Shown one piece after another: positions 1 through 64,000 of a DNA stretch of 64,000 nucleotides (the first letter of the stretch is position 1; the number at the start of each line of letters is the position of its first letter). Where the stretch lies: sequence record NC_022096.1, one strand, 5' to 3'. The notes under the pieces are model-generated. The model did no database searches, was not told the origin of the DNA, and saw nothing but the letters and a program-made list of their open reading frames with translations. The position numbers and the translations under genes were made by a program.

Positions 1-1107
1 GATGAACGGATGGGATTTGTACCCGTCGATGTGGATGTCTTCTAGCTTGAACTCGGTAATGGACGAGTACAGCTCTGCGCGATCCAGACTCAACACAGGA
101 TAGTTGTCTTCCATGATCGGCCGCTGTAGTTGCTGACGCACTTGGTTGACGTGGTTGGAGTAGATATGCGCGTCGCCGAACGTGTGGAACAGCTTGCCTG
201 ATGCCAGGCCGAATGCCTGTGCCAGCATGTGCGTCATGATAGAGTAGAAGCCGAAGTTAAAAGGCACGCCGAGGAAGAAATCCCCGCTACGCTGATAGAG
301 CTTGCAGTCCAGCGTCGGTTGCCCGTGAGCACCTTCGCGCACGCACCATTGCGAAAGCGTATGGCACGGCGGCAGCGCCATCTCATCCAGACGGCTCACG
401 TTCCACGCACTCAGAATAATGCGGCGACTGTCGCGGTTCTTCGCCAGTGCGTGTTCGATTTGCGCCAGCTGGTCGATACGGCGCTGAATGACGATTTCGT
501 CCTTGCGACCAACGACGGCGACATTGAAGCCGCGCTTTATCCAGCCGTCTGGATCAGCCGACCACTGATCTGCGGTGATGATGCGCGTGTCTTCTTGAGC
601 CCGCCATTGTGCCCCGTACACCGGACCCAGCTCGCCGTCGAGCAACTGGTGAGCATGTACGCCCTTGCTTGTCAGCCAAGCATCTTGCGCGTCCAGATCA
701 TCTGGGTTCTCCAGCGACTCACGGAACGCGCTGAACTCATCCAGAAAGCCCATGCGTTCGCACTCTCGGATACGCTCGCTCCACTCCAGCAGTCGGCCAA
801 AGATTTCGGTGCCCGGAATGACCCACTCGTTCCAGATGTTGACGCCGTTGTCGAGCAAGAACTTGACGTTGCTCTGCCCGCTCAGCATCCACACCAGTTC
901 CTTGATGTACTTGTCGTACAGTACCTTCTTGGTGCTCGGAATAGGAACCAGCAGACGACCTTGTTCGTCCGTAAGCTCAAACTCCATGTTGATTGCACCG
1001 AACACAGAAATGGTGCCGACCCCAGTACGATCTTTACGCTCCTGACCGTTCTTCAGGATATACAGCAGCGCCCGCAGGTACTGCTCCTCATTCTGCTTTT
1101 GAATCAT
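1..1107 (-). CDS. thyA: Thymidylate synthase (ThyA); 3' end cut by window edge; absent from ORF track
   Basis: Manual reverse-strand translation from ATG at 1107 (SD GAGGAGG): MIQKQNEEQYL...DRTGVGT...LGPVYGAQWR...MALPPCH...YQRSGDFFLGVPFN...GDAHIYSNH...GYKSHPFI. Confidence 0.95.
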   Translation of the reverse strand, partial: MIQKQNEEQYLRALLYILKNGQERKDRTGVGTISVFGAINMEFELTDEQGRLLVPIPSTKKVLYDKYIKELVWMLSGQSNVKFLLDNGVNIWNEWVIPGTEIFGRLLEWSERIRECERMGFLDEFSAFRESLENPDDLDAQDAWLTSKGVHAHQLLDGELGPVYGAQWRAQEDTRIITADQWSADPDGWIKRGFNVAVVGRKDEIVIQRRIDQLAQIEHALAKNRDSRRIILSAWNVSRLDEMALPPCHTLSQWCVREGAHGQPTLDCKLYQRSGDFFLGVPFNFGFYSIMTHMLAQAFGLASGKLFHTFGDAHIYSNHVNQVRQQLQRPIMEDNYPVLSLDRAELYSSITEFKLEDIHIDGYKSHPFI

Positions 1108-1636
1108 GCAATGCCTCCTCGATACCTTTCAGATTCTTCTTGATCCAATCGTTGTTGATTGGTCCCCAGTCTTTGACGTAAAGCGTGCGGTCGGCCCTGC
1201 GATCAACCGAAGCGCCCACAGACTTGGATAAGGTCATCAGCATCATTTCTACCGACTTCCTCGGCCAGCCCAGTTTGCTTACGAGCTGCAACTTGTCCAG
1301 CTTGTTGGTGTCTACCACATGCAGCAGATACATGCGCCGCAGGAATGGCGTGCTCGCTTGCGGTCCTTTCGGAACGTCAGCATTCGGAGCTTCTGCCAGA
1401 ATGGTTTCCCGTTCTCGGTCATTCATGTAGCGCCAGCGGAGAACACCCAACACCTCTTTCTTCACATGCAACGAGACGTGCTTGCCAAACGTCCACCATC
1501 CACTGCCGTCCCAGTATGCGTCCATGTACCAATCGCCATGTACGGTAGCGTCTTGTACGGCGTACCAACCGTGCTTTCGAGGAAGCCTGTCCTCAACGCT
1601 TGCCCACGGTCGAGTTTCGCCTTTCTTTGCAGCCAT
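1088..1636 (-). CDS. DUF551-like N-terminal domain fused to winged-helix (HTH_43-like) domain
   Basis: N-term WASVEDRLP..GWY...W; C-term FLRRMYLLHVVD...LGWPRKS...YVKDWGPINNDW. Confidence 0.65.
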   Translation of the reverse strand: MAAKKGETRPWASVEDRLPRKHGWYAVQDATVHGDWYMDAYWDGSGWWTFGKHVSLHVKKEVLGVLRWRYMNDRERETILAEAPNADVPKGPQASTPFLRRMYLLHVVDTNKLDKLQLVSKLGWPRKSVEMMLMTLSKSVGASVDRRADRTLYVKDWGPINNDWIKKNLKGIEEALHDSKAE

Positions 1637-1731
1637 GTTAGTGGTTCCTTATTCATTGTCCCTCAGGTGTAGTTTACACTTCGGACCCACCGGTCAATAA
1701 TTTATACCCATTAGGAATCGAGGACAAACCC
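1637..1731. promoter_or_regulatory. Divergent intergenic promoter region at the start of the late tail arm
   Basis: AT-rich gap between divergent genes; TAATTTAT at 1698-1705; GAGGA SD before 1732. Confidence 0.5.
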
Positions 1732-2061
1732 ATGCGTAACAGCCTTGAACTTGTGCTGAACCTGAAGGGACAGTGCAATATCAGACTGGGTGTGGATGCT
1801 TCTACCGGACACGGGTGCTTCCCATCGACCATACCGGCATCCGCATCCATCACGGTCTTCACCGACCAGATCGCCGAAGTGCGTGTCTCTGACAAGTACG
1901 TTCCGCACTGCTGCCCGAATCAGGGCTGCCACGCTCCAGCTGTAGTCAGGGGCGCACGCATCACTTTCACCGACCAGCTGGCCACACACCGCAGTAGCGA
2001 CGTGCTATCTTGCGGTGATCGTGCTTCCAATGGGTCCATTACGACGTATTCGGGTAACTGA
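1732..2061 (+). CDS. PAAR-like tail spike tip protein (T4 gp5.4-like)
   Basis: GVDASTGHGCFP...PHCC...CH...HRSSDVLSCGD...GSITTYSG: PAAR His/Cys pattern. Confidence 0.85.
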   Translation: MRNSLELVLNLKGQCNIRLGVDASTGHGCFPSTIPASASITVFTDQIAEVRVSDKYVPHCCPNQGCHAPAVVRGARITFTDQLATHRSSDVLSCGDRASNGSITTYSGN

Positions 2062-2062
2062 T

Positions 2063-2461
2063 ATGGCGGACATGCGCAACAGCCCGCTCTACTCCGACAT
2101 CAACCTTTACGTCGGACGCTTCTCAAACAAAGAGCTGGTCTACGACAACGAAGCGATCAACCAAAACATCTTCCTGATCATCACGACACCCATTCGTACA
2201 AAGTGGTTCCGGATTCGCTACGGGTCGAACATCCCGGCGTACCTGTTTGAACCCATGGACGATATGACCGCGATGCGGATTCGCGGTGAGATTCAAACGC
2301 TGCTGACTCGGAACGAGGAACTGCGCGTTACCATCGTCAGCACGCGGGTTGTTCCTGATTACGTCAACCAGGTGTATGCTGTGGAAATCGTGTACACCGC
2401 ACCAGACATCAGTGACCGACCCTTCACCTTCCAGTTCGGTTTGAACAAGCAAGCCGCGTAG
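2063..2461 (+). CDS. Baseplate wedge protein, gp25/GpW-like
   Basis: AINQNIFLIITTPIRTKWFRIRYGSNIPAYLFEPMD; size and position after PAAR; start reassigned to ATG 2063. Confidence 0.85.
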   Translation: MADMRNSPLYSDINLYVGRFSNKELVYDNEAINQNIFLIITTPIRTKWFRIRYGSNIPAYLFEPMDDMTAMRIRGEIQTLLTRNEELRVTIVSTRVVPDYVNQVYAVEIVYTAPDISDRPFTFQFGLNKQAA

Positions 2462-2469
2462 GATCAACC

Positions 2470-3933
2470 ATGACGCAACTTACCATCAGCAAAGTCGTCG
2501 TTGACGAACAGGACATCTATAACGAGCTGGCGCGGCGTCTCGCGGAAAAAGGCACATGGAAAGACCTACTGCCGACAAACGTAGGTTCGACCTTGATGAG
2601 CCTGGCGTCCGGTGCTGCGACTGTCAACCAGCACTATATCAACGTCAGCCTGCGCGAAGCGTTCCTCTCGACGGCGGTTCGTGATTCGTCCATCTTCCAC
2701 AATACGCGCAGCTTGGGTATCAAGATCAGCCGAAAGACTTCGGCGGGCGTTACCGTGCAGTTGCAAAACAACTTGGCGACAACCAAGTTCATCCCAGCGT
2801 ACAGTGCGTTCCTCGTGGGCAGCACCTACTTCTACAACCGCGAACAGTTGATGATTCCGCCTGGCGTGAGCATCGATGGGATCAACCTGTATCAAGGCGA
2901 AGTGCGGGAATATGAGTTCGACATCGACGCTCTTTCCGCGCAAGACCTGCAGACGTTCAAGCTCAATACTCCAGGCTTCATTGTCTCGGAGTACGATCTG
3001 GTCGTCTGGACAGAAGACAAGGTGAGCGGCAACACAACTGTCTGGGAACAAACGGATCAAGCGCTGTTTGAACTTGGTCCAACCGACCAGAAGTATTACG
3101 AGTTTACAGCGGGCGATGGCGACGTTGCATTCATGTTCGGCACTGGTGAGTACGGTGCACGTATCCCGTCGAACCACCTGTTGAAGATTCGCGCCATTAT
3201 CACCACTGGCACCAACGCAATCGGTATCAGCGGTGAGCGCGTTCGTATGGTGAGTCAGCCAGAAGTAAGTGGCTTCTCCACATCGAACGTAGCAGGCGGC
3301 AGTGACGAAAAGAGCGCCCTGTACTACAAGCTGTTCGCACCTACGATGTTCCGTTCCAATCGCAAGGCGATCAGCGCTACGGAAGTACGCGCCCACATCA
3401 TGAAGTATCCAGGCGTCGCCGATTGTCGGGTGTTCCCGCAGCGCGACATTGCACCGAATGACCCACGCTGGCAGAACGTCATGCGTGTGTGTATTCTGCC
3501 TGAGACGACTGATGACTGGGGTGGTGCAAACCCTAATCCGGTGAGTGCAGCCTGGGAACAGTTTGAACAGTGGTTGCTCGCACGTTGCCAAGCACTGGCG
3601 GAGATTCAGAAATGGAACCCGTCGAAGCTGTTCGTCAACGTGCAGGTGCTGCTCGCGGTTAATCCTGATGTGGACATCGAGGAAATGCGCATCGTCGTTA
3701 CGGAGCGTATCCTCAAGCTCTTCCAGCGCAAGCCCGGAATCCTGGGCCGTCGCCTGAGCTTGTCAGACATCGAAGGGGCGTGCCGCGTAGCTGGTGTGGA
3801 CTACATCGAAATCAAGTCCCCGACCGAAGAAATCATCCCGCCAGACCCAACGCAGTACGCGGTGCTTGACGGCTCCCCAATAGTCAACATCGTTTACTCA
3901 GAGCGCAAGGCTGGCACTGTTGGAGCCTTCTGA
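2470..3933 (+). CDS. Baseplate wedge protein, T4 gp6/baseplate J-like
   Basis: EAFLSTAVRDSSI, FGTGEYGARIP, GGSDEKS, APTMFRSNRKAIS motifs; follows gp25. Confidence 0.85.
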   Translation: MTQLTISKVVVDEQDIYNELARRLAEKGTWKDLLPTNVGSTLMSLASGAATVNQHYINVSLREAFLSTAVRDSSIFHNTRSLGIKISRKTSAGVTVQLQNNLATTKFIPAYSAFLVGSTYFYNREQLMIPPGVSIDGINLYQGEVREYEFDIDALSAQDLQTFKLNTPGFIVSEYDLVVWTEDKVSGNTTVWEQTDQALFELGPTDQKYYEFTAGDGDVAFMFGTGEYGARIPSNHLLKIRAIITTGTNAIGISGERVRMVSQPEVSGFSTSNVAGGSDEKSALYYKLFAPTMFRSNRKAISATEVRAHIMKYPGVADCRVFPQRDIAPNDPRWQNVMRVCILPETTDDWGGANPNPVSAAWEQFEQWLLARCQALAEIQKWNPSKLFVNVQVLLAVNPDVDIEEMRIVVTERILKLFQRKPGILGRRLSLSDIEGACRVAGVDYIEIKSPTEEIIPPDPTQYAVLDGSPIVNIVYSERKAGTVGAF

Positions 3934-6900
3934 TGGAAAAGCTCACATTCGATGGACTACAGCCTGAAATCTTTTTCTCGCAGCCGTGGTTCACCGACTT
4001 CACGGAAGTTTATGCGGACGTGCTGAATGATCGGATTCGCTATCCGATCTACCAGCTGGAGAACATCCGCAACGTACTGCAACTGGATGATCCTTACGTG
4101 GTCCTCCAGACGATCAAGCAGCTTGGTTTCGACTTGCCTAGCGACTTCATCCGCCATAACCTGAGCGTGTTGTCGCAGTCGATCCCGCAGCTGGCGTTGT
4201 ACGCTGAGCGCTCCGGCGCCAACGACTATGCCCGCTCCATGTCGTTCATCTTCGGGCGCAGCATCGACGCCACGCAACTGTTCACCGAAGACTACATCAA
4301 CTTCTACACGCAACCCTACGGGCCGTTGCTTGTCGATGGCGGCGAGTGGTACAAGACCACTCACATCGAACTTGGTATGCAGTATCTGGCGAGCGACTAC
4401 ACCCTGTTGCTCCCAAGAGGCAAGACGATCAAGGATCGTTTCCTTGACGCCTTCCACGAGTTTGCACCTTGGAACGTCGTGGTAGAACGCTTCTACTTCA
4501 TGGTGGACATCGAGATTCCTCTGTTCATCAGTGGTCGCATCGTCAAGCAGCCCAAGCGCTACATCGATGTTGGCGTGGGTGACTTGCACGTCGCCGACAT
4601 GAAGATCGTCGGCCCAGACGAAGTTTGGGAATCCAGCCAGCAGCGCTTTGAACTACAGGTCACCTTGCAGAACGGTACCGACGGCGGTGTTGATTACATC
4701 CCGCGTCGTCCGCTGCTGGGTACTGCACCGTGGAACGCATCGCTCTCGGACATCGCAGCATTCGAGGTGAAGTCGCTGGGCAACCAGATCATGGAGTTTA
4801 ATATTCCAGACGGTCACTTCGGTTATCTGTGCTACCCGAAAGCCATGGGTCTCGCCACTTTCACGGATACGAACCTCGGCATTCCCGGCGGCTGGGATGG
4901 TGCAAGCTGGCCAGAGGGTGACGTTGGCAGTACATTCGGCCCCATCGAAATTCAGCGTCAGGTTGGTGATACTGTCAGCACTTGGTACCTGTATCGGACA
5001 GACTTCGATAGTCTCGGCGATGTCAGCTATCAGGTTGACTTTGAAAACCCATTGGTCGATGAATCCGATGAGCAAACCACAGCCCAGTCTGACACGTTCG
5101 TTACACAGATCGTCACAGTCCCAGCCGAGTGGTTGAGCAACAAGACTGGCTTGGTGAATTGGGACGGCGGTTTGGCTTCGTTTGGTGCTGTTGGGTTGAA
5201 CACGGATGTGGTCATTTCCGCTGAATATCAAGGTCGCGCAGTGTCGAAAGCCGTGCGAGTGAAGAACAACGCAAGCAACATTCGCGCAATTCGCATTGAA
5301 GGTCCGGACGAAGTACGTGCGCAGGAATCCGCCATCTACGTGATCAAAGCCACGACCACTGGCGGCGAAGAGACCATAGACATTCCGATCACCACCAACT
5401 CTTTGCTCGGCTACATGCAAGGCAATGAGCTGACGGTGTACCAAATCGATGCCGATGGCTCGATCTTCCTGAGCGCTCTCTGCGAACTGCCTGATGGGCA
5501 GAAGCTGAAAGCCGTGAAGAAGGTTGCTGCCAAGTACGTCGATCCTGACGTATACATGACCTCGCTTGTCATCGACGGCCCAGCAGAGTTCTTCGAGAAT
5601 GAGGTGAAGCAGTATGCCTGCGTCGCCCATTACTCGGACGGCACGCAGAAAGGCGTTCTCGCAGTTTGGAACTCCGGCTGTGGTGGTGTGTACATCGCGC
5701 CCGATGGTGAGCTTCACGCAACGACTACCGAGCGCGACATCAAGCTCGTTCTGCGGGCCACGCACCAGCACAAAAAGACGGCGATGACGGCTGAGTTTCC
5801 TGTCACCTTCCGACGCCGCACTGTGTCGATTGTACACACGGAAATCCTCGGTCCGAACACCGTGATCGAGTTGACCCGAAACAAGTACGTCGTGGCTGCT
5901 CGATTCAGTGATGGCAGCAGCGGCTATGTCGATGCCGACTGGAGCTCCAATCGCTACTACGTCGATGATCGTGGTATTCTGGAAGTGGGTTCTGTAGGCA
6001 GTACGCCTGTGAACCTGCAACTGACCGCGAACGTCGATGGGCGCACAGCTATCAAGCAGGTTGTTGCAATTGACACGCCCATCGTGCTGGAGAACATTCT
6101 GGTACTCGGCCCGGATAACTTGCGCGAGGGCGACATCGGGAAATACACTGCCTACGCTCGTTACAGCAACGGGCGCGACGTGGAAATCCAACCTACGTGG
6201 TCGATTCGTGGTGCTCCGACCTGGGCGCAAGTCGATGCCAACGGTCTGTTGTCCTTCGCTTCGCCCCAAGAAGGTATCGTGGAGCTTGTTGCCACGTACC
6301 GTCTCGCGGGCCGTACATACGAACAGAGCAAGCCCATCGTGCTCATTCCGAAGTCGCGGTTGATTCAAGGCCTCATGGTGTCTGGTCCGAACACCGTGGA
6401 AGAAGGCAAGCGCATCGTGCTCACGGCCACTGCCGTGTACAACGACGGCTCGGTCGAAACGGTATCTCCTCTGTGGACTGTGCAGTCTGCTGACCCGTTG
6501 AACGATCCTGAGGCGATGGCCGACATCGTGTCGCCCGGTGTCTTGCAGGGCCGCACCGTGGAGAAAGACACCCGCGTGGTTGCTATTGCTCGCTACTTCA
6601 AGGAGATTGCTGAGTTTGAAATCACCGTGACTCCGATGATTCGCAACTCGCCGGACAAACCTGTGTCGAGTCGCATCATTGGTCCTGCGGCGTTCTACGC
6701 AGATCAGCGAGGCAGTTTCGCGCATGCCATTGTTTTCGAGGAATGTGCCGCCGAGCTGCTTGTCAGTAGCGACTGGACAATCGACGTGGACCCGAGTGTT
6801 GCAACGATTGATTCGGCTGGTTACGTCTGGTCAGTCAACGGCAAGAGCGTTACTGCGACGATCACTTCTACATACACGTGCGGCACGTACACCGTCGTGG

Positions 6901-7583
6901 ATAGTATCCTGGTGAACATCATCGGCCAGAGCGACGCACTGCGCGAGCTTGTGATCGAAGGCCCAGACACCGTGATCGGTGGACAGCTCACCTTGTATAC
7001 GGCTAGGTTGTTCCGTACTGGAGAAGTCGAGGGTGAAATCGTACAGCCGCAATTCTGGGAGATTGTTTCCCCAGACGGGCGTGCAACGATCAACGGCAGC
7101 GGTCAGGTGTACATCGTGGACTCCTCGCAGCCGTTCAGCTTCATCATCAAGGCGAAGTATCAGGAAGGTTTCGAGTCCGTTGAAGCGGTCAAAGAAATCA
7201 ACGTCATCAAAGATGCTCGCCCGATTCTCGGCATTGGTCCAATCGGTGTTCGGAACGATCCTGAAATCGCGCAGTATCTGACCACAGAGCTTCCTGGGTT
7301 GTCCAGCGGACAGCGCTTCACGCTGACTGCACCTGCTGGACAGTACATGTACTTCTGCTATCCGCAATCGCTTGGCTTGGCTACTTTCCGAGACATCGCT
7401 TCAAGTTTCGAGGGCGGTTGGGACGGAGCAAGCTGGCCTGATGATGGGACAGTAGGTGATCAGTACGGACCGATCGTCGTCCAGCGTGTCAATGAGTTAG
7501 GCGTTACTTCTACCTGGTATCTGTATCGTACCGACTTTGAAGGTATCGGCACGTTCACCTATGAAGTGACTTTCGGCAATTAA
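3933..7583 (+). CDS. Large baseplate protein (gp7/gpI-like N-terminus, multiple Ig-like repeats, duplicated GGWDGASWP domain)
   Basis: TGATG coupling to the gp6-like gene; repeated I.GP..V.E....Y.A.A.YSDG Ig-like units. Confidence 0.7.
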   Translation: MEKLTFDGLQPEIFFSQPWFTDFTEVYADVLNDRIRYPIYQLENIRNVLQLDDPYVVLQTIKQLGFDLPSDFIRHNLSVLSQSIPQLALYAERSGANDYARSMSFIFGRSIDATQLFTEDYINFYTQPYGPLLVDGGEWYKTTHIELGMQYLASDYTLLLPRGKTIKDRFLDAFHEFAPWNVVVERFYFMVDIEIPLFISGRIVKQPKRYIDVGVGDLHVADMKIVGPDEVWESSQQRFELQVTLQNGTDGGVDYIPRRPLLGTAPWNASLSDIAAFEVKSLGNQIMEFNIPDGHFGYLCYPKAMGLATFTDTNLGIPGGWDGASWPEGDVGSTFGPIEIQRQVGDTVSTWYLYRTDFDSLGDVSYQVDFENPLVDESDEQTTAQSDTFVTQIVTVPAEWLSNKTGLVNWDGGLASFGAVGLNTDVVISAEYQGRAVSKAVRVKNNASNIRAIRIEGPDEVRAQESAIYVIKATTTGGEETIDIPITTNSLLGYMQGNELTVYQIDADGSIFLSALCELPDGQKLKAVKKVAAKYVDPDVYMTSLVIDGPAEFFENEVKQYACVAHYSDGTQKGVLAVWNSGCGGVYIAPDGELHATTTERDIKLVLRATHQHKKTAMTAEFPVTFRRRTVSIVHTEILGPNTVIELTRNKYVVAARFSDGSSGYVDADWSSNRYYVDDRGILEVGSVGSTPVNLQLTANVDGRTAIKQVVAIDTPIVLENILVLGPDNLREGDIGKYTAYARYSNGRDVEIQPTWSIRGAPTWAQVDANGLLSFASPQEGIVELVATYRLAGRTYEQSKPIVLIPKSRLIQGLMVSGPNTVEEGKRIVLTATAVYNDGSVETVSPLWTVQSADPLNDPEAMADIVSPGVLQGRTVEKDTRVVAIARYFKEIAEFEITVTPMIRNSPDKPVSSRIIGPAAFYADQRGSFAHAIVFEECAAELLVSSDWTIDVDPSVATIDSAGYVWSVNGKSVTATITSTYTCGTYTVVDSILVNIIGQSDALRELVIEGPDTVIGGQLTLYTARLFRTGEVEGEIVQPQFWEIVSPDGRATINGSGQVYIVDSSQPFSFIIKAKYQEGFESVEAVKEINVIKDARPILGIGPIGVRNDPEIAQYLTTELPGLSSGQRFTLTAPAGQYMYFCYPQSLGLATFRDIASSFEGGWDGASWPDDGTVGDQYGPIVVQRVNELGVTSTWYLYRTDFEGIGTFTYEVTFGN

Positions 7584-7593
7584 GGAATCCTGT

Positions 7594-7833
7594 ATGAACG
7601 AAATCAAAATGAGCACCGGCCGTAGCGTGTTGAACCCGCTGGCCCTAGCTCAACCCGCAGCAGAACAGGCAGTTGCTGGCAACGACAAGCAAGTTGCGAT
7701 TGCCGCAGTCGATAACTCCACTGACGGCGTGTGCCCCAAGTGCCGCGCCACGATGGCAACCGCCTTCATCCCGCTGGGTCAGGTGTACTACTGCTCCACT
7801 TGCCGCGTGACCACGCCCATCCCTGAGGAGTAA
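7594..7833 (+). CDS. Small zinc-ribbon protein
   Basis: CPKC...CSTC; AAGGA SD. Confidence 0.6.
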   Translation: MNEIKMSTGRSVLNPLALAQPAAEQAVAGNDKQVAIAAVDNSTDGVCPKCRATMATAFIPLGQVYYCSTCRVTTPIPEE

Positions 7834-7838
7834 TTGCC

Positions 7839-10157
7839 ATGGTGGCGGAAGTATTGGTATTGTCCGACGTCGGCCTTCAGGCGATCAACAACGCATCCGC
7901 AGGTGGTCAGCTTGTGGATGCGGAGTCCTTTCGTATCGGCGACAGCGCGGGCAGCCCGAACAAAACGGATGCGACCGACATCCTCGGGAACATGCTGTTT
8001 GAAGGCAACATTCACCATGTCGAGGTGTTGAACAAGAACACTGCCCGTTTCGTGTTTGAAGTTCCTGGGTATCAAGTGACTCAGGACACCGAAATCAAAG
8101 AGATGGCAGTGTTCCTGAGCTCCTTCATCTGCTTGGGTCGTGTCGTTCTGAAAGCGCCAATCACCCTGCTGGCTGGAGAGACTACGCGCTTCAACTGCTT
8201 GCTGGTAACGAATCGCTGCGACCTGACCACGATCAACGTCACCTTTGGCGACTACTCGTCCATCCCGATGACGCCGTTCGTGTATCAGCTCCAGTCGCCC
8301 GGCCTGTCAAACTTCAACGCTGTCACCGTCCTCGATGGTCAGATCAACGATGACGGTTCGACTTCGCCTGTGCTCGCCATGCGTTATGGTGGCGGCAGCT
8401 TCCAGTGGGCGTTCAGTAACCACACGCGCATCTTCTTCGGGAAGCCCACTGCTGCAACCAGCACCAGCGTGACCATCGATGGTCTCGATCTGGATGAGAA
8501 CGAAGTGGTCATCGGCCACATCGTCAACGGCAACGGCCTGGGTCAAACTCGTCGCTGGCGTGTGCAGAACGGTCGTCTTGTCGAGGCAGACAATCGTCCG
8601 ATCAACGGCCTGGATTCCAACTCGACTATCGCTGTTTGGCAGCGTAGCGCTGGTGGCGGACAAGGCGGCGGCGCTTGCAGCTACCCGCCTTCGATGAATG
8701 GCGTGCCTGCTGACTGGGTTCTCGTTCGCGGTCATGGTGCTTGCCCGCAGTGGGCTCCGCCTCGCTCTGGTGCTGGTAACACAGCCACGTTGTACTCGCC
8801 GCCAAGTCGTCTGACGATGAACACGGTGAGCTATACTGGCGACGGCACCACCGCACGCTACCCGCTGGGTGCTCTTGAGCTGGAGAACGTCAACTACGTC
8901 CATCCAGTGCTCGGCGGTGTGAGTCAGCACCGTAGCTCGTTCGACATGGCGGCCAACGAAATCGAGTTCGTGGAAAAGATCCCGATGGGTCTGCCTATCG
9001 AACTGCGCACGTACAACCGCATCCCGTCGAATGGTTCGCGCCTGATCATCAAGACGGACTTCTTCGTCGGCGATGGTGTGACGCAGCGGTTCAAGATCAG
9101 CCAGCCGATTGAGAACGCCAACTACGTCAAGCCGTATCTGCGTGGTATTTTCCAGTTCATCACCACGTACACCTACGATGCTGCAACGCAAGAAGTGGTG
9201 TTCATCGGTCCTGTGCCTGCTGGCGTGGACGTGGAGCTGCGTTCATTCCGCTCCGAAGACTTCGAGGGGTCGAGTACCCAGATCAGCACCTACACGTACA
9301 CCACGCGTGAGGACACACTGTTCCTGGAGTTGCCTATCTCTCCGCAGTCGGTTGAGTACGTCGAAATCAGCCAGAGTGGTGCGCACATTCACGCGAACCA
9401 GTACAGCCTGGTGGACAACAAGATCATCTTTGCAGGCACCATTCGCAAAGACCTGGCGCTTGAAGTCACGGTGTACGACAACAAGATCAGCCAGGGCAGC
9501 GCCAACACCAACCTCAAAGGCGTGGTCGTCGATGCTGTGCTCTCCGGCCGTAGCTTGAAGTTGCTGCGCCACGGTGACAAGCCCATCAGCTTGCCGATTC
9601 CAGCAATCTCGCTGGAAGCTGGTCCAGGTATGCGTATCAGCGGACAACATCCGTTCTATCGGATCGAGTCCACAATCGCAAACCAGATGACAGACGCCAA
9701 CGCCAACTTCAAGCACTCCGACATCCGGACGCAGAAGGACTCTTCGGAGATTCAGTTCACTCATCGGGTGAATCTGAGCACCGACGTCATGGTATCTGTC
9801 CACGCCGACTTCTCTGCGCAGCTCGGCCCTGGCTTCGTGTCCGTCGAGGGCTTGGAGATTATGGAGTACGTGGTTGGTTTCCGTACTTCCAAGTCGCGTG
9901 AACCTGAGTACGGCCGGCAGATTGCAGGCACGGGTACTGCTGGTTTCAGCTCCTTGGCGGGAGACAAGAACGAGCGCGCCTACTCCAACGCTTCGTTGAC
10001 CCAGGTGTATGACGTGATCGTTGCCAACCACGCTGCCGGTTACATCGACATCGTGGTGAAGATGCGAGTGAAGAACGCAAACGTGAGCCAGTATGGCTCG
10101 CTGCTGTCGTTGACCGTAAACATTGTCGGTACTCCGAAAATCGCAGCCAGCGAGTAA
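7839..10157 (+). CDS. Tail fibre-base/baseplate-associated structural protein
   Basis: N-terminal LSDVGLQAI...FRIGD collar-type region; repeated GDG.T.RF.I units; operon context. Confidence 0.6.
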   Translation: MVAEVLVLSDVGLQAINNASAGGQLVDAESFRIGDSAGSPNKTDATDILGNMLFEGNIHHVEVLNKNTARFVFEVPGYQVTQDTEIKEMAVFLSSFICLGRVVLKAPITLLAGETTRFNCLLVTNRCDLTTINVTFGDYSSIPMTPFVYQLQSPGLSNFNAVTVLDGQINDDGSTSPVLAMRYGGGSFQWAFSNHTRIFFGKPTAATSTSVTIDGLDLDENEVVIGHIVNGNGLGQTRRWRVQNGRLVEADNRPINGLDSNSTIAVWQRSAGGGQGGGACSYPPSMNGVPADWVLVRGHGACPQWAPPRSGAGNTATLYSPPSRLTMNTVSYTGDGTTARYPLGALELENVNYVHPVLGGVSQHRSSFDMAANEIEFVEKIPMGLPIELRTYNRIPSNGSRLIIKTDFFVGDGVTQRFKISQPIENANYVKPYLRGIFQFITTYTYDAATQEVVFIGPVPAGVDVELRSFRSEDFEGSSTQISTYTYTTREDTLFLELPISPQSVEYVEISQSGAHIHANQYSLVDNKIIFAGTIRKDLALEVTVYDNKISQGSANTNLKGVVVDAVLSGRSLKLLRHGDKPISLPIPAISLEAGPGMRISGQHPFYRIESTIANQMTDANANFKHSDIRTQKDSSEIQFTHRVNLSTDVMVSVHADFSAQLGPGFVSVEGLEIMEYVVGFRTSKSREPEYGRQIAGTGTAGFSSLAGDKNERAYSNASLTQVYDVIVANHAAGYIDIVVKMRVKNANVSQYGSLLSLTVNIVGTPKIAASE

Positions 10158-10160
10158 GTC

Positions 10161-10652
10161 ATGAACACTACGAACATGGAAAAACTCATCTGCTATGTCA
10201 ATCTTGACGGCAGTTACGGACGTGCAACTCGGTTACCCGAAGGAGCTCAGGAAGTAGGAGAAGAAGTCCTGCAGCTCCTTGAGGAGAACCCTGACCTGAT
10301 CGAAGTTCGCGTTGAGGGTGGTCTTATCCACGTCATCCCTTCGCTTATTTCCTACAAAGCGGAAGCCTGCGCTACTGTGCGTCGGGCGATCAACAAGCAA
10401 GTCCCTGGGGACGAACGCTTGAATCGCCTGATGCGTTCTACCGTGCTCGGCATTGGCTGTTTCGATGTCGAGTCCGGTTTGCTCCTTGATGAAAAGGAGA
10501 CGCGAGGCAATTTCCAAACCCTTGTGCAGTTGGACAACGACTTGCGCTACTTGGAGGCGAAATACGTCTCCAAGATCAACCAAGCGCCTGACGTGACCAC
10601 TGTGGATCATCACCTGGACGTATTCCAGAGAACTCTGCAAGGTACTGTATGA
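10161..10652 (+). CDS. Hypothetical protein (possible fibre assembly chaperone)
   Basis: 163 aa ORF coupled (ATGA overlap) to the collagen gene. Confidence 0.45.
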   Translation: MNTTNMEKLICYVNLDGSYGRATRLPEGAQEVGEEVLQLLEENPDLIEVRVEGGLIHVIPSLISYKAEACATVRRAINKQVPGDERLNRLMRSTVLGIGCFDVESGLLLDEKETRGNFQTLVQLDNDLRYLEAKYVSKINQAPDVTTVDHHLDVFQRTLQGTV

Positions 10653-12028
10653 GCGTAAACGGTGTGTCCGACTCTCCTCTTTTGGAGAAAGCAGTCAACG
10701 GAGATCAGACAAGAGTGCCGATAGGCGCACCGGTGATTACAAACAACAAGAGCCAGATGTCGAAAAGCATCCAGCTCCTGACACCCGGTGCTGATCTCGT
10801 TACGCCTGAACTCACCCAGTTCGAGGCGTTCGGCGTGGAAGGCAAGGAGGCCTTCCGCAATGATAAAACCAAGGGCGTCGAGTTTCGTGACCGTACGTCC
10901 CCGAATGACAAGCTGATCGCGGAGTGGGCCTACGATCCTGTAGAGGGTTGTCTGGTACTGGTTCGCGTCAACAAGAAAGAAGAACGCATCTACGGGTTCC
11001 TGCGCCAAGAGTCGCTCGGTGTTGGTCCCACTGGTCCTCGCGGTAACCCTGGCAAAGACGGCCAAGACGGACGCGATGGGCGTGACGGTGCTGACGGTGA
11101 TCCTGGCTGCCCTGGCGATCCAGGTCCTCCCGGCGATGAGGGTTATCCTGGTGCTGAAGGTAATCCAGGCCTCATCGGTATTCAAGGTCCAGAGGGCTGT
11201 GAAGGTGCATCCGGCGATCGGGGTCTTGTAGGACCACAAGGTCGCCCAGGCTTCGAGGGTTCTCGTGGTCTGACGGGCCCCTCTTGCGCAGATGATCGGT
11301 TCGGCAACAAGGGCCCGCAAGGTATTGCGTTTGGCAAGGGTGTCTTGTTCGGCGCTGCGCAGCTTTCAAACCCGGAAGCTGCCATTGTTGGCTTGGACGA
11401 TGACGGCATCGACGCTGTTGCTCCTCCTGGCGGTTGGGACGGTTCTTCGACTCCACCTCCAACTTCGCAGCCGACAAACCCACCGCCACCGCCGACTGCC
11501 TCTGCTGGCATTTCTCTGTGTACGAATCACGGTAACGTCAAGAATAGTTGTGGCAATACCGTTAACGCGTGGTACTCGACATGGGCAAACTACGCGGCGC
11601 CCGGCGGTGCCAAGGGCCTGTCCACTCTGCCTATCGCTCGGCAGAACACGGCGTTCTGGCCGAACAGCATCGTCATGTGCGGCACGCTGCGTAAGAATGC
11701 GAGCTACACCTTTGAGCTGTCCACGCCAAACGGTGTCGCATCTTCTCTGTTCCTGAACTGCGCTATCGTCCTGCAGACAGATTACGTCGGCGGTACTTCC
11801 CGCAAGACCATGACCCTGACAGCAGATTCGTCGATTCGTCTGCGCTTCCTGAACAACGCCCCACGAATCCCGACGTGGTGCTCGTTGAAGATTTATGACG
11901 GTGCTACTGGTGCGTTGCTCTACAAGACAGGACAGAATGCACAGAATGCGGGCCTTTCTGGCGCAAACGCTTCCTACGTTATCGATCCTAACTGGAGAGG
12001 TAACGCTGCTGTTCAACAATACAACTAA
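10649..12028 (+). CDS. Collagen-like fibre protein 1 with C-terminal PA14-like domain
   Basis: About 29 uninterrupted GXY triplets; Pro-rich linker; SYTFEL...LFLNCAIV beta domain. Confidence 0.8.
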   Translation: MSVNGVSDSPLLEKAVNGDQTRVPIGAPVITNNKSQMSKSIQLLTPGADLVTPELTQFEAFGVEGKEAFRNDKTKGVEFRDRTSPNDKLIAEWAYDPVEGCLVLVRVNKKEERIYGFLRQESLGVGPTGPRGNPGKDGQDGRDGRDGADGDPGCPGDPGPPGDEGYPGAEGNPGLIGIQGPEGCEGASGDRGLVGPQGRPGFEGSRGLTGPSCADDRFGNKGPQGIAFGKGVLFGAAQLSNPEAAIVGLDDDGIDAVAPPGGWDGSSTPPPTSQPTNPPPPPTASAGISLCTNHGNVKNSCGNTVNAWYSTWANYAAPGGAKGLSTLPIARQNTAFWPNSIVMCGTLRKNASYTFELSTPNGVASSLFLNCAIVLQTDYVGGTSRKTMTLTADSSIRLRFLNNAPRIPTWCSLKIYDGATGALLYKTGQNAQNAGLSGANASYVIDPNWRGNAAVQQYN

Positions 12029-12037
12029 GGTCGTCCC

Positions 12038-12727
12038 ATGATTGGTTTGACTCGTATTCCCACGGGCATGATCTTCGCCCCAGGCGAGGCCTCACAGACT
12101 GAGGTAGTAGTCGAAGACGATCACCTAAAAGCGGCGGAGCCTGTTGAGTCTGACATCAGTGAAATCGAGAGCGGGTTCTACGACTGGCAACTCGGCATCC
12201 TGACACTCGCCATGTACAACGGAACCGTCATCAAGATCAGCGGTTTCGCCACTGCCGGTAACATCCCTGCGGGCCCTACAGGTCCGCAAGGTCTGCCTGG
12301 TAAAGATGGTAAAGATGGACGTGATGGCAAAGACGGTGCCAAGGGTCCAGAGGGTTGCCAAGGCCCACAGGGTCCACAGGGTGCTCAAGGTGCTACAGGT
12401 CCTGATGGTCGTGATGGGCAGATGGGCCAACAAGGTCCCCGCGGCTGTCCTGGCCCAAAAGGCCCTCCTGGCGAACGTGGACCAACTGGTCCTATGGGTC
12501 CATTGGGTCCGACCGGTCCTAGAGGAGAACAAGGTGCGCAAGGTGCTCCCGGCGCTCCTGGTCCTGCGGGCACAGTGAACATCATCGTCTCTACTACTGA
12601 TCCTGGTGCAGTTGGCGCCGGTTGGCTGTGGGTTAATCCAGGTGCGACAGGTGCCCCGAGCGGTGGTTCTGGTGGCGGCGGTTCTACTACGCCTACTGAC
12701 CCTCCGATTGGGACGCCATGGCCTTAA
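12038..12727 (+). CDS. Collagen-like fibre protein 2
   Basis: About 33 GXY triplets; N-term MIGLTRIP; C-terminal STTDP...GWLWVNP motif. Confidence 0.8.
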   Translation: MIGLTRIPTGMIFAPGEASQTEVVVEDDHLKAAEPVESDISEIESGFYDWQLGILTLAMYNGTVIKISGFATAGNIPAGPTGPQGLPGKDGKDGRDGKDGAKGPEGCQGPQGPQGAQGATGPDGRDGQMGQQGPRGCPGPKGPPGERGPTGPMGPLGPTGPRGEQGAQGAPGAPGPAGTVNIIVSTTDPGAVGAGWLWVNPGATGAPSGGSGGGGSTTPTDPPIGTPWP

Positions 12728-12741
12728 GGTAAGGTGAACAC

Positions 12742-13263
12742 ATGACAGGCTTGACAAGAGTTCCTCTGAAAATGATCGGTGCCTCAGGGCAGCCCGGCGA
12801 TGACGTTCGTTTCGACGGACGCGATGTCGCTGTGGTGCCCAGCACCGAGGACACGAACGACTACGGGCTCACCAGCGGTACGTATGACTCCATCGCTGGA
12901 CGCCTGACCCTGGTGCTGCGCAACGGCGCCCGCCTCGAACTCGACGGGTTCATCACCACTGGCGATATCGGCGTAGGCCCCGCTGGTCCGACAGGCCCCG
13001 CAGGCCGCGATGGTCGCGATGGCTTGAACGGCGTAGACGGCGAGAAGGGCGCCACTGGTTGCCAAGGCCCGGCCGGTCCTCCTGGTCGTCAAGGTCCTCG
13101 CGGTGAGCAAGGCATCCCAGGCCCCACGGGCCCCACAGGCGCTACCGGCCCAACAGGCCCGGCCGGGGAAGACGGCGTTCCGCAAATCTGGATTCAAACA
13201 GAAGACCCGGTCATCAAATCCGCAGATCACATAGTCCCCGGTGCATTGTGGGTGAAGCCGTAA
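12742..13263 (+). CDS. Collagen-like fibre protein 3
   Basis: About 22 GXY triplets; N-term MTGLTRVP; C-terminal QTEDP...GALWVKP. Confidence 0.8.
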
Positions 13264-13275
13264 TGGAGTGACAAC

Positions 13276-16200
13276 ATGAGTCGTCTACGCATTCGAGACG
13301 CTAAGAATGTCAAATGGATTGACATTTGCCAGAGCGAATGGCGTGTGCGGAACCCAGCCAACACGGGCTGGATTCGTATTACTCCGGCGCAGGGCATTAA
13401 AGCTCGACACGGTAGCGAGTATTACTGGCTCGACATTGACTGTCTTGCAGAAGAAGGGACCGAAGATTGCGGCCAAGACGAATACGGCGGCACACCTGAC
13501 GGTAAGGGTGAGAACGGCACCGGTCCGGGCAAACCCAGCACTGGAGGCGGAGACGGCTCCGGTGGAGGTGGCGATGGCGGCGGTGGAGACGGAGGCGGTA
13601 ACGGCGGAGACAATGGCTCTAACAACGGCGGCTCTGGCGATGGCGGCGGTATCGATAACGGTCCGGATAGTCCGAGCTTCAACGATGGCGACTCCGGCTC
13701 CGGTAACGGCGGTAGCGGCTGGCAAGAAGATGCTCCGTACCCACCTGGCTTCGACCTGCCTGACTCTGATGGGGACGGTGCCGGCGACAAGGGCGATTGC
13801 ATCTACCGCCCGGGTTTGAACACCTGTGAGACCAAGCAACCTATCGTTGTGCGTCCTGACATGGACTGCGGTACGAAGCGTCCCGGATCGTGGGACTGCC
13901 CGTTCGAGTGCCCGGATTCTGTTTCTGGCTCTGGCGCTGGTATTTCCGAGTTCTACATCAACATGGGCACCGCCTCGGGTAACATCAAGTTCCCGTGGAT
14001 TGCCTCCGCTGGCGCTAGCTTCGATATTTACTATCGCGGCAAGCGGGTCGCAACAACCAGCGGCCAGCGTAAAGGCACTGGCGCCTTGACCTTCGTGTTC
14101 AACCCGGTGAACAACGACCCGATGCTGTTTGTCCGCGTGCGCTCCACGTACAAGACCAACACTTGGACGTTGCAGATCAAGTGCGTTGGCGATGACGACG
14201 ATGACGGCACCATCAACAACCCGCGTCCGTGCCACGGCACCTTCGAAGTCAAGAAAGAAGGCGGGCAAGGCACCTACGAGTTCTACCATAACCTTGGGCC
14301 GACTGCTGGTCTGACGGACATCCACTATCAAATGTGGAATCAGCCAGACAAGATGGAAGTGTTCAACCATGCGGGCGTGTTGATTGCATCGACTGGTGGT
14401 TACGTTGCAGGCGAAGCTCACCTGAAATTTCAGCACACGCCTGGCGGGTCGAACATGGTGCGCGTGCGCATTACTGCGCGTGACCCAGGTACGTCTTGGA
14501 TTTACCTGATCACCTGCCCAGGTGAAGACGGTAGCGAAGATAACCCGCGTGAGTGTTCCGACACCTCAGCAGTTAAGTCTGGCGGTGCAGGCGTCACAGA
14601 TACCTTCATCGACATGGGTTCGACTGCTGGTAAAGTTGGCATCCGCTACCAGATGTGGCAGATTCCGGACAAACTGGACGTCTATCAAGAGGGTACGCTC
14701 GTTGCGACAACCGGAGGTCCTGTTACGGGAGACCACTGGCTGTACTTCGACTACGATCCGAGTCGCGGTCAGAAGATTCAGGTGCGCGTCACTGGCTCGG
14801 GCGCCACGTCGTGGTCGTTCCTGCATACGTGCCCCGGGGATGAAGACCCGAATATCAGTGTCAACTCGCCAAGCGTGCGTGAGGGTGCTGCAGGTGAGTC
14901 TCCGCAACTGTGCTGGACCATCACAATGGACAAGCCTCAGTCGCAACCAGTGACAGTGGACTACGCAACTGGCGGCGGCAACGCAAACCCGGTCGCTGCA
15001 CAAGGTCGCATCTTGGCTTCCGACCAGTTCAACAATCCGTTCATCGCCGTTGTTGATCAAGCAAACTTCGGCAAAGTTGCGTTCGATGGGGGCTTCCCCA
15101 AGTTCTACAACTCGACCTACGTTGCACCGCAGCCGCCTCCGACGGGCGCACAGGTGTTCAACACATGGTGGCGTACTGCCGGTGCTGAGTTCTACACCAG
15201 CCCGAGCGGAATTCCTAGTGGTAGTGAAGCAAACGCATGGGCGTACAGTGCTGGGTCGGGCAACATCTCGTCCACAGTGAACTCCGCGAACATCATTTCC
15301 TTCATTTCGCCCACGGCATACGATAGCTATACCTTCGAGGCTACGCTGTCTTCTTCTGCTGCGGACGACGACATGATCGGCTTGGTTGCCGCATACGCTC
15401 GCGTCGGTAGTGACAACTACCAGATCATCGCTTCTCGCCAACGCGGCGGGTTGAACGCCTTCGGTAGCAACTGGTCGCTGGCTCTGGTGAAAAACAACTC
15501 TGTCGTGAAAGTGCTGGCGTCGAACGCTGTTGGCGGGACGGGAAACTGGAACGGAACACGCACCCGCGTTCGTGTGCAGCGCGATTGTAACCAGATCAAC
15601 GTCTGGTGCTCGGCTTACGGTAGCGAGACAATCTCGGAAAGCACCTTGCTGCAGGCTGACCTGACCAGTGAAGATTTGGCAGTGTTCGGCGGTGCTGCTA
15701 CTCGCTGGGGCTTCACTGCCCAGTCGCAAGAGAACGCCACGTTCAGCAGCATCTTCGTGTCTGGTATTGGCTTGCCGCCTGCGTTTACCTACCTGAAGAA
15801 CATCGCCCTGTGGTCGCGTAAACCCGGCAACAGCAAAGCGTTGATTTTGTGCGACTCGGCTACGGTTAACCAGTACAACCTGGGCACTGCCGGAATGGCC
15901 TTCGGTGTTGGTATGCCGGAGACCCTGCGTTCTGTAGGCTTCGATGTCACTATGAGGTACCTGCCGGATATGGGGAACAAGATCACTGCCGCGGACTTGG
16001 CAGACTACGGCTTCTTGGTCGTGCTGTCTACAGATCACACCGGGGTCAACCACGCGACCGGCACCAGTGCAGCCGTCGTGGCGAACTGGGTGAAGAATGG
16101 CGGCGGTTTGTTTATCGTCACTGACCACGACGTGTTTCAAGCTACTGCGAATGCTTTGGCTGCTCCGTACAACATCGAGTTCTACGCTTCCGTCGATCGG

Positions 16201-16929
16201 AGCCCGGTGAGTGTTGGTCAGATCATCGCGTCGCATGGTGATCACCCGGCTTGGGAAGGGTTGAGTTGTAAGTCGATCCCAGCTGGCGGTAGTGAAGGTG
16301 CCATTCGCATCAAGCAAGTGCGCAGTGATTACAGCCCGATTTCAGGTACTGTTACCTTCGCGCCTGGTGAAACGTCCAAGGAAGTGTGTGCGCCGATCAT
16401 CGGCAACGACACGCAGGATGGTGACCGTACCATCAACATGAACATCAGCAATGCGTCCAAGGGAAACATCACAGTGCCCACAGGTACTGGGACGATCATC
16501 GACGACGATAGTGCGCTGTGCCGGCAAAATCCGCAGGGCGTAGTGTATGAAAGAGCTGGTGGTGGAGATGGTGCTTACCTGATGCACGTTCAGCCTGATT
16601 ACAACTGTGCGGCAGGCAACACGAAGTACCTGATGATGGCGAACTTGACGTTCCCGTACACGGGCCCGTACGTTATCACCATGACGTCCGACGATGACTT
16701 CGAGCTGTACATCGACTGTAAGAAGGTTGCGTCTGGTCCGATCGGTACTCGGCAGTACACCGTGAACATCAACGCAGGTACACGCAACGTCATCCTTCGA
16801 TACTTGAACGTGCCAAACTGTACGCCTGGTTACGCTGGCTTTACCGCCCGCTACAACAACCTGATGGTGTACTCGACGCGCGCTGCTGATTGGAAGGGTC
16901 AAGCCAATAGCATTGGAGAAATCGAGTAA
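13276..16929 (+). CDS. Multidomain virion adhesin: Gly-rich linker, three beta repeats, split Calx-beta, lectin (TSP_C-like) and GATase-like inserts, PA14-like C-terminus
   Basis: SVREG...VTVDYAT / SGTVTFAPGETSKEV...IIDDD (Calx-beta halves); DDDMIGLV; SDDDFELYID (PA14-like). Confidence 0.7.
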   Translation: MSRLRIRDAKNVKWIDICQSEWRVRNPANTGWIRITPAQGIKARHGSEYYWLDIDCLAEEGTEDCGQDEYGGTPDGKGENGTGPGKPSTGGGDGSGGGGDGGGGDGGGNGGDNGSNNGGSGDGGGIDNGPDSPSFNDGDSGSGNGGSGWQEDAPYPPGFDLPDSDGDGAGDKGDCIYRPGLNTCETKQPIVVRPDMDCGTKRPGSWDCPFECPDSVSGSGAGISEFYINMGTASGNIKFPWIASAGASFDIYYRGKRVATTSGQRKGTGALTFVFNPVNNDPMLFVRVRSTYKTNTWTLQIKCVGDDDDDGTINNPRPCHGTFEVKKEGGQGTYEFYHNLGPTAGLTDIHYQMWNQPDKMEVFNHAGVLIASTGGYVAGEAHLKFQHTPGGSNMVRVRITARDPGTSWIYLITCPGEDGSEDNPRECSDTSAVKSGGAGVTDTFIDMGSTAGKVGIRYQMWQIPDKLDVYQEGTLVATTGGPVTGDHWLYFDYDPSRGQKIQVRVTGSGATSWSFLHTCPGDEDPNISVNSPSVREGAAGESPQLCWTITMDKPQSQPVTVDYATGGGNANPVAAQGRILASDQFNNPFIAVVDQANFGKVAFDGGFPKFYNSTYVAPQPPPTGAQVFNTWWRTAGAEFYTSPSGIPSGSEANAWAYSAGSGNISSTVNSANIISFISPTAYDSYTFEATLSSSAADDDMIGLVAAYARVGSDNYQIIASRQRGGLNAFGSNWSLALVKNNSVVKVLASNAVGGTGNWNGTRTRVRVQRDCNQINVWCSAYGSETISESTLLQADLTSEDLAVFGGAATRWGFTAQSQENATFSSIFVSGIGLPPAFTYLKNIALWSRKPGNSKALILCDSATVNQYNLGTAGMAFGVGMPETLRSVGFDVTMRYLPDMGNKITAADLADYGFLVVLSTDHTGVNHATGTSAAVVANWVKNGGGLFIVTDHDVFQATANALAAPYNIEFYASVDRSPVSVGQIIASHGDHPAWEGLSCKSIPAGGSEGAIRIKQVRSDYSPISGTVTFAPGETSKEVCAPIIGNDTQDGDRTINMNISNASKGNITVPTGTGTIIDDDSALCRQNPQGVVYERAGGGDGAYLMHVQPDYNCAAGNTKYLMMANLTFPYTGPYVITMTSDDDFELYIDCKKVASGPIGTRQYTVNINAGTRNVILRYLNVPNCTPGYAGFTARYNNLMVYSTRAADWKGQANSIGEIE

Positions 16930-17099
16930 TGGCTGTCAGACTGCGAGTTCGTCAATCGACTAGCAGTCCGTGGATCGAGAACTTCGATAAGCTCGGGTGG
17001 AAGCTAAGGAATAGCTCCAATTCTGGATGGATTCAGATGCACCCGGGCAACACGAAAGTCCGCTCTTCGGACAACACACGCTGGCTCAATGTGAAGTGA
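16929..17099 (+). CDS. 56 aa Trp-repeat protein, paralog of the N-terminus of 13276-16929; absent from ORF track
   Basis: TAATG overlap; [56 protein letters not shown]; fills the gap exactly. Confidence 0.8.
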
Positions 17100-17106
17100 G
17101 GAAACT

Positions 17107-17913
17107 ATGAGTGGATTGACAAGAATCCCGCTCCCGATGATCGATCCTGGCGCTGGCGTCGCTAACGACGAGGTGAAATTCAACGGAGAGCGCCTCGAAT
17201 TGCAAAACCCGGACGACGATACCGATGTCCAGGTCACGGAAGGTGTGTACGACCCAGAGACAGGCACGTTGACTCTGCGCAAAGCAGACAACTCTGTGCT
17301 CAACATTCGCGGCTTCTTGACCAAGGCGAGTGTCGGTGTAGGCCCCACTGGCCCAACAGGTCCTCAGGGTAAGCCTGGTATCAACGGGCGCAACGGCAAA
17401 GATGGTCGCGTAGGTGATCAAGGCTGCGTGGGGCCCAAAGGTGATCCAGGCCCAGCAGGCCCGACGGGCCCAGCAGGTCCGGGTGGCGGTATCGGTGCTC
17501 AGGGCGCTACTGGCCCAACTGGTCCAACTGGTCCGACAGGCCCTGCTGGACTTGACGGTAAGGCACCAACGTTCGGCGTAGGCGAAGTGGATGCTTACGA
17601 GTTCTACGAGAATCACAGCCTTAAATGTTGGGGCCGATTCACGTCGGAAGATGCGGCAGTTTTCCAGCGCGTCGTATTCCCGGAAGCCTTCGAGCGAGAC
17701 AAGCCACGGGTCATGCTTCTGCAATTCATCGACCCGAAGAGCAACGTCAAGAACGCCGTGCGCATCGACCGTATCAACAAAGGCAACGCCGAGTTGAGTG
17801 TGGATGCTTCCATGTTGGAGCAAGAATCCGATGGTGAAGGCGGCACGCGACCTGTAGCTGCTACCGGTTGGGACTTCTACTGGTTCGTCATCGGCAGCGA
17901 CGCCGACGCATAA
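17107..17913 (+). CDS. Collagen-like fibre protein 4 with tail-fibre-type C-terminal domain
   Basis: About 24 GXY triplets (one GGG interruption); MSGLTRIP; KCWGRF...VVFPEAF...FYWFVIG. Confidence 0.8.
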
Positions 17914-17923
17914 GGAGAAAGCT

Positions 17924-18376
17924 ATGGCTTTACCAGCGGCATACTACCAACTTGTCTATGATGAGAAGACAGGTGACGTGCTGTCGTTCTGGAACCCAAT
18001 GAGGGGCGAGTGTCCTGACTCGCCTTACATTGAAGTTTCCCTGGAGGACCACGCTCGCGTACAGCCTGCACCGTTCAAGTTCCGCGTCATCGATAAGCGC
18101 CTGGTTGAAGTGAGCGATATACCAAAAGATGAACGTCCGAAGCGTCCAGCTGTCTCCGAAGCGATCATCGCGGGTCTTGTAATCGACGGCGTGTGCTACG
18201 CGCTCGACCCGAAAGCTCTGGCTGTGTTGACGCTCGATCTGTCCAGAGGCTCCAAGACCTGCAGGGCAATCGCCCACACTCCGACAGGAAACCAACTGGT
18301 AACCCTGCCAAAGGAAGATGCCAAGAACGTAGCCTCGATGATAGCCGACCACTTGGTGGCTCTACATTGTGGATAA
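17924..18376 (+). CDS. Putative tail fibre assembly chaperone
   Basis: LVYDEKTGDVLSFW...YIEVSLEDH...FRVIDKRLV; position after a fibre gene; AAGGAG SD. Confidence 0.5.
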   Translation: MALPAAYYQLVYDEKTGDVLSFWNPMRGECPDSPYIEVSLEDHARVQPAPFKFRVIDKRLVEVSDIPKDERPKRPAVSEAIIAGLVIDGVCYALDPKALAVLTLDLSRGSKTCRAIAHTPTGNQLVTLPKEDAKNVASMIADHLVALHCG

Positions 18377-18407
18377 TTTACTCGCAGTGTACATCGAGGT
18401 GTGAACC

Positions 18408-19229
18408 ATGTCTCTTCCTACTAGCAGGCTTATCCAGGCCGCCGTGGATCGCGGCCTGACTGTGGCCACGCCCGTTCTTCTCACCATGGACGGGCCGGAA
18501 CACATTCGCGTAAACGTCATCATCAGCCACGCGGAGCCCGTCTCTGTCGTGGCTCCTTTGGACTTGCTGTGGATTAACCCTGACACAGGCACTCCGCTGC
18601 GCCGTGTCAGTCGTGCCCAGTCGCAAGACTTCGTGCATACCTGGGAAGTCGCGGACGAGACATCGTTCTGGTTGGCTCAATCCTGGGATGAACCACGACC
18701 GAACGACCAAGACTTTCAGGAGCTCAACCGAAACATCGGCAACACGCACGGGCTGATCCTGGCCGATATCGGCGCGCTCGGTGTTGAAGGTGGAGACCTG
18801 ACAGGACCATTGCGTCCACGAGTCTTGGAAGTCGGAGACGACTACGCACCTACGGAAGCGGTACCTCGCTCGTTCGTCGAAAAGCTGACCATGGCGGCGC
18901 AAAGCCTAGCAGCTTCGGTTAGCCAACAGCTCACCAGCCTGCGTAACCAAGTTACGTCTGTGCGAAACCGCGTGACGGTAGTCGAAGACGAGTTGGAAAA
19001 CATCCAGCTCGGTGACGGCACGCCACGATACAAACATGACCAAGTGGAACCCTCACTTGAGTGGATCATCGTTCACAACCTACACGTACCGGACGTCACA
19101 GTTCGTGCCGTGCGGGAAGATGGGACGCTGATGATTCCAGCCACGGAAACAATGATCGATGAAGATACGCTGCGCCTGACGTTTGCCGAAGCTCGCCAGG
19201 GACGCGCCGTGATTCTCGGCATAAGGTGA
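18408..19229 (+). CDS. Virion structural protein with coiled coil and C-terminal WxIxHNL domain
   Basis: Heptads at VSQQLTSLRNQVTSVRNRV; WIIVHNLHVPDVTVRAV. Confidence 0.55.
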   Translation: MSLPTSRLIQAAVDRGLTVATPVLLTMDGPEHIRVNVIISHAEPVSVVAPLDLLWINPDTGTPLRRVSRAQSQDFVHTWEVADETSFWLAQSWDEPRPNDQDFQELNRNIGNTHGLILADIGALGVEGGDLTGPLRPRVLEVGDDYAPTEAVPRSFVEKLTMAAQSLAASVSQQLTSLRNQVTSVRNRVTVVEDELENIQLGDGTPRYKHDQVEPSLEWIIVHNLHVPDVTVRAVREDGTLMIPATETMIDEDTLRLTFAEARQGRAVILGIR

Positions 19230-19234
19230 CGAAC

Positions 19235-20095
19235 ATGAGAAGGCTTTTGGCGATAGGCTCGCTAATTTACTGCGTAATGGCAAATGCCCAAAGCCTTTTG
19301 GTTGTGCAGTCGGCAACGGTCAATGACCTGTACGGCAACACGATCATCGCAAAGATTCTTGAAGACCAAAACGGCAGTGTCGACCACATTGCCGTCTTCA
19401 ACGCTCGGCAGTTCACGCATGATCGCTCGGCACACTCGCGGGAAATCCTGTCAAAGGTTTTGCGCACGTATGTCGAGCACTCAAAGCCGAGCGCCCTTCT
19501 GTTTCTCGGAGAGCCAATCGTGGACGTCGGGATTCCAACTCAGTACAGCTCTGTGCTGATAGGTTCCACGTCATTTAACACAACGGCCCTCAAGGCAGCT
19601 TCCATCTACAACAAGCACTGGTCACCTGTTTACGTCATAAGCGACAACTCCGTGTTGGCGAACCTTCGCTTGCAGGAGCTGCGCCGACAACTCGATGGCA
19701 TCGAGCTGGACGTGACTACGGTGTCAACGGTTATCGAGTATCGGCAAGCGTTGCTTGACCTGCAAGATCAACCAAAAGGCACCCTGGTGCTGAACGCCTT
19801 TAGCTTGTTGGATGAGTGGCAAGACTCTGTGGGATTCGCCGAAATCGAAAACCTTCTGGTTAAGACAAATCGGCGTCACGTGGATGTAGGTATTTGTCGA
19901 AACGGGTTTAAGACGACTCTGGCTATCGGGCCGACGCCTGCAGAGGCGGCAGCTCTGGCTACTGCGCCATACTCCCAAGCATCAAACTCCCACATCAGCT
20001 CGTGTGCAAACCTGTCCCGTGTCGTACCAAAGTGGCTGGGGTTATACCGCGCAACGATGGGCAAATACGACATAGTGGAAGGCGGCAACCAATGA
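19235..20095 (+). CDS. Secreted protein, possibly periplasmic-binding-protein-like fold
   Basis: Signal peptide MRRLLAIGSLIYCVMANA-Q; alternating alpha/beta segments (KPSALLFLG, GIPTQYS, VYVISDNS). Confidence 0.5.
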   Translation: MRRLLAIGSLIYCVMANAQSLLVVQSATVNDLYGNTIIAKILEDQNGSVDHIAVFNARQFTHDRSAHSREILSKVLRTYVEHSKPSALLFLGEPIVDVGIPTQYSSVLIGSTSFNTTALKAASIYNKHWSPVYVISDNSVLANLRLQELRRQLDGIELDVTTVSTVIEYRQALLDLQDQPKGTLVLNAFSLLDEWQDSVGFAEIENLLVKTNRRHVDVGICRNGFKTTLAIGPTPAEAAALATAPYSQASNSHISSCANLSRVVPKWLGLYRATMGKYDIVEGGNQ

Positions 20096-20376
20096 TCCGA
20101 CCCTCACATTCGACCATATCGCGTATCGTCATTCTTGCCCTTTTGGCTGCGGTAGCTTTCATCTTCGTGAAGTACAGCTCCCGTAGTGACAACCGCGAAG
20201 CAATCGTATACTCCTCCTTGCAGTGCGTTCAAAGCGTCTGCGTGGAGAACAAGGCTACCGGAGAGATTTGCTCCTACAGGGAGCCGAGAATTTCCGAGAT
20301 TCTTATTGAGACGGACAAAGACAACGCCAACGTCAGAAACATAAGAGTTATACCGAGCGATGACCGATGCCAATGA
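20092..20376 (+). CDS. Small single-pass membrane protein with four periplasmic Cys
   Basis: ATGA overlap; TM IVILALLAAVAFIFV; C..C...C...C. Confidence 0.55.
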   Translation: MIRPSHSTISRIVILALLAAVAFIFVKYSSRSDNREAIVYSSLQCVQSVCVENKATGEICSYREPRISEILIETDKDNANVRNIRVIPSDDRCQ

Positions 20377-20385
20377 GGCTGCTCA

Positions 20386-20937
20386 ATGGACTCCATAAAC
20401 ACCATTTTCAGTAGCCCGCTGCCTGTCGCAATTTCTGCTGTGATTGCGGTTGCGTGCCTAGCCGGCTACTGGTTCTTCGTTATCCCGCTGCTGGACGAGG
20501 TCAAAACTCTGCGTGAGACCAACTCCTCGATGCAGCAAAAGATGGGCGACGAATTTGAACTGCAAAAGGCGAACGTCCAACGCTTCATGCAAGAGTTGGC
20601 AGCCAGCCTGCAAAGTCAGCAAAACATCACCGAACTTGTCTCGACCGTAAGTTCCTTGAAGCTGGCGGTTGAACATCAAACAACCGCACTGAGTGGAAGC
20701 CTTGAACGCATGTTCGAGGACGTTCAGGAAGCATTAGAACGTCTCACCAGTGCCCTAAATCAAACGTCTGAGACCTCGACCCGTAAACACGATGAAATCC
20801 GGCGTGAAGTCGAACGCCTGGGTCGATTGCTTGAACAACTGACCCGCCAAGTTGCGGACATCAGTGACAAGCAGAGTCAAGTCGCTGGCGTGTTGACAGG
20901 TATGTCTATCGCTAAAAACATGAATCGAGGTCTGTAG
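20386..20937 (+). CDS. Membrane-anchored coiled-coil protein
   Basis: TM PVAISAVIAVACLAGYWFFVI followed by long heptad repeats. Confidence 0.6.
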   Translation: MDSINTIFSSPLPVAISAVIAVACLAGYWFFVIPLLDEVKTLRETNSSMQQKMGDEFELQKANVQRFMQELAASLQSQQNITELVSTVSSLKLAVEHQTTALSGSLERMFEDVQEALERLTSALNQTSETSTRKHDEIRREVERLGRLLEQLTRQVADISDKQSQVAGVLTGMSIAKNMNRGL

Positions 20938-20947
20938 GAATACCAAC

Positions 20948-21739
20948 ATGGCCTATGTGCTCAACAACATACGGTTTCGATCTGTCAGTTCAAAGGCGCT
21001 GGAGAGGTACTACAACTCCAAGTCGTTCATCCTGAATGTCCTGATCGACGAACAAAGACAGTTCAGCCAAGTAGCCCGCGAAATCCTGCTGCTGTTTTTC
21101 AACAGCTATTCGGACTGGGCTATCAAGGTGGAGAGCCTGTTGTTGAACCGAAGCGTTTTGGAGGAGACGGACCTCAAGATCATCTTCCAGCGCTTCGGTG
21201 AAGTAGTCGAATCCAACAAGAGCATTTTCACCATTCACGGTGACGTGTTTTTGCCGCAGTTCGTAGACGTTTGGGGTGCTGTGCATAAGCACGTGCCTCT
21301 GAACTTCAAGCGCAAGGTTCGGCAAACGGTGGGCCTCTCTCAGCTTGAGGCCTATCCGCTTATCATCGATGCGTTGGTCGATGCCCTTCAATCCACGCTG
21401 TACGAGCTGTACGAAGTGGACTGCCTTCTAGGGTCTAACCTGGTGGGCAACAAGATCAGCACCAACGCGTCCATGCAGGACAACCTGATCACGTACATTG
21501 ACGATGGTGACCTGGAATATTACCGAGCCACTGGGGTCTTCATCGCCAAAGAGAGAATCACTCACTACTTGGACACGGTAATCCTGCCGGACATCGTTGT
21601 CCCTGTGGTCGTGAAAAACTACACGGAAGAAAAAATTGCGTTGAAAAACGGCTTGGTAGTTGGGGATCAGCCATTCGCACGGCTGCTAACCGACATGTTA
21701 GAAAACCCCCGCATTAAAATCGTTGAGATCGCATCCTGA
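20948..21739 (+). CDS. Hypothetical protein
   Basis: 263 aa ORF with TAGGA SD, contiguous in the operon. Confidence 0.55.
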   Translation: MAYVLNNIRFRSVSSKALERYYNSKSFILNVLIDEQRQFSQVAREILLLFFNSYSDWAIKVESLLLNRSVLEETDLKIIFQRFGEVVESNKSIFTIHGDVFLPQFVDVWGAVHKHVPLNFKRKVRQTVGLSQLEAYPLIIDALVDALQSTLYELYEVDCLLGSNLVGNKISTNASMQDNLITYIDDGDLEYYRATGVFIAKERITHYLDTVILPDIVVPVVVKNYTEEKIALKNGLVVGDQPFARLLTDMLENPRIKIVEIAS

Positions 21740-21755
21740 TCCTGGAGTAATCAAC

Positions 21756-23438
21756 ATGCTCAAGAATGGCAACATCACGCTGGTTGGCGAGATTCGTGGC
21801 CTCAAGCCGCAGCGCCTGGCAGCAGACCCCACTGGTGGTGACCTCAAGGAAGGTCTGGTCTGGGTCAACACTACCGACAAAGCCCTGAAGTGGTACGACG
21901 GCACCCAGACCCTCACCATCGCCACTGGCGGCGCACTGGACGAATACCTGTCGCTGGCCGGCGGCACCATGACCGGCCCGCTGGTTCTCGCCGCAGACGC
22001 AGCCAACCCGCTCGAAGCTACTCCGCTGCAACAAGTCGAGTCGCTGGTGGGTGCGAAGCAGGACACCATCACCGGTGCTGCTACTACCATCACCAGCGCC
22101 GATCTGACCGTCAGTCGTGCCATCGTCTCCGACGAAAACGGCAAGGTCGCAGTATCCGCAGTCACTGCCGTCGAACTCGCCCACCTGAGCGGCGTGACCG
22201 ACAACGTGCAGACGCAGATCGACCTCAAGCAGGATGATCTGGGCTACGTTCCGGTGAACAAGGCTGGCGATGCGCTGACCGGTGACCTGAACTTCGGCGG
22301 CACCAGCACGCTGAAAAACCTGGCTGCACCTGTCGATCCGACCGATGCCGTGCGTCTCATCGACATCGACAACCTGAAAGCTGACCTCGACTTCCAGGCT
22401 GACGTGCTGGCTGTCCAGCTGGATGACACGCTGGTTCCGACCGAAGACCCGCTGCCGGATGCCCAGGTACGCTACATCGTCACTGACGCAGCCAACCTGA
22501 ACGTCGCGTTCGGTACTATCGCTGGCCTGGAAGATGGCGACATCATCCAGAAGTCCGGTGCGGACTTCGTGGTTGCCTATGATGTGTCCGTCAAAGGTCC
22601 GGGCGCTCTTGTCTGGGATCGTGGCGTCGGCAAGTTCATGAAGTACGACGGCACCAACTGGACCGAACACGGCGGCCTGAGCGGCGTTACCGTATCGGCC
22701 GGTCTGCTCAAAGAAGGCAACACCATCAGCGTCAAGTTCGGTGCCGGTGTCGCCAACCTGCCGACTGGCGAAGTGGGTATCGATGTTCGTCCAGACAAAG
22801 GTCTGGAACTCGTCGATCCGACCACTGGTGACGCTTCGACTGCCAGTGACGCCGTACTGGGCGTTAAAGTCGGTGCTTCCCTCGATGTCGGTGCCGGTGG
22901 CATCATCGTCAAGGCTGCCGGCGTGAACGAAACCCATCTGGCGACCAGCGTTGCCGGTCAGGGCCTCGAAGGCGGTGAAGGTACTGCGCTGACCGTCAAG
23001 CTCGACGGCACCACTCTCGTCAAGTCTGCAAACGGCCTGGCTCTGGGTGACATCAGCGCTACCTACCTGAAGCTCGACACTGCGTCGACCATCACCGCTC
23101 AAGTGGCGGTCCCGGCTCCGACTGCTGACGCCAGCATCGCCAACAAGCTGTACGCTGACCAAGGCGACCAGGCGAACGCGGATGCAATCGGCGACCTGTC
23201 GACCCGCGTCGATGCCAACCAGTTCGTGTTCGATGGCACTGCCGGTGTTGCTCAAGACACCTACAGCATCAACCACAACCTGGGCAACAAGTACGCCGTA
23301 GTCGCTGTGTACGACGAAAGCGATGCTCAAATCCTGCCGGACACCGTCACGCTGACCGACGCCAACAACCTGACTGTCACTCTGGCGACTGCGCAGAAAG
23401 TGCGCGTCGTGATCAACGGGAAGAAGGCAGCCGCGTAA
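21756..23438 (+). CDS. Probable abundant virion fibre/structural protein
   Basis: GGAG SD to ATG 21756; LSLAGGTMTGPL and P...TDA fibre motifs; strong codon bias; C-terminal YSINHNL domain. Confidence 0.7.
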   Translation: MLKNGNITLVGEIRGLKPQRLAADPTGGDLKEGLVWVNTTDKALKWYDGTQTLTIATGGALDEYLSLAGGTMTGPLVLAADAANPLEATPLQQVESLVGAKQDTITGAATTITSADLTVSRAIVSDENGKVAVSAVTAVELAHLSGVTDNVQTQIDLKQDDLGYVPVNKAGDALTGDLNFGGTSTLKNLAAPVDPTDAVRLIDIDNLKADLDFQADVLAVQLDDTLVPTEDPLPDAQVRYIVTDAANLNVAFGTIAGLEDGDIIQKSGADFVVAYDVSVKGPGALVWDRGVGKFMKYDGTNWTEHGGLSGVTVSAGLLKEGNTISVKFGAGVANLPTGEVGIDVRPDKGLELVDPTTGDASTASDAVLGVKVGASLDVGAGGIIVKAAGVNETHLATSVAGQGLEGGEGTALTVKLDGTTLVKSANGLALGDISATYLKLDTASTITAQVAVPAPTADASIANKLYADQGDQANADAIGDLSTRVDANQFVFDGTAGVAQDTYSINHNLGNKYAVVAVYDESDAQILPDTVTLTDANNLTVTLATAQKVRVVINGKKAAA

Positions 23439-23454
23439 ACCCAAGGGGGCCTAA

Positions 23455-24054
23455 ATGCAAATCAACGGCAGCCTCGATCTGATGGGCAATGTCCTGAAGA
23501 ACGTAGCCCTGGAGCCCGTTGAATCTTGGCCGCTTGAACCAAAGCCGGGTACCTTCATCTTCAAAGGCAAGCGTATCTACATTTGCCTAGAAATCAATGA
23601 TGGTGTCCCGGTCTGGTTGCCGATGAGCACTGAACTGCACACCCACGTACACGACCAATTCATTGCGTCGTCTACGTGGGAAATCGACCATAGCCTGCAA
23701 ACCGCTGGCTGTATCGTGCAGGTGCTCAGTGGCGATAACAAAGCGATTGAGTTCGACGAGGTTGACTTCACCTTCAACCACGCCACAATTCACTTTGCCG
23801 AGCCGCAAGCTGGTCGTGCAATTCTCATCATGGGCTCCACTGAAGGTCTTCCACGACCAACAGTCGCCTTCGAGCAGACGTTCACTGATCAACAGGTGTG
23901 GGTAATCAACCACATGCTGGGCTACCCGCCAATCGTGCGCTGCTTCGTCGGTAATCTGGAGATTCAACCCTCCAGCTTGGTACATGACGAGAACTTCACC
24001 CAGAGTATCGCCTCTTTCAGTAGTCCGATTTCGGGCAGGGTGCGGTGCGTATGA
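23455..24054 (+). CDS. Structural protein with two WxIxH domains
   Basis: WEIDHSL... and WVINHML... repeats. Confidence 0.6.
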   Translation: MQINGSLDLMGNVLKNVALEPVESWPLEPKPGTFIFKGKRIYICLEINDGVPVWLPMSTELHTHVHDQFIASSTWEIDHSLQTAGCIVQVLSGDNKAIEFDEVDFTFNHATIHFAEPQAGRAILIMGSTEGLPRPTVAFEQTFTDQQVWVINHMLGYPPIVRCFVGNLEIQPSSLVHDENFTQSIASFSSPISGRVRCV

Positions 24055-24263
24055 CGAATCGGCATGAGCACGATCAACCCATTCCTTCTCAGGTTTGGGA
24101 AGTTCACCACAACCTCTTCACTCGGGCACCTGTCGTTGACGCTTGGGTTGAGATTGAAGGCCAGATGCAAAAGATTCAGCCAATGGCTGTAAAGGTCATC
24201 GATCAAAACCAGTGCAACATCGAGTGGTCCGTGCCAAGAGCCGGTAAAGCAGGAGTCGCCTGA
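24051..24263 (+). CDS. Stand-alone WxIxHNL domain protein (70 aa)
   Basis: ATGA overlap; WEVHHNLFTRAPVVDAW. Confidence 0.65.
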   Translation: MTNRHEHDQPIPSQVWEVHHNLFTRAPVVDAWVEIEGQMQKIQPMAVKVIDQNQCNIEWSVPRAGKAGVA

Positions 24264-24823
24264 TGCTTACTGATGGACTTACTCTGGCCGCTGGCTCTGG
24301 GTTGGGCATCAAGATGCTCGACGACGCCCGCCGCGGCCCAGCTTTTCCCGCAGGTGCAAACGGTGACCTGTGGGAACTCACGCAACAATCTGGAAACGAC
24401 GGCCCTGGGATTTACGAGTTCTTCAACGGCTCGTGGATTCTTCGCAATCCTGCGTTCAGTGCGCTGTCGTATGATCTGTCGGGTACCGTCCTCGGACGTC
24501 CCGATCCCGGCGCGAAAGTGCTGTACTCCGTAGCAGCTCGGACGTTCTATATCCAAGCTGCGATGGCAGGCGCAGTGGCTCACGCATTGCAACCGAGCAG
24601 CACAGAGCAGGTGTACACCGTGCTCGTTACTCGGGGGCTGGAAACCATCGCCATAGGTTCGTTTACGTTCTCTCAAGGCGCCGAAGCAGGAGTGTTCACC
24701 CCGGCAAGTTCGGAACCCATCCGAATCCAACGTGGTGACGTTATTCTGGTCACGGCACCTGATGTAATCGATCAAAACCTGGCGGACATTTCGTTCACCT
24801 TGTGTGGATACCTCTCAGTCTAA
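24263..24823 (+). CDS. Virion structural protein
   Basis: TGATG coupling; beta-rich C-terminus (IGSFTFSQGAEAGVF...RGDVILVTAP). Confidence 0.55.
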   Translation: MLTDGLTLAAGSGLGIKMLDDARRGPAFPAGANGDLWELTQQSGNDGPGIYEFFNGSWILRNPAFSALSYDLSGTVLGRPDPGAKVLYSVAARTFYIQAAMAGAVAHALQPSSTEQVYTVLVTRGLETIAIGSFTFSQGAEAGVFTPASSEPIRIQRGDVILVTAPDVIDQNLADISFTLCGYLSV

Positions 24824-24835
24824 CGGAGACTTCTT

Positions 24836-25828
24836 ATGGCTGGTAAAATGATCAAGCGTACCAAACTCGCAGGTCTGGGCGCTGTCGCAACTCAACTGTT
24901 CCTCGACCTGAAAGAAGCTGGCCTGACTCAAGTCCTGCCTGCGACTGGTCAAAACTTCACGCTGGCTTCCGGTGCCGGCAAGTTCGTCATGGACTCCTCG
25001 CTGACCGTCAACCCGAAGCACGCTACCCAACCGTGGCGTATGCTGGTCGACGTGAGCGGCGCCACTGGCGGTGCTGGTCAAATCAAGATCGCCTTCGCCA
25101 ACCCGGAGCAGATCAGCAATGCCGGTGCTACCTCGTCCTTCCCTGGCAGCGTCGATACCAACGGTGCTCGCATCATGGGGCAACTGGGTGCTGCCTGGAA
25201 CAAAGCATCCAGCTCGGCACTGGGCGATGTGTTCGTCAACCGCAGCATCGCCAACCAGACCTTCGACGCCGGTACCACGATCAGCTACGTGCTGACTGCC
25301 ACCGAACGCGGTATCGCCTTCTTCATCTGGGACGAAGCCAGCGATGCCTCTCCGAAGTTCTCGTGGTTCCTGGTGCAGAGCGCTGTCAACAAGGACACCG
25401 GCGCTCCGCGCGTCGATGAACTGAGCCCGATCTTCTGCGTCTACTCCTGCGACGCGCAACAGCCGCAGAAGTTCGTGATCAGCGAATCCGACATCTTCCG
25501 TCCGACCGTATCCAAGCCGGCCGACGAAGACAGCATCGACAGCGCTGCGATCCTGAACTCCAAGCAGCAGGTCGCCATCGCCATCGGCAACAAGTACCTG
25601 GTGACCTTCCCGAATCGTCTGAACACGGATCGTTACGCCTACACCGACGAGCTGGACATGATCGCCTACACCAGCGCCGACGTTATCTCGGAAGACTCCG
25701 AAATCCCGGTGCGTCCGTACGGTGAGTCCGTGGATCGCGTGTACCGCGCGTTCAAGGCCAACGGCGCCAACAACACCGGTATGCGTCTGCTGATGCTCGT
25801 AGAAGGCGGCGGCATCGACGCGGTCTAA
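24836..25828 (+). CDS. Probable abundant virion structural protein
   Basis: 330 aa, strongly biased codons, followed by a strong terminator. Confidence 0.6.
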   Translation: MAGKMIKRTKLAGLGAVATQLFLDLKEAGLTQVLPATGQNFTLASGAGKFVMDSSLTVNPKHATQPWRMLVDVSGATGGAGQIKIAFANPEQISNAGATSSFPGSVDTNGARIMGQLGAAWNKASSSALGDVFVNRSIANQTFDAGTTISYVLTATERGIAFFIWDEASDASPKFSWFLVQSAVNKDTGAPRVDELSPIFCVYSCDAQQPQKFVISESDIFRPTVSKPADEDSIDSAAILNSKQQVAIAIGNKYLVTFPNRLNTDRYAYTDELDMIAYTSADVISEDSEIPVRPYGESVDRVYRAFKANGANNTGMRLLMLVEGGGIDAV

Positions 25829-25842
25829 GACCGGGTAACTCC

Positions 25843-25878
25843 AAAAGGGGCTAAGGTCTAGGACTTTAGTCCCTTTTT
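25843..25878 (+). terminator. Intrinsic (possibly bidirectional) terminator
   Basis: AAAA-GGGGCTAAGGTC-TAG-GACTTTAGTCCC-TTTTT, 12 bp stem with 2 G-U pairs. Confidence 0.85.
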
Positions 25879-25896
25879 CGTTTCTGGAGCCACGAT

Positions 25897-28869
25897 ATGT
25901 ACATTCCTGTAAGTCTTGCGAATGGTGCAACCTTCGTAGATTGCGTGGTCGATGTGAGCGGTACCCTTGTGGCTGCGTGTGCTGTTCGGTACGAAGGCCA
26001 AGATTACGCTCCTGGTGTGGAAATTCAGGTAGAGCGTACAAAGACTGTACGCTTGAGTACGACCGTATCGGCGTATGCTGAAATCTCCGTGATGCTCGCA
26101 GGCAAGCAGCATTACTGGTATGTCGATCTGCCGAAGAGCCTTCGCTACGTTGCCGCAAACGAGTATAAGTCGGTAACGGGCACAACCTACGGTAGCCTGC
26201 TGAACACTCAGACCCAAACGTCCCGCGCTTTTACACCCACTGGAACATTCACTGGCGGTGATGCAGTTGCCGCCATCGACTTCGTTAAGAAGGACATCTG
26301 GTTCTTCAACACCAGCAATGAAGTCAAGAAACTCACCATTGCAACGCAGCCCATTGCTGTGCTGTTCGTTCCGCGCTGGAGCGCCGTCGATGGCGTTACC
26401 ACAACCTGCTATATCGCCACAGCATCGCAACTGCTTCGTTTGGACGCCAGCTTCAACGTGGCGGAGACCTTCGAAGTTGAAGCTGGCGTGGTTGCTGCGT
26501 CCGGCGACGTTGACGGCAACATCGTTCTCGCGTATGCCGACAAGCTGGTTCGCTGGAAGGACAACGCGGTACTTGCCACGATCGTCGCACCCAACCTGAG
26601 CGCCGTGCATTCGCTGTTCGTAACGCCTGCCAACGACTACGTGGTCGGGTGTGCTGCCGGGCTGACTATCAGCAAGTTCGAGGGCGGTAGCTGGGTTACG
26701 ACCACGATCAACACTTATACGGGCCGCTACTGGGCCTTTGACATCAACGATACCTTCCTGTATGCGGTTGATGCAGGTAACCGACTGGTCGCCAAGATTT
26801 CTCTTGCCGACTATGCGTACACGCCCGTGTATTTCGACAAGGTACCACGAGACGTTGTTGTCAACGGTGACGATGTTTACGTGTCTTTCTTGAACGATGC
26901 AACGGCCAAGCGCTTCGACAAGGAACTGACCACAAGCCAAGACGTAACCGCCCTCAAGAGTTTTGGTGCAGCGTTCCTCGGTGCCTATCTGGTGACCGAC
27001 CTGTACTCGAACGCGGCGGACGTCACGCTTGCAGAGCCTGCTGTAACAGCAGCCGTGAACCTCGTGGACAATATGCCACGATCGGAAGAAGTCGAACATC
27101 AGTGGACCGTTGACTGGGTACGCCCGGAGTTCGTTCGTCTGGGTACTACCGATGTCGTGATGCGCGTCAACGGCACGCCGTTCACGTCAGGTTATCTGCG
27201 GTCCGGTGACCTGGTCACGTTCACGATTCCCGCGACCAGTGAATGGTACTTCGATCGGAACGTGTCGCTCATCGGGCGCCGTGCTGTTACGTTCCGCTTC
27301 CGCACTGTACCTAAGTTGTACCCGGATACGGTGACCTTGCCACAGGTCCTCGAGGCCTTCCTGAAGGTAGAGTATTTGGAGAGCTTTGTCGTCGCTGGTA
27401 TGACGTACGGGTTCACTACTACTGTGAGCACAGGCTCTCCAGAGCTCCTGTTCTCTGTCAATGGCGGTGCTTTCGGGACCACAGGTACCATCAAGAACGA
27501 CGACGTTGTGGACGTGTCCGTGCGTATCACCTCGTTGATTTCGCAACGTACCGCACACGACATCCTCGTGGATGATGCCGAGCAGCACGTGGCGTCTACC
27601 TGGACGGTACTCCCGATGACGCTCAACGGCGTCACGAAGCGCAACACTTCGGAAGTATTGAAGCCTCGCTTCGGTGAGCTGCACGTTCAGTCTGCAATCG
27701 AGACGCTCGACCCGTTCACACCCACGCTGTCTCCGTATGTCACCGTCGGGTACGATTCTGCCCAGTGGGAATTGGCAACTGACCGTGAAGCGTTCACGAC
27801 TCAGTACGGCTGCACCAAACACAGCCAAGCGACAGTCGGAATCAGCGACGTGGCTCAATGGCTCATCAACTCCAAAGAGGTCAGCTTCGCCAAAGCCTCG
27901 CAGGGCCTGCACGTCCGCTACTCCCACGTCGTCAGTACAGACGCCGCCTACAGTGTAAATGCAAGTGCAGTGACCTTCCCCGGTGACACCGAAGTTGCAT
28001 TGGTCGAGGCAGGCACTGTGGTGCATGCAAATGGGGTATACGCCATCGCTGCACAGTTCGCAGGCGCTGAGTTGTCTGCGGTGTACGCCATTGCTGCCCA
28101 GCATGCCTTTGCCGAACTCTCGGCAGAGTATTCTCTGGTGCCTGATGTGGTACGTCTGGAGATTGAGGCTGACTATGCGCGCGTCCCTGGCTATACTCGC
28201 ATTGGTGTTGATGCTGATTGGGTTAGACCTTTGGGTGCTGAGCGCTACCTGACGTCAGCCGTCTACCAAGTGTTTGAATCTGGCGAGCGCGCTCCAGTGC
28301 AAGCCGCTTACGAGCTTGGTGTCAAAGGCAAGCGTGCAGTGTTCGAGGCCCAGCCTTCGCTGTCGTGGCGTTATCCGATGTCGGAAATCGAAACCCAGAT
28401 GCTGCGTCGTGTGTCCAACGGCACCTACGTCATCGCTGGGCAGTACGATGTGCGCGAAGCAACAAACGTGCTGGAGTTTTCCGCGTCTGTGGTGTTGCGT
28501 CCGTCGGTTGAACTCTACGGCATGCACACTGTCTTCGAGCGACGTTCCAGCAACACTCGCTTTGAAGTGCAGCAGAATGTCGAGCGCCGCACCAGCAACA
28601 CCATGTTGGTCGATCGCCCGGTTGTGGAGTTTATCCACTCTCAGCGCATCGGATACGCGCTTTCGGAAGACGCCAGTGCATTCTTCACGTCGCAAGAAGA
28701 CGCGGAAGCCTATGCAGCGAGCATCAACCTGAGCGCCGGTGTTGTGTACAAGCAGATCAACGGAAAGTGGGTGTTCACGCTGACGCCGACCTCTTCCTCC
28801 GCTTCGTGTCCGCTTGGTGAACTGCCACCTGCGGCTTCGCGGCGCTTCGGTTACGTTGGAGGTGGTTAA
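25897..28869 (+). CDS. Large tail/virion protein (N-terminal propeller-like region, beta-sandwich repeats)
   Basis: 990 aa beta-rich ORF; GGAG SD. Confidence 0.6.
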   Translation: MYIPVSLANGATFVDCVVDVSGTLVAACAVRYEGQDYAPGVEIQVERTKTVRLSTTVSAYAEISVMLAGKQHYWYVDLPKSLRYVAANEYKSVTGTTYGSLLNTQTQTSRAFTPTGTFTGGDAVAAIDFVKKDIWFFNTSNEVKKLTIATQPIAVLFVPRWSAVDGVTTTCYIATASQLLRLDASFNVAETFEVEAGVVAASGDVDGNIVLAYADKLVRWKDNAVLATIVAPNLSAVHSLFVTPANDYVVGCAAGLTISKFEGGSWVTTTINTYTGRYWAFDINDTFLYAVDAGNRLVAKISLADYAYTPVYFDKVPRDVVVNGDDVYVSFLNDATAKRFDKELTTSQDVTALKSFGAAFLGAYLVTDLYSNAADVTLAEPAVTAAVNLVDNMPRSEEVEHQWTVDWVRPEFVRLGTTDVVMRVNGTPFTSGYLRSGDLVTFTIPATSEWYFDRNVSLIGRRAVTFRFRTVPKLYPDTVTLPQVLEAFLKVEYLESFVVAGMTYGFTTTVSTGSPELLFSVNGGAFGTTGTIKNDDVVDVSVRITSLISQRTAHDILVDDAEQHVASTWTVLPMTLNGVTKRNTSEVLKPRFGELHVQSAIETLDPFTPTLSPYVTVGYDSAQWELATDREAFTTQYGCTKHSQATVGISDVAQWLINSKEVSFAKASQGLHVRYSHVVSTDAAYSVNASAVTFPGDTEVALVEAGTVVHANGVYAIAAQFAGAELSAVYAIAAQHAFAELSAEYSLVPDVVRLEIEADYARVPGYTRIGVDADWVRPLGAERYLTSAVYQVFESGERAPVQAAYELGVKGKRAVFEAQPSLSWRYPMSEIETQMLRRVSNGTYVIAGQYDVREATNVLEFSASVVLRPSVELYGMHTVFERRSSNTRFEVQQNVERRTSNTMLVDRPVVEFIHSQRIGYALSEDASAFFTSQEDAEAYAASINLSAGVVYKQINGKWVFTLTPTSSSASCPLGELPPAASRRFGYVGGG

Positions 28870-29396
28870 TGCTTAGTTCCGAGGTGTTTCGTTTTGCCAA
28901 GCCCGGAATCGCCGTGCTGACAGGTGTGGTCAAGGCCGCATCTGTCGGTGTGACGAATACCCCGTTCGTTGACTCGATTGCTATGGTGCCTAAAAACCGT
29001 GCCTTGTTCGATGTCATCGCTGCTGATGGCCGCGTGCTCAACCGTGCAGAAGGGTTCGAGCCTGACTACTGGTTCGATAATGGCAACCTTGTTGTGCGTC
29101 AAGCAGGTAGCTATACACTGCGCGAGTACGACAAGATCGGTCCTTTCGAGGATGCCGTTGTCAAGCCAGGTAGAAACTTCGTGCTGTCCGATGGCGGCGC
29201 CTTTCGTGTAGGCGTACCGTTCTGGCCGCAGGTGCTGTCTCAGCCTGAGAATGGCGTAGCGCGAGTTTCCAATGACGGAAAGAGCCTGGCGTATGTCTCG
29301 CAGGGTTTCCGAGGTCAAGCCTCGTTTGCGTATCGCATGGTCAACGCTTACGGTCAAGTGAGTGAGCCTGCGTGCGCGTACATCACAGCAATATAA
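28869..29396 (+). CDS. Virion protein with C-terminal cadherin/Ig-like segment
   Basis: TAATG coupling; LSQPENGVARV..DGKSLAY...GQASFAYRM. Confidence 0.55.
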   Translation: MLSSEVFRFAKPGIAVLTGVVKAASVGVTNTPFVDSIAMVPKNRALFDVIAADGRVLNRAEGFEPDYWFDNGNLVVRQAGSYTLREYDKIGPFEDAVVKPGRNFVLSDGGAFRVGVPFWPQVLSQPENGVARVSNDGKSLAYVSQGFRGQASFAYRMVNAYGQVSEPACAYITAI

Positions 29397-29403
29397 ACGC
29401 AAC

Positions 29404-29435
29404 AGGCTGTGGAGCTGAGGCTCTACGGCCTTTTT
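29404..29435 (+). terminator. Intrinsic terminator
   Basis: AGGCTGTGGAGC-TGAG-GCTCTACGGCCT-TTTT. Confidence 0.8.
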
Positions 29436-29469
29436 GCGTATCTATGCCAACATTTTTACGGGGAATCAT

Positions 29470-31233
29470 ATGAAACTCGTTCCGTTGCGGCGCAAAGGAA
29501 TTCCGGCGCGCAGCGCAGTCGCAGGCTTTCGCGACGGCAAAGCGTACTACGGAGATTACGAGGTAACCCGCGTGGCTGAAAACAACTACGCAGCCCAACA
29601 AGATTTTCGCTGGCGAGTCCGCGACAATCTGCTGTTGGAGTCTGAGAGTTCCTCCTGCTTTCAGCGTATCGCTGGTCGTCCTGACATCATTGATTACGCA
29701 CCTATCGGCACCCTCCGTGGAGTGCGCAACATGCTGTTCACTTCGCAGCTTGGGGTTACCGCTGGAAAGAAGTTCTATTTCAGTAAGGGCTTTCTGGTAA
29801 GCGAGGACAACAAGATTCGACTGAACGCTGTCCATGTGTCTGGAAGCACTACCACGCAGTTCTCGGACCTGACGTATAACCATGGGGAGTTCCTGTTCGA
29901 GACAGTCGATTACTTCTGCATGCGGTTAATCAGAGGTCCACGCGAGTTCTCCAACAACGCAAACTCTACCTATCTTGTCATGGTGTCTAAGCGCCCGTTC
30001 GATTTGGCGAACGTGTACGTTGCAAGTGGCGTTGTGGATTTTGTCTACTTGGGTAAAAATCGCGCCACGTCTGCGGATGGTCGGCACACTCTGTTGATGT
30101 TGGCTTCAGGTCTTGCTACGGAATCCGGCAACGCTGTCCTACATTCAACAACGCTGACCAAAATCGCCGAAGCTACCGTGATCAGCTTGGAGAACGAGAA
30201 TGCCCCATCCGTCGCTGCCTCATGGAAGTACCTGATCACTGGACGTACTATCGGCGGTGGGCGCGTAGGTTCGACACTAGACTTGACCAAGTTTACACCG
30301 ACCTTCGTGCGAGACATGGTTGAGTACGACAACGATGGCTTCATCAAGCGGATTGCCTACGTTGGACACGTACCAGAGCTCGGTGCCGAGCAGTGGAACT
30401 ATACGGGATCGTCGCAGCCCGTGACTTTTCAAGAGACACTTGGCGTCAACCACTTAGAGTTCTCCACTCGAGGCGATGACTCCGCACCGTACATCACTGT
30501 GGCGTATCAGCCAATACCTCTGTCTGCTGCGATGTTGGCAGCGACACCGTCAATCATAGCTACCGACAGTACGCATCAGTTCGTGACGTTGGCGACATTA
30601 GCGGCTTGGAAGCACGGCTCTAAGTTTTACGTGGCTGCATACGGTTCTATGGGTATGGCAAAATACCTACGCCGCTACGCAGCACAGGCTCCAGTATATC
30701 CGCTGACTGTGTTCTCTTACGATGTGGATGCCGCGAACGTGCTGTCCAACAGACAAGTCCACGAGTTCCCGGTCGATGGTGGCGTACAAGCGCAATTGGG
30801 TACGTACCTGGTTTCGGCAGATGGTGGTTACGTTTGGTTCCCTAGCCACAGTAACGGTAGCGTTGTGTGTCTTGACGTAACTGGCGCAACCCCGCAACTG
30901 CACGCTGCCTCGATCGGAGGAACGTACTTCCAATTCATGGGAGTTCACGGCGATCAATTTATGGGCCTACAGGACAACGTGCCGTACATGATGCGCCCAA
31001 CCCCAGACGCGACGTTCACGATGACATTCGACAAGACGGAGTACCTAAGAGGAGAATCTGGTGTTCTGTCAGTTTCGGCATCCAGTGATTGCATCGTGAA
31101 GGTGCGTCTTTTCGGCTGCGTGACCCAGCAACGTGAAACGGAATTGGATGTTGTCTTGACCGCGGACACACCAGAACTCATAAGCGTGCTGGTGAACTCT
31201 GACCCGATCGCACAAATCATTGAAGTGGAGTGA
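29470..31233 (+). CDS. Paralog cassette protein 1 (587 aa, beta-rich, C-terminal Ig-like module)
   Basis: Start reassigned to ATG 29470; C-term MTFDKTEYLRGESGVLSV. Confidence 0.65.
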   Translation: MKLVPLRRKGIPARSAVAGFRDGKAYYGDYEVTRVAENNYAAQQDFRWRVRDNLLLESESSSCFQRIAGRPDIIDYAPIGTLRGVRNMLFTSQLGVTAGKKFYFSKGFLVSEDNKIRLNAVHVSGSTTTQFSDLTYNHGEFLFETVDYFCMRLIRGPREFSNNANSTYLVMVSKRPFDLANVYVASGVVDFVYLGKNRATSADGRHTLLMLASGLATESGNAVLHSTTLTKIAEATVISLENENAPSVAASWKYLITGRTIGGGRVGSTLDLTKFTPTFVRDMVEYDNDGFIKRIAYVGHVPELGAEQWNYTGSSQPVTFQETLGVNHLEFSTRGDDSAPYITVAYQPIPLSAAMLAATPSIIATDSTHQFVTLATLAAWKHGSKFYVAAYGSMGMAKYLRRYAAQAPVYPLTVFSYDVDAANVLSNRQVHEFPVDGGVQAQLGTYLVSADGGYVWFPSHSNGSVVCLDVTGATPQLHAASIGGTYFQFMGVHGDQFMGLQDNVPYMMRPTPDATFTMTFDKTEYLRGESGVLSVSASSDCIVKVRLFGCVTQQRETELDVVLTADTPELISVLVNSDPIAQIIEVE

Positions 31234-31237
31234 TCAA

Positions 31238-33121
31238 ATGCGCGTGGCTAAAATAGCAAGACGCCAAAAGAGCCCGGTGAGCCCACAGTTCGGCGAGCAC
31301 TTCGGGAAAATTTTCAGTGATGATCTGTACGAAGACGGACTACCCAGGCCGCGCTTCCCGTACATGCGCAATGCTCCAGCGCAAACCTGGGTGGGCATGG
31401 TCCCAAATCAAGTGGTGTCTACCCAGCAGTGCTCGTTCACGCCAGGCACTGGCCTTGGGACTATTGGTGTGTCTGTGGCAAGTCTTCCCCACATTAACGG
31501 ACACAACAGCGAGTGGTTCTGGTCAACCAAGGGCATCACTGCAGGGAACCGCTACCGTTCGTACAACGGACGTATGTACGATCAGAACGGGGAGATTTAC
31601 TTCTCCCCATACAACATCGGTCAGACGTTCTATGACGGTGATACCGTTGTTGCCGGTTGGGGACTGGAGATCGTATACGAGACTGCTCAGGTCTTCTTGA
31701 TCAAGTTGATTGCCCGTCCAAGCACGACCTCCTATCAGGGCGTTTTCGATGGTGGTGGTTACGGCACGTGCGCTCTTGCCATGCTGTTCAAGTCCAACAA
31801 GAGCGTGCAAAACGAACTGCTCGGAAACTTCGACATCCACTATCTTGGACGCACGCCAGATAGTGCCCTGGGCGCGAACGACGGAAAGACAACCTTTTTG
31901 GTGCAGTCGCATCTGTTGCGCTCACACTCGTATCAAACTGGCATAGTGGATGACTTGGGTACAAGCACAGGACACGGTGCAAAATTCCACTTGTTGCAGT
32001 TGGACGAGTCCGTGAATATCCAGTCGCACCCTGCTTGGAAGTTCTCGCTTCTGGCAAGAGTCGGCTCTGGCATTCAAGGTTTCATTGCACCAAAGCAGAA
32101 ATTGCTCATTGCCTTCGACAAGTCGACCTGCCGGTACGACGAAGACGACCGCATCGTCGGCTTTTCTTTCGCTGGTGCTGATACTGCTAAAGTTGCCGAA
32201 TCGTGGCCGTTGTTGTCAGCGGCTATGCAATTCGGATTGGACGACAATCTGTCCGTGTTCAACGTGGACTTTACCGGACCTTCGACCTTTGGTGTGGTAG
32301 CGTCTCCGAAGTTGCCTCTGCCTGCCCAGTGGCTTTCCGCCCAATGGTTGCTGAACAGTGGCACATCCAACAACTTCGTACTGTCGCTCGCTAATGGTAA
32401 GTCGTGGTCGTATGTCCATGACGGCCTGAAGTATCTGGCTGTATTCCTGAATGCTACTGGCTTCGATGAATATCGGTACAGCGACACGACCAGCTTTGCC
32501 AACGTGCGTACTCCGCCAGCACTGCCTCCTTTGCTCTTTCGTGCGCCGATCAACGACCAGGGAGTCGTGTCTGGACCGTGGAGTGTGACGGAGTATCCTG
32601 TGCATTTTGGCATTGGTTTGCGCGAACGTGCGATGCTGCTGACTGAATCCAGGAAGCGTCTGGTCATGGCTCACGAACAAGTGCGCTACGCCTTTCGCCA
32701 ACTGAACACGCCGACAGTCGATCCGCAAAACGTCATCGTTACGATTGACGCTGCGACAGGCGAGCATGAAATACACAGGCTGCCAGAGGGCGATCAGTTC
32801 GAGATCGGTATCGTGTCCTTCGGCGTCAGTGGCGAGGATGTTTACGTTCTCACCCGAGATTTCTGCCAATACGTGCTGCGTCCAAATGGCATCCTCCCGA
32901 CGCTGTCGCTGGACAAAGAGACATACCAGCGTGGAGATACCGCGACGCTGACCATCACCGTCCCGGAGTCGTGTCGTGTTAAGCTGGAGCTGTTCGGATG
33001 CAGGTACGAGGGTAACCGCAATATCGATGTCTTGGTCGCCGCAAGCGAGCAACTACAATTAGACGTGGTAGGCTGCGTTGAAGTGCATGTTACCTACTGC
33101 GAACCGGAGGTGCAAGAATGA
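31238..33121 (+). CDS. Paralog cassette protein 2 (627 aa)
   Basis: GGAG SD to ATG 31238; C-term LSLDKETYQRGDTATLTI. Confidence 0.65.
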   Translation: MRVAKIARRQKSPVSPQFGEHFGKIFSDDLYEDGLPRPRFPYMRNAPAQTWVGMVPNQVVSTQQCSFTPGTGLGTIGVSVASLPHINGHNSEWFWSTKGITAGNRYRSYNGRMYDQNGEIYFSPYNIGQTFYDGDTVVAGWGLEIVYETAQVFLIKLIARPSTTSYQGVFDGGGYGTCALAMLFKSNKSVQNELLGNFDIHYLGRTPDSALGANDGKTTFLVQSHLLRSHSYQTGIVDDLGTSTGHGAKFHLLQLDESVNIQSHPAWKFSLLARVGSGIQGFIAPKQKLLIAFDKSTCRYDEDDRIVGFSFAGADTAKVAESWPLLSAAMQFGLDDNLSVFNVDFTGPSTFGVVASPKLPLPAQWLSAQWLLNSGTSNNFVLSLANGKSWSYVHDGLKYLAVFLNATGFDEYRYSDTTSFANVRTPPALPPLLFRAPINDQGVVSGPWSVTEYPVHFGIGLRERAMLLTESRKRLVMAHEQVRYAFRQLNTPTVDPQNVIVTIDAATGEHEIHRLPEGDQFEIGIVSFGVSGEDVYVLTRDFCQYVLRPNGILPTLSLDKETYQRGDTATLTITVPESCRVKLELFGCRYEGNRNIDVLVAASEQLQLDVVGCVEVHVTYCEPEVQE

Positions 33122-34905
33122 AGATAGTCCAGATGCCCGAGGACTTGAATCGCAGGAGCGAATACTTCGGGCTATATCGTGGAGAGCTGTATTCTGGCGA
33201 CGTGGCCGTATCAGGTAATCCGGTTCCGAAAGCGTCTCGATATTACCCGTCGAAGTCAAAACAGTTTGATGCCATCAAGATGGTGTCTTCCGGCTCCGGG
33301 TACCCGCAAGGAATGTTTATCGACGTTCCGGGTTCTTTGATGGCGGTACAGGGGACGGCCAACTTTGTTGCTGTCGCAAACCCATCGCAGCTACGCGGCG
33401 CACAAAATCAACCGTTTGAGTCCAAGCTCGGCGCCACGGCTGGAAAGACTCTGTTCCAGCACGGCCACAACATCATCGTCAATCAGGACTACGAACAGGA
33501 ATTCAGTATTTCAGGCACTGCACTGAACACGGCAAACGCCAACTCCGAGGGAGTGTCCGCCTTCTTCACCAACGGTCGTATCGTAGGTGAGACGAATACG
33601 CACCTGTTCGTGCACCAATTCCGCTTCGAGGATGGCGGCAACGATGAGTCCGCATTCTACGCACTGCACAAGGTGACTGGTGTTTTGATCCGGGTGCTGC
33701 GCGGGCGCTTTGACCTAGAGTATCTCGGAGAGGATTCCAACTCCAATCCGCTGTTCTGGGTCAACGCACAGCAGCTAACTGATGCTCCTGCGAGCTTCTC
33801 TTTCGTAGGCACAGGAACGGGCGCCGGGTGCGCACAATACCTGATGCGCGGAGTTCCTACTCCAACAGGGGTGGGGAACTTCGTGCAGGTGTACGTCGAG
33901 CGCATGGGCAATGGCGTCGCAAGCGGTGCTTCTGGACGGACCAACTGCGTTACCTTGTGCTCGACTGACGCACCGATCGTCGAGTATGACGGCAACGGTA
34001 AAGTCGCGGCGTTCACCTTGCTCAATACAGACGACACTCGCCTTACGTGCGGCTCCAGCACCTTCCCGGGTTTGCGTGGCGGGTACTACGTCAACTGGTG
34101 TCGATATACGCTCAGTGCGGGCGTGCTGACTCGACAGATTCTCCAACGTATCGACATCACCGAATACGAAGGAGCCGTGTTCAACAACCAAGACCCGTCG
34201 TACGGCAAGTCCTCCTCGCTGATTCAGTGCGTCTACTTCGTTGAGGACAATCAGCTATGCGCAGTCTTTGGTAACGGAGGTGCCCTGACATATCTTCCTT
34301 CGGACAACAGATTTCAGGCCGCCATTCTACCTACGCTGTTACTGCGTGCGTCCGTAGGAGAGCAGAACCAGCTCGGTGAGTTAGAGTGGCAGCGACTCGA
34401 TCTAGCGGTGACGCCCAACTACGTCTTCAACTTCGGAATGCTGGACAAGAAAGCCAAGAAGCTGTGGCAGGTTAGTTCTATGTCCTTCCGCAGGGACTTT
34501 CTTGAAGTGCGTTGCCTGAGTTTGTCGGATGTCCTGTGCGCCGACTACGGATATGTCTCGGGCAAGTCTTTCGCCATGGGTGCTGTGGATGGACGCCTCC
34601 TAGCAGCCGTGCAAGTCGAAGGCAACATGGTCAGGAAGTATCAGTTCGTCTCCGAAGCGGTTGGAGCTAACGTCACTCTGGCTTTCAACCAAGCTGAGTA
34701 CCAAGTCGGAGATACTGCGACGCTTACCGTGAACTCAGACGTTGAGTTGCTGGTCACAGTGGAGCTCGACGGCGGTACGTTCTCGGATACCACAGACTCC
34801 AAAGAGTTTCAGGTGTTCGGCGAACTTCAACTGCCCGTGACGGTCAAAGCTGCGCTCTCCGCCTCCGTGTCCAACATTCGTTTGCCTGAAGAGGTGCCAG
34901 AATGA
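33118..34905 (+). CDS. Paralog cassette protein 3 (595 aa)
   Basis: ATGA overlap; C-term LAFNQAEYQVGDTATLTV. Confidence 0.65.
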   Translation: MKIVQMPEDLNRRSEYFGLYRGELYSGDVAVSGNPVPKASRYYPSKSKQFDAIKMVSSGSGYPQGMFIDVPGSLMAVQGTANFVAVANPSQLRGAQNQPFESKLGATAGKTLFQHGHNIIVNQDYEQEFSISGTALNTANANSEGVSAFFTNGRIVGETNTHLFVHQFRFEDGGNDESAFYALHKVTGVLIRVLRGRFDLEYLGEDSNSNPLFWVNAQQLTDAPASFSFVGTGTGAGCAQYLMRGVPTPTGVGNFVQVYVERMGNGVASGASGRTNCVTLCSTDAPIVEYDGNGKVAAFTLLNTDDTRLTCGSSTFPGLRGGYYVNWCRYTLSAGVLTRQILQRIDITEYEGAVFNNQDPSYGKSSSLIQCVYFVEDNQLCAVFGNGGALTYLPSDNRFQAAILPTLLLRASVGEQNQLGELEWQRLDLAVTPNYVFNFGMLDKKAKKLWQVSSMSFRRDFLEVRCLSLSDVLCADYGYVSGKSFAMGAVDGRLLAAVQVEGNMVRKYQFVSEAVGANVTLAFNQAEYQVGDTATLTVNSDVELLVTVELDGGTFSDTTDSKEFQVFGELQLPVTVKAALSASVSNIRLPEEVPE

Positions 34906-35297
34906 GCTTGACATCAATCTTTCGGCTCGCGCCTGTACGTGCAGCCGTCATAGGACCTAGCTTGTTGGGTGCCAAAACGGAGTACCGCAATCCTGGCATC
35001 AGCCTGCGCGTACTCGACGCCGACGCCGAAAAGGGTTCGTATGTCGGCGGTTTTCCTGCGGTAAAGTTGAGCTCCGTGCGTGATCGCTTTGCTATCTCCA
35101 TGGGGAGCGTCACGGCGCCCGTCGGGGAGAAGCAACATTCTGCGTTGGCTCCAATATACGCATCGGCATCCGCCCGCGTCACCGATCAGCCGAGTGTTCA
35201 AGAAGGGCTGATCACGCATGTTCGCGTAACTACGGCAAGCGCTCGCATTGCCGCACCTGCTCACTCCACAGTTTCTATCGAGGTCGAATATGCGTAA
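34902..35297 (+). CDS. Hypothetical protein
   Basis: ATGA overlap upstream and 8 nt overlap downstream. Confidence 0.5.
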   Translation: MSLTSIFRLAPVRAAVIGPSLLGAKTEYRNPGISLRVLDADAEKGSYVGGFPAVKLSSVRDRFAISMGSVTAPVGEKQHSALAPIYASASARVTDQPSVQEGLITHVRVTTASARIAAPAHSTVSIEVEYA

Positions 35298-37197
35298 GCT
35301 CCTTCCAAAGCCGATTAAAACCCTGCGCGACGGGTATGTCGTATTGTTCAACGGCAAAATGATCGCGGACAGCGAACTGTACACTGAGTCCGGACAAAAA
35401 CTCAGCGATGCCAACTATCCGATGCCGAAGCTGACTACCACAGGAACTGTCGTCATTAGCGAGCTGTCCTACAAGGAACCTTCCGGAGATTCTCGCAATT
35501 CGTATGTGCAGACCACGTTCGTTGCAGACAACGGGCGTGTGGCCGAAGCCTGTAAACAACTTAACGACACGGGTACGAACTGGCGCGAGTTTCTGAGCGG
35601 CGAGGATCGCCACTGTTTCTATGTCTTCGGCATGGACAGTCCATTTCCTGCTGTATACACTGATACCAAAGGCAGCCAAGCTGGACGTATTAACGCACGC
35701 CACCAATCTTGTGCCCTCGATGTAACGGCCGAGACAACTTCGCGCGTGCTTGAGCCAAATCAGGTCATCAACTACGGAACCTCGACCAGTGCGCAATCTC
35801 CAAGTACCCCAGGTGCGTCCTACCTTGGTATGAGTCGCATCTTAGATGAATCCGACACTCGGTACCTGAGTCTAGTGGTGCAATTGAACGGTACTATGTC
35901 GGCATACGGTTCCTCGACATATTGCCCGACGTTGCAGACAGTACGCAAGGATTACTCCGTGCGCGACGCTGGGTATAACGCGACTACGGCTCCGTGTATT
36001 CCACTGTGGCACGATACTACGGACAAAGTGTTCTTTGCTTGGGAATTGTCGAATAGCCCGACAGCGTACGGGTTGGCAGGTGCAATTATTCGACCAATCG
36101 CTCTCCACTATAGTTCCGACATGGTGGCGACTCGCGTACAAGCTGGCTACACCGTGACATTGGACAGCTTCGTTAGCTCAACCATATCTGGATTCACCTC
36201 CAACAAGCCGTGGCGCACGCTACCAATCATTCGCGCTCTCAAGAAGGCCGATGGTCTCCTGACCGCGTTCATTCCGAATGTTCAGGGTATTGCTGGAACT
36301 GTTCAGACAAACCTCGTGGGCAGTGTTTCTCTGGACCGTGTCGAGTATAACTACGTCACGAAGACCTTTGGTTCCCGTATCCAGATGAACGTCGTTGATC
36401 CAGATACTGGCTTGACGCCCACCTGGGGCGAGAACATGGTTGTCGTCCGCGACTCCAACTGGGCGAACGCGAAGATGAACACTGGGGATAACTACCCTGC
36501 GCACTTCCAGTTCTCCTTCATGCACGAGGTAGATAACGAGACCTACGTCGTCATCCTTGTGACGGGCAACGGCATTCCCAGCCGCAACCGCAACAACAAC
36601 AATTTCCAGTATCCGACGAATACCGTGCAGTACACGTTGCGCTTGGATAAGGCAGACAAGACGAAAGCCTATCTGGTTGCCCGTGAAAATCTGGATGGCT
36701 TCTTTGGCACGCAGCGTTCGCTCTACTCGTTCGCGGGTACTCAAGATCACAGCAGCCTGTATTGCATTTGCGACAATGACGTGGTGCGCCTCGTGTTCGA
36801 TCAGACGCAATTGAAGTACGTCCTGTCCGACACTGTGATCGACGTGGATGCTGTTAGCCTGCTGGTCAAGGACAACGGCGACGTGTGGTTGATGGATCAG
36901 ATGCAGCGCGTGTACCAGATGCGCCAAAGCAACGCTGATCTGGTGCGCCTGCGCTTCGGCCAGGTGAATGACCGCTTCGTCGAGGCTCCGTATGACGTCC
37001 AGCTATTCGTCAGTGCGGCTAATTTCATGGGAGAGCTTGGTGCTAAACCCATTGAGCTGGTAATCGACGGACCTGCCGTGTTCAAAGCGAACAACGGCAA
37101 GAAACTCAACATCACCACGTCCGCAGCAGATGAGCTGGCTTTGCTCATCACTGTCACCGGATACGGTGAGATTTACGTGACACCCAGAGGATTGTGA
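35290..37197 (+). CDS. Paralog cassette protein 4 (635 aa, more divergent)
   Basis: GAGG SD to ATG 35290; similar length and C-terminal Ig-like module. Confidence 0.6.
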   Translation: MRKLLPKPIKTLRDGYVVLFNGKMIADSELYTESGQKLSDANYPMPKLTTTGTVVISELSYKEPSGDSRNSYVQTTFVADNGRVAEACKQLNDTGTNWREFLSGEDRHCFYVFGMDSPFPAVYTDTKGSQAGRINARHQSCALDVTAETTSRVLEPNQVINYGTSTSAQSPSTPGASYLGMSRILDESDTRYLSLVVQLNGTMSAYGSSTYCPTLQTVRKDYSVRDAGYNATTAPCIPLWHDTTDKVFFAWELSNSPTAYGLAGAIIRPIALHYSSDMVATRVQAGYTVTLDSFVSSTISGFTSNKPWRTLPIIRALKKADGLLTAFIPNVQGIAGTVQTNLVGSVSLDRVEYNYVTKTFGSRIQMNVVDPDTGLTPTWGENMVVVRDSNWANAKMNTGDNYPAHFQFSFMHEVDNETYVVILVTGNGIPSRNRNNNNFQYPTNTVQYTLRLDKADKTKAYLVARENLDGFFGTQRSLYSFAGTQDHSSLYCICDNDVVRLVFDQTQLKYVLSDTVIDVDAVSLLVKDNGDVWLMDQMQRVYQMRQSNADLVRLRFGQVNDRFVEAPYDVQLFVSAANFMGELGAKPIELVIDGPAVFKANNGKKLNITTSAADELALLITVTGYGEIYVTPRGL

Positions 37198-37204
37198 TTC
37201 AAAG

Positions 37205-37220
37205 GGCACAAGGACGTGCC
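37205..37220 (+). promoter_or_regulatory. CsrA/RsmA-type ANGGAN hairpin, copy 1
   Basis: GGCAC-AAGGAC-GTGCC, 7 nt after TGA. Confidence 0.7.
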
Positions 37221-37238
37221 TACAACTGAGACCCAACC

Positions 37239-37910
37239 ATGTTCAAAATACCAAGCATTTCGCCTTGGCCAGGTGACCGACCGGTAGAAAGCGAGTACAC
37301 GATTCTCAACGCGCAGGAGGGCGTCAACGGCATCTACCGAGTCTCAGGACCTGACGGTGAGGAGTTTGATGCCTACTGCGACATGACAACCGACGGCGGC
37401 CATTGGATTCTCATTGCCAGATGGGCCGCGTCTCCGAACAAGACGATTACATGGGGACAGGTTATCGTCAAAGACGCCTCACTGAACACTACGACCAATA
37501 GCGCTACTCTGTACCCTGTGATCCCCACAGGTGTCCGCAACGTGGCCAAGGAAGTGTTGTTCAAAAGTGCGGCTTCTGGCTGGGTTAGCCGATACGGCCA
37601 GTGGTTGAAATTCACCACTACGGATGATCCTGCCCTTGTCATCACTTCGACTGGCATTGATGCAATGCGTGGTAGTGATCGTGCGATTGTGAAGATGCAC
37701 GGTGAGAGTGCAGGCTGGGGAGGGAACACGTCGATGACCAACAACTTCTCGCTCTGGACACAATGGGGTAACGGCGGCCCATGTGGTGGTGCCGGCGTCT
37801 GCGGTTCTCAGAAGATTTGCCCAGTAATTAGAGCCAACTACAACTACAGTTGCCATTTCGATTTCTCCTCCGTGAAGCAACTGTTTATCAGAAGTCGTAT
37901 TCCTGAATAA
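37239..37910 (+). CDS. Fibrinogen-related domain protein (putative lectin/adhesin)
   Basis: NGIYRVSGPDGEEFDAYCDMTTDGGHWILI matches the fibrinogen C-terminal/intelectin N-segment motif. Confidence 0.75.
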   Translation: MFKIPSISPWPGDRPVESEYTILNAQEGVNGIYRVSGPDGEEFDAYCDMTTDGGHWILIARWAASPNKTITWGQVIVKDASLNTTTNSATLYPVIPTGVRNVAKEVLFKSAASGWVSRYGQWLKFTTTDDPALVITSTGIDAMRGSDRAIVKMHGESAGWGGNTSMTNNFSLWTQWGNGGPCGGAGVCGSQKICPVIRANYNYSCHFDFSSVKQLFIRSRIPE

Positions 37911-37920
37911 AGAGGCAATC

Positions 37921-40900
37921 ATGCTTAGCCTGATTCCAAGACTAGCTCCATGGCCGCTAGTACGCGGAGACCTACGGAGTTATCCGACCCTACTAAGCAA
38001 GACTGCGTTTTCCGCAGTGCCGACAACTGGCCTGTCTGGCAGCATAGTCCAGCTAAGTCACTTGACGTACAAGCCCGAGACTGGCAAGCTATTCGTTCCA
38101 CTGCTGCACAGTGATCGGACTGGACGGCTGGCTGTTTATGACGTAGCCGGGAACTCGCTCACGCAAGCAGTGTCTTTTGCCGCAATGGGAGGCACAGGAG
38201 TGCTTCGTCCAGGCGCCCACCACACACTGAGCAGAACTGCCAGCGGGGCAGCATCCGGTAAAGTACCTGCAGTGGTCACATGGGGCACAACATCGACACC
38301 CTCTGGTATCGGTGTAGGTCTTTTCAACGAGACAGCCTCCGCCATCGAAGGGTTTACGACGTCCGCCGCGAGCATCGTCAGCAACCAGTCAAACTTGAAC
38401 TTGCAAGCGTCAATCATCATGAATGCCGCTGGTGACGTAGGGCTTGTGCAGTACATCGACGGACCAGACAGCACTCGCTATCTGAAATACAGGAAGGTCG
38501 TATACGATCAAGCCCAGGGCAAGCTAGTCGTCGGCACTGGCGCCCAAGAATTTGTAGGTCAGCAGCAGCCTGCAGTCGCCCGATACTACAAGGATTCCTT
38601 GTTTGTTGTGTGCGGGCTTGCCAGCTCAGGCAAAGCATTTGCGCAACTGCTCGATGTGTCTGGTGATGCTCCAGTACTGGTAGACTCCGCACCTGCGCTT
38701 AAGGCGAGTTCTCTAGCCTGGGGAAAAGCATCTATCGATGTCGTTGGGGACAATTTGGTCATCACGTATCTGGATGCAACTGGTGACCTTAACGCGGAGC
38801 TGTTCGCACTCTCCTCAACTTCCATTACGCGCAAGTCCACACAACCGCTGGGAGGCTTCACGACCTCCTCAGGTGTGCGCGATAGTATCGTTCTAGGTGA
38901 CACTGTATTCGCTCTGATCGTAACTGGCAACTCAGTAGACGTGGCGAAAACAACGATCGGTGCGCAAGGCGTAACGCGCTTCACCGTTGACCGTAACGTC
39001 ATGACGTTGGATGCCACGTATACGCAGGCGTACATGGCAAAGATCAGCGACACTCGATTGCTGTTCGTCAAAGCTGGCACCACCGGGGCGATGCAATACC
39101 AGTTTGTCGATTACGTGTGGCGTGTCGATCTGACTCCGTCCAAGGTGCTGGCCCAGTATCGGTTCTACGACGGTGAAGCCATCAACGAAGTCGGCGAACG
39201 CTTCGCTCTGCTGGGCTCTGGCGCTACAGTCGGCAATGGCCGCCTAAACACCACAACCAACACGACTTCGCGCATCGAGCAAGACCAGGTCTATTTCGGG
39301 CCTGACGATGATCTGACGATAGAGGCGATTGTAAAAGCAACGTCTTCCGGCAGTAACGGGTACTCTCCGATCTGCCAGTGGAACGTAGGCGGCTCCAACA
39401 ATAACTCCTGGGCCATGTCTGTCGTTAGCGGGCTCCTTCGCTTCTCGTGGTCTTCCAGTGGGTCTGCATCATCAACATACCTAACGTCAAACACGCCCGT
39501 CCCAACTGGCATCGAAACACACGTCGCGGTTGTTCGGAAAAACGGCGTGTTCCGACTGTACGTGGCTGGGCAGCAGCAAAACGAAACTTCGGTCGACGCT
39601 ACCGCTAACGCATTGAACACCAGACCAGTGTCCACGAGCTGGTCAGACACGACCGGTTGGTTGAACGGGTCACGAGGCAACATTCGGATCAGCCGCGAAG
39701 CGCTGTATGACGGAGATTTCCAACCTCCGACAGAACTGCCGACGATCACTCGTCCGACATACAGCGAACAAGATCAGGCTGCGTGTGTTTTCCAATTGGA
39801 TTTGCGCCGCGACAATCTGTTGGACGAGGTTACGGACAACCAAGTCACGTTCGTCAACGGTACCGCCCTGACGAATGGACGCATCGTCACGGTAAACAAT
39901 ACGACTTCGCAGTACACCTGCCAGAGCAAGAAGTTCGGTGAGGGTGATTTCACGGCTGAGCTGATGATCAACCTGCAAGCTGTCAGCGCAACGTACGGTG
40001 CTGTGATCATGGGCAACTGGCGTGCAGGCGGTGTAGCCAGTGACGAGAACCGTTGGTGCATCATCCTGGACAGTAATCGCAACATTGGCTTCAACATGGC
40101 CAGATCGGCCGACGCCAACGACTTCGCTTGGATGATGTCCTCGACGCCTGTTCCATTGAACGTGGACTGCCACATTGTAGCGGAGCGCGTAAATGGAGTC
40201 GTGACTCTCTACCTGAACGGCAGCCAGGTGGCGCAATCCAACGAGACTGATTTCAACTTCCCAATCCGCGGAGGTGAAGCCGGTTGGAAGGTGCACAGTA
40301 TCAGTTCTCAGGTTGCGTACACCGTGGGAATGCGCTGCTGGAATCTGCGCATCATGGACAAAGCCTACTACAATGGCGATGTCAAGCGCGAGAATGAATT
40401 CCCAGCGCTGTCTGTGAAAGAGTACGTCATAGTCAACGGCGCCTATCTGCACCCGGACTTCTCCCTGCAGGGTGGCGCTACTCAAACGGAAGTTGGCGTT
40501 GATATGACCGCTGGCAAATACATCTTGGGTACAGGATCGCCCAAGTATGTGTTCTACCGAGGCGATTTCACAGTCGAAGCAACGGTCACACCACGTAGCT
40601 TGGTCTACGGTACTGGTGCAGGTTCCGGTTCTGCTATAGTCCCTCTGTGGGCGTGCCATACCTGGGCTGCTCCTGGGCAGCCAGTGAACTGGGAACTATT
40701 CTTGAACTTAGGAACGAACCAGATTGCGTTCGGCACTTCCCATTCTGACTCTACGCTCAGTCGAACAATGCCTTACACATTCACTCTTGGCCAGCGCATA
40801 AACTTCAAGGTGGTGCGCCGCCGCAGTCAGATGTATGCCTTTGTGGACGACACGCTCGTAGGTGTGACCGACATGCCCTACAACATCGGATATGACATAA

Positions 40901-41010
40901 CACAGCCTCCGTTCATCGGACGCCGACGTGGTGGCGGTAGTGGTGAAGTGAATTGGTGGAACGACGTTCTTCTGGAGAAATTCATTATCACCAAGCGCGC
41001 CAAGATGTGA
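37921..41010 (+). CDS. LamG/ConA-like lectin array protein A (1029 aa)
   Basis: DDLTIEAIV...THVAVVRKNGVFRLYVAG; GDFTAEL...CHIVAERVNGVVTLYLNG; GDFTVEATV. Confidence 0.8.
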   Translation: MLSLIPRLAPWPLVRGDLRSYPTLLSKTAFSAVPTTGLSGSIVQLSHLTYKPETGKLFVPLLHSDRTGRLAVYDVAGNSLTQAVSFAAMGGTGVLRPGAHHTLSRTASGAASGKVPAVVTWGTTSTPSGIGVGLFNETASAIEGFTTSAASIVSNQSNLNLQASIIMNAAGDVGLVQYIDGPDSTRYLKYRKVVYDQAQGKLVVGTGAQEFVGQQQPAVARYYKDSLFVVCGLASSGKAFAQLLDVSGDAPVLVDSAPALKASSLAWGKASIDVVGDNLVITYLDATGDLNAELFALSSTSITRKSTQPLGGFTTSSGVRDSIVLGDTVFALIVTGNSVDVAKTTIGAQGVTRFTVDRNVMTLDATYTQAYMAKISDTRLLFVKAGTTGAMQYQFVDYVWRVDLTPSKVLAQYRFYDGEAINEVGERFALLGSGATVGNGRLNTTTNTTSRIEQDQVYFGPDDDLTIEAIVKATSSGSNGYSPICQWNVGGSNNNSWAMSVVSGLLRFSWSSSGSASSTYLTSNTPVPTGIETHVAVVRKNGVFRLYVAGQQQNETSVDATANALNTRPVSTSWSDTTGWLNGSRGNIRISREALYDGDFQPPTELPTITRPTYSEQDQAACVFQLDLRRDNLLDEVTDNQVTFVNGTALTNGRIVTVNNTTSQYTCQSKKFGEGDFTAELMINLQAVSATYGAVIMGNWRAGGVASDENRWCIILDSNRNIGFNMARSADANDFAWMMSSTPVPLNVDCHIVAERVNGVVTLYLNGSQVAQSNETDFNFPIRGGEAGWKVHSISSQVAYTVGMRCWNLRIMDKAYYNGDVKRENEFPALSVKEYVIVNGAYLHPDFSLQGGATQTEVGVDMTAGKYILGTGSPKYVFYRGDFTVEATVTPRSLVYGTGAGSGSAIVPLWACHTWAAPGQPVNWELFLNLGTNQIAFGTSHSDSTLSRTMPYTFTLGQRINFKVVRRRSQMYAFVDDTLVGVTDMPYNIGYDITQPPFIGRRRGGGSGEVNWWNDVLLEKFIITKRAKM

Positions 41011-41017
41011 TCTATAC

Positions 41018-41033
41018 GGCACAGGGACGTGCC
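41018..41033 (+). promoter_or_regulatory. CsrA/RsmA-type ANGGAN hairpin, copy 2
   Basis: GGCAC-AGGGAC-GTGCC, 7 nt after TGA. Confidence 0.7.
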
Positions 41034-41064
41034 ATTTCTATGTATTCAATTACGGGAGCATCCT

Positions 41065-44000
41065 ATGCTGAGTCTGATTCCGAGACTAGCACCTTGGCCT
41101 TTGCCGAGGGCATCCTCAGAGGTAAGTGACCTTTGGGTGCAATATCGATTTCTTGGCACTGAAGCCATTGATGAAGTTACGGATGCTGTAGCCACGCTCT
41201 ACGGAACCGCCACTTTGGCTGACGGTAAACTCGTGACTAACCCAGCGAGTCCTGCCAACTACGCGGCCATGAACAACATCATCTTCGACGCCAACGAAGA
41301 TTTCAACATAAGCCTGAACGTGAATATGCCGTTCAGCAACAGCCGTCCATACAACACTATTCTTGGTGTGTACACTTCGACCGCAGGTCCACGTGCTTGG
41401 GCTCTGGGTCGCATCGGTAACGACACTAACCCGTCGAAGCTCCACTTCGCCATGGTCTCAGGAGGTGTCAAATACGACTTCTACGGTCCCGTGCTGAACG
41501 CCGACACTGATTACCACATCGAAGTGTCGCGCACTCAGAACGTGCTGTACATCTTCGTAAACGGCAACTTGGAGCTGGCTACGCCTTTTGCCTTGGGCAA
41601 CGATCAGGCTTCTTTGCCCAGGATGCGTACCGACGTTATCCTCGCCGAGGGCCAGACGGCGACGCTCACGCACCACGGCGGCGGCTATAAGTGGGGCCTT
41701 CAGATTTTCAAAGGTAAGGGCGGTCATACGTCCAACTTTACGCCCGAAGCACCTGTCGAATACTCGCGCCCGTACTACACGGCAGACGTAGCACAAGACA
41801 TCAAGCTGCAACTTGGCATGCGCCGCGGTACTAAGGCGTGCGAAGCCTCTGGTGCCCAGTTAGCCTTGAACGGCACAGCGACCGTAGGTAAGAACGCTCG
41901 CTTATCTTTGACGAACGTAACGACCTCTTACGCGAGTATCCCGGTTGCCGCATTTGGAGAAGCCGACTTTACCATTGAGTTCATGTGTAACCTGAGCGCT
42001 GTGCATTCGACATATGGTAACCATTTCGGGCACATGTTTAGCTCGGTGAGCGCCAGCGAGGATAACCGCTGGATCGTTTGGGTGTCGCCTTCGGGTCGTC
42101 TGGGCTTTTCGATGAGCTTATCCGCGAACGCGAATGACACTGTAGGCACAGGTTCCGTAGAGGGTGCCTTCAAGTTCAACCGTGACAATCACATTGTTGT
42201 CCAGCGTAAGGATGGCGTCATCAAGCTCTACTTGAACAAACAAGAAGTGGCACAAATGGCACAAGCTGCACCCATCAGGGGCGGCGCTGGTGTGTTCCGC
42301 ACACAGTCGCTCAACGGTGCAACCTCGTGTGCCGGCCAGCTGTGGAACATTCGGATTGCTGACCGGGCACTCTACTCGGAACAGGTCAAGACCAAGCCAA
42401 CATTCCCGCAGTTCACCAAAGAATACGACCCCACGCTGTTCATGCAGTACACGTTCAGCTACGACGAAGCGATCAACGAAGTTACGGAGACGTTCGCGGC
42501 TCTCTCCGGCAACGCGGCCGTATCAAATGGCAGGTTGTCCACTGGGTCTTCGGCGAGCGACAACATGTCTACGCCTGCCACGTTGATCGAACCGAACGAA
42601 GACTTCACGTTGGAGGTGATGTTCAACTGCACCACGCATAACGTGAACATGCCGATTCTCGGTATCGTGGGTGGGAGTAACACAGGCGTATCCAAGAACG
42701 CATGGTACTTGCACTACGACGTTCCTGCTGCGGCATTTCGCTTCATGGTGTATGACGGTACTGGCGCCAGTGACATGGTGCAGTTCGCACGCCCCAACAT
42801 CTTCAATACTGACACGCACATCGCAATAGCCCGTAAAGGCGGTGTGATGACGCTGTTCATCGCGGGTCAGCCAGTTGCCAGCACACCAAGCATCAAAGGT
42901 AACGTGCCGACTTCTGTGCAGATGGGCACCACGTTCTCCTCAACGTACATGAACGGGACGCGAACAAACTTCCGTCTGGTGCGCGGACGCGCGCTGTACG
43001 ATTCCGCGTTCGAGCCTCCGGTAACGCTGCCTGTTGTAGGTCGTCCGACGTACACCCAGCAAGAAGCCGCTGCGACCAAAGCGCAGATCGATCTGCGCCG
43101 AGACAGTGCGCGAAACGATGCCAACGGACGCTCCGTTCAAGTTTATAGCTCGGCACGTCACGTTAGGGGCCGCATTCTTCATGCTGCCGCAACGTCGTCG
43201 TTCTACTACGCACCATGCGAGCCATTCGGAGCTGGTGATTTCACCATAGAGCTGGACTTTAACCTGACATCGATCAACGGCACGTACGGAGGTGCACTGG
43301 CCGGACAGTGGGTGCGAGGCAACGTAGCCTCAGAAGATAACTGCTGGCTGATCTATGTAGGACCAACCAGACTCATCCAGTTCGCCTGGGCCCGCAGTGC
43401 CGCAGCGAACGATTTCGACTTCATCGCGTCTGCGGCAGGCGTGTTTGATTTCAGCGCTGACTACCGTTTGGTTGTGGAGCGTATCGGGACCACGCTGACG
43501 ATCTACCTGAACAATGTCCAGGTTGCACAGGGTACGTGCGCGATCCCGTTGAGAACAAACGCTCCCCATTACGTGCGCAGTAACAGCTCGGCAAACCTAT
43601 ATGCGTTCGGCGGTTCTGTGTGGAATCTGCGCATTTCGGATCGTGCAGTGTACAACGGCAATGTAACGCGAGTCCCACTGTTCCCGAAAATGCCGAAAGC
43701 CGCCGAGTACACGGACCAGAGTCTGTTGAACGACATTGTTGTGCAGTGCGATATGAACGAAGGGAACGCACGCAACGCCAAGACAGGTGAAGTCATTACG
43801 TTCTCAGGTACGGGTGCGGCTATTCGTGAGCGCTTGGTGACGACACTTGCCAACACTTCGCGCTGGTATATCCCGTGCGGTCCGTTCAGTGCTGGCGATT
43901 TCACAATCGAGTTCGATTTGAACCTGCTGAGTTCCACTGGGGCTTCGTCTCGTCCGATCTTCGGTCAGTTCAGAGGTGACGTAGGACCAAACTCGTGGGT

Positions 44001-44760
44001 TTTCTACACCACGTCATCTGGTAACTTGGCGTTCCAGTGTTTGGGTGTAGATGCGTCATCGCTGAGTATCGACTCTCTCAATGGGCCTATCGAGAAGCGC
44101 ACGCTGACAGCAGGTAAAGAACATCACGTGGTTGTCGAGCGCAAGGCTGGCGTTGTGACCATGTACATCGATGGTGTTGTCATCGGCAGCGGAGCTTTCA
44201 CTGCACAGCTTGTGGACATGTCGGCGTATCCGTACATCACGAACCTGTACGATCTGTCCACGGCGAAGTATTGTGCCAGTGAGATTGGCAACGTGCGTAT
44301 TGCCAAGCGTGCCCTGTACAATGGTGTGATCACCAAAGCAAGGCTGCCGCTCGTCCCGAACCAGAAGCCTTCGTTGACTGCGAACATCGGTTCGGCGATT
44401 GGTACTCTGTCTGGTGCGTGCCAGAACTTGTATTACGGTGGCGTGCAAAGCTCGTTGGGTGCATTCAGCCATACGCTGTTCCGTGACATCCGCGATCCGC
44501 AGAACGTCAAGACTGTTCGCCTTGTTGCGCTCGCTCTCGACAGGACGTACACCGTGCTGGCGTGGCGAGAAGTGGATATGCCGCCGACCGCGGATATGCC
44601 GCAGTTCACCAACTCGTTGAAGATCGGGAACGCCGCACCTCTGCTGATCTCCAATTCGTCCGGCGCTAGTGTTGCAAATGGCGTCACGGGGCGGTATTGG
44701 TCTGGCAACCCGTTTGGTCCGTTGACACACGGAACTGCCATTCCATTCGAGTTTGTGTAG
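41065..44760 (+). CDS. LamG/ConA-like lectin array protein B (1231 aa, five LamG units)
   Basis: GGGAG SD to ATG 41065; five DF(T/N)(I/L)...H.V.R....L.(L/I)(Y/F).(N/D)G units. Confidence 0.8.
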   Translation: MLSLIPRLAPWPLPRASSEVSDLWVQYRFLGTEAIDEVTDAVATLYGTATLADGKLVTNPASPANYAAMNNIIFDANEDFNISLNVNMPFSNSRPYNTILGVYTSTAGPRAWALGRIGNDTNPSKLHFAMVSGGVKYDFYGPVLNADTDYHIEVSRTQNVLYIFVNGNLELATPFALGNDQASLPRMRTDVILAEGQTATLTHHGGGYKWGLQIFKGKGGHTSNFTPEAPVEYSRPYYTADVAQDIKLQLGMRRGTKACEASGAQLALNGTATVGKNARLSLTNVTTSYASIPVAAFGEADFTIEFMCNLSAVHSTYGNHFGHMFSSVSASEDNRWIVWVSPSGRLGFSMSLSANANDTVGTGSVEGAFKFNRDNHIVVQRKDGVIKLYLNKQEVAQMAQAAPIRGGAGVFRTQSLNGATSCAGQLWNIRIADRALYSEQVKTKPTFPQFTKEYDPTLFMQYTFSYDEAINEVTETFAALSGNAAVSNGRLSTGSSASDNMSTPATLIEPNEDFTLEVMFNCTTHNVNMPILGIVGGSNTGVSKNAWYLHYDVPAAAFRFMVYDGTGASDMVQFARPNIFNTDTHIAIARKGGVMTLFIAGQPVASTPSIKGNVPTSVQMGTTFSSTYMNGTRTNFRLVRGRALYDSAFEPPVTLPVVGRPTYTQQEAAATKAQIDLRRDSARNDANGRSVQVYSSARHVRGRILHAAATSSFYYAPCEPFGAGDFTIELDFNLTSINGTYGGALAGQWVRGNVASEDNCWLIYVGPTRLIQFAWARSAAANDFDFIASAAGVFDFSADYRLVVERIGTTLTIYLNNVQVAQGTCAIPLRTNAPHYVRSNSSANLYAFGGSVWNLRISDRAVYNGNVTRVPLFPKMPKAAEYTDQSLLNDIVVQCDMNEGNARNAKTGEVITFSGTGAAIRERLVTTLANTSRWYIPCGPFSAGDFTIEFDLNLLSSTGASSRPIFGQFRGDVGPNSWVFYTTSSGNLAFQCLGVDASSLSIDSLNGPIEKRTLTAGKEHHVVVERKAGVVTMYIDGVVIGSGAFTAQLVDMSAYPYITNLYDLSTAKYCASEIGNVRIAKRALYNGVITKARLPLVPNQKPSLTANIGSAIGTLSGACQNLYYGGVQSSLGAFSHTLFRDIRDPQNVKTVRLVALALDRTYTVLAWREVDMPPTADMPQFTNSLKIGNAAPLLISNSSGASVANGVTGRYWSGNPFGPLTHGTAIPFEFV

Positions 44761-44764
44761 GACA

Positions 44765-44784
44765 ACAGCACAAGGACGTGCTGT
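44765..44784 (+). promoter_or_regulatory. CsrA/RsmA-type ANGGAN hairpin, copy 3 (compensatory stem change)
   Basis: ACAGCAC-AAGGAC-GTGCTGT; AGCAC core begins 6 nt after TAG. Confidence 0.7.
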
Positions 44785-44825
44785 ACGGCAGCGTAATTTA
44801 CACGCATCAAAGAGGAGAATCCACA

Positions 44826-45518
44826 ATGCGTCAACTCCAAGTGTTTATGACTGCCGAGGCGCGTACCAAGGCAGAACAATTCTCCTACCAGAATATGGTA
44901 GGCGGGGAAATGCAATCGTTCGTGCATATGTTGCAGAAGCTGCACGAAACCGAAGTGCTCGACGGACATGGCACAGAGGCTACAAAGACTCTGCCGCGCC
45001 TCATGGAGATTTTCGAGCGCGCCCAAATTCAACCAGAAGATACTGCCGCTACCGCAGCAGGCAAACTCTGGGAACTCTACAGCAATCGACAAGCGATGAT
45101 CGAGGAGCGCGTTGCGTGCACCTTGCGCGACATCTTCCACAAGGCTGATCTGTCTCAGGTCACCTGCGTCGATCTGCCGAACACACAGAAGTTTCCGATC
45201 CAGGCGACGTTGCAAATGCGTCCGGGCTGGCAATTCTGTGTGGCTTATGATGCCCTGGGCGAGCTGAACTGTGGCGTCGGACAGTGGGTCGCGTTTAACT
45301 TGATGACCTCTCCGCATACCTGCAGCCGTGAAGTGCTGTTTGCTGTAAGTACACCCTACGGTCAGCTGGACTACAGCAAGGTCCACCAGCTCGCCCGTAA
45401 CTTCATCGAGGTGCTGCACAATGAAAATCGAGTTCAAGGTGATTCCGCCGGGACCACTGCACCAGCAGAAGTCCAACCTACCCAAGGGCAAACGCAACCG
45501 CTCCGGTGGAAAGACTAA
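44826..45518 (+). CDS. Hypothetical protein
   Basis: AGAGGAG SD to ATG 44826. Confidence 0.65.
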   Translation: MRQLQVFMTAEARTKAEQFSYQNMVGGEMQSFVHMLQKLHETEVLDGHGTEATKTLPRLMEIFERAQIQPEDTAATAAGKLWELYSNRQAMIEERVACTLRDIFHKADLSQVTCVDLPNTQKFPIQATLQMRPGWQFCVAYDALGELNCGVGQWVAFNLMTSPHTCSREVLFAVSTPYGQLDYSKVHQLARNFIEVLHNENRVQGDSAGTTAPAEVQPTQGQTQPLRWKD

Positions 45519-45627
45519 AGTCTCTGCTAAGCTGGATGCGGTCAAGGCGCAGAAGCACTTGGCTGAAATGTTGAAGCGGGCCGCCAAACGTGCAGCTCAC
45601 GACAACTACAAAGAACTGGATCACTAA
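45421..45627 (+). CDS. Small basic protein
   Basis: GAGGTG SD; Lys/Arg-rich; 98 nt overlap with upstream ORF. Confidence 0.45.
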   Translation: MKIEFKVIPPGPLHQQKSNLPKGKRNRSGGKTKVSAKLDAVKAQKHLAEMLKRAAKRAAHDNYKELDH

Positions 45628-45637
45628 GGAGACTACC

Positions 45638-45934
45638 ATGGGTGTCAGGGAAGTGTTGAAGAAGCTCGGCCAAATCCTGCTTGGTGCGATCCCTCTGTTG
45701 CTCGGCGTAGCGGCTGCTGTCGTTCTGCGGCGAACTCCAGATGATCCTGCAAAGCAACCAGCGCCGAAAGCTCCTGATATGGACAAGGCGGACGAAAACG
45801 TCGAGAAGCTGGAAGAAGCGCAGAAAGAACTTGATCAGCAACATCAGAAGATCGAGGACGTACTGACGCCAAAGCCAGAACCAAAGCCTTCCAAATCGCT
45901 GCAGGATGCGGTCGACAAGTGGAACAACGGCTAG
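45638..45934 (+). CDS. Putative inner-membrane spanin (Rz-like)
   Basis: AAGGAG SD; single TM ILLGAIPLLLGVAAAVVL, then Pro linker and coiled coil; next to holin and lipoprotein. Confidence 0.55.
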   Translation: MGVREVLKKLGQILLGAIPLLLGVAAAVVLRRTPDDPAKQPAPKAPDMDKADENVEKLEEAQKELDQQHQKIEDVLTPKPEPKPSKSLQDAVDKWNNG

Positions 45935-45991
45935 TTTAGGGAGGCACTAGCACAATTGCCATGGAGGCACGACGAATATGGGAGTACCAAC

Positions 45992-46372
45992 ATGTTTATG
46001 GATGCAGTGAAAGAACTGCTCGGGGTGGAACCGCACCTGGCGCTGACGTACTTCATGTGCGTTGTCATTGGTGTAGCCCTGAACTGGGCAAAACGCTGCC
46101 GAGAGTTGAACATTAGCCTGATGCAGTATTGGACCGCGAACCCGATTCGCTCTCAGACTGCCATTATCGGCACTGTGTCCGCTTTCCTGTTCACGATTAT
46201 CACGGACCCGGAAAGTGGCAAACTCGCGTACATGGCAATCGGATTTGCCTGCGATAACCTGCTCAACAAAGCACCTGTAGGCGGTACCGCTGCCGACATC
46301 ATCGCTCGCCAAGACGCGGCGATCTTGGTACAAGAGCAAAAACTGAAGGAACTTCAACAAGGTAACGCATGA
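45992..46372 (+). CDS. Putative holin
   Basis: GGAG SD; 126 aa with 2-3 hydrophobic segments and a charged C-tail. Confidence 0.55.
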   Translation: MFMDAVKELLGVEPHLALTYFMCVVIGVALNWAKRCRELNISLMQYWTANPIRSQTAIIGTVSAFLFTIITDPESGKLAYMAIGFACDNLLNKAPVGGTAADIIARQDAAILVQEQKLKELQQGNA

Positions 46373-46839
46373 TGAAATTGATCGCGCTGTTTCTCTCGCT
46401 GGCTGTGTTGACCGGCTGCCAATCGAATCGCATCACAGTCGAACCCAGTGACCGCTATGCTGATCTGCGGCCAACTGAGGCTGTTCAGGCAACTGCGGCA
46501 CCGCTGCCTGAATCTCCGAAGTTTCGTATTGTCGAGGCTAACGGTGAGCAAGTTGCTGCCCTGAACAAGGAGGGTGTCGATAAGCTGACCGCTCTCCGTG
46601 ACGCTTCGCGGCAGAACGCGGAAGCGCTGGAACTGCTCCTGACAGCACACAACGGCCTGGTGCAGCAGCGCAACTTGATGCTGGAGAACTTGCGGCTTGA
46701 GGAACAGCGCGGCAATTTCTACGCTGAGCAGTACGCCATTTCGGAGAACGCTCGGCGTGAACAGTACGATGAGTTCCAAACGGAGCTTCTTATCCACAAG
46801 GCCATGATGGTTATCATGGGGATTGCGTTGGTGCTCTGA
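46369..46839 (+). CDS. Lipoprotein, putative outer-membrane spanin
   Basis: Lipobox LTGC after signal MMKLIALFLSLAV; coiled coil; hydrophobic C-terminus. Confidence 0.65.
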   Translation: MMKLIALFLSLAVLTGCQSNRITVEPSDRYADLRPTEAVQATAAPLPESPKFRIVEANGEQVAALNKEGVDKLTALRDASRQNAEALELLLTAHNGLVQQRNLMLENLRLEEQRGNFYAEQYAISENARREQYDEFQTELLIHKAMMVIMGIALVL

Positions 46840-47306
46840 TGGACGAGACTATCTGGATTAGCGAAAACTTCACCCTGTACGATGTGCAGTTCAATGAGAT
46901 TGCGCACCGTCAGGGTATTGCCAATACGATCACCGATGACGCGCTGATCGAGAATGCCAGAAAACTGGCCGACCTCGTCCTGGAGCCAATACTGGCAGAC
47001 TTCGGTCCTGTGTTTGTTACATCGTGGTATCGGTGTGAGAATCTGGAGCGCGAGTATCAGCGCAACACGTTTGCCCGTTGGTGCATCAAGAATCGCAAGC
47101 CCATTCGGGAAGATGTATGGCAGGAGTTTCTGGCGGACAAACAAGACCACACCAAAGCGCAGTGCGTAACCCTGCGCGCCAGAGACAACGACGCCCTGTT
47201 CGATTTCATCGGGAAGCTGCCTACGTTCGACGTGCTGGTGCACAAGACCCACTGGGTGAGCGTGTCGATAGGCGACTCCAATCAACGACGAATCATCCAC
47301 GAGTGA
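46839..47306 (+). CDS. Peptidase M15-like (endolysin-type) protein, probably catalytically degenerate
   Basis: ENFTL...VLEPI...VTSWYRC...QDH...FD.L...WVSVS; the Asp and second His Zn ligands appear replaced. Confidence 0.65.
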   Translation: MDETIWISENFTLYDVQFNEIAHRQGIANTITDDALIENARKLADLVLEPILADFGPVFVTSWYRCENLEREYQRNTFARWCIKNRKPIREDVWQEFLADKQDHTKAQCVTLRARDNDALFDFIGKLPTFDVLVHKTHWVSVSIGDSNQRRIIHE

Positions 47307-47310
47307 CGCC

Positions 47311-47631
47311 ATGCAGCCTGCAAACTACGCGCCGGTATACGCTTGCGTTTACGCCCAGTTGGCAGAAGTAACCCGCCAGCATGGGTATGCCTTGTCAATT
47401 CACGGCAGCTTGGCTGCTGATTTCGACCTGGTGTGTATCCCTTGGGTGCCAAAGGTGAGTGAACCCCAAGTCGTTGTTGACCACATCACCAGCACGTTCG
47501 CAATCGAACAGGTGACAGGCTTCGAGCGGAAGGAGCACGGCCGTATCGCAACGACCATCAGCTTCTCATTCGGTGAATGTCGGCTGGACCTGTCATTCAT
47601 GCCAATTGTCAAAGGAGAGCAGCCAGCATGA
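47311..47631 (+). CDS. Small protein with minimal nucleotidyltransferase-like GS/DxD motif
   Basis: IHGSLAADFDLV. Confidence 0.45.
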   Translation: MQPANYAPVYACVYAQLAEVTRQHGYALSIHGSLAADFDLVCIPWVPKVSEPQVVVDHITSTFAIEQVTGFERKEHGRIATTISFSFGECRLDLSFMPIVKGEQPA

Positions 47632-48194
47632 TGCTCGCAATCGCCATGGGCTTGCCAAGTCGCTACGCGATTGGTCAGGAAGTTTACTTCCACCCAAACA
47701 TGTTCAAGATCACGCCGATGAATCTGCGCCTTGCGTTCATAGGCCGCATCGAAAAAGTCCAGTTCAGCGACTCCAAGGTGACGTATGATCTGGCGCTCCT
47801 GGTAGAAGAAGCCGATGCAGATGGTCACATTGAGCAGCGCTTCTACGACGCGATCACCGTCAAGGATGTGGACAGCACGTTCGTGTCCACGTATCAGGAC
47901 ATCTGCACGGAGCACGCCCGTACTCTGCGCCTGCAGACCGAAGAGGAAATTCGCCAGAATCCAGAATTGGGCAGCAAAGGCTACACCATGAAGGAGAAAC
48001 TGGCTAGACTGAAAGATCGGCGGCAGGGTGCTTGCTCTGTCGAAGAAGCTCAGCAGGTAGCCTCCGACATCAAAGAGGGCAGCGGTACGTTGCTCACAGA
48101 ACAAGAGGTAAGGGAGCGCGCTGCGGTTCGCTTCTACGACGGCCTCGAAACCCTTCGCATTCGATATAAGGAAGAGACTGATGGCTGTGCGTAA
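47628..48194 (+). CDS. Hypothetical protein
   Basis: ATGA overlap; AAGGAG upstream. Confidence 0.55.
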   Translation: MMLAIAMGLPSRYAIGQEVYFHPNMFKITPMNLRLAFIGRIEKVQFSDSKVTYDLALLVEEADADGHIEQRFYDAITVKDVDSTFVSTYQDICTEHARTLRLQTEEEIRQNPELGSKGYTMKEKLARLKDRRQGACSVEEAQQVASDIKEGSGTLLTEQEVRERAAVRFYDGLETLRIRYKEETDGCA

Positions 48195-48906
48195 GCAAAG
48201 CGGCTGCGTGGTGTTTCGCTACGACCGCAACTTCGACTACGAAATCCTACTGGTGAAGTCCAGTGACGGTAAGGATTGGGTGTTCCCCAAGGGCGGCGTC
48301 GAGAAGCACTTGACGCCCAAGCAATCGGCAGCCAAAGAGGTGTATGAGGAAGCTGGTGTTGCTGGCCGCATCCTATCGACTCTCGGCAAGTACGAGTACC
48401 AGAAGCAAGGTAAAGATCAAAAAGTCACGATGTATGCGATGATGTATGAGCGCGACACCGATGACTGGCCGGAGAAGCATCTGCGCAAGCGGAAGTGGTT
48501 CAAGATCAAAGACGCCAAGAAGAAGCTTCCGAAACTGCTCAAGCCTTTCTTGGATGAGTTGAAGCAAGCCAACATGTTGGCGCTCAGCTCCAGCAATGTC
48601 ATGGATCAAGTTGGCCAGCACCTGCGAGAGTTGCCGGTGTTGGTCGACCACGCTGGTGAAGTCGAAGTGTCGCCTGATGAGTCTGTCCAAGTGGTTCTCG
48701 CTAACGGTGAGGATCGACTGACCATGCGCATTGAGGACTGGGGCCAGCACCCTCTTTCGCAGAAGATGACCATTCACTACGACTATGAGCACGAAGGACG
48801 TGAAGGCAAGCACTTCAAGCACACGTCGCTGCAAGGCGTAGCTGGTGATGTGGCAAGGATTGCAGGTCGTTTCCTCAGTGGACACCTAGCGATGCCCAAA
48901 GGGTGA
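48181..48906 (+). CDS. Nudix hydrolase with C-terminal extension
   Basis: WVFPKGGVEKHLTPKQSAAKEVYEEAGV Nudix box variant; WPE...RKRKW. Confidence 0.85.
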   Translation: MAVRKQSGCVVFRYDRNFDYEILLVKSSDGKDWVFPKGGVEKHLTPKQSAAKEVYEEAGVAGRILSTLGKYEYQKQGKDQKVTMYAMMYERDTDDWPEKHLRKRKWFKIKDAKKKLPKLLKPFLDELKQANMLALSSSNVMDQVGQHLRELPVLVDHAGEVEVSPDESVQVVLANGEDRLTMRIEDWGQHPLSQKMTIHYDYEHEGREGKHFKHTSLQGVAGDVARIAGRFLSGHLAMPKG

Positions 48907-48909
48907 CCT

Positions 48910-49101
48910 ATGTCTGTCATGGGAAGACGCGATTCGCCAACTGCTAGTCCGTGTGTTGGCCGTTGCAGCCATTGTGTCGGCGATGCGATATGCAGAGGAT
49001 GTGGTAGGACACTCGAAGAAGTGCGCGATTGGAACTCCTACTCCGATGATGAGAAGATCGAAGTCAAGAAAGCATGTATGCAACGGAAACGGGAGCCCTA
49101 G
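48910..49101 (+). CDS. DUF1289-family Cys-rich protein
   Basis: SPCVGRC......ICRGCGRTLEEVRDW. Confidence 0.75.
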   Translation: MSVMGRRDSPTASPCVGRCSHCVGDAICRGCGRTLEEVRDWNSYSDDEKIEVKKACMQRKREP

Positions 49102-49110
49102 GGCTCCCGT
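49089..49110 (+). terminator. Perfect 22 bp palindrome ending the plus arm
   Basis: ACGGGAGCCCT|AGGGCTCCCGT overlapping the stop codon, followed by TGTTGTTT. Confidence 0.65.
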
Positions 49111-49125
49111 TGTTGTTTCCGCACG

Positions 49126-49151
49126 CAAAAGAAAGGGAGCCGAAGCTCCCT
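49126..49151 (-). terminator. Intrinsic terminator of the minus arm (UUCG loop)
   Basis: Minus strand AGGGAGC-TTCG-GCTCCCT-TTCTTTT. Confidence 0.85.
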
Positions 49152-49276
49152 GTCACCGCTATGGTGCCGACCATCTGGTCTTCCACTCTTTGACCCGAGT
49201 CGTGGTATCTCGGAGATAGCGGATCACCTCCTGCTGCAAGAGCAGAGAGACAACCTCTCTAGCCCGCAACGATAAA

Positions 49277-49549
49277 TTACAGAGTGATCGCCATAGCAAC
49301 TGACGTGGTGATTCCACGAGAACTCAGGCGAGTCTCGAATGCGCGCTTGGACAGCCGTGCTGCCATGAGCATCGTCTTGAACCTGCCATAGTAACTCACG
49401 GCGTTCCTTTTCTTGGCTTCTTCCATGGCCTTCTGGACGAAGTAGATGTACTTGGCGTGATCACGGATCGAATGGATGGCTTCGATCTTCTCCATGAGGT
49501 TGGACAACACCCGTCGATCTTCGCCTGTCATGACATGCGCTTTGTTCAC
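49277..49549 (-). CDS. Hypothetical protein
   Basis: AGGAG SD, GTG start. Confidence 0.55.
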   Translation of the reverse strand: MNKAHVMTGEDRRVLSNLMEKIEAIHSIRDHAKYIYFVQKAMEEAKKRNAVSYYGRFKTMLMAARLSKRAFETRLSSRGITTSVAMAITL

Positions 49550-49590
49550 AGCAACTCTCCTAAGCAGTGGTTGCAGGTAAATTAGCGCCC

Positions 49591-49630
49591 AAATAGAAAG
49601 ACCCCGACAGCATTACCTGGTACGGGGCCT
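49591..49630 (-). terminator. Probable intrinsic terminator
   Basis: Minus strand GGCCCCG...CGGGGTC-TTTCTATTT just after stop 49638. Confidence 0.5.
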
Positions 49631-49637
49631 GTGTTAC

Positions 49638-49988
49638 TTACGCTGCGTAGTGGTCAAACACGGCTTGTTGGAATCCGGCTGTCAGCTCGCGCTTCACAGC
49701 ACGGCTCAGTTCAGACTCTCCGTGTGCCTGGAGGAGATACCAGAACCCTTTGCCCGGCAGGCCTTTATCTTGGCCGCTCTTGCGCACCACGATCGAGGTC
49801 AGTCTCGGCACTCGCTCGGCTTCGCACGCATGGAAGATTTCTCCCAAGATTGGCGAGAGCGTAGCGCCGAGAGCATTGCCGGAACTGGGCAGACCCAGCG
49901 CCAATGCAATCTCCTCATAAGTTGTGGTCTTCCCTAGGGTAGCCTTCGCTTCGAGGAAAAGTTTGACTGCTTTGGTTACGTTTGCCAT
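49638..49988 (-). CDS. Putative winged-helix DNA-binding protein
   Basis: TTYEEIALALGL...LGEI...PRLTSIVVRK...PGKGF; AGGAG SD. Confidence 0.5.
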   Translation of the reverse strand: MANVTKAVKLFLEAKATLGKTTTYEEIALALGLPSSGNALGATLSPILGEIFHACEAERVPRLTSIVVRKSGQDKGLPGKGFWYLLQAHGESELSRAVKRELTAGFQQAVFDHYAA

Positions 49989-50060
49989 GTGGCTTTCTCC
50001 TGACCATCGTGTGATGGTCTATAACACTGCCAGCGAAATTGCCAGCAGATTCGTTTGCGC

Positions 50061-50687
50061 TTAGCTGGCTGCGTCAGCCAACGTGCGCGGATTCAACGGC
50101 TTGCGGTTGTCTTCTACGGACACCAGATGTGCCGCATGTTGCAGCGAATTGCGGTGCTCGTAGCTGCTCAGGCTGCGGCGGATGTCTTCGAGCATCTGCA
50201 CCTGGCGCTCCAGTTGATCGAGCATGACTACGGCACACTGCGGCGTTGGAAGAGTGCTCTCCAACAGGAACATCGGATTCGCCTCCAGTTTGATGCCCTT
50301 GGTTTCGATCAGTGCTTTCAGATCGGCGATGCGCTTGTTCAACGCAGCCGCGCACTGCAACGCAATCTTCTGCGTGGTGCCGATCATGTACTGGAACGGC
50401 ATGCGCTCGGCTTCGAGCAGCGCTGCCAGTTCTTCCCAGGTGCGGGTGCCCAGTTCACTGTCCCGATCTTTCAGCACGTCCATCGTCCACAGAGCAACCA
50501 CGACCTCACTTTGCTCGGATAGCGTGCGGAAGAACATGCCGCTTGTGATGATCAGGTAGTTGGTGCCTTGGTGTGACTGGTACGGCCAACCCTGAATGTC
50601 CTTCCAGTCTTTGCTGGTCAGTGCTTCGCCCATTTCTCGGGTCAGCATGTACAGGTAGCCGAACTTCGCTTTATCACGCATTGCCAT
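50061..50687 (-). CDS. Hypothetical protein with C-terminal coiled coil
   Basis: Start abuts the upstream stop codon. Confidence 0.55.
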   Translation of the reverse strand: MAMRDKAKFGYLYMLTREMGEALTSKDWKDIQGWPYQSHQGTNYLIITSGMFFRTLSEQSEVVVALWTMDVLKDRDSELGTRTWEELAALLEAERMPFQYMIGTTQKIALQCAAALNKRIADLKALIETKGIKLEANPMFLLESTLPTPQCAVVMLDQLERQVQMLEDIRRSLSSYEHRNSLQHAAHLVSVEDNRKPLNPRTLADAAS

Positions 50688-51341
50688 TTACACTACTCCA
50701 TTCTTGTTGATGGCGAACCCTTCTCGTTCTGCCCATTTGTCTACAACTTCTTTTGCAGCGTGGTCCCAATTGGTCTTGCGGTCCTGCTTGAAGTCGTTCC
50801 AGACTTGCGAGCAGTCGGCCATCTTGGGGATGTTGCCATGCAGCGAATTACCATCCTCACGCAACTCATACAACACGTCTTCGGTGACGATACTGCGAGC
50901 GCAGTGCCGCTTCGTGCCCGGGTAGCCGTCAATGTACACCAAGTCCCAGAAGGCTGAGTTGGGAAACTGCACCCAGATCATATCCCCATCGCAGCGGACT
51001 CGCTCCGCCCACGCTAGGGCCGTCACCGAAGACTCGAGGCGAGTGAACTTCAAGCACTCATCCCACAGATCGGCACGGTGAGTGCGTGTGTAGTCATCGG
51101 CCTCAACAGTTGGCACGGGGTGTTCCGTACGGATGCTCAGATCGCTTCCCCGCCACGCATGTGCCAAATGATTGCGCACGCGCTCGATTTCCTGCAGTGA
51201 CTTACGGCGACCCGCGGGTTTTGGCGGCGGGATCGGATGCCACGTTCCGCTGGGTGTTTGACGCAGCGCGTGTTCGTACTCCAGCAGAAGCATCTGGTAG
51301 GCTAAGTGCTCCAGATGTTGAATCTCATGCGGTCGGTGCAT
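50688..51341 (-). CDS. Hypothetical protein
   Basis: GGAGG SD; tiles the arm. Confidence 0.55.
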   Translation of the reverse strand: MHRPHEIQHLEHLAYQMLLLEYEHALRQTPSGTWHPIPPPKPAGRRKSLQEIERVRNHLAHAWRGSDLSIRTEHPVPTVEADDYTRTHRADLWDECLKFTRLESSVTALAWAERVRCDGDMIWVQFPNSAFWDLVYIDGYPGTKRHCARSIVTEDVLYELREDGNSLHGNIPKMADCSQVWNDFKQDRKTNWDHAAKEVVDKWAEREGFAINKNGVV

Positions 51342-51840
51342 CTTCTGCCTCCAGATTGGCGAGCGCAGTGGTGATGTTGCCGTAGATGATCAGAGAACGC
51401 GCCAGCCGATACGCATACCGTGCGCGCTCATTCGGATGCACGGTGATCTTGCGCGTCTCCTGGAACTGATGCCATTGTGCGCTCAGCTTCCGTGACAGCG
51501 TTTCTTCGTCGTTCTGGCCGTCGAAGTTGAACGAGTGCAGCGCCCGCATTATGGCGAAGTGGGCCTCGCCGTTGTGTTTGTCCCGCAACATGCGCAGCTC
51601 GCCGCTTTTCTCATGCGGCATGGTACGGTACAAGCCGATTACGGCGTAGCACTGTCGATTGCCTTCAAACCACTGTGCGATAAACACGCCGCGAGTCCTG
51701 CTCTTGGACAGGTCAGGTTCGACTAGCCCGCTAAACCCAGGCCGTGCCGCGATGTCACGCAGCGCCTGAATTTGGTGCTCGGTAAAATTGAGCACGTCGT
51801 TGTCGATGAATGTGTTTCCGCTGAGTTGGACGTCGGTCAT
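51325..51840 (-). CDS. Hypothetical protein
   Basis: ATGA overlap with the upstream gene. Confidence 0.55.
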   Translation of the reverse strand: MTDVQLSGNTFIDNDVLNFTEHQIQALRDIAARPGFSGLVEPDLSKSRTRGVFIAQWFEGNRQCYAVIGLYRTMPHEKSGELRMLRDKHNGEAHFAIMRALHSFNFDGQNDEETLSRKLSAQWHQFQETRKITVHPNERARYAYRLARSLIIYGNITTALANLEAEDAPTA

Positions 51841-52133
51841 GTTCGTGTGTTCCGTGCGTGAGTTTCCAGATGCGGCAGGCCTAGTTCATCAGCGAGTTCG
51901 CGCTCTCTCGGCCACAGCCAGTTCGTATCCAGCATACCCCAATGCTCAAGTCGGTATTGCACATCTTCTCCGGCGCCGAACGTCGCAATCTTCACCGACA
52001 ACTTCTTTGCATGGTCTCGAATAACCCGAGTGATCGCTGGCTTGGGTAACGTAGTGGCCGCCATAAGTTCATTCAGTGTGTGATGCCCTTTTGCCAGTGC
52101 CATCAGCACATAGGCAGTGCGTTTCACGTTCAT
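51837..52133 (-). CDS. Winged-helix (HTH_43-like) protein
   Basis: RTAYVLMAL...LMAATTLPKPAI...YRLEHWGMLDTNW; paralogous to the C-terminus of 1088-1636. Confidence 0.6.
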   Translation of the reverse strand: MNVKRTAYVLMALAKGHHTLNELMAATTLPKPAITRVIRDHAKKLSVKIATFGAGEDVQYRLEHWGMLDTNWLWPRERELADELGLPHLETHARNTRT

Positions 52134-52136
52134 GGA

Positions 52137-52661
52137 TCACCAGTCAAAATGTTGTGGTCTCTTGTACGTACGGTATCCGCGTCTGCCGTTCTTGGTGTTG
52201 CGGTGCGTGTCCAGCTGCGGACCTATGTCGGTAAGCTCACCGAGTTTCCACTTGCCGGTGTACAAGCACAAGCACATGCCGATAAACTGCCACTTCGGAC
52301 CTACGCGGAAATCCTTTTGGTCTTCTTCTGCCTTATCGCAGGACAGTTTGTCACAGCCTGCGATCTTGTAATACTCGATGCCTTCCGTCTCGTGCAAGTC
52401 ACCCAAGTGAATTGCAACAAGATCGGTGCACATAAACATCGTGCGTCGAAATTCGTTGGCCACGCGGTTTGCGTAGCGTATCGCTCTGACTTCGTTCCCA
52501 TACCTACTGGACGACTCTATTGCTTTCGAGTACAGCGGAGGGAACGCACCGCCTGGGCGGCGAGCGTTGTGGAGAGTGCAAATACGCTCAACCAGTTCCC
52601 GCGAGCAGCCTGAGAACACAAAGGCACGCTTCGAGGAGTGGGACACTGCGTACACGGACAT
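52137..52661 (-). CDS. Hypothetical protein
   Basis: GGGGA SD. Confidence 0.55.
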   Translation of the reverse strand: MSVYAVSHSSKRAFVFSGCSRELVERICTLHNARRPGGAFPPLYSKAIESSSRYGNEVRAIRYANRVANEFRRTMFMCTDLVAIHLGDLHETEGIEYYKIAGCDKLSCDKAEEDQKDFRVGPKWQFIGMCLCLYTGKWKLGELTDIGPQLDTHRNTKNGRRGYRTYKRPQHFDW

Positions 52662-52675
52662 AACTCTTCCCCTAT

Positions 52676-52698
52676 GGAAAGCGGCCCGAAGGCCGCTT
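52676..52698 (-). terminator. UUCG hairpin, probable terminator
   Basis: Minus strand AAGCGGCC-TTCG-GGCCGCTT-TCC after the SPFH gene. Confidence 0.65.
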
Positions 52699-52707
52699 GT
52701 GGATCGC

Positions 52708-53547
52708 TTACTTGACGCTGATATTCGGCATCGCGCCGGGTGCCATGATCACGCACGTGGACTTCGCACACGCATCGCTGTACGCCTTGATGGCGTTGAC
52801 TTGCAGCGACTGTTCGGCGGTGTAGCCCATCTTGTCGGCGTATTCCTTGTCCGCTTCGGCGCGTGCCTTCTCAGACTTCTTACGCTGGATTTCGGCAGCT
52901 TCTTTCGCAACCAGTGTCACAGAACGCTGCTGCTCCGCTGCCGTTTCGTCCAGCTGATCAACCACCTTGTCGTTCGGTCGCCCGCGGCCCATGTTGAAGT
53001 CGGTGATGATGACATTCAGCCCATCGGCCTTGGCACGATCATTCAGGGTCTGCAGGAGTGCCTTCTCGATGTCCGCCGCCACAGTTGCATCAGATAGGAG
53101 CTGGCTCATGGTGTACGACTTTGCCAGATCGCGGAACGTGGACTGCCACGGTGCCATCAGGTTGTTGTCGAACCACTTTTCACCCTTGGTCTGAATGAGC
53201 TGGCGCGCATCCGTCACTCGCACTTGAATGGACGTCGTGTAGTCCAGCAAGTAGTTATCCTTCGTGGGCAAGTCCTCGAAGGGCAGTTCGATACGTTCTG
53301 GCAAGACGTTCACCGGAATGCCCACTGTGGTGAGCCATTCGACGCTTCGACTGCCGGACTTGAGCGTGTAGGGACGTACACCCTCAGCACCCCAGAAGTA
53401 CGGACGATCCACGAGGACAACCTCCTGACCGTTCTCCGCGATGATCGAGTGCTTGAAGAACACCCAGATGACGACTTGGGCTACCACGAACAGGGCAGCC
53501 AGAGCTGCGATCAGCCACACGATAACGTGGCCACGATTGTTGCGCAT
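52708..53547 (-). CDS. SPFH/band-7 (prohibitin-like) membrane protein
   Basis: N-terminal TM; GQEVVLVDRPYF..GV; DLPTKDN; IITDFNMGR..P..VVDQL; coiled-coil tail. Confidence 0.8.
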   Translation of the reverse strand: MRNNRGHVIVWLIAALAALFVVAQVVIWVFFKHSIIAENGQEVVLVDRPYFWGAEGVRPYTLKSGSRSVEWLTTVGIPVNVLPERIELPFEDLPTKDNYLLDYTTSIQVRVTDARQLIQTKGEKWFDNNLMAPWQSTFRDLAKSYTMSQLLSDATVAADIEKALLQTLNDRAKADGLNVIITDFNMGRGRPNDKVVDQLDETAAEQQRSVTLVAKEAAEIQRKKSEKARAEADKEYADKMGYTAEQSLQVNAIKAYSDACAKSTCVIMAPGAMPNISVK

Positions 53548-53564
53548 GTTTGTATTTCCTTGTG

Positions 53565-54224
53565 TTATGGGAAGTATTGCTCGACGATTTTCGCCAGGTG
53601 GATCAGCTTGTTGTTGCGGTGGGTTTTCTCGGTTTGCTCAACCTGCAAGCGCAGGTGCTTGATGTTCTTGTCCAGACGCATGGCATACGACCAGGCATCG
53701 TTGATCTGCGAACGCTCGCTGGACAGCATGCCTTCTTCGATGCGGGCCGTTTCTGGCCCAGGGTGGACGCCGAGGTTGATCAGCGCCTGCCGCAGTTTCG
53801 CTTCCATGACTTCGAGTTTGTGCAAGCTGCCCCAGAAGTAGTCCAGCGGCATCGGCAGAACGGCCTTCAGTTCAGGGTCTTCTTGCAGGCACTCGACGAC
53901 GAGAGTGTAACTTGGGTCAGTCAGCACCGACAGGGGAGGGCAGTTTGCCATTGCTTCGGTCTTGTACCGCACCACTCGGAACCCCAGGGTGTCGAGCATG
54001 ATGTCGGCGTTATCCGCCAGCCAGTTGACATACTTCTCATCGCAACCAACGCGAATGAAAACGCAGCTCAGGTCATGCAACCGATAGATGTCCAGATCGG
54101 CTGGCGGCTGGGACGACAGGAACTGCTGAAACGCAGGGCCATTGCGGTTGAAGATTGCGAGCGCCATGGACTCGATGCGCGGAATCTCACGCTCGATATG
54201 GACGATCGGGTCGTTTGGGTTCAT
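53565..54224 (-). CDS. Hypothetical protein
   Basis: GAGGA SD; ATGA overlap. Confidence 0.55.
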   Translation of the reverse strand: MNPNDPIVHIEREIPRIESMALAIFNRNGPAFQQFLSSQPPADLDIYRLHDLSCVFIRVGCDEKYVNWLADNADIMLDTLGFRVVRYKTEAMANCPPLSVLTDPSYTLVVECLQEDPELKAVLPMPLDYFWGSLHKLEVMEAKLRQALINLGVHPGPETARIEEGMLSSERSQINDAWSYAMRLDKNIKHLRLQVEQTEKTHRNNKLIHLAKIVEQYFP

Positions 54225-54769
54225 AGCAGTTCCTCGATTGCAGTTTTGATGTCACCACGAATGATCGGTGCCCAGCGTAGATCAGAGAAGCGGCGATTGA
54301 TGAAGGCCAAGTCGTGATCGGATGCGCCGTGCCAGTACGCAAAGCCCATGACGTAGACGCGGAACGCCATATCCATACGCATTTCTTGTTGCATACTCTG
54401 GCTGCCCAAGCGATGATAGCCGAGCGCGTTGATCCGCACATGGGCGTCATCCGGCATGAATCGCTTGAACGTGCGCGAGTGATACATGATTTGGCGCGGC
54501 AGCTCACTCTCGACCAGAAACGGATCGACACCGTCCAGATGCGCCCAGTCCTCGCCGGCTGCTGCGCAAGCAGCCAACCAGTGGATGTTGAGGTACGCCT
54601 CGAGGTCAGACGCGGTCAGGTCAAGTGGCATGCTGCCTGCGAGAATGAGCACATTCGGCACGGCGTTCGCGCACACTTCAAGCTGTTCGTCAAAACCTGT
54701 CCGATGAAATTCGCGGAAGCGGAGCCTGAAGTCGTTCTTGGTCGCGTCTACCCCATCCACTACCTGCAT
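54221..54769 (-). CDS. Hypothetical protein (start uncertain)
   Basis: Protein-like composition only from MQVVDG onward; upstream part of the track ORF overlaps another gene. Confidence 0.45.
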   Translation of the reverse strand: MQVVDGVDATKNDFRLRFREFHRTGFDEQLEVCANAVPNVLILAGSMPLDLTASDLEAYLNIHWLAACAAAGEDWAHLDGVDPFLVESELPRQIMYHSRTFKRFMPDDAHVRINALGYHRLGSQSMQQEMRMDMAFRVYVMGFAYWHGASDHDLAFINRRFSDLRWAPIIRGDIKTAIEELL

Positions 54770-55373
54770 TCGCAAAGCCTGTGCGGCTTCCAGACAGGAC
54801 GCCTTCGTAGTAGTAGAGGAGTTCTCGGCAGAGGGATTGCAAGACACGTTCGACATAGTTGAGCCTGCTTGGGTCCATGTTCGTGAGAGTGCGGAGTTTT
54901 TCTGCGGTGTCCGGGTCCACACGGTACAGTGGACGTATGAGAGCCAACACCGTTTCGATGATCCCTGTGATCGGGTGAAACTTGAGCGTGTGATTCCCCT
55001 GGACATCGCCGTACACTGTCATATCTACCGTGTGATCGACAGTGAATCCGCAGACTTCCGTCAACGAATACACAGCGTCCATGTATTCACGGAACAAGGC
55101 CATGTCCCGAGTAAGCAGCTCAAATTCGAGCTTCGGGAGATTGGATTTTTGAGTGTACGCAGGTGTTGCAGAGTGCCCTGAGTAAAATAGGTCCGGACTT
55201 GGAAACTGAATGTTCACGCTGAACGAACCGCCCAAGCGGCTACAACGCAGAAACAACGTGAACCACTCCACCATGAGCAACGCAGCCGGCTTGTTGTCCT
55301 CGTCGGCCTTGGTTTCAGCCAACTCCTTCAGGACATCTGCTAGCGCCCTTTCGCCTTGCCCGATTGCTTGCAT
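54690..55373 (-). CDS. Hypothetical protein
   Basis: 227 aa; overlaps the next gene by about 80 nt. Confidence 0.5.
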   Translation of the reverse strand: MQAIGQGERALADVLKELAETKADEDNKPAALLMVEWFTLFLRCSRLGGSFSVNIQFPSPDLFYSGHSATPAYTQKSNLPKLEFELLTRDMALFREYMDAVYSLTEVCGFTVDHTVDMTVYGDVQGNHTLKFHPITGIIETVLALIRPLYRVDPDTAEKLRTLTNMDPSRLNYVERVLQSLCRELLYYYEGVLSGSRTGFANAGSGWGRRDQERLQAPLPRISSDRF

Positions 55374-55732
55374 TTCATCAGCCTCTTGACCTGTTTGATT
55401 ACGGAGTCCCCATGGCAGCGCTCATTCGCGTCGCAGAAGCATACAAGCCGAACGTCATGTCCAGCTTGCAACCACTCCACGATTTTGTTGAGCCTCTCCA
55501 TGATCGCCTTGTCTTTGTGCTTTACACTAAGCTCCAAGGCGGTGTCATACAGGTCGCACACTTCGTCGCGGTTGCCGTCTCGACCGAGCACGTAATCGTT
55601 ACCCAAAGGCGACGGCCTGCCGATGAACTCATCAATCGTCGGAGCTTTTCGTGGGTCCAAAATAACGACAGGACGGCGGCTGTGATTGATCCGACTCAAG
55701 ACGCCAAGGGTGTTGGTTTTGCCGAAAAGCAT
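55340..55732 (-). CDS. DUF4326-family protein
   Basis: FIGRPSPLGNDY...GNRDEVCDLY...LVCFC....CHGD. Confidence 0.75.
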   Translation of the reverse strand: MLFGKTNTLGVLSRINHSRRPVVILDPRKAPTIDEFIGRPSPLGNDYVLGRDGNRDEVCDLYDTALELSVKHKDKAIMERLNKIVEWLQAGHDVRLVCFCDANERCHGDSVIKQVKRLMKCKQSGKAKGR

Positions 55733-56306
55733 TTGCTAACTCCGGATCGTGGACCACAAGCTCCACATTCAATTGGTGGTTGGCGATTGAGGCTTCCGTG
55801 TTATTGCGCTCATCGCAGATCACGTCAAAGCCTTTGTTTTCCGAGAGTACGGAGCGAGGCTTGTCGAAGACGTACACCCACGGCATGGTGCGAGTAGGCG
55901 TGTCGTTACTCGTTGCAGTCACGGTGACCACAAGATAACCTTGCGCCAACAAGCCTGCATCCCAGTCCACTTCCGCGACGACAGTGAACGGAGAATGCCC
56001 TTCGTAGCACACGTCGAGAAAACGCTCTATCAAACGATGCAGCGTTTCCTTGGCCGCGTCGGCAGCAACCTCTATCGGTGCGTTCTTGAAACTGGAACGC
56101 AACAACGCCAGAGTTGCGGAGTTTGCCGTGAACAAGGCGTTCATGAAGTACGTCGGTGCTTTCGGACTCTTGGCGTCGTGCAGAATCGCACACAGCGAGC
56201 GCCACGTCTCAGGCATTTCGTCAATCACCCTCTCCGCGTATTGCAGATCGATGAAACGAGCGAGTACGCCACCTGCCTGCGGATCATTACTGAGCACGCC
56301 TAGCAT
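55632..56306 (-). CDS. Hypothetical protein
   Basis: 224 aa; about 100 nt overlap at the 3' end. Confidence 0.5.
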   Translation of the reverse strand: MLGVLSNDPQAGGVLARFIDLQYAERVIDEMPETWRSLCAILHDAKSPKAPTYFMNALFTANSATLALLRSSFKNAPIEVAADAAKETLHRLIERFLDVCYEGHSPFTVVAEVDWDAGLLAQGYLVVTVTATSNDTPTRTMPWVYVFDKPRSVLSENKGFDVICDERNNTEASIANHQLNVELVVHDPELANAFRQNQHPWRLESDQSQPPSCRYFGPTKSSDD

Positions 56307-56623
56307 TGTGCCTTCTCCAGCGGAGTGATGATAACGGTTCTCTCAGGCTTACCTGCAACGATCTTGGCCCCAGTAAAATCCGGATACTCCGTACGGTGCA
56401 GGTCGTCACGCCACTTGCCGCCTTTGGCTATGACGTTGCGACTGCGCTTGTAGTAGACGCCGCACTTACACGTATGGTCAATCTCGCCGCCGTCACCCGT
56501 GTCGTACTCGTCCGACAGGTAGGTGCGATCCTCGATCAACGCACCGCACTTGCACTGCAGGACATGGATGTGAAGTTGTGGGTACTTAGCTTCCGCCATT
56601 GGCTTCATCCTCTGCCGTTGCAT
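56300..56623 (-). CDS. Small CxC-pair (zinc-binding?) protein
   Basis: QCKCG...TCKCG; true start may be MAEAK. Confidence 0.5.
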   Translation of the reverse strand: MQRQRMKPMAEAKYPQLHIHVLQCKCGALIEDRTYLSDEYDTGDGGEIDHTCKCGVYYKRSRNVIAKGGKWRDDLHRTEYPDFTGAKIVAGKPERTVIITPLEKAQC

Positions 56624-56843
56624 CGAGCAGTGCAGTCAAGCCATCGCGCAGCGCTACTAGGCTTTCTCGATCAGTAACCACACCGGCGCGATGGCCTCCT
56701 TCGAGTTCTATACCGAAGCCGGTGCCCCAGCTATCGTCCCATTTGACGACATCGATGTGACCTCCGCCATTGCCTTCTGGATACGCGCCTTTAAGGGCAA
56801 GATGGAAACCGGGTCGTTTGCTTTTGCGCTCTCGTGTGCTCAT
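56586..56843 (-). CDS. Hypothetical protein
   Basis: ATG 56843 just after the upstream stop. Confidence 0.5.
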   Translation of the reverse strand: MSTRERKSKRPGFHLALKGAYPEGNGGGHIDVVKWDDSWGTGFGIELEGGHRAGVVTDRESLVALRDGLTALLDATAEDEANGGS

Positions 56844-56847
56844 CGGC

Positions 56848-57651
56848 TCACTTCCTGTTCCGCTTGCGACTCTTGGCTTGCTGTTTCCGCTTCGCCTTGT
56901 TCTTGGCGCGCTGCTTCTCACCAGGCCCTTTCAACGGAGGGTGGCCGGCGTAGTCCCAACCGTTAGACGTATCGACCACTACACGGCCGTCATCCATCTT
57001 AGGCAGAAAACCCAGGCTATCGACGTGTATGACGTACGGCGTCATGCCACGAGCTTTTCCATGGTCGATGTGGCCCACGGTGCCGACATTTGGATGATTT
57101 GCCTGTCGAGCAGTGCGCTCTTCCTCGCCCAGTATGTGAGTCAGGGCGTTTAGGTAGGGCATGGCATTGCGAACTTTTGCCTCGGCATCCGCTACGCTGC
57201 GGTCTTTCGAGGAGTCCCACTCGGTCCATCCGTCACGCGGCTCTCGGGCAAACATCATAAACTCGTGCCAGTCAAGCTCCACATGCCAGTCTTCGGCAAT
57301 GTGTGGAAGCAATGCGATGAACGCATACTGGGTGTTGATGTCCTTGAAACAAGCGTAGAAATCCAACCCACGCCCTTCGAGTACGGTGCGCGGTGCGGCC
57401 TCATCCTCTTCACCGTACGGTGAATTGCGAAAGCCTGGAATAGCCGATGACATTGCACTGGGCACCCAGTCGCCGTAGCTGCTCAGGCAGAGAAAGCGAA
57501 AGGCTTCCGTTTCGGTAATTGCCTCGGGCAAGTCCAAGCTTTCCCACGGCGCGAAGTCGTTGTCCTCGTTTGGTGTGAAGCGTGGCGCCAGCGCAGTCAG
57601 CAGCTCCTCTTTCAAGGTAACGTGACCGCGAATGTGTGCGTAATCACCCAT
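56848..57651 (-). CDS. Hypothetical protein carrying an EF-Tu G1-like peptide and a basic tail
   Basis: NVGTVGHIDHGK at 57055-57090; C-term KQRAKNKAKRKQQAKSRKRNRK. Confidence 0.65.
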   Translation of the reverse strand: MGDYAHIRGHVTLKEELLTALAPRFTPNEDNDFAPWESLDLPEAITETEAFRFLCLSSYGDWVPSAMSSAIPGFRNSPYGEEDEAAPRTVLEGRGLDFYACFKDINTQYAFIALLPHIAEDWHVELDWHEFMMFAREPRDGWTEWDSSKDRSVADAEAKVRNAMPYLNALTHILGEEERTARQANHPNVGTVGHIDHGKARGMTPYVIHVDSLGFLPKMDDGRVVVDTSNGWDYAGHPPLKGPGEKQRAKNKAKRKQQAKSRKRNRK

Positions 57652-57964
57652 GATCTTTCCTTGTTCGTATGTTGGTTAGCTCTCGGATTAGGTCGTCCTG
57701 CATCACAGAGAGCGGGCCGCGCAAAGGCGCCAAATGCTTTTCTGGTATGGCGCCAATTTCACTTTCGTAGTTCAGCCCAAATCGATCACTTAGAACGAGC
57801 CTGCCGCGGACGATCCAGACTCGCTCTCGCTTTTCGTTGTCCGTGGTGTGTTCACCGTATCGAACTACAGCGTCAGTGGTACAACGCACCAGCGTGACGC
57901 CACGCATCAGGTTTTCATCGTGCGCTGCCTTAACGATCAACGCTGGATCGCCCACGTTGAACAT
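57644..57964 (-). CDS. Hypothetical protein (SH3/KOW-like start)
   Basis: MFNVGDPALIV; 8 nt overlap. Confidence 0.5.
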   Translation of the reverse strand: MFNVGDPALIVKAAHDENLMRGVTLVRCTTDAVVRYGEHTTDNEKRERVWIVRGRLVLSDRFGLNYESEIGAIPEKHLAPLRGPLSVMQDDLIRELTNIRTRKDHG

Positions 57965-57967
57965 GGC

Positions 57968-58510
57968 TTAGCCCTCGACAGAATCACGCAGGTGCTGCGC
58001 CTGTTCACGGTCGCGCATGGCGTCGATTGTTTCCTGCAGTTCTGCTTCTTTCGCCTTGAGCGTTTCGATTTCTGCAAACTGCGCACGTACCAACCGAGCA
58101 GATTCCTGATACAGGTTGGGTAAGATGTCATCGCCGATGCCAGTGACGTTGCCGACGTTGATCCCGCCCTGCTTGTCGCCTTCTTCGTCGAGTGCATCCA
58201 GAATTTCCTGAATCTGGCTCTGACTGAACCCGTTGAGTTGCAGGTATTGCACTGCGTTGTAGTCGCGCAGGTGATCGATGTCGATGCCGTCGCCTTGGCT
58301 CATGCCGTGAAGCATGTCACCAACAACGCCCACGCTCAGCCACTTGCTGTGATGGAACTCGCTGATCAGGTCATGATACGCTTCACGCAGGCGCGCATTC
58401 ACAACGGCTTCGGAGTTCTCACGCTTACGCGGCCACATGCGAGTGACCACCATGACCAGAATTGCGATAACGACAAACTGCCACAGCGGCAGCGAAAGGG
58501 TATGCTCCAC
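57968..58510 (-). CDS. Single-pass membrane protein with coiled-coil tail
   Basis: TM LWQFVVIAILVMVV; AGGAG SD. Confidence 0.55.
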   Translation of the reverse strand: MEHTLSLPLWQFVVIAILVMVVTRMWPRKRENSEAVVNARLREAYHDLISEFHHSKWLSVGVVGDMLHGMSQGDGIDIDHLRDYNAVQYLQLNGFSQSQIQEILDALDEEGDKQGGINVGNVTGIGDDILPNLYQESARLVRAQFAEIETLKAKEAELQETIDAMRDREQAQHLRDSVEG

Positions 58511-58519
58511 GGCATTCTC

Positions 58520-58723
58520 CTAGTATTGGACGTAGCGTTCTTTGATGAGTTGCTCGGCTTCGCAGTTGCTGTCCATGTAGACCAGCTCGCTGCACTTCGT
58601 TGCACCTGGTGCGTGATCCTGAATGAAGGCTTTACCCAAAGGCATCTGGACGCTACGGTCACTGTTGTAGAACCGCTCACGCCATTTTTCCCAGTCAATC
58701 GCTTTCAAGGTGATCGCACACAT
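58520..58723 (-). CDS. Hypothetical protein
   Basis: GGAG SD; fills the gap. Confidence 0.5.
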   Translation of the reverse strand: MCAITLKAIDWEKWRERFYNSDRSVQMPLGKAFIQDHAPGATKCSELVYMDSNCEAEQLIKERYVQY

Positions 58724-58726
58724 TGG

Positions 58727-59224
58727 TTAGTCTCCGTAGACAATGGCCGCCAGATCAAACGAGTCCCGCAGTAAGTTGACAAGCACGCCAGTAGACCCGT
58801 TGAAAGCGTGGGTGAGCCCGTGCTTCTCCACGTAAATCCAACCGTTCGCCTCATTGACGCGCAAGTACGCATCGCCAATACGCGCTACACCGCGATTGCT
58901 CCACTTGATCGGGAAGCGGTCACAGAACAGCGCGTACAGCCACGCTCCGCGATCGGTGTGGATGTGCGGAGCAGCGGTGAAGTGGTTGATGAGTTCACCG
59001 ACCGACGTGATGACGAGCGTGGCAAACATCGCCTTCGGGAACTGATAACGAATGTACGGCCCATCGCCGTTGTGCTCTTGGTGCAACGTACCCAAGAAGC
59101 GCCCATCAGCGTCGTGGATTTCTTCGTCTCGCCGACCGTAGGATTTAACCTGCCAGCCGGCTTCGATCAGAGCGTTCACGATGTCGATGAACGCTTGGGT
59201 CTTGCCTTCGGTCGCTTGTCTCAC
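58727..59224 (-). CDS. Hypothetical protein
   Basis: GTGA overlap with the upstream gene. Confidence 0.5.
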   Translation of the reverse strand: MRQATEGKTQAFIDIVNALIEAGWQVKSYGRRDEEIHDADGRFLGTLHQEHNGDGPYIRYQFPKAMFATLVITSVGELINHFTAAPHIHTDRGAWLYALFCDRFPIKWSNRGVARIGDAYLRVNEANGWIYVEKHGLTHAFNGSTGVLVNLLRDSFDLAAIVYGD

Positions 59225-60123
59225 AGGCTACCATCCCATGCCAGTTCAGTGTGTGCGAAGCAGCTATAAAACTGCACCTCGCTCTCATGGTAGAACAGAA
59301 GGTTTGCCTTGCTCTTGAGCTCCTCGTCACCTTCCATGCCGATGGAGTTGCGCATGATCCCAGTGTGCAACTGGAAGTTTCTGGGCTCCATGACCAGCAG
59401 ATACGGAGCTAGAACCTCCAGATCACTCGCACGGATCAGTGCGCGCCCTTGGCGCTGCTCGTTCGTGTTGTCATCGACCATCTTGAGCAACTGCACGTTG
59501 TCGGCCGCACCCGCGTCATCCAGATCACGCAACACACGCGCATCGTCGAACAAGGCAAACACCTCACTAAACTTCTCGCACGCATACCAACGACCTCCGA
59601 ATTGCACAGCGTAGGTGCTGTGCCTCATCGCCGTCTTCCGACGGTCGTTGTGGTAGTTGTTGTAGATGATCTGCGCAAATGGCCGATCCGGAACTTCGCT
59701 GAATGCGATGTTGATGGCTGGGCATGCACGGCGGTTGCCGCTGAACCCAACCATGTCGAAGCGCACGATCTTGGTATGATTCTCGAACAGGAGTTCGGCG
59801 GTCTCCAGCTTCTGGATATGCTGACGCATTGCCTGACGTGCGTGCCGTTGCCGGTGGCGCAGTTCCTGCTCTTTCTTGAAGAACCAAGCCAGTCTCGGAC
59901 CTGCCTGACTCACAGTCACCGTGACGGACTCTGCGCCCATCTGCATGGACACAGCGTAGTTTTGGATGCTGAGCGACACTTGGACGTAGGAGTCCTTGAT
60001 GTCGATGCCTACTTGAAACTCGCCTTGCTCCTTCACGCTGAATTGGCGATTCGGGTAGCGTTGCTTGAACTTCGCGGCGAGTGATTCGGCCGAACTCAGC
60101 AGGCTAGCGTGTGTGCGTTTCAT
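59221..60123 (-). CDS. Hypothetical protein
   Basis: 300 aa; GAGG SD. Confidence 0.55.
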   Translation of the reverse strand: MKRTHASLLSSAESLAAKFKQRYPNRQFSVKEQGEFQVGIDIKDSYVQVSLSIQNYAVSMQMGAESVTVTVSQAGPRLAWFFKKEQELRHRQRHARQAMRQHIQKLETAELLFENHTKIVRFDMVGFSGNRRACPAINIAFSEVPDRPFAQIIYNNYHNDRRKTAMRHSTYAVQFGGRWYACEKFSEVFALFDDARVLRDLDDAGAADNVQLLKMVDDNTNEQRQGRALIRASDLEVLAPYLLVMEPRNFQLHTGIMRNSIGMEGDEELKSKANLLFYHESEVQFYSCFAHTELAWDGSL

Positions 60124-60134
60124 GATCTGGTACC

Positions 60135-60494
60135 TCAGGTTCCCAACGGCGCATGGTCGCGCAGGTGGTGCATGTTGACGTTGGTGCTCGACCAGTTGTT
60201 CTGCAGGTGACTGATGAGCAGCGCATCCCGAGCGGGTCGAGACTTGACGCCGCCGAGCGATTCACTTTCGCCCCAGCAAGTCACCTTGCCTTTATCGTCG
60301 ATGCTGACGAAGCCTGCCGACAGCACGTTGCCTACGAAGCAATTGTGGTCGTAGCGACGATAAGCAAGCGACACGGAGTCGTACATGCCTTTGTGGGCGA
60401 TGATGTTGGCAAACAGGATGGGCACCTCGTGCTTACCGTTGGCGTCACGGCTTTCAAACTCGACGACGATGTACTTCATTTCCATAGGATGCAC
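60135..60494 (-). CDS. Conserved phage hypothetical protein
   Basis: KYIVV...PILF...H...SAGFV...CWGESESL..SRP pattern; GGAGG SD. Confidence 0.55.
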   Translation of the reverse strand: MHPMEMKYIVVEFESRDANGKHEVPILFANIIAHKGMYDSVSLAYRRYDHNCFVGNVLSAGFVSIDDKGKVTCWGESESLGGVKSRPARDALLISHLQNNWSSTNVNMHHLRDHAPLGT

Positions 60495-60733
60495 CCTCCA
60501 GTGCGCTTTGCAAGTTCGTATGCTACTTCCATGGCGCGGTCACGGTCCTGATACGGCATGCCATCGTAGCAAGTCCAGAAGAGAAGACCTTGACCGCGCA
60601 CTTCCACGTGCCAACCGAAAACGCCGTACGGGTTGTCGTAGTAGCGCACGCGCACTTGCTGTTCGCCGAAGTTCCAAGACCGCAGGGAAAGCTGCAAGTA
60701 GTGCAGCACCATGAACAACCAGTAGACGTTCAT
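60476..60733 (-). CDS. Hypothetical protein
   Basis: GGAG SD. Confidence 0.5.
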   Translation of the reverse strand: MNVYWLFMVLHYLQLSLRSWNFGEQQVRVRYYDNPYGVFGWHVEVRGQGLLFWTCYDGMPYQDRDRAMEVAYELAKRTGGCILWK

Positions 60734-60736
60734 AGG

Positions 60737-61153
60737 TTACTCCGGGCGTGTCGGGACAGACACTTCGAGAATGTGGGGTCGAATCGGACCTCCACTTTCC
60801 ATTGGGTAGATGTCCTGCCGAGACTCGAAGCAAATCTCAGCACACAGCTTACCGTTGCGAACAAGCATACGCCGAAGAATGCCGATACCAAGCTCTTCGT
60901 GGAAGACTGCTTCGCCTTCTTCCGGACACCAAGACACCGTACGCTTCTTGACCTCCTGAGTGTCTACGCCTACGACTCGGCCTTCATCTTCCTCGATGGA
61001 ACGTGCCAGACGTGCGATGATTTCGGAGTTCATGCTGCGATGGTGCGTACGGGCAACGTCCGCGATGCGTTCGCGCATGCCATCCGGCAAACGCACGACA
61101 AACTTGTCGGCGCTGCGGCTGTTATACGGCATACGGGATTTCTCGTTATTCAT
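60737..61153 (-). CDS. Arc/AmrZ-family ribbon-helix-helix transcription regulator
   Basis: [40 protein letters not shown], very close to the Pseudomonas AmrZ N-terminal domain as recalled. Confidence 0.85.
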
Positions 61154-61195
61154 AATCTCATCCTAATGGGTGAACGACTTCTGTTTACACAACCA

Positions 61196-61804
61196 TCAGC
61201 GCTTGTTCGCTTCGCAGCACGGGCAGCCTTCGTGCGTGTTCACATTCGGACTTGCAGCGCCCGGGACCGCAGTTGCACGGAACATACGGTTCTCAAACTG
61301 CTTGAAGTGAATGTGCTCTTCCTGCTTGGCGAACACCAACTCACCCGCGCGCAGACCTTCTCCTGCAACGCGGTCAATCCTTCTGTTCCCGGTAGCAATA
61401 ACTACCTTGGTTTTGTGCACCTTCTTGTAGCGCGGAATGATCGTGCAGCCGCGACGCCCAGCTTCCCAGAAATCCATCGGCTGATCGCGCCCAGCTTTGC
61501 CTGCTGCCGTATGCAACTTGGCGTACTTGTCGAGACGCATCTGCCCGACGCTACGGCAGTCGCCTTGCTGCATGAGCACGTTGGTGTAGTAGGAACCGAG
61601 ATACGCCAGACCCCACTTCGTTTCGATGTGATGCTCGCCATTGGCGCTGCGCGTATGGATGATCAGCTTGCCGTTGAGCTTGCCGTAGTAGGTGCTCAGG
61701 ACGTAATGCTTCTCCACGTCACGTCCGTTGTTGAAGTAGATGGTCTGGCCGTAACGCAGCTTGAGCTTGCGATGCCAGCTTTCGGTACGCAGAAGGTTTC
61801 CCAC
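61196..61804 (-). CDS. Hypothetical protein
   Basis: GAGGAGG SD, GTG start. Confidence 0.55.
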   Translation of the reverse strand: MGNLLRTESWHRKLKLRYGQTIYFNNGRDVEKHYVLSTYYGKLNGKLIIHTRSANGEHHIETKWGLAYLGSYYTNVLMQQGDCRSVGQMRLDKYAKLHTAAGKAGRDQPMDFWEAGRRGCTIIPRYKKVHKTKVVIATGNRRIDRVAGEGLRAGELVFAKQEEHIHFKQFENRMFRATAVPGAASPNVNTHEGCPCCEANKR

Positions 61805-61805
61805 G

Positions 61806-62639
61806 TTACACCTCCTCGACGTTTGCTTTGGCGCGCAGCATGTAGGTGCTCTCCATTTCCTGCGCGAACGCGAACGCGGTCTGGTTCACTTGTTCCCATC
61901 CGCTAGGCACTTCAAACAAGCGCTCCTGCGGCAAGCGCATGAACAGGCCTAGGGCCAGGTGATCGAAGCGTGCAGGCAGCAACTGGGTACGCTTGCCGTC
62001 GATCTTGGCGCTGCCCATCGCACGAAACACACCGAACGCGGTGGCGAAGAAGTCGTTGACCTCGCTCGGCCCCTGCACTTCGCCTTTGAGCTGTTCGAGC
62101 AGTTCCTGAGCTTTGCGCCCAAAGGTCGTGCGCTTGTCGGGTTGCGCCATGACGACACCGCCGAACTCATCGTAGTTGTCGATGACTGTCCAGTTGCAGA
62201 ACGTGTGCAACTGCCTGTCTGTCCACGCAGCTTCAACTTCGTCACGCGCAGGAGCCATGCCGGGTTTGGTGCGGAAGAGCACACCGGCGACAGACAAACC
62301 TTCCAGCGGATGCCACGACGTTGCGATGTCCAAGCACTGGAAGTGCGTGTCAGCAAACGTCTTGAGCTTGTCAGCCAGAAACTCCTTGTGGGTCTTCTGA
62401 TCCAGATAGAGCTGGTCGAAGTCGAAGTCCTCGGCCTCGCGAAAGATGAAGTAGTGGTACGCGCTGTTCAGCGGTTCCATGTGGTTGATGATGGTCTCCA
62501 GCAGTTGCTTGTCCTGCTTGGATACCATAGATGCGTACTTGTGCATGTACTTGAGTCCATTGAACGGGCTGTTGGCCATATCGTAGGCCAGTGTTGTCGG
62601 ATCGTCGATGCTGCCATCGCGTACAGTCTGTTTACGCAT
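61806..62639 (-). CDS. Hypothetical protein
   Basis: Start reassigned to ATG 62639 (8 nt overlap with the upstream stop). Confidence 0.55.
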   Translation of the reverse strand: MRKQTVRDGSIDDPTTLAYDMANSPFNGLKYMHKYASMVSKQDKQLLETIINHMEPLNSAYHYFIFREAEDFDFDQLYLDQKTHKEFLADKLKTFADTHFQCLDIATSWHPLEGLSVAGVLFRTKPGMAPARDEVEAAWTDRQLHTFCNWTVIDNYDEFGGVVMAQPDKRTTFGRKAQELLEQLKGEVQGPSEVNDFFATAFGVFRAMGSAKIDGKRTQLLPARFDHLALGLFMRLPQERLFEVPSGWEQVNQTAFAFAQEMESTYMLRAKANVEEV

Positions 62640-62937
62640 TTGCGAGAACCCCCATTGCAACGATTGCTTTGCGGAAGAAATCACGCTCGCCTTCGGGGAA
62701 CGCTTCCCACGTGTCTTGCTCCAACGCAGTGTGACGCGCCTCGCCATTCAAGCGGTAGAGCGTATAGTGGTAGTCGGCGTGATGTGGGCTATCCACTGTG
62801 AACAGCCAGTTGCCTGCCTTGACCGCGTAACCCGCGCCCTCCCGTACAACTTTGACATCCAGGAGCAGCTCGGTTTGTTTGAGCTCCTTTTCTAGGCGCT
62901 TGCGAAAGCGTTCTACCTTAGCATACGGTGTCAGCAT
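62632..62937 (-). CDS. Hypothetical protein
   Basis: TAATG coupling. Confidence 0.5.
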   Translation of the reverse strand: MLTPYAKVERFRKRLEKELKQTELLLDVKVVREGAGYAVKAGNWLFTVDSPHHADYHYTLYRLNGEARHTALEQDTWEAFPEGERDFFRKAIVAMGVLANA

Positions 62938-63341
62938 TATTCAGCTTCCTCGTCGGAGCCCTTGACGGGTTTACGATCCCGCGGCAGCACGAAGGAGCGT
63001 TCGCCTTTGCCCAGGCGAGCATCCATTTCGCGCTGATACTGGATGTCCCACTTGCCTTCTTCGATATGTTCGCGCAGGTTCGCCCACGTATCGGCACTCG
63101 ACAGGCCTTGCTCGATTGCAGACTTGTGCATCTGCAGGACGTTGAGTTCGTCCTGATTCATGTACTGGTCACTCTCGGTACTGCTTAGGCGATCCATACG
63201 TTCCTGAATTTGCGCAGGCAGATCAGTTCGCATGTTGAGCGCCTTGAGCGCCTTCTTGCTTTGATTGAGTCCGTAGCGTTCGCCCACGCGCAACGCCTGA
63301 CGAATCACGTTCAAGGTTTCGTTGTCCAGAATGATGGCCAT
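62937..63341 (-). CDS. Hypothetical protein
   Basis: GAGG SD; tiles the arm. Confidence 0.5.
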   Translation of the reverse strand: MAIILDNETLNVIRQALRVGERYGLNQSKKALKALNMRTDLPAQIQERMDRLSSTESDQYMNQDELNVLQMHKSAIEQGLSSADTWANLREHIEEGKWDIQYQREMDARLGKGERSFVLPRDRKPVKGSDEEAE

Positions 63342-63346
63342 ACGAT

Positions 63347-63784
63347 CTAACCTCTGCCGATAAATGAAATTGTTGGGAACTTGTACCCGAACAACGCGAG
63401 ACGGAATTGCACAACAGGGCGGTTGTCTTCAAAGCAGCGCACTTCTCGGAATCGGAACCAGAACCAGTCCACCCACGCTTTGTACTCAAGCTCGGATACT
63501 ATGGTGGGTTCCTTCTTGGTGATCTGCGTATCACCTGAGCGATTTGCTGCTGCGCGCATTATATCGTCCAGAAGGCTGTGATGGCTCTCCATAACGAAAC
63601 GACCGCGCATCGCTTGGAGCACACCGTTGATGTACAAGCACGACCAGCAAAATGCTAGCGCCAACAGAATCAAGATCACTACTGGCGTTGCAGGTATGCC
63701 TACTTTGGCAGCCAACGTAGAGGCCACATCCAACGTGGCCCATACGGAGATTGCGTACAGAAGCACGAATGCTAAGCGGCGCAT
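63347..63784 (-). CDS. Two-TM membrane protein
   Basis: LAFVLLYAISVWATLDVA and VVILILLALAFCWSCLYI. Confidence 0.55.
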   Translation of the reverse strand: MRRLAFVLLYAISVWATLDVASTLAAKVGIPATPVVILILLALAFCWSCLYINGVLQAMRGRFVMESHHSLLDDIMRAAANRSGDTQITKKEPTIVSELEYKAWVDWFWFRFREVRCFEDNRPVVQFRLALFGYKFPTISFIGRG

Positions 63785-63787
63785 AGG

Positions 63788-63997
63788 TTAGTTCTCGCTA
63801 GCTCGATACAGGTCATAGCGGCCGAGTGGAAACTCCACCTCGGAGTGTGCAGTGCCCGCAATCTCCATTTGCATACAGTGCGGACAATGATGCTGCCCAA
63901 TAGGTTCACCCAGCAGAAGCTCAGGATGGCCCTTGCACTGAAAATCGGAGTCGCGGAAAACTCGCACCAGCACCAGACGCGGCACAGTACGATGCAC
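63788..63997 (-). CDS. Small Cys/His protein (start may lie outside the window)
   Basis: QCKGH...HHCPHC. Confidence 0.4.
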   Translation of the reverse strand: MHRTVPRLVLVRVFRDSDFQCKGHPELLLGEPIGQHHCPHCMQMEIAGTAHSEVEFPLGRYDLYRASEN

Positions 63998-64000
63998 GTA

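What the first reader, a model, noticed from the sequence alone, without database searches (positions are those of the whole stretch)
10649..17913. Four collagen fibres with cysteines in an exact 10-triplet register
Seen: counting from the first GP(T/A) triplet, all four collagen proteins have G-C-X at triplet 10 (GCP, GCQ, GCQ, GCV). The two longest have another at triplet 20 (GCE, GCP), and the 459 aa protein ends its helix with a Cys at the start of triplet 30. The other triplets are divergent. All four share the preceding YD...G.L.L...N....I.GF domain, and three begin MxGLTR(I/V)P. Inference: periodic Cys every 30 residues (about 8.6 nm at 0.286 nm per residue) forms inter-chain disulfide or metal knots, or a ruler for staggered or heterotrimeric assembly into a cross-linked mesh. 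Cys is rare in prokaryotic collagen domains.
Basis: partly seen in the sequence, partly recalled or inferred. Interest (0 to 1): 0.7.

Follow-up and report, generated by a model that had tools for sequence, protein, structure and literature searches.

The report
Cysteine-stapled collagen fibres of phage PaBG
Four collagen-like tail-fibre proteins of the giant Pseudomonas phage PaBG carry cysteines at fixed places in their triple helices; related phages conserve these places, and two of the fibres gain or lose one of them together, which suggests the fibres are tied side by side, most likely by disulfide bridges.

Summary
The window is Pseudomonas phage PaBG, a jumbo myovirus. All four collagen ORFs have Cys at the X position of triplet 10. 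The 459-aa (A) and 229-aa (B) proteins also have Cys at triplet 20. A has a Cys directly after triplet 29, which is 29 residues later, not 30, and sits at a Gly position.

This is not chance. In 28 distinct collagen domains from related phages, triplet-10 X is Cys in 28 of 28 (TGT 15, TGC 13) and is the only invariant non-Gly position. Among 95 metagenomic family members found with a profile that excludes the Cys, 76 have it. In 121 unrelated viral collagen ORFs, Cys makes up 0.067% of X/Y positions and never occurs there.

New findings:
- Helix lengths are quantised across the group: A 29, B 34, C 23 and D 24-25 triplets.
- The triplet-20 Cys is present in both A and B or in neither, in 27 lineages with no exception and at least 3-4 independent changes.
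- The net charges of A and B over triplets 1-9 are anticorrelated (r = -0.71).

Best reading: homotrimeric fibres lie side by side in register and are stapled by inter-helix disulfides. The general 30-residue ruler, metal binding and a heterotrimer are not supported. No experiment has tested any of this.

The parts
10649..12028 (+). Collagen fibre A (RefSeq gp241, PaBG_00245), 459 aa. Order of parts: N-extension, shared N-domain, 29-triplet helix, break containing a Cys, short second G-X-Y stretch, Pro-rich linker, beta-sandwich head.
   Evidence: PHROG 8745 tail fibre, E = 1e-83.
10790..11023 (+). Shared N-domain of A (residues 48-125).
   Evidence: Alignments. The family was recovered with this domain alone.
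11024..11284 (+). Collagen helix of A, 29 triplets.
11108..11110 (+). A Cys154, X of triplet 10 (TGC).
11198..11200 (+). A Cys184, X of triplet 20 (TGT). Co-varies with B Cys137.
11285..11287 (+). A Cys213, first residue after triplet 29 (a Gly position). Present in every class-A ortholog seen.
11516..12025 (+). C-terminal head of A, predicted beta-sandwich. Bounds are approximate (residues ~290-459).
   Evidence: pLDDT 80-93 over this part; weak fold matches to carbohydrate-binding modules, TNF-like jelly rolls and distal domains of other phage fibres.
12038..12727 (+). Collagen fibre B (gp240, PaBG_00246), 229 aa: N-domain, 34-triplet helix, short C-terminal cap.
12272..12577 (+). Collagen helix of B, 34 triplets.
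12356..12358 (+). B Cys107, X of triplet 10 (TGC).
12446..12448 (+). B Cys137, X of triplet 20 (TGT). Co-varies with A Cys184.
12742..13263 (+). Collagen fibre C (gp239, PaBG_00247), 173 aa: N-domain, 23-triplet helix (12976-13182), 26-aa cap.
13060..13062 (+). C Cys107, X of triplet 10 (TGC). The only Cys in the protein.
17107..17913 (+). Collagen fibre D (gp236, PaBG_00250), 268 aa: N-domain, 25-triplet helix (17341-17565), 115-aa C-terminal domain.
17425..17427 (+). D Cys107, X of triplet 10 (TGC).
7839..10157 (+). 772-aa neighbour (gp243, 'tail-collar fibre protein'). Single-copy and syntenic in all relatives. Used as the anchor for loci and for the phylogeny.
10161..10652 (+). 163-aa ORF (gp242) between the anchor and A. 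Its stop overlaps the start of A. Present in the Pseudomonas-type lineages only.
13276..16929 (+). 1217-aa protein (gp238) between C and D, syntenic in relatives. It has a Gly/Asp/Ser-rich N-terminal stretch, three tandem ~105-aa domains and a weak Calx-beta hit.

Best explanation
A, B, C and D are four paralogous collagen-like fibres of the peripheral baseplate or tail-fibre module of phage PaBG. Each most likely forms a homotrimer. In each, a shared ~78-aa all-beta N-domain sits at the base. A charged block at triplets 4-7 helps the helix form without hydroxyproline. The helix has a fixed length: 29, 34, 23 or 25 triplets, about 25, 29, 20 and 21 nm.

Because the N-domains are homologous, the helices start at the same level. 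The outward-pointing Cys at X of triplet 10 (about 8 nm out) therefore lies at the same height in every fibre. I propose that neighbouring triple helices run side by side over their first 10-20 triplets, held by complementary charge. Once the virion leaves the reducing cytoplasm, they are stapled to each other by inter-helix disulfides at triplet 10. In PaBG-type lineages, A and B carry a second staple at triplet 20. The Cys that ends the helix of A is a separate feature: a helix-end (Gly-position) residue, likely to link the three A chains to each other.

Shown here:
- the positions of the cysteines;
- their conservation;
- the A-B co-variation;
- the charge anticorrelation;
- the fixed helix lengths;
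- the position of the genes among baseplate genes.

Inferred:
- homotrimers;
- side-by-side packing;
- disulfide chemistry;
- presence of these proteins in the virion.
For: Identity and context:
- The window is PaBG.
- The genes follow the PAAR spike, sheath initiator, baseplate wedge and a large tail protein.
- All four match the Pfam Collagen model and PHROG tail-fibre families.

Selection on Cys at triplet 10:
- 28 of 28 distinct domains have it, with TGT 15 and TGC 13. It is the only invariant non-Gly position.
- 76 of 95 representatives found without using the Cys have it. Of the 105 Cys in 5438 X/Y positions, 91 are at triplet 10 or 20.
- Control collagen ORFs have 0.067% Cys, and none at that position.

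Coupling between fibres:
- In 27 lineages the triplet-20 Cys is in both A and B (12 lineages) or in neither (15). It is never in one alone.
- On the anchor tree of 23 of these lineages the Fitch minimum is 4 changes. It is 4 in 194 and 3 in 6 of 200 bootstrap trees.
- An independent binary character reproduces the same tip pattern with P <= 5e-5.
- The A and B gene trees agree with the anchor tree.
- NCTB and its sister L029 differ at that one position in both genes, inside otherwise orthologous local sequence. These are therefore point changes in place, not a cassette swap.
- In L167 the B-like partner has lost one early triplet and carries Cys at 9 and 19, so the 10-triplet spacing is kept.
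- Net charge of triplets 1-9 is anticorrelated between A and B (r = -0.71) and between A and C (r = -0.55).

Homotrimers:
- Helix lengths are unequal but fixed. Among 173 distinct domains, 23 triplets occur 45 times, 24-25 occur 24 times, 29 occur 51 times and 34 occur 46 times.
- A prophage collagen tail fibre has been shown to be a homotrimer (PMC3368898).

Geometry:
- A 10-triplet spacing returns a thiol to the same face of the helix in both ideal collagen symmetries. In the 10/3 symmetry it is the same chain; in the 7/2 symmetry it is another chain.

Precedent:
- A myophage of a Gram-negative host has an extensive inter-subunit disulfide network in its tail and baseplate (PMC10811340).
- The C1q stem is a disulfide-linked bundle of triple helices (PMC11869133).
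Against: - No experiment shows a disulfide, or even that these proteins are in the virion. The 14 bands identified in the PaBG proteome do not include them (PMC7412058).
- The triplet-10 Cys can be lost from one fibre alone. A loses it in the Dickeya-type clade and in L076, C in L077, L079, L082 and L169, and B in L074. It therefore has no obligatory single partner.
- A homotrimer offers three thiols per level, and the model does not say what the other two do.
- In L080, B has the triplet-20 Cys but no class-A gene lies next to it on a 10.5-kb contig, so it cannot be scored.
- The charge correlation is not corrected for phylogeny.
- The trees are neighbour-joining trees of one protein.
- The geometric argument shows only compatibility. 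Spacings of 3, 4 and 7 triplets would also work.
- If the triplet-20 Cys is ancestral, its fixed place is inheritance, not convergence.
- The structure tool folds single chains only, so packing could not be modelled.
Confidence: 0.5

Rival explanations
1. A, B and C are chains of one heterotrimeric triple helix, as in C1q. The cysteines bridge chains within it or link heterotrimers to each other.
For: - Three adjacent paralogous genes in a conserved order share a homologous N-domain.
- A-B co-variation and A-B / A-C charge complementarity are also what chain pairing inside one helix would give.
- In NCTB-type lineages A is strongly basic and B strongly acidic over triplets 1-9, at +7 to +9 against -6 to -7. 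This would disfavour pure A trimers.
Against: - Helix lengths of 29, 34 and 23 triplets are unequal, yet each is strictly conserved with Gly at every third residue to its own end. Two-chain or one-chain stretches would not need that.
- The paralog number varies: an extra 33-triplet paralog in L082, L169 and L170, an extra 22-triplet one in L066, and two 34-triplet ones in L074.
- B and C share a C-terminal cap motif that would sit 11 triplets apart in a common helix.
- D has the same N-domain but is encoded apart from the others.
- X-position side chains of neighbouring chains are, by my own rough estimate from standard helix geometry, about 9 Angstrom apart at C-beta. That is too far for a disulfide inside one helix.
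Confidence: 0.15
2. The cysteines do not pair with each other. Each contacts a third component at a fixed height above the baseplate, such as another baseplate protein or a bridging metal ion.
For: - The height is the same in all four fibres.
- Single-fibre losses of the triplet-10 Cys are tolerated.
- The large neighbour gp238 has 23 Cys.
Against: - The 772-aa anchor has no invariant Cys.
- gp242 is absent from half of the lineages.
- A common partner for the triplet-20 Cys of A and B would still place A and B together.
- Outward-facing single thiols make a poor metal site.
- No candidate partner has been identified.
Confidence: 0.15
3. The cysteines form inter-chain disulfides within each homotrimer. 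They lock chain register and raise thermal stability, like collagen cystine knots.
For: - This is plausible for the helix-end Cys of class A. In the HRDY3/Lu11 clade it is joined by a second Cys four residues earlier.
- Vertebrate collagens have knots of this kind at helix ends (own knowledge).
Against: - For triplets 10 and 20 there is one Cys per chain, at an outward-facing X position in mid-helix. That gives an odd number of thiols and unfavourable geometry.
- It does not explain why A and B change together or why their charges are complementary.
Confidence: 0.1
4. The register is a relic of gene duplication with no present function.
For: The four genes are paralogs, and the first 11 triplets are their most similar collagen part.
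Against: - The Cys is invariant, with both codons in use, while neighbouring X/Y positions have entropies of 2-3 bits.
- It is retained across phages whose anchor proteins are only ~31-35% identical.
- Cys is otherwise almost absent from viral collagen.
- The triplet-20 Cys changes are coupled in two genes.
Confidence: 0.03

Closest known systems
Defence collagens: C1q (also collectins, ficolins, adiponectin)
   Same: - Several paralogous collagen chains are encoded side by side.
- The triple helices bundle in parallel over their N-proximal part and then carry separate heads.
- Cysteines near the N-terminal end tie chains and helices together. In C1q the pattern is (A-B)6(C-C)3 (PMC11869133).
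- The head of A is a beta-sandwich, with weak fold matches that include TNF-like jelly rolls.
   Different: - No gC1q or lectin domain is detected.
- The chains have unequal helix lengths, so homotrimers are likely rather than an ABC heterotrimer.
- The cysteines lie inside the G-X-Y helix at X positions, not in a non-collagen N-terminal segment.
- A folded N-domain precedes the helix.
Collagen IV 7S domain and collagen cystine knots (type III, FACIT collagens)
   Same: - Disulfides fix the register of collagen helices relative to each other (7S) or of chains at a helix end (knots) (own knowledge).
- The class-A helix-end Cys resembles a knot. The resemblance is closest for the two-Cys version in the HRDY3/Lu11 clade.
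   Different: - This is a phage protein with no sequence relation to them.
- In PaBG there is a single Cys per chain at the helix end.
- The mid-helix Cys at triplets 10 and 20 have no counterpart in those knots.
Prophage and phage collagen-like tail fibres (e.g. EPclA of E. coli O157 prophages; mycobacteriophage collagen-like minor tail proteins)
   Same: - Trimeric phage fibre proteins use a genuine collagen helix between an N-terminal attachment part and a C-terminal head (PMC3368898).
- The PaBG proteins hit the same PHROG tail-fibre groups through the collagen part.
   Different: - The flanking domains are different. No Pfam family matches the N-domain here.
- Those fibres have essentially no Cys in the helix: the control set has 0.067%.
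- No fixed helix length or multi-paralog set has been described for them.
Disulfide network of Agrobacterium phage Milano
   Same: It is a contractile-tailed phage of a Gram-negative host whose tail and baseplate subunits are covalently linked by conserved inter-subunit disulfides (PMC10811340).
   Different: In Milano the links are in the sheath, tube and wedge proteins and have been shown by cryo-EM and mass spectrometry. Here they would lie in collagen fibres and are only inferred.
Bacterial collagen-like proteins (Scl1/Scl2, BclA)
   Same: They have hydroxyproline-free triple helices with many charged triplets, and a folded domain next to the helix that drives trimerisation (own knowledge).
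   Different: They have no conserved Cys register, are not phage parts, and show no sequence relation outside G-X-Y.

Membership tests
Collagen triple-helix repeat proteins (Pfam PF01391) | Long uninterrupted G-X-Y repeat that scores above the family threshold. | tested here: met
   36.7-59.8 bits against a cutoff of 27.2 for all four; 23-34 uninterrupted triplets.
Collagen triple-helix repeat proteins (Pfam PF01391) | Three chains actually form a triple helix. | not testable with these tools
   Only single-chain prediction was available. It is inferred from strict Gly periodicity conserved across the family.
Phage tail fibre / baseplate fibre proteins | Profile match to tail-fibre families. 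| tested here: met
   PHROG 8745 (tail fiber), with E from 1e-83 (A) to 5e-28 (D), plus many other tail-fibre PHROGs.
Phage tail fibre / baseplate fibre proteins | Encoded in the tail/baseplate gene block. | tested here: met
   the genes lie downstream of the PAAR spike, sheath initiator, wedge subunit and large tail protein. The synteny is kept in more than 60 related loci.
Phage tail fibre / baseplate fibre proteins | Present in the virion. | tested here: inconclusive
   The PaBG proteome table lists 14 bands, none with the masses of these proteins. No proteome of a relative was found in the library.
C1q / TNF-like defence collagens | C-terminal gC1q (or lectin) head detectable by sequence. 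| tested here: not met
   no Pfam hit outside Collagen; no PDB relative by sequence; only weak fold matches (E about 1e-2) to TNF-family ligands, among many other beta-sandwiches.
C1q / TNF-like defence collagens | Heterotrimer of three paralogous chains with near-equal helix lengths. | tested here: not met
   Helix lengths of 29, 34 and 23 triplets are fixed across the group.
Collagen cystine knot (type III / FACIT type) | Two cysteines per chain at the C-terminal end of the helix. | tested here: not met
   PaBG A has one Cys (Cys213) at the helix end. The two-Cys form occurs in the HRDY3/Lu11 clade only.
Hint / intein-like self-processing domain | Hint-domain profile match starting at a Cys. 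| tested here: not met
   PaBG A has no Hint hit. Class-A orthologs of the enterobacterial clade and NCTB give only sub-threshold Hint_2 / PT-HINT hits, and these start about 160 residues after the helix-end Cys.

The most novel reading that the evidence does not exclude
The four fibres form a register-locked, covalently stapled multi-helix collagen stalk on the baseplate. In it, different homotrimeric triple helices are paired by complementary charge. They are bridged by disulfides placed inside the G-X-Y helix at outward-facing X positions, with a second A-B bridge exactly ten triplets further on. This would be a viral counterpart of the C1q stem or the collagen IV 7S domain, built in a different way. 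It would also be a natural template for cross-linking collagen helices side by side.
Probability: 0.35. Interest if true: 0.75.

Novelty: new variant of a known kind. Interest (0 to 1): 0.6.

Why it matters
Collagen-like phage fibres are common, but how triple helices pack against each other is poorly understood even for human collagens. This family offers an unusually clean natural case:
- four paralogs with fixed helix lengths;
- a single invariant outward-facing Cys;
- a second Cys that co-evolves in two different genes;
- complementary charge between those genes.

If the fibres are indeed stapled side by side, this shows how a virus builds a rigid, register-locked collagen bundle without hydroxyproline. 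It would also give a testable model for the peripheral baseplate of the 'hairy' jumbo myoviruses (Lu11, PaBG, Dickeya and Erwinia phages), whose fibres are structurally undescribed. Finally, it suggests simple design rules for cross-linked collagen materials. None of the papers found on this phage group mentions the collagen nature of these genes or the cysteines.

Tried and rejected
1. Intein idea. The residues after the helix-end Cys in class-A orthologs made me suspect the start of a Hint domain. Pfam places the weak Hint hits about 160 residues further on, and PaBG A has none. Rejected.
2. Heterotrimer. Considered seriously and kept as a rival, but disfavoured by the fixed unequal helix lengths and the variable paralog number.
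3. 'Thirty residues is one superhelix turn, hence the ruler.' Bookkeeping shows that 10 triplets is compatible with both ideal symmetries, but so are 3, 4 and 7. I kept it as compatibility only.
4. Cassette transfer or gene conversion as the cause of the A-B co-variation. Rejected: the gene trees agree with the anchor tree, and the local sequence is orthologous.
5. Partner Cys in neighbouring proteins. The anchor has no invariant Cys, and gp242 is not universal.
6. Sequence and fold searches for the N-domain and for the heads of A and D. These gave no PDB or Pfam relatives. The B model gives a confident small all-beta N-domain but no significant fold match. The N-domain is unrelated to the anchor.
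7. Link to the 'hairs' of hairy Myoviridae. The group is described as hairy (PMC6143709), but nothing ties the hairs to these genes.
8. Phage MIJ3 turned out to be unrelated.
9. Technical failures.
   - The search for related loci with the 50-sequence alignment failed.
   - A first bootstrap script timed out.
   - The scan with a class-B alignment returned mostly generic collagens. I used these as a control set.
10. Band 3 of the PaBG proteome table ('gp240', 83.5 kDa). It matches the mass of the 772-aa anchor, not of PaBG_00240, so the assignment is uncertain.

Full report
**What the window is.** Bases 10000-18500 are 100% identical to Pseudomonas phage PaBG (NC_022096 / KF147891), a 258-kb jumbo myovirus of P. 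aeruginosa PAO1. Window coordinate = record coordinate minus 186000. The four collagen ORFs are annotated only as 'tail fiber protein' (gp241, gp240, gp239, gp236; PaBG_00245, 246, 247, 250). They lie in the baseplate block, downstream of a PAAR spike, a sheath-polymerisation initiator, a wedge subunit, a 1216-aa tail protein and a 772-aa 'tail-collar fibre' protein. No promoter-like or terminator-like excess interrupts the block.

**The observation.** I call the proteins A (459 aa), B (229 aa), C (173 aa) and D (268 aa). One search confirms the register exactly.
- Cys is at the X position of triplet 10 in all four.
- Cys is at X of triplet 20 in A and B.
- A has Cys213 directly after its 29th triplet.
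- These are the only collagen runs in the window.
- B, C and D start with the same eight-residue motif, and all four share a ~78-aa N-domain. A has a 47-residue extension in front of it.

Two details differ from the finding.
- The third Cys of A is 29 residues after the second and sits at a Gly position. It lies in a six-residue break that is followed by three more G-X-Y triplets.
- Triplets 4-7 are not divergent. They form a conserved block with Lys/Arg at X and Asp at Y.

**Is it more than chance?** tblastn with B found the same N-domain in Pseudomonas phages HRDY3 and Lu11, phage NCTB, Yersinia phage fHe-Yen9-02, Erwinia phages (pEa_SNUABM_7 group, Yoloswag), and the records Afa-NA1 and Sen-NF. 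All have the same gene block.
- In 28 distinct collagen domains from these phages, X of triplet 10 is Cys in every one, with TGT 15 times and TGC 13 times. It is the only invariant non-Gly position. Neighbouring X/Y positions have entropies of 2-3 bits, and only 4 Cys occur in the other 1640 X/Y positions.
- An exhaustive profile search with the N-domain alone (so the Cys was not in the query) gave 182 hits. Of the 95 top representatives that have the domain and at least 12 triplets, 76 have Cys at triplet-10 X and 15 at triplet-20 X. Of 105 Cys in 5438 X/Y positions, 91 are at these two places.
- As a control I used 121 distinct unrelated viral collagen ORFs. They have 13 Cys in 19,488 X/Y positions (0.067%), and none at triplet-10 X.

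**Fixed helix lengths.** Using the 772-aa neighbour as a single-copy anchor, I fetched 47 viral and 17 metagenomic loci, and further loci through individual proteins. The four-fibre set is present throughout. Each class has its own helix length: A 29 triplets followed by Cys, B 34, C 23, and D 24-25 (44-49 in the HRDY3/Lu11 clade). Among 173 distinct domains, 23 triplets occur 45 times, 24-25 occur 24 times, 29 occur 51 times and 34 occur 46 times. Only 7 have other lengths. This holds although the anchor proteins are only ~31-35% identical between clades. Fixed, unequal lengths with Gly periodicity kept to each end argue that each protein forms its own homotrimer, and that both ends of each helix are held in a defined architecture.

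**Co-variation.** The triplet-20 Cys is not family-wide. In 27 lineages it is present in both A and B (12 lineages) or in neither (15), never in one alone.
- On a neighbour-joining tree of the anchor for 23 of these lineages, the pattern needs at least 4 changes. It needs 4 in 194 and 3 in 6 of 200 bootstrap trees. NCTB and L029 are sisters in 200 of 200.
- A simulated independent binary character reproduces the same tip pattern with a probability of at most 5e-5.
- Trees of A and of B agree with the anchor tree.
- Between the sisters NCTB (without) and L029, both genes differ at that one X position inside otherwise orthologous local sequence. These are point changes in place, not a transferred cassette or gene conversion.
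- In L167 the B-like partner has lost one early triplet and carries Cys at 9 and 19, so the 10-triplet spacing is kept.
- One locus (L080) has B with the triplet-20 Cys and no class-A gene next to it on a short contig. It cannot be scored.

By contrast, the triplet-10 Cys can be lost from a single fibre.
- A loses it in the Dickeya-type clade and in L076.
- C loses it in L077, L079, L082 and L169.
- B loses it in L074.

**Charge.** Net charge over triplets 1-9 is anticorrelated between A and B across 23 genomes (r = -0.71; permutation p < 5e-5). Examples are +9/-7, +7/-6 and -5/+4. It is also anticorrelated between A and C (r = -0.55). Over triplets 11-19, A is always acidic and C neutral to basic. 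These tests are not corrected for phylogeny.

**Structure.** The single-chain AlphaFold model of B gives a confident small all-beta N-domain (pLDDT about 90 over residues 11-90), with no significant PDB fold match. The C-terminal ~170 residues of A fold as a beta-sandwich (pLDDT 80-93). It has weak matches to carbohydrate-binding modules, TNF-like jelly rolls and the distal domains of other phage fibres, so it is a plausible receptor-binding head. No Pfam or PDB sequence relatives exist for the N-domain or the heads. B and C share a short C-terminal cap motif.

**Interpretation.** X-position side chains point away from the helix axis. By my own rough estimate from standard helix geometry, neighbouring chains' X residues are too far apart for a disulfide inside one helix, and three thiols per level is an odd number. 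The A-B co-variation and the charge complementarity therefore point to contacts between helices. The model I favour (confidence 0.5) has four parts.
- Homotrimeric fibres start level, because their N-domains are homologous.
- They run side by side over the first 10-20 triplets.
- After release from the reducing cytoplasm they are stapled by inter-helix disulfides at triplet 10.
- In PaBG-type lineages there is a second A-B staple at triplet 20.

A 10-triplet spacing brings a thiol back to the same face in both ideal collagen symmetries, though other spacings would too. The helix-end Cys of A is a separate feature that probably links the A chains to each other. In the HRDY3/Lu11 clade it is doubled into a two-Cys motif. 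Precedents are the disulfide network of phage Milano (PMC10811340), the homotrimeric prophage collagen fibre EPclA (PMC3368898) and the disulfide-linked C1q stem bundle (PMC11869133).

Rivals:
- an ABC heterotrimer (0.15);
- a third partner or metal ion (0.15);
- intra-trimer stabilisation (0.1);
- a functionless relic (0.03).

**What is not shown.** No disulfide, no oligomeric state and no virion location has been demonstrated. The PaBG proteome paper lists 14 bands without these proteins and does not mention collagen (PMC7412058). The group is described as 'hairy Myoviridae' (PMC6143709), but nothing connects the hairs with these genes.

**Novelty.** None of the papers found on this phage group mentions the collagen nature of the genes or the cysteines. 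Collagen-like phage fibres and disulfide-linked collagen bundles are both known kinds. A family with mid-helix, outward-facing, register-fixed and co-evolving cysteines, together with quantised helix lengths, is a new variant.

None is written in this report, and nothing was deleted.

Noticed in passing
window 11024-11284, 12272-12577, 12976-13182, 17341-17565; loci L002-L084, L167-L170: Collagen helix lengths are quantised and class-specific across the whole phage group: 29, 34, 23 and 24-25 triplets. D has 44-49 in the HRDY3/Lu11 clade. This holds although the neighbouring anchor protein is only ~31-35% identical between clades. It suggests that both ends of each helix are fixed in a larger structure.
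   Followed up: yes
window 11033-11044 region in A and the equivalent in B, C and D (triplets 4-7): There is a conserved block of triplets with Lys/Arg at X and Asp at Y just after the N-domain. Asp is at Y in 23 of 28 domains at triplet 7. It is probably a helix-nucleating or stabilising charged segment.
   Followed up: partly
L002:2566-3483, L004:2796-3479, L020-L027, L169, L170: In the HRDY3/Lu11 clade, class A lacks the triplet-20 Cys. Instead it has a Cys at Y of triplet 28, four residues before the invariant helix-end Cys. This gives a two-Cys motif at the helix end that resembles collagen cystine knots.
   Followed up: partly
L003:4017-5534, L006:4568-6001, L008:3551-4978: Class-A orthologs of NCTB and the enterobacterial clade give sub-threshold Hint_2 / PT-HINT hits in their C-terminal third. 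NCTB annotators call neighbouring genes 'intein domain proteins'. PaBG A has no such hit, so the distal part of A has been exchanged between lineages.
   Followed up: partly
window 13276-16929 (gp238): The 1217-aa protein has a Gly/Asp/Ser-rich low-complexity stretch (41 Gly in residues 61-160). It also has three tandem ~105-aa domains, each starting and ending at a Cys (pairwise local-alignment z-scores 11-38), a weak Calx-beta hit, and 23 Cys in all.
   Followed up: partly
L004, L019, L077, L079, L083, L084 (class A), L082 (second B-like paralog): A Gly-to-Ala interruption recurs between triplets 5 and 8 in several lineages. It is almost always in class A and never in class C. It may be a hinge.
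   Followed up: no
P0012, P0016, P0034, P0050 and about 45 other hits: The central part of the N-domain (profile positions ~35-72) matches 3-12 tandem repeats in large proteins of 400-3600 aa that have no collagen. One such protein (P0032) hits the KTSC, DUF2283 and 'collagen-flanked surface repeat' models. The N-domain is therefore built from a widespread small beta-meander unit.
   Followed up: partly
L008 (Alcaligenes phage Afa-NA1, 78 kb) and L009 (Salmonella phage Sen-NF, 108 kb): These two records have different stated hosts and sub-jumbo lengths. Yet they carry fibre genes with identical collagen runs, and the same block as the 250-kb Erwinia and Yersinia jumbo phages. The records may be partial or mis-assigned.
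   Followed up: no
window 7839-10157: The calculated mass of the 772-aa ORF (83,569 Da) matches the 83,518-Da virion band that the PaBG paper assigns to 'gp240, base plate wedge subunit'. PaBG_00240 is only 488 aa, so the numbering in that table seems shifted.
   Followed up: partly
window 7594-7833, 18408-19229, 20949-21740: Some RefSeq product names look doubtful for their size or evidence. A 79-aa ORF is called 'DNA ligase' ('MutM-like' in GenBank). gp234 is called 'HNH endonuclease' with no Pfam HNH hit. gp230 is called 'ABC transporter' and sits in a structural block.
   Followed up: no
window 12578-12724 and 13183-13260: B and C share a short C-terminal cap motif directly after the helix (10 of 26 residues identical). 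It is conserved in their orthologs and may be a small trimerisation cap.
   Followed up: partly
L077, L079, L082, L169: Class C has lost its triplet-10 Cys in four lineages. In L077, A has an extra Cys at triplet 9. In L082 and L169, an extra 33-triplet paralog with the triplet-10 Cys is present. This may be compensation.
   Followed up: no

Follow-up and report, generated by a model that had tools for sequence, protein, structure and literature searches.

The published RsmA/RsmF consensus is 5'-CANGGAYG, in which the GGA lies in the loop of a stem-loop, a hexaloop in SELEX (10.1101/315341), and RsmA binds targets that bear a single site of this type (10.1101/315341; 10.1101/2020.08.24.265819). 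In P. aeruginosa, RsmV is an sRNA that sequesters RsmA and RsmF (10.1101/2020.08.24.265819; 10.1101/315341), and Grad-seq data suggest that during exponential growth most RsmA/N is tied up by its sRNAs (PMC8545117). The lysis gene cel of ColE7, which is carried on a plasmid, is repressed by CsrA (PMC2896534). Two CsrA sites are described for hag, of which BS2 lies over the Shine-Dalgarno (SD) sequence, and the fliC leader carries CAAGGAUG in a stem-loop approximately 50 nt upstream of the start codon. T4-type phages carry PeSL stem-loops, and Cluster K mycobacteriophages carry start-associated sequences (SAS/ESAS); these short conserved repeats lie in intergenic spacers near translation starts and at the borders of variable genes, are lineage-specific and are not known to have a host factor assigned to them.

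We analysed a window of 64,000 nt (NC_022096.1), which is part of the 258,139-bp genome of the jumbo Pseudomonas phage PaBG. Three hairpins in this window are, on balance, probably sites for host RsmA/RsmN (RsmF) that act in cis on the intercistronic sense-strand RNA. A sequence-only reading of the same DNA had known of no such control of virion composition, and no earlier description of such hairpins was found in the literature searched.

Results

The three hairpins were confirmed on the plus strand where the sequence-only reading had placed them (Table 1). Their cores started 7, 7 and 6 nt past the stop codons of gp218 (TGA, 37195-37197), gp216 (TGA, 41008-41010) and gp215 (TAG, 44758-44760), and the ATG codons of gp217, gp215 and gp214 followed 18, 31 and 43 nt further on. 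The upstream genes had been called three consecutive large virion genes; gp217, however, stands between gp218 and gp216, and the virion status is a prediction. The PaBG proteome paper numbers the genes differently (PMC7412058). The 14-mer GCACARGGACGTGC had three exact matches in the window, where 0.0016 were expected from base composition, and no further exact match in the whole PaBG genome (0.006 expected); all other matches in the window had at least two mismatches. In each of the three spacers, the hairpin with an open hexaloop was present in both the MFE and the centroid fold. The hairpins had 4-7 bp (6 bp in copy 1, including a G.U pair at 37204/37221) and a folding energy of about -10 kcal/mol, with no consistent U tract. 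The enrichment that had been proposed as a check with a degenerate motif was not seen: RCANGGANGY gave 14 matches in the window against 11.2 expected, and hairpins with an NNGGAN hexaloop numbered 45 in the PaBG genome against approximately 67 expected.

Table 1. Hairpins, genes and translation or promoter signals at the PaBG locus
Feature	Position	Strand	Description or basis
gp218	35290..37197	+	635-aa hypothetical protein, no Pfam match; upstream of copy 1
Hairpin copy 1	37205..37220	+	GGCAC-AAGGAC-GTGCC; sequence, fold, ortholog in L011
gp217	37239..37910	+	223 aa; downstream of copy 1
gp216	37921..41010	+	1029-aa LamG (Laminin_G_3) adhesin-like protein; upstream of copy 2
Hairpin copy 2	41018..41033	+	GGCAC-AGGGAC-GTGCC; sequence, fold, RsmV model alignment, ortholog in L141
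SD of gp215	41054..41058	+	GGGAG; GGA at 41055-41057
gp215	41065..44760	+	1231-aa LamG adhesin-like paralogue of gp216; between copies 2 and 3
Hairpin copy 3	44765..44784 (core 44767-44782)	+	AC-AGCAC-AAGGAC-GTGCT-GT, 7 bp; sequence, fold, orthologs in L144, L141, L145, L384
Promoter-like block	44791..44807	+	GCGTAATTTACACGCAT; between copy 3 and SD of gp214; conservation, recurrence
SD of gp214	44812..44817	+	GAGGAG; GGA at 44814-44816
gp214	44826..45518	+	hypothetical protein, 230 aa; follows copy 3; homologues used to retrieve relatives

As had been claimed, the SD downstream of copies 2 and 3 contained a second GGA, which lay 30 nt (copy 2) and 40 nt (copy 3) away from the one in the loop; the spacer and weak SD region of gp217 downstream of copy 1 contained none. 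The GGA of the gp215 SD is a candidate for a second Rsm contact, of low affinity. The conserved promoter-like block may separate copy 3 from the gp214 SD, so that copy 3 may belong to the 3' end of the gp215 mRNA and not to the gp214 leader. Elsewhere in PaBG, blocks of the GTAATTTAC type recurred at approximately 20-25 nt ahead of start codons, and if the block is a promoter, gp214-specific transcripts would lack copy 3. Among the genes, gp217 had a Fibrinogen_C match under the Pfam cut-off and an N-terminus (MFKIPSISPWP) similar to the anchor of gp216 and gp215, and was absent from the equivalent position in the relative L011. The N-terminus of gp216 was MLSLIPRLAPWPL; gp215 was 35% identical to gp216 overall and 93% identical over the first 15 aa.

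Relatives were retrieved via homology of the flanking proteins (47-96% identity), so their spacers form an unbiased sample. The element was kept in orthologous spacers, giving 10 PaBG-lineage copies in all. The ortholog of copy 1 in L011 was GGCAC-AGGGAC-GTGCC, 7 nt past the stop, and that of copy 2 in L141 was GCAC-ACGGAC-GTGC. In the alignment of nine copies (A1), the sole invariant block was GCACA.GGA.GTGC between diverged flanks, and the tenth copy (L384) likewise retained it. All 10 copies had the same GGA, loop A and closing C-G; retention of the GGA loop, one of the points on which the sequence-only reading had chosen in advance to be judged, came out in its favour. Loop position 2 was A, G, C or U and position 6 was C or U, a degeneracy (N, any base; Y, C/U) equal to the CANGGAYG consensus (10.1101/315341), and the proposed exact fit of the three PaBG copies to the CsrA/Rsm high-affinity site was borne out. 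Copy 2 could also be aligned with GACAC-AgGGAU-GUGUC, which is the 3' GGA hairpin in the RsmV model. The distance from stop to hairpin was 6-8 nt in nine of the 10 copies and 16 nt in copy 2 of L141. The description of the stems as covarying proved weak: among the nine aligned copies the four inner pairs were constant, and the fifth (G-C, A-U, U-A, or unpaired in 4/9) was no better than shuffles. Because the helix had no significant within-lineage covariation, the compensatory change in copy 3 is weak evidence. The stem in relatives was frequently just 4 bp; a stability or terminator hairpin would need a stronger stem, whereas this length is typical of protein-induced CsrA sites. Adhesin sizes differed between relatives (1029 + 1231 aa versus 1468 + 1003 aa).

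The hairpin class was also searched for in IMG/VR, with two seed/control scans that used matched non-GGA controls; most contigs had no assigned host. Same-strand post-stop placement was found for 22 of 71 hairpins and 0 of 29 controls in scan 1 (p=3e-4), and for 14 of 98 hairpins and 2 of 110 controls in scan 2 (p=1e-3), with only 4 and 2 placements on the opposite strand. When the stem was fixed in the search, all non-seed intergenic 6-nt loops were ANGGAN. When the core alone was fixed, 9 of 23 intergenic cores had at least 3 extra pairs, with differing stem sequences (approximately 5% by chance), and at the family level the stems covaried across phages. Modal spacing was 7-9 nt from stop to hairpin and approximately 20 nt from hairpin to ATG, which put the loop GGA approximately 17-18 nt from the SD. 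Many unrelated phages, and E. coli prophages too, had the same module, in which a stop codon is followed after 7-9 nt by the CANGGAYG hairpin and, approximately 8-12 nt further on, by the SD and then the ATG. This suggests that phages in general may make use of the host Csr/Rsm system and would commonly tie some genes to this regulator, with PaBG as one case. In approximately 17 of 39 family members, no start codon equipped with an SD lay within 100 nt, and sigma-70-like promoters came after some members, indicating that repression of a downstream gene is not the whole story.

Discussion

We propose that the hairpins lie on a polycistronic late mRNA, where each would present CANGGAYG with its GGA in a C-G-closed hexaloop. 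The phage's own CsrA homologue had been offered as a possible factor; none was found in PaBG, so the trans-acting factor would be a CsrA-family protein of the host P. aeruginosa, RsmA or RsmN/RsmF. An RsmA dimer would dock on the hairpin and bridge to the second GGA in the downstream SD, that of gp215 and possibly that of gp214 on read-through RNA, which would lower translation initiation of the next cistron. The hairpin lies 6-8 nt past the stop, so a terminating ribosome should reach its 5' arm; speculatively, translation of the upstream gene would then couple to release from repression. If this is true, the output of LamG adhesin-like protein would vary with how much RsmA is free. The sequestration of RsmA/N that Grad-seq suggests for exponentially growing cells counts against this reading, as does an inner stem that is more conserved than the CsrA consensus requires. 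The sequence-only reading went further in two respects. A sponge role for RsmA/RsmN is unlikely with three sites approximately 3.8 kb apart over 7.6 kb of coding RNA. Its link between adhesin genes and a planktonic-versus-biofilm control of virion composition is an extrapolation, since hairpins of this class are not particular to adhesin genes; in many unrelated phages they separate genes with a wide range of functions.

A CsrA-independent hairpin for mRNA processing, stability or weak termination at the 3' ends of large cistrons, with a GGA loop that is incidental or serves an RNase, is fairly unlikely. It would account for the distance to the upstream stop being the most constant feature while the distance to the next start ranges from 12 to 48 nt, and for the promoters rather than SD sequences that follow some family members. 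Copy 2 was flagged in a terminator scan, and in L141 the spacer ahead of the first adhesin gene holds a classical terminator. However, the real terminators of the PaBG cluster have 12-18-bp stems and U tracts at about -28 kcal/mol, and relatives reduce the hairpin stem to as little as 4 bp while the loop sequence stays constant, the opposite of a purely structural element. The loop variation, moreover, follows CANGGAYG exactly.

Approximately 70% of PaBG genes are orphans (PMC7412058), leaving room for a phage protein, or a non-CsrA host protein or RNase, that prefers the same hairpin. Within the lineage the inner stem GCAC/GUGC never varies, and it is frequent among phages at large, a degree of conservation beyond what the CsrA consensus demands. 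We nevertheless regard another factor as unlikely: the same hairpin occurs in phages without evident common genes, including E. coli prophages, which is explained more simply by a host factor common to them, and the CsrA/Rsm consensus accounts for every conserved position (C, A, GGA, Y and G). We know of no other bacterial RNA-binding protein with this specificity. Pairing of the GGA loop with the 16S anti-SD, by which a terminating or standby 30S would be held for re-initiation on the next cistron, is quite improbable. The placement directly after the stop and approximately 20 nt ahead of the next start would suit such an SD mimic, and AAGGA and AGGGA loops are able to pair with the anti-SD UCCUU, but loop position 2 is also C/U, position 6 is always C/U in place of the G of an SD, the conservation of the closing C-G and of the loop A goes unexplained, and a hexaloop restricts pairing. 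A DNA-level element, whether a sigma-54 promoter, an operator built as a palindrome or a short conserved linker for shuffling of receptor-binding cassettes, is very improbable. GCAC-N6-GTGC is a perfect inverted repeat, GGCAC...TGC is similar to sigma-54 -24/-12 elements and the copies flank genes that vary between relatives (gp217 presence, adhesin sizes), but the strand bias relative to genes (22:4 and 14:2) stands against it, as do, for an operator, the conserved asymmetric loop and the stems that covary across phages without keeping half-site sequence, for sigma-54, a GG-to-GC spacing 1 nt too long and a GG that is not kept (AGCAC, TGCAC and CGCAC in orthologs, GGGCC stems elsewhere), and, for a linker, the very short 14 nt and the occurrence of the motif between non-variable genes of unrelated phages.

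Read as Rsm sites, the PaBG hairpins share the core, the C-G-closed 6-nt GGA loop, the short stem and the host species with RsmA/RsmF (RsmN) sites and with the hairpins of RsmV, RsmY and RsmZ. Unlike these sRNAs, the phage copies are single sites in a phage coding operon, placed after stop codons, and the Rfam score of the phage hairpin was 16 bits against an RsmV gathering score of 100 bits. The upstream GGA hairpin combined with an SD GGA, as in two-site CsrA repression of B. subtilis hag (BS1/BS2), of the E. coli glgC leader and of flagellin fliC leaders, is a layout shared by copies 2 and 3, and the core of hag BS1 is probably nearly the same as that of the phage hairpin. In contrast, those sites lie in primary 5' leaders, whereas the phage hairpin is intercistronic at a fixed distance past the stop; copy 1 has no second site, and a promoter may sever copy 3 from its SD. 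As proposed for PaBG, host CsrA acts on a mobile-element gene within an operon in the case of ColE7 cel (PMC2896534). That system differs in being a plasmid colicin operon with one target gene, for which no repeated conserved hairpin family is described. Unlike PeSL and SAS/ESAS, the phage hairpin recurs with the same sequence among phages that are unrelated, and a host protein is known whose site it matches.

Three hairpins in the PaBG tail region

The window corresponds to bases 186001-250000 of the 258,139-bp genome of PaBG (NC_022096.1; genus Baikalvirus, host P. aeruginosa PAO1), window coordinates being record coordinates minus 186000. The hairpin region belongs to the + strand late/tail region, in the order gp218, copy 1, gp217, gp216, copy 2, gp215, copy 3, gp214. 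All three hairpins were present as described in the sequence-only reading, at 7, 7 and 6 nt from the stop codons. The 14-mer GCACARGGACGTGC had three exact matches in the window, where any further match carried at least two mismatches, and no additional copy was found in the remaining 194 kb of the genome; 0.0016 copies per window and 0.006 per genome were expected by chance. Degenerate versions were not enriched: RCANGGANGY, a motif for which the same reading had proposed an enrichment scan, gave 14 matches in the window against 11 expected, and NNGGAN hexaloop hairpins numbered 45 across the PaBG genome against approximately 67 expected, indicating that the signal was the three copies and not a genome-wide bias. 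When spacers were folded as RNA, the hexaloop hairpin with an open loop was found in both the MFE and the centroid structures of all four.

The 15-aa N-terminus MLSLIPRLAPWPL was nearly identical in the paralogues gp216 and gp215, and that of gp217 was related. The C-termini of the three genes preceding the hairpins (gp218, gp216 and gp215) were unrelated and the hairpin-flanking DNA could not be aligned between copies, ruling out a duplicated gene end as the origin of the hairpins. An N-terminal motif, MLS[L/K/I]IP..AP.P (gp217: MFKIPSISPWP), was common to the cluster genes, whose bodies otherwise differed; it resembles a shared segment by which exchangeable fibre/adhesin modules are attached or anchored. 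Relatives differed in the genes of the cluster: L011 was without gp217, and the adhesins of L141 had 1468 and 1003 aa. We infer that gp215, gp216 and gp218 are virion proteins; for a PA5oct homologue at 25% identity, the annotation records detection by ESI-MS/MS. The PaBG paper numbers genes differently from the RefSeq locus tags (PMC7412058 Table 1), its 'gp215 long tail fibre' of 160 kDa agreeing with RefSeq gp271, so that the published virion proteome is not directly readable onto the RefSeq annotation (PMC7412058). Two strong intrinsic terminators bounded transcription units of the tail region. An unannotated 68-aa ORF (MKIEFKVIPPGPLHQQKSNLPKGKRNRSGGKTKVSAKLDAVKAQKHLAEMLKRAAKRAAHDNYKELDH), in a different frame from gp214, overlapped the 3' end of that gene and occupied the annotated 119-nt 'spacer' preceding gp213. 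Its product is basic; the ORF was kept in all relatives and, in the 47%-identity relative, was better conserved than the gp214 tail.

Features of the PaBG hairpin region, its relatives and other hairpin-bearing loci (L-numbers, loci fetched from metagenome and virus collections)
Feature	Source	Position	Strand	Description
Terminator	window	25829-25896	+	strong intrinsic; after gp225 (annotated tail sheath)
Terminator	window	29397-29469	+	strong intrinsic; after gp223
gp218	PaBG		+	635 aa, no family
Copy 1	window	37205-37220	+	after gp218
gp217	PaBG		+	223 aa, fibrinogen-like match below Pfam cut-off only
gp216	PaBG		+	1029 aa, LamG
Copy 2	window	41018-41033	+	after gp216
gp215	PaBG		+	1231 aa, LamG, gp216 paralogue
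Copy 3 core	window	44767-44782	+	after gp215
Promoter-like block	window	44791-44807		GCGTAATTTACACGCAT
gp214	PaBG		+	230 aa
68-aa ORF	window	45421-45627	+	unannotated
gp213-gp212 spacer	window	45958-45968		GCC-ATGGA-GGC
gp213-gp212 spacer	L145	2833-2854		GGCTAGTC-ATGGAC-GGCTAGCC
Equivalent of the L145 hairpin	L141	about 10014-10035		loop ATGGAG
N-terminal motif segments	window	37239-37283, 37921-37965, 41065-41109
N-terminal motif segments	L011	2680-2787
N-terminal motif segments	L141	1355 and 5834
N-terminal motif segment	L148	232
GTAATTTAC-type blocks	PaBG record	114291, 138354, 204371	+	G[C/T]GTAATTTAC[A/T]C[G/A]CA
GTAATTTAC-type block	PaBG record	64907	-	G[C/T]GTAATTTAC[A/T]C[G/A]CA
Copy 1 ortholog	L011			TGA ttctagt GGCAC-AGGGAC-GTGCC
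Copy 2 ortholog	L141			GCAC-ACGGAC-GTGC, 16 nt past stop
Copy 3 ortholog	L144			TGCAC-ATGGAC-GTGCT, 6-7 nt past stop
Copy 3 ortholog	L141			GCAC-AAGGAT-GTGC, 6-7 nt past stop
Copy 3 ortholog	L145			TGCAC-ACGGAT-GTGCA, 6-7 nt past stop
Copy 3 ortholog	L384			TGCAC-AGGGAC-GTGCA, 6-7 nt past stop
Hairpin of 47% relative	L148			TGCAC-AAGGAT-GTGC, 8 nt past a stop, directly 5' of SD of a gene starting MLSII
Family hairpins	L027	about 5075 and 5231	-	GGCAC/GTGCC and GGCGC/GCGCC
Family hairpins	L039	552-2746		five copies, AGCAC/GTGCT among them
Family hairpins	L072	473-940		GGGCC-ACGGAT-GGCCC x3 and one GGCAC copy
Family hairpins	L029, L093, L098, L110			several copies each
Enterobacterial prophage piece	L035	6045-6226, 8785-8970		hairpin after Ant gene, C4 antisense RNA, isrK
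Enterobacterial prophage piece	L111	4956-5042		hairpin after Ant gene, C4 antisense RNA, isrK

Conservation in relatives of PaBG

No close relative of PaBG was found in INPHARED and IMG/VR or by tblastn against 50,697 phage genomes, and IMG/VR protein-pattern scans with gp216 and gp218 returned PaBG itself only. Relatives were retrieved from uncultured material (Logan assemblies) through gp218 and gp214 searches of a large protein collection, and one further relative, from activated sludge, through an alignment-based metagenome scan. The gp218 homologue was 84% identical and the gp214 homologues 96, 78, 77 and 47%. Because these contigs were retrieved through proteins, they provide an unbiased test of hairpin conservation.

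The sole invariant block of the alignment was GCACA.GGA.GTGC, and its flanks had diverged. Among the orthologs, loop position 2 was any of the four bases, loop position 6 was C or U, and the fifth base pair varied (G-C, A-U, U-A or mismatch). C-A-N-G-G-A-Y-G was retained in all ten copies of the lineage, and ortholog degeneracy tracked the CsrA/Rsm consensus position for position (N = A, G, C, U; Y = C, U; GCACA.GGA.GUGC invariant). Loss of the GGA from a persisting stem, named in the sequence-only reading as evidence against its proposal, was the reverse of what was seen: the loop was the most conserved part and several stems were down to 4 bp. The description of the stems as covarying was weakened, as formal pair counting within the lineage gave no significant covariation, showing that the compensatory G-C to A-U change alone is poor evidence. 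No such hairpin followed the gene in distant adhesin homologues of PA5oct-like phages and pPa_SNUABM_DT01; the spacer was AT-rich and promoter-like in PA5oct and held a classical terminator in pPa_SNUABM_DT01.

The spacer between gp213 and gp212 contained only a degenerate form of the hairpin in PaBG. The corresponding spacer of the relative L145 contained an 8-bp hairpin with the stop codon inside its 5' arm, and an equivalent was present in L141. In PaBG, a fourth site may be undergoing decay here.

The block GCGTAATTTACACGCAT, located between copy 3 and the SD of gp214, was conserved in all relatives. Blocks of the GTAATTTAC type preceded other PaBG genes (gp157, gp296, gp234 and gp93) by approximately 20-25 nt. 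This conservation, together with similar blocks 5' of other genes, suggests that the block may be a promoter and that transcription of gp214 may begin past copy 3. The GTAATTTAC-type block is a candidate promoter of the phage, possibly recognized by its sigma factor gp118. GCGTAATTTAC was recorded as a candidate promoter sequence of PaBG.

A post-stop hairpin family in other phages

A scan of IMG/VR with the exact 16-mer GGCACARGGACGTGCC returned at least 100 stretches. Many matches lay in short spacers just past the stop codon of a long same-strand ORF, often followed by an SD and ATG, and these post-stop matches spanned many unrelated contig families. The flanking genes were varied: some encoded small early-type proteins or Ant antirepressors, in one case a tail fibre came after a 1522-aa internal virion protein, and in another an acyltransferase came after a tailspike. 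A control 16-mer with an identical stem and equal loop composition, without GGA (ARGAGC), returned 29 stretches. Since raw match totals from IMG/VR were not all comparable, genomic context was compared, not counts. Among the matches listed, the motif was post-stop on the same strand in 22 of 71 distinct contexts and the control in none of 29 (Fisher p = 3e-4); only four of the listed matches to the real motif were post-stop on the opposite strand. An independent replicate with a variant stem (GGCGC-ARGGAC-GCGCC versus GGCGC-ARGAGC-GCGCC) gave 14/98 against 2/110 among the matches listed (p = 1e-3), with the stop distance again mostly 7-9 nt.

Two checks for circularity were made. With the stem alone fixed, all intergenic 6-nt loops other than the seed were ANGGAN. 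With CANGGAYG alone fixed, at least three further flanking pairs were found in 9 of 23 intergenic occurrences against approximately 5% expected, and the pairs in those nine were built from different sequences. Several contigs with multiple copies showed compensatory stem changes between copies, and the degeneracy of the consensus (N free, Y = C/U) also held in unrelated phages. Across the family, the stop-to-hairpin distance peaked at 7-9 nt and, where a gene followed, the hairpin-to-start distance peaked near 20 nt, leaving about 17-18 nt between loop GGA and SD in the family mode. The typical layout was stop codon, 7-9 nt, hairpin, 8-12 nt, SD and ATG; 17 of 39 family copies were without a nearby start, some being followed by sigma-70-like promoters. 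Judged from these comparisons (IMG/VR loci L012-L111 and L149-L264), the CANGGAYG hexaloop hairpin is widespread among uncultured phages, many of them unrelated, as an intercistronic element placed past stop codons and oriented relative to the genes.

When the multi-copy loci L039, L072 and L029 were compared with annotated phages by BLAST, no useful host assignment was obtained. One family adjoined the 3' side of the ant gene in E. coli prophages, and its surrounding region matched 483 of 5,426 complete E. coli genomes. The C4/isrK setting of the two enterobacterial prophage pieces corresponds to a P1 immI-like or Gifsy-like immunity region.

Alternative explanations

Copies of the hairpin adjoin adhesin cassettes that vary (gp217 is not always present, and L141 has a different adhesin set), as a recombination linker would, but 14 nt is very short and elsewhere the motif sits between ordinary genes. 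The hairpins might also terminate transcription or stabilize transcripts. However, clear terminators of the same cluster had 12-18-bp stems, U tracts and about -28 kcal/mol, whereas the GGA hairpins had 4-7 bp, about -10 kcal/mol and no consistent U tract, and their stems eroded in relatives while the loop stayed. Intrinsic (Rho-independent) termination was rejected, the GC-rich stem of about 7 bp or more together with a U tract being absent. A DNA operator is at odds with the conserved asymmetric loop, with stems that covary across phages and with an orientation relative to genes biased 22:4 and 14:2 among the matches listed. A loop acting as an SD mimic would not be expected to accept C and U at position 2, nor to have a pyrimidine always at position 6, where the SD has G.

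A sigma-54 promoter (TGGCAC-N5-TTGC; GG at -24, GC at -12) was rejected on a GG-to-GC spacing one nucleotide too long and on a GG that was not conserved (AG, TG or CG in copy 3 and orthologs). Frames read by hand at copy 1 forbid its use as a frameshift or readthrough stimulator: in-frame readthrough would stop after 31 further codons, and a stop codon between the hairpin and the next ATG closes the frame of the gene that starts there.

Predicted regulation by host CsrA/Rsm

In the RsmA/RsmF site, 5'-CANGGAYG (N, any base; Y, C or U), the GGA is invariant and sits in the loop of a hairpin, and RsmA can bind one such site alone (10.1101/315341). SELEX positioned the motif in a hexaloop (10.1101/2020.08.24.265819), and CLIP-seq in Salmonella confirmed A(N)GGA in apical loops (PMC5207318). 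All three PaBG copies read ACA[A/G]GGACGU, bearing out the proposed fit to the CsrA/RsmA/RsmE consensus CANGGAYG (A/UCANGGANGU/A). The sequence comparisons establish conserved, oriented, post-stop RNA hairpins whose conserved positions are those of the CsrA/Rsm site, and we infer that host RsmA/RsmN would bind them and modulate expression in cis. A CsrA homologue of the phage's own, considered in the sequence-only reading, was not detected by tblastn or a CsrA profile in six-frame ORFs of the whole PaBG genome and the loci collected before this search (best E = 0.07-0.8), indicating that the factor would be the host's.

Bridging by CsrA dimers spans approximately 10-63 nt between sites and works best near 18 nt. 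A second GGA was located in the downstream SD, as claimed earlier, at 30 nt from copy 2 (gp215) and 40 nt from copy 3 (gp214); copy 1 had no second GGA downstream. The most probable mode of action would be dual-site bridging that represses initiation at the next cistron. Bridging at copy 3 is uncertain, given the promoter-like block before the gp214 SD. At a constant 6-8 nt from the stop, the 5' arm of the stem would be within reach of a ribosome that terminates there, and translation of the upstream gene could, speculatively, evict the bound protein. CsrA is also documented to mask RNase E sites and to promote Rho termination (PMC5207318), and either mode would be equally possible where a promoter follows the site.

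The PaBG arrangement is compatible with a virion adhesin content that would track the Gac/Rsm lifestyle switch. We put forward tentatively, and regard as rather unlikely in its full extent, that many phage lineages (ranging from a 258-kb jumbo phage of Pseudomonas to environmental phages of ~40 kb and prophages of E. coli) converged on a canonical high-affinity CsrA/Rsm hairpin 7-9 nt past a stop codon and ~20 nt before a start as a widespread intercistronic switch reading the host Csr/Rsm state, that repression would be relieved when the ribosome terminating upstream melts the hairpin, and that the amount of LamG adhesin-like proteins made by PaBG would thereby follow the Gac/Rsm (planktonic versus biofilm) state.

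In many bacteria, CsrA/Rsm proteins are the master post-transcriptional control over the change between motile/acute and sessile/biofilm lifestyles. If the best CsrA site is routinely placed between phage genes, the output of phage proteins would vary with host physiology, affecting tail-fibre-like adhesins (putative receptor-binding proteins), antirepressor neighbours and early genes. This would bear on phage ecology in biofilms, on prophage lysis-lysogeny circuitry and on predicting the performance of therapy. A CANGGAYG hexaloop hairpin 7-9 nt past a stop codon would provide a sequence rule for such control points, and the hairpins offer mechanistic work a very clean natural set of predicted single-site CsrA targets. 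The comparative signal is clean, and a directly testable prediction follows.

As a textbook CsrA/Rsm site, the cis element is known as a kind; the literature searched, with incomplete coverage, described neither sites of this sort on phage mRNAs nor a conserved family of such hairpins in phages, and it yielded no EMSA, CLIP or reporter results for PaBG. Rfam held no family for the PaBG hairpin element, and a gathering search of 13 related loci (window excluded) returned no Rsm family. The BS1 site of B. subtilis hag has a core nearly identical to the phage hairpin; a full-text literature search with the hag BS1-like core string gave no match. Copy 2 aligned with the 3' GGA hairpin (consensus GACAC-AgGGAU-GUGUC) of RsmV, an RsmA/RsmF-sequestering sRNA of the same host. 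RsmV was the only Rsm family that permissive E-value searches of the window returned, at 12.7 and 16.1 bits against a gathering score of 100, and 16 bits, far under that threshold, indicates a single-hairpin resemblance, not family membership. A role as an Rsm sponge, also raised earlier, is unlikely for three isolated sites. In the sponge sRNAs RsmY/Z/V and CsrB, several GGA hairpins are clustered on a small non-coding RNA that has a promoter and a terminator of its own, whereas in PaBG long ORFs separate the hairpins, which occur singly at a spacing of 3.8 kb.

Follow-up and report, generated by a model that had tools for sequence, protein, structure and literature searches.

[quoted passage not shown] Its DNA-contact residues are K18, V20 and R22 on the strand, together with R14, R28 and N43 (Pryor et al., PMC3325190). 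The AmrZ N-terminus is extended and makes a non-specific contact with DNA, and a salt bridge between E51 and H39 lies at the dimer-dimer contact (PMC3325190). The helical tail of AmrZ (residues 67-108) has two functions. It mediates tetramerisation, which is needed for both activation and repression, as the title of Xu et al. 2016 states. It also carries the motif Q91/A94/L95, which binds SadB and leads to delivery of AmrZ to Lon.

Homologues of AmrZ are found on mobile elements. Borges et al. (bioRxiv 10.1101/673095; Nat Microbiol 2020) described, in the preprint version, 14 AmrZ homologues on Pseudomonas mobile elements, with perfectly conserved DNA-contact residues. Six homologues were synthesised and 5/6 complemented a delta-amrZ mutant; the preprint text leaves the failing one unnamed. 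[quoted passage not shown] The readout given for amrZ_PaBG was a decrease in Csy1-sfCherry. The preprint text does not go into the tail domains.

A second phage protein was described in a 2026 paper on PhiPA1019, a 94-kb phage. Gp53 of this phage is an early-expressed RHH protein of 126 aa that binds the ftsZ, fleQ, pslA and amrZ promoters, alters over 3,000 host transcripts, and, when expressed, blocks cell division via ftsZ. Residues R15, R21, M35 and N36 of Gp53 are critical for DNA binding. The authors concluded that Gp53 is no functional equivalent of AmrZ (2026 PhiPA1019 paper).

Arc and Mnt of phage P22 share their Pfam family and fold with these proteins. They regulate phage operators through other recognition residues. 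Mnt, like AmrZ, appends a C-terminal oligomerisation module to its RHH domain (PMC3325190).

Here we describe the computational analysis of gp302, the AmrZ homologue of Pseudomonas phage PaBG. The gene is the amrZ_PaBG of Borges et al., and the PaBG genome papers named it algZ and speculated about host manipulation.

Results

The gene and its surroundings

We analysed a stretch of 64,000 nucleotides (hereafter the window) from the genome of Pseudomonas phage PaBG (KF147891.1 / NC_022096.1), a jumbo Baikalvirus of 258,139 bp with P. aeruginosa PAO1 as host. A position in the window equals the record position minus 186,000 (100% identity over 4 kb), and the gene is a 100% match to KF147891.1 246737-247153. 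An earlier interpretation made from the letters of the window (the sequence-only reading) had picked out this gene, and the 40 residues that it quoted are present exactly in the translation. The ORF listing gives an intact reading frame of 138 aa with an ATG start and a stop codon at 60737-60739 (Table 1).

Table 1. Features of gp302 and of neighbouring genes (positions in the window).
Feature	Position	Strand	Basis or remark
PaBG_00302 (AGS82173.2), gp302	60737..61153	-	138 codons + stop; phage AmrZ homologue
N-terminal extension, residues 1-11, before RHH strand	61121..61153	-	low pLDDT
RHH (Arc/AmrZ-type) DNA-binding domain, residues 12-60	60974..61120	-	Pfam Arc and 3qoq matches
Linker, acidic and variable, residues 61-74	60932..60973	-	pLDDT <50 at residues 58-71
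C-terminal beta domain (predicted), residues 75-138, W-x-P-x-x-G motif	60740..60931	-	AlphaFold2, five strands
Shine-Dalgarno-like AGGATGAG	61157..61164	-	within the 42-nt gap behind the upstream ORF; read from sequence
PaBG_00303	61196-61804	-	GenBank CDS 125 aa, ORF 202 aa; gene in syntenic PaBG-like contig 194 aa
PaBG_00300	60135-60485	-	PHROG 3988, function unknown, E 6.5e-22; just the first 110/284 profile positions
PaBG_00298	58727-59224	-	GenBank CDS 101 aa, ORF 165 aa; syntenic PaBG-like gene 165 aa
PaBG_00296	57968-58510	-	GenBank CDS 157 aa, ORF 180 aa; syntenic PaBG-like gene 180 aa

The deposited label of PaBG_00302 is "alginate and motility regulator", and the RefSeq re-annotation reads "Arc-like transcriptional regulator". 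Consistent with the latter, gp302 matched PHROG 38161 (Arc-like transcriptional regulator) with an E-value of 1.2e-75, residues 8-138 aligning to profile positions 2-136/137.

Small ORFs in the same direction form a long run around PaBG_00302. An AGGA-type ribosome-binding site is located 7-8 nt 5' of its ATG. A promoter scan of the minus strand from 56000 to 64000 gave no sigma-70-like site, although phage promoters may differ. We found no Pfam matches among the nine neighbours scanned, and PaBG_00300 was the only one of the nine with a PHROG match. The GC content of the gene (55.4%) equals that of the phage (55.7%), indicating that PaBG_00302 is an old resident gene. We considered recent capture from the host and rejected it because of this GC content and because identity to AmrZ (71-85%) is confined to the RHH domain.

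The sequence-only reading had placed the gene beside Rsm hairpins, as a second link to the lifestyle switch. Rfam gave no support for such hairpins at the gathering threshold: no family, including those of the RsmY/RsmZ type, reached its score in window positions 1-64000. There were also no tRNA genes in window positions 1-64000.

Some deposited gene starts near PaBG_00302 are probably placed too far downstream. For PaBG_00303, PaBG_00298 and PaBG_00296 the GenBank CDS is shorter than the ORF, and the syntenic genes of PaBG-like contigs are called longer (Table 1). Separately, two PaBG-like contigs encode a DUF4326 protein a few kb downstream of the AmrZ homologue (L003:11216-11545 and L005:8907-9236). 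The DUF4326 gene overlaps the end of the gene before it, and the PaBG GenBank annotation has no separate CDS at that place.

The RHH domain of gp302 matches AmrZ

We found that the N-terminal part of gp302 contains an AmrZ-type RHH domain. Residues 12-60 matched Pfam Arc (PF03869) with an E-value of 2.9e-20 and 72.3 bits (gathering cut-off 20.4), placing gp302 in that family. In a phmmer search of PDB sequences the best match was AmrZ (3qoq, 'Alginate and motility regulator Z'; E 1.2e-18), covering gp302 residues 8-56. The sequence-only reading had estimated that about 34 of 40 residues agree with AmrZ. In the printed phmmer alignment with 3qoq, exactly 34/40 residues are identical in that stretch and 35/49 (71%) overall. 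A BLASTP comparison with a chromosomal AmrZ of the Pseudomonadaceae (P0107, 108 aa) gave 41/48 identical residues, limited to residues 10-56 of gp302. As a sequence match, the likeness of the two RHH domains is far beyond chance.

The residues that contact DNA are conserved. R13, K17, V19, R21, R27 and N42 of gp302 correspond to R14, K18, V20, R22, R28 and N43 of AmrZ, so that every listed contact is present. The claim that the recognition strand and the upstream arginine are kept was therefore correct, and it extends to all six positions. Across 25 relatives of gp302, five of the contact residues were invariant; V19 showed no variation and its neighbour V20 almost none. Residues 1-11 of gp302, which extend the N-terminus as in AmrZ, were conserved in the PaBG-like relatives P0001-P0004. 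One position at the AmrZ dimer-dimer contact is different. The residue corresponding to AmrZ E51 is an alanine in gp302, and the geometry of a tetramer may differ as a consequence.

Both domains of gp302 are under purifying selection, as judged from substitution rates. In comparison with a 92%-identical relative, dN/dS was 0.04 for the RHH domain and 0.13 for the C-terminal domain.

The Arc family invites a different reading, in which gp302 mainly regulates the phage's own transcription as an Arc- or Mnt-like temporal switch and effects on host AmrZ targets are incidental. The founding members of the Arc Pfam family are phage repressors, the gene is surrounded by a long series of small phage ORFs of unknown function, and coiled-coil-tailed RHH proteins of the AmrZ-like kind are found in many temperate phages. 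However, similarity to the P22 proteins is marginal (E of 0.16 or higher), whereas the match to AmrZ is at 1e-18 with all specificity residues kept. P22 Arc matched gp302 at an E-value of 0.16 in the PDB search, and Mnt matched relative P0003 at 0.45. The specificity residues are also kept in PaBG-like, phiKZ-like and SM1-like lineages, which have the host genus in common but not their promoters. Effects on host genes have moreover been demonstrated (Borges et al.; Gp53 paper). By sequence similarity gp302 clusters with AmrZ and not with ordinary phage Arc repressors, the outcome expected if, as had been proposed, the domain is a phage-borne copy of that of AmrZ. We consider a role confined mainly to phage promoters quite unlikely. 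A direct scan for operators in the phage would be uninformative, since the published AmrZ consensus (an A/T-rich - GCC - A/T-rich 13-mer) occurs in 11% of background fragments.

The C-terminal domain is predicted to be a small beta barrel

The C-terminal part of gp302 differs from that of AmrZ. It had been described beforehand as beta-rich and unlike the AmrZ tail, and both parts of this description held up. The BLASTP match to chromosomal AmrZ P0107 ended at residue 56, with no alignment between the two tails. We built an AlphaFold2 model of gp302 on a 25-sequence alignment. The model has a disordered linker (residues 58-71) and an all-beta tail with five predicted strands (residues 82-85, 89-99, 102-109, 113-117 and 124-126; pLDDT 72-91). 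Among relatives, the sequence and the length of the linker differ (alignments A1/A2), and W75, P77 and P126 are invariant.

We compared the gp302 model with the PDB using Foldseek. Of the first 12 matches, 11 were RNA-polymerase-binding Tudor-like domains of bacteria. These included the Tudor domain of UvrD1 (9dqs), Mfd (6ac8/6aca), PcrA/UvrD (5dma), CdnL (2lqk), UvrD CTD-RNAP lobe (7egs) and CarD-beta1 (4xax). TM-scores were 0.76-0.78, normalised to targets of ~53 residues, with ~54 residues aligned. The best E-value was 5e-3, and the search gave nothing at 1e-3 or better. Weak sequence signals of the same kind came from three close relatives of gp302. In the tail region, P0003 and P0004 matched Pfam CarD_TRCF_RID below threshold (E 0.026, 15 bits, cut-off 23), and P0005 matched Pfam PcrA_UvrD_tudor below threshold (E 0.064, 13.5 bits, cut-off 23.9).

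These matches raise the possibility that the barrel is genuinely related to the polymerase-binding Tudor domains and anchors operator-bound gp302 on the host RNA polymerase, at its beta subunit. gp302 would then hold or recruit polymerase and be more than a plain AmrZ copy. The ranking of the Foldseek matches and the Pfam signals from P0003, P0004 and P0005 are in favour of this idea, as is the apparent dependence of PaBG on the host core polymerase. Several results go against it. No Foldseek E-value reached 1e-3, small beta barrels cross-match easily, and the Pfam scores were all under their gathering cut-offs. gp302 itself gave no match to either Pfam family, and its isolated tail matched no Pfam family at all. 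A profile of 19 C-terminal domains found nothing significant among PDB sequences; the best E-value was 0.14, and a Tudor chain of ERCC6L2 had 0.26. Searches of PDB sequences with P0003 and P0005 (phmmer) returned AmrZ and Arc only. Finally, the model of a more distant relative, P0011 (tail ~20% identical), matched Tudor, PWWP and other SH3-like barrels alike; PcrA/UvrD came sixth (E 0.075) and CarD eleventh.

Based on these results, the assignment of the gp302 tail to the Tudor/SH3-like barrels is well supported as a prediction. The more specific link to the UvrD/Mfd/CarD group is only a lead, because it was not reproduced with the P0011 model and no sequence match was significant. The N-terminal domain of CarD/CdnL, the RID of Mfd and the C-terminal domain of UvrD/PcrA are thus the best structural matches of the model, with a sequence relationship that is not significant. 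We regard a polymerase tether as rather unlikely. We know of no polymerase-binding Tudor-like domain that is fused to an RHH domain.

The predicted barrel tail was found in phages and only with an AmrZ-type RHH domain

We searched for the tail in large sequence collections. A profile of the tail gave 40 matches in a collection of 5.8 billion proteins, and 39 of them carry Pfam Arc; the remaining one is a 57-aa fragment. With the gp302 tail as phmmer query, 1.84 billion representatives yielded two genuine relatives, along with a repetitive sequence (P0122) that matched falsely. In these searches the predicted barrel tail was found only fused to an AmrZ-type RHH domain. The hallmarks of the tail family are a W-x-P-x-x-G start and a conserved proline near the end.

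Among viral contigs (IMG/VR), the barrel tail was present in 18 of the 80 best loci, and 12 of these 18 are on contigs of 170-277 kb, a size typical of jumbo phages. PaBG-like metagenomic phages keep the gene in synteny, at 92% and 60% identity. Barrel-tailed members also occur in phiKZ-like contigs, which carry genes for phiKZ internal proteins, and in SM1-like siphophages.

Cellular genomes gave a different picture. We scanned one genome per bacterial or archaeal species with the full-length gp302 alignment (the tail has no conserved 7-mer) and obtained at least 582 matches. The best 80 of these were all in Pseudomonadaceae or unclassified metagenomic bins, and none of the best 80 covers gp302 past residue 68. 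The barrel tail is therefore, within reach of these searches, a phage feature.

Other types of tail were seen on viral contigs. A group of mostly short IMG/VR contigs (L020, L022 and L027-L044; ~12-22 kb, one of 50 kb) ends within ~300 bases of an amrZ gene that has the helical tail of the host type. This looks like a recurrent provirus call with a boundary that takes in the chromosomal amrZ; alternatively, an element may have integrated beside amrZ. Large phage contigs also encode AmrZ-like proteins with other tails (L021, L023, L024 and L026, 76-228 kb; L047, L063 and L072, 267-284 kb). Some of these tails are host-like and helical with a conserved LSLHERELL stretch, and others are of a third, beta-rich type with a hydrophobic G-M-[VL]-A-Y-Y start. 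Given these several types, phages seem to have swapped AmrZ tails repeatedly.

gp302 shares two domains with the SM1-type protein and probably with Gp53

We found that the SM1-type protein (SM1_0115) is related to gp302 along nearly its whole length. The two proteins are 35% identical over residues 10-128, with both domains aligned. SM1 is a 93-kb phage, and its 126-aa protein has R15, R21, M35 and N36 at exactly the positions that are critical in Gp53. From the identical length, the similar phage sizes (94 and 93 kb) and these matching positions, we infer that Gp53 is an SM1-type member of the two-domain family of gp302.

Members of the Gp53/SM1_0115 family, encoded by ~94-kb siphophages, thus combine an AmrZ-type RHH domain with the W-x-P-x-x-G beta domain, as gp302 does. 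They differ from gp302 in having a more divergent RHH domain, for example in the strand AEKFVVRMP, and the division block through ftsZ is a property of Gp53. The phi3-type proteins, found on temperate phage contigs of ~30 kb, have short, coiled-coil-like tails, unlike gp302.

Discussion

Our results are most consistent with gp302 being a phage mimic of AmrZ. It would bind the same operators, with a barrel that replaces the helical tail, supplies a higher-order contact and frees the protein from control by SadB and Lon. We give this reading a probability of roughly 80%.

All AmrZ residues that contact bases or backbone are kept, and gp302 should therefore be able to occupy AmrZ operators. We expect it to bind as a dimer, probably as a dimer of dimers, to operators of the A/T-GCC-A/T type in the Pseudomonas chromosome, and to repress, and in places activate, AmrZ-controlled promoters. 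By analogy with the putative homologue Gp53, the flagellar, Psl and amrZ promoters are probably among those repressed; repression of CRISPR-Cas, where it is present, has been demonstrated. Overlap between the operators of gp302 and AmrZ may be partial, since Gp53 differs from AmrZ in function.

The tail is the part in which gp302 departs from AmrZ. Tetramerisation and the Q91/A94/L95 motif belong to the helical tail of AmrZ; in gp302 its place is taken by a predicted barrel of 64 residues, which would stand in for it behind a flexible linker. The barrel would probably give a higher-order contact, either by self-association or through a partner. The SadB-binding motif is seen in chromosomal AmrZ sequences and has no counterpart in gp302, which would probably escape SadB/Lon control. 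We infer the identity of the chromosomal operators, the oligomeric state and the SadB/Lon escape, as well as the timing of expression in PaBG, from the comparisons given here.

Loss of the AmrZ tail could also have the opposite effect. gp302 might be a dominant-negative poison that forms mixed RHH dimers with AmrZ that cannot tetramerise and so inactivates it, as the sequence-only reading had also suggested. The dimer-forming RHH region is 71-85% identical to that of AmrZ, and the tetramerisation tail of AmrZ is absent from gp302, as such a poison would require. But most phage homologues complement delta-amrZ, and amrZ_PaBG represses csy as overexpression of AmrZ does. In addition, according to the preprint, CRISPR-Cas would be more active on surfaces if AmrZ were lost (10.1101/673095), contrary to the interest of a phage. 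The published data show a gain of AmrZ-like function and fit the poison poorly. We consider it very unlikely.

We return to gp302 as a mimic that acts in the AmrZ network. It shares with AmrZ the RHH domain and the extended N-terminus, and it is encoded by a phage with phage-like GC content, whereas AmrZ is chromosomal. As it also lacks the helical tail, it is not a strict orthologue. Reprogramming of the host AmrZ regulon, the main proposal of the sequence-only reading, stands as far as the published Csy repression by amrZ_PaBG and the complementation by five of six homologues carry it; the novelty that it implied does not. That reading had also suggested an early protein, with receptor shut-off or a change in EPS as candidate benefits, whereas the effect demonstrated for gp302 is repression of CRISPR-Cas. 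Both this repression and the AmrZ nature of the gene had been published before. What we add is modest: a predicted fold for the tail, its restriction to phages, and the absence of the SadB/Lon handle.

PaBG encodes sigma factors, and no RNA polymerase has been described for it, so that the host transcription machinery remains relevant to this phage.

To our knowledge PAO1, on which PaBG is propagated, has no CRISPR-Cas system. Repression of CRISPR-Cas can therefore not be the sole benefit of gp302.

A stronger version of the mimic can be formulated. The barrel could be a phage-specific adaptor, evolutionarily akin to the polymerase-binding Tudor domains, that links recognition of AmrZ operators directly with the polymerase of the host and also hides the protein from SadB and Lon. 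We hold this combination to be improbable. If true, jumbo phages would have a family of host-takeover factors of their own, the 'uncontrollable AmrZ' proteins.

When phages carry a copy of a master regulator, this shows viruses making use of the repression circuits of their hosts. The circuit concerned here is the alginate/biofilm pathway, which also lowers CRISPR-Cas, and for gp302 this point has already been tested in print. In at least three unrelated lineages of Pseudomonas phages, two of them jumbo, the control handle of AmrZ has been exchanged for what is predicted to be a small barrel. The partner of this barrel would explain how proteins of the Gp53 type exceed AmrZ, and how the regulator could be active regardless of the state of the host.
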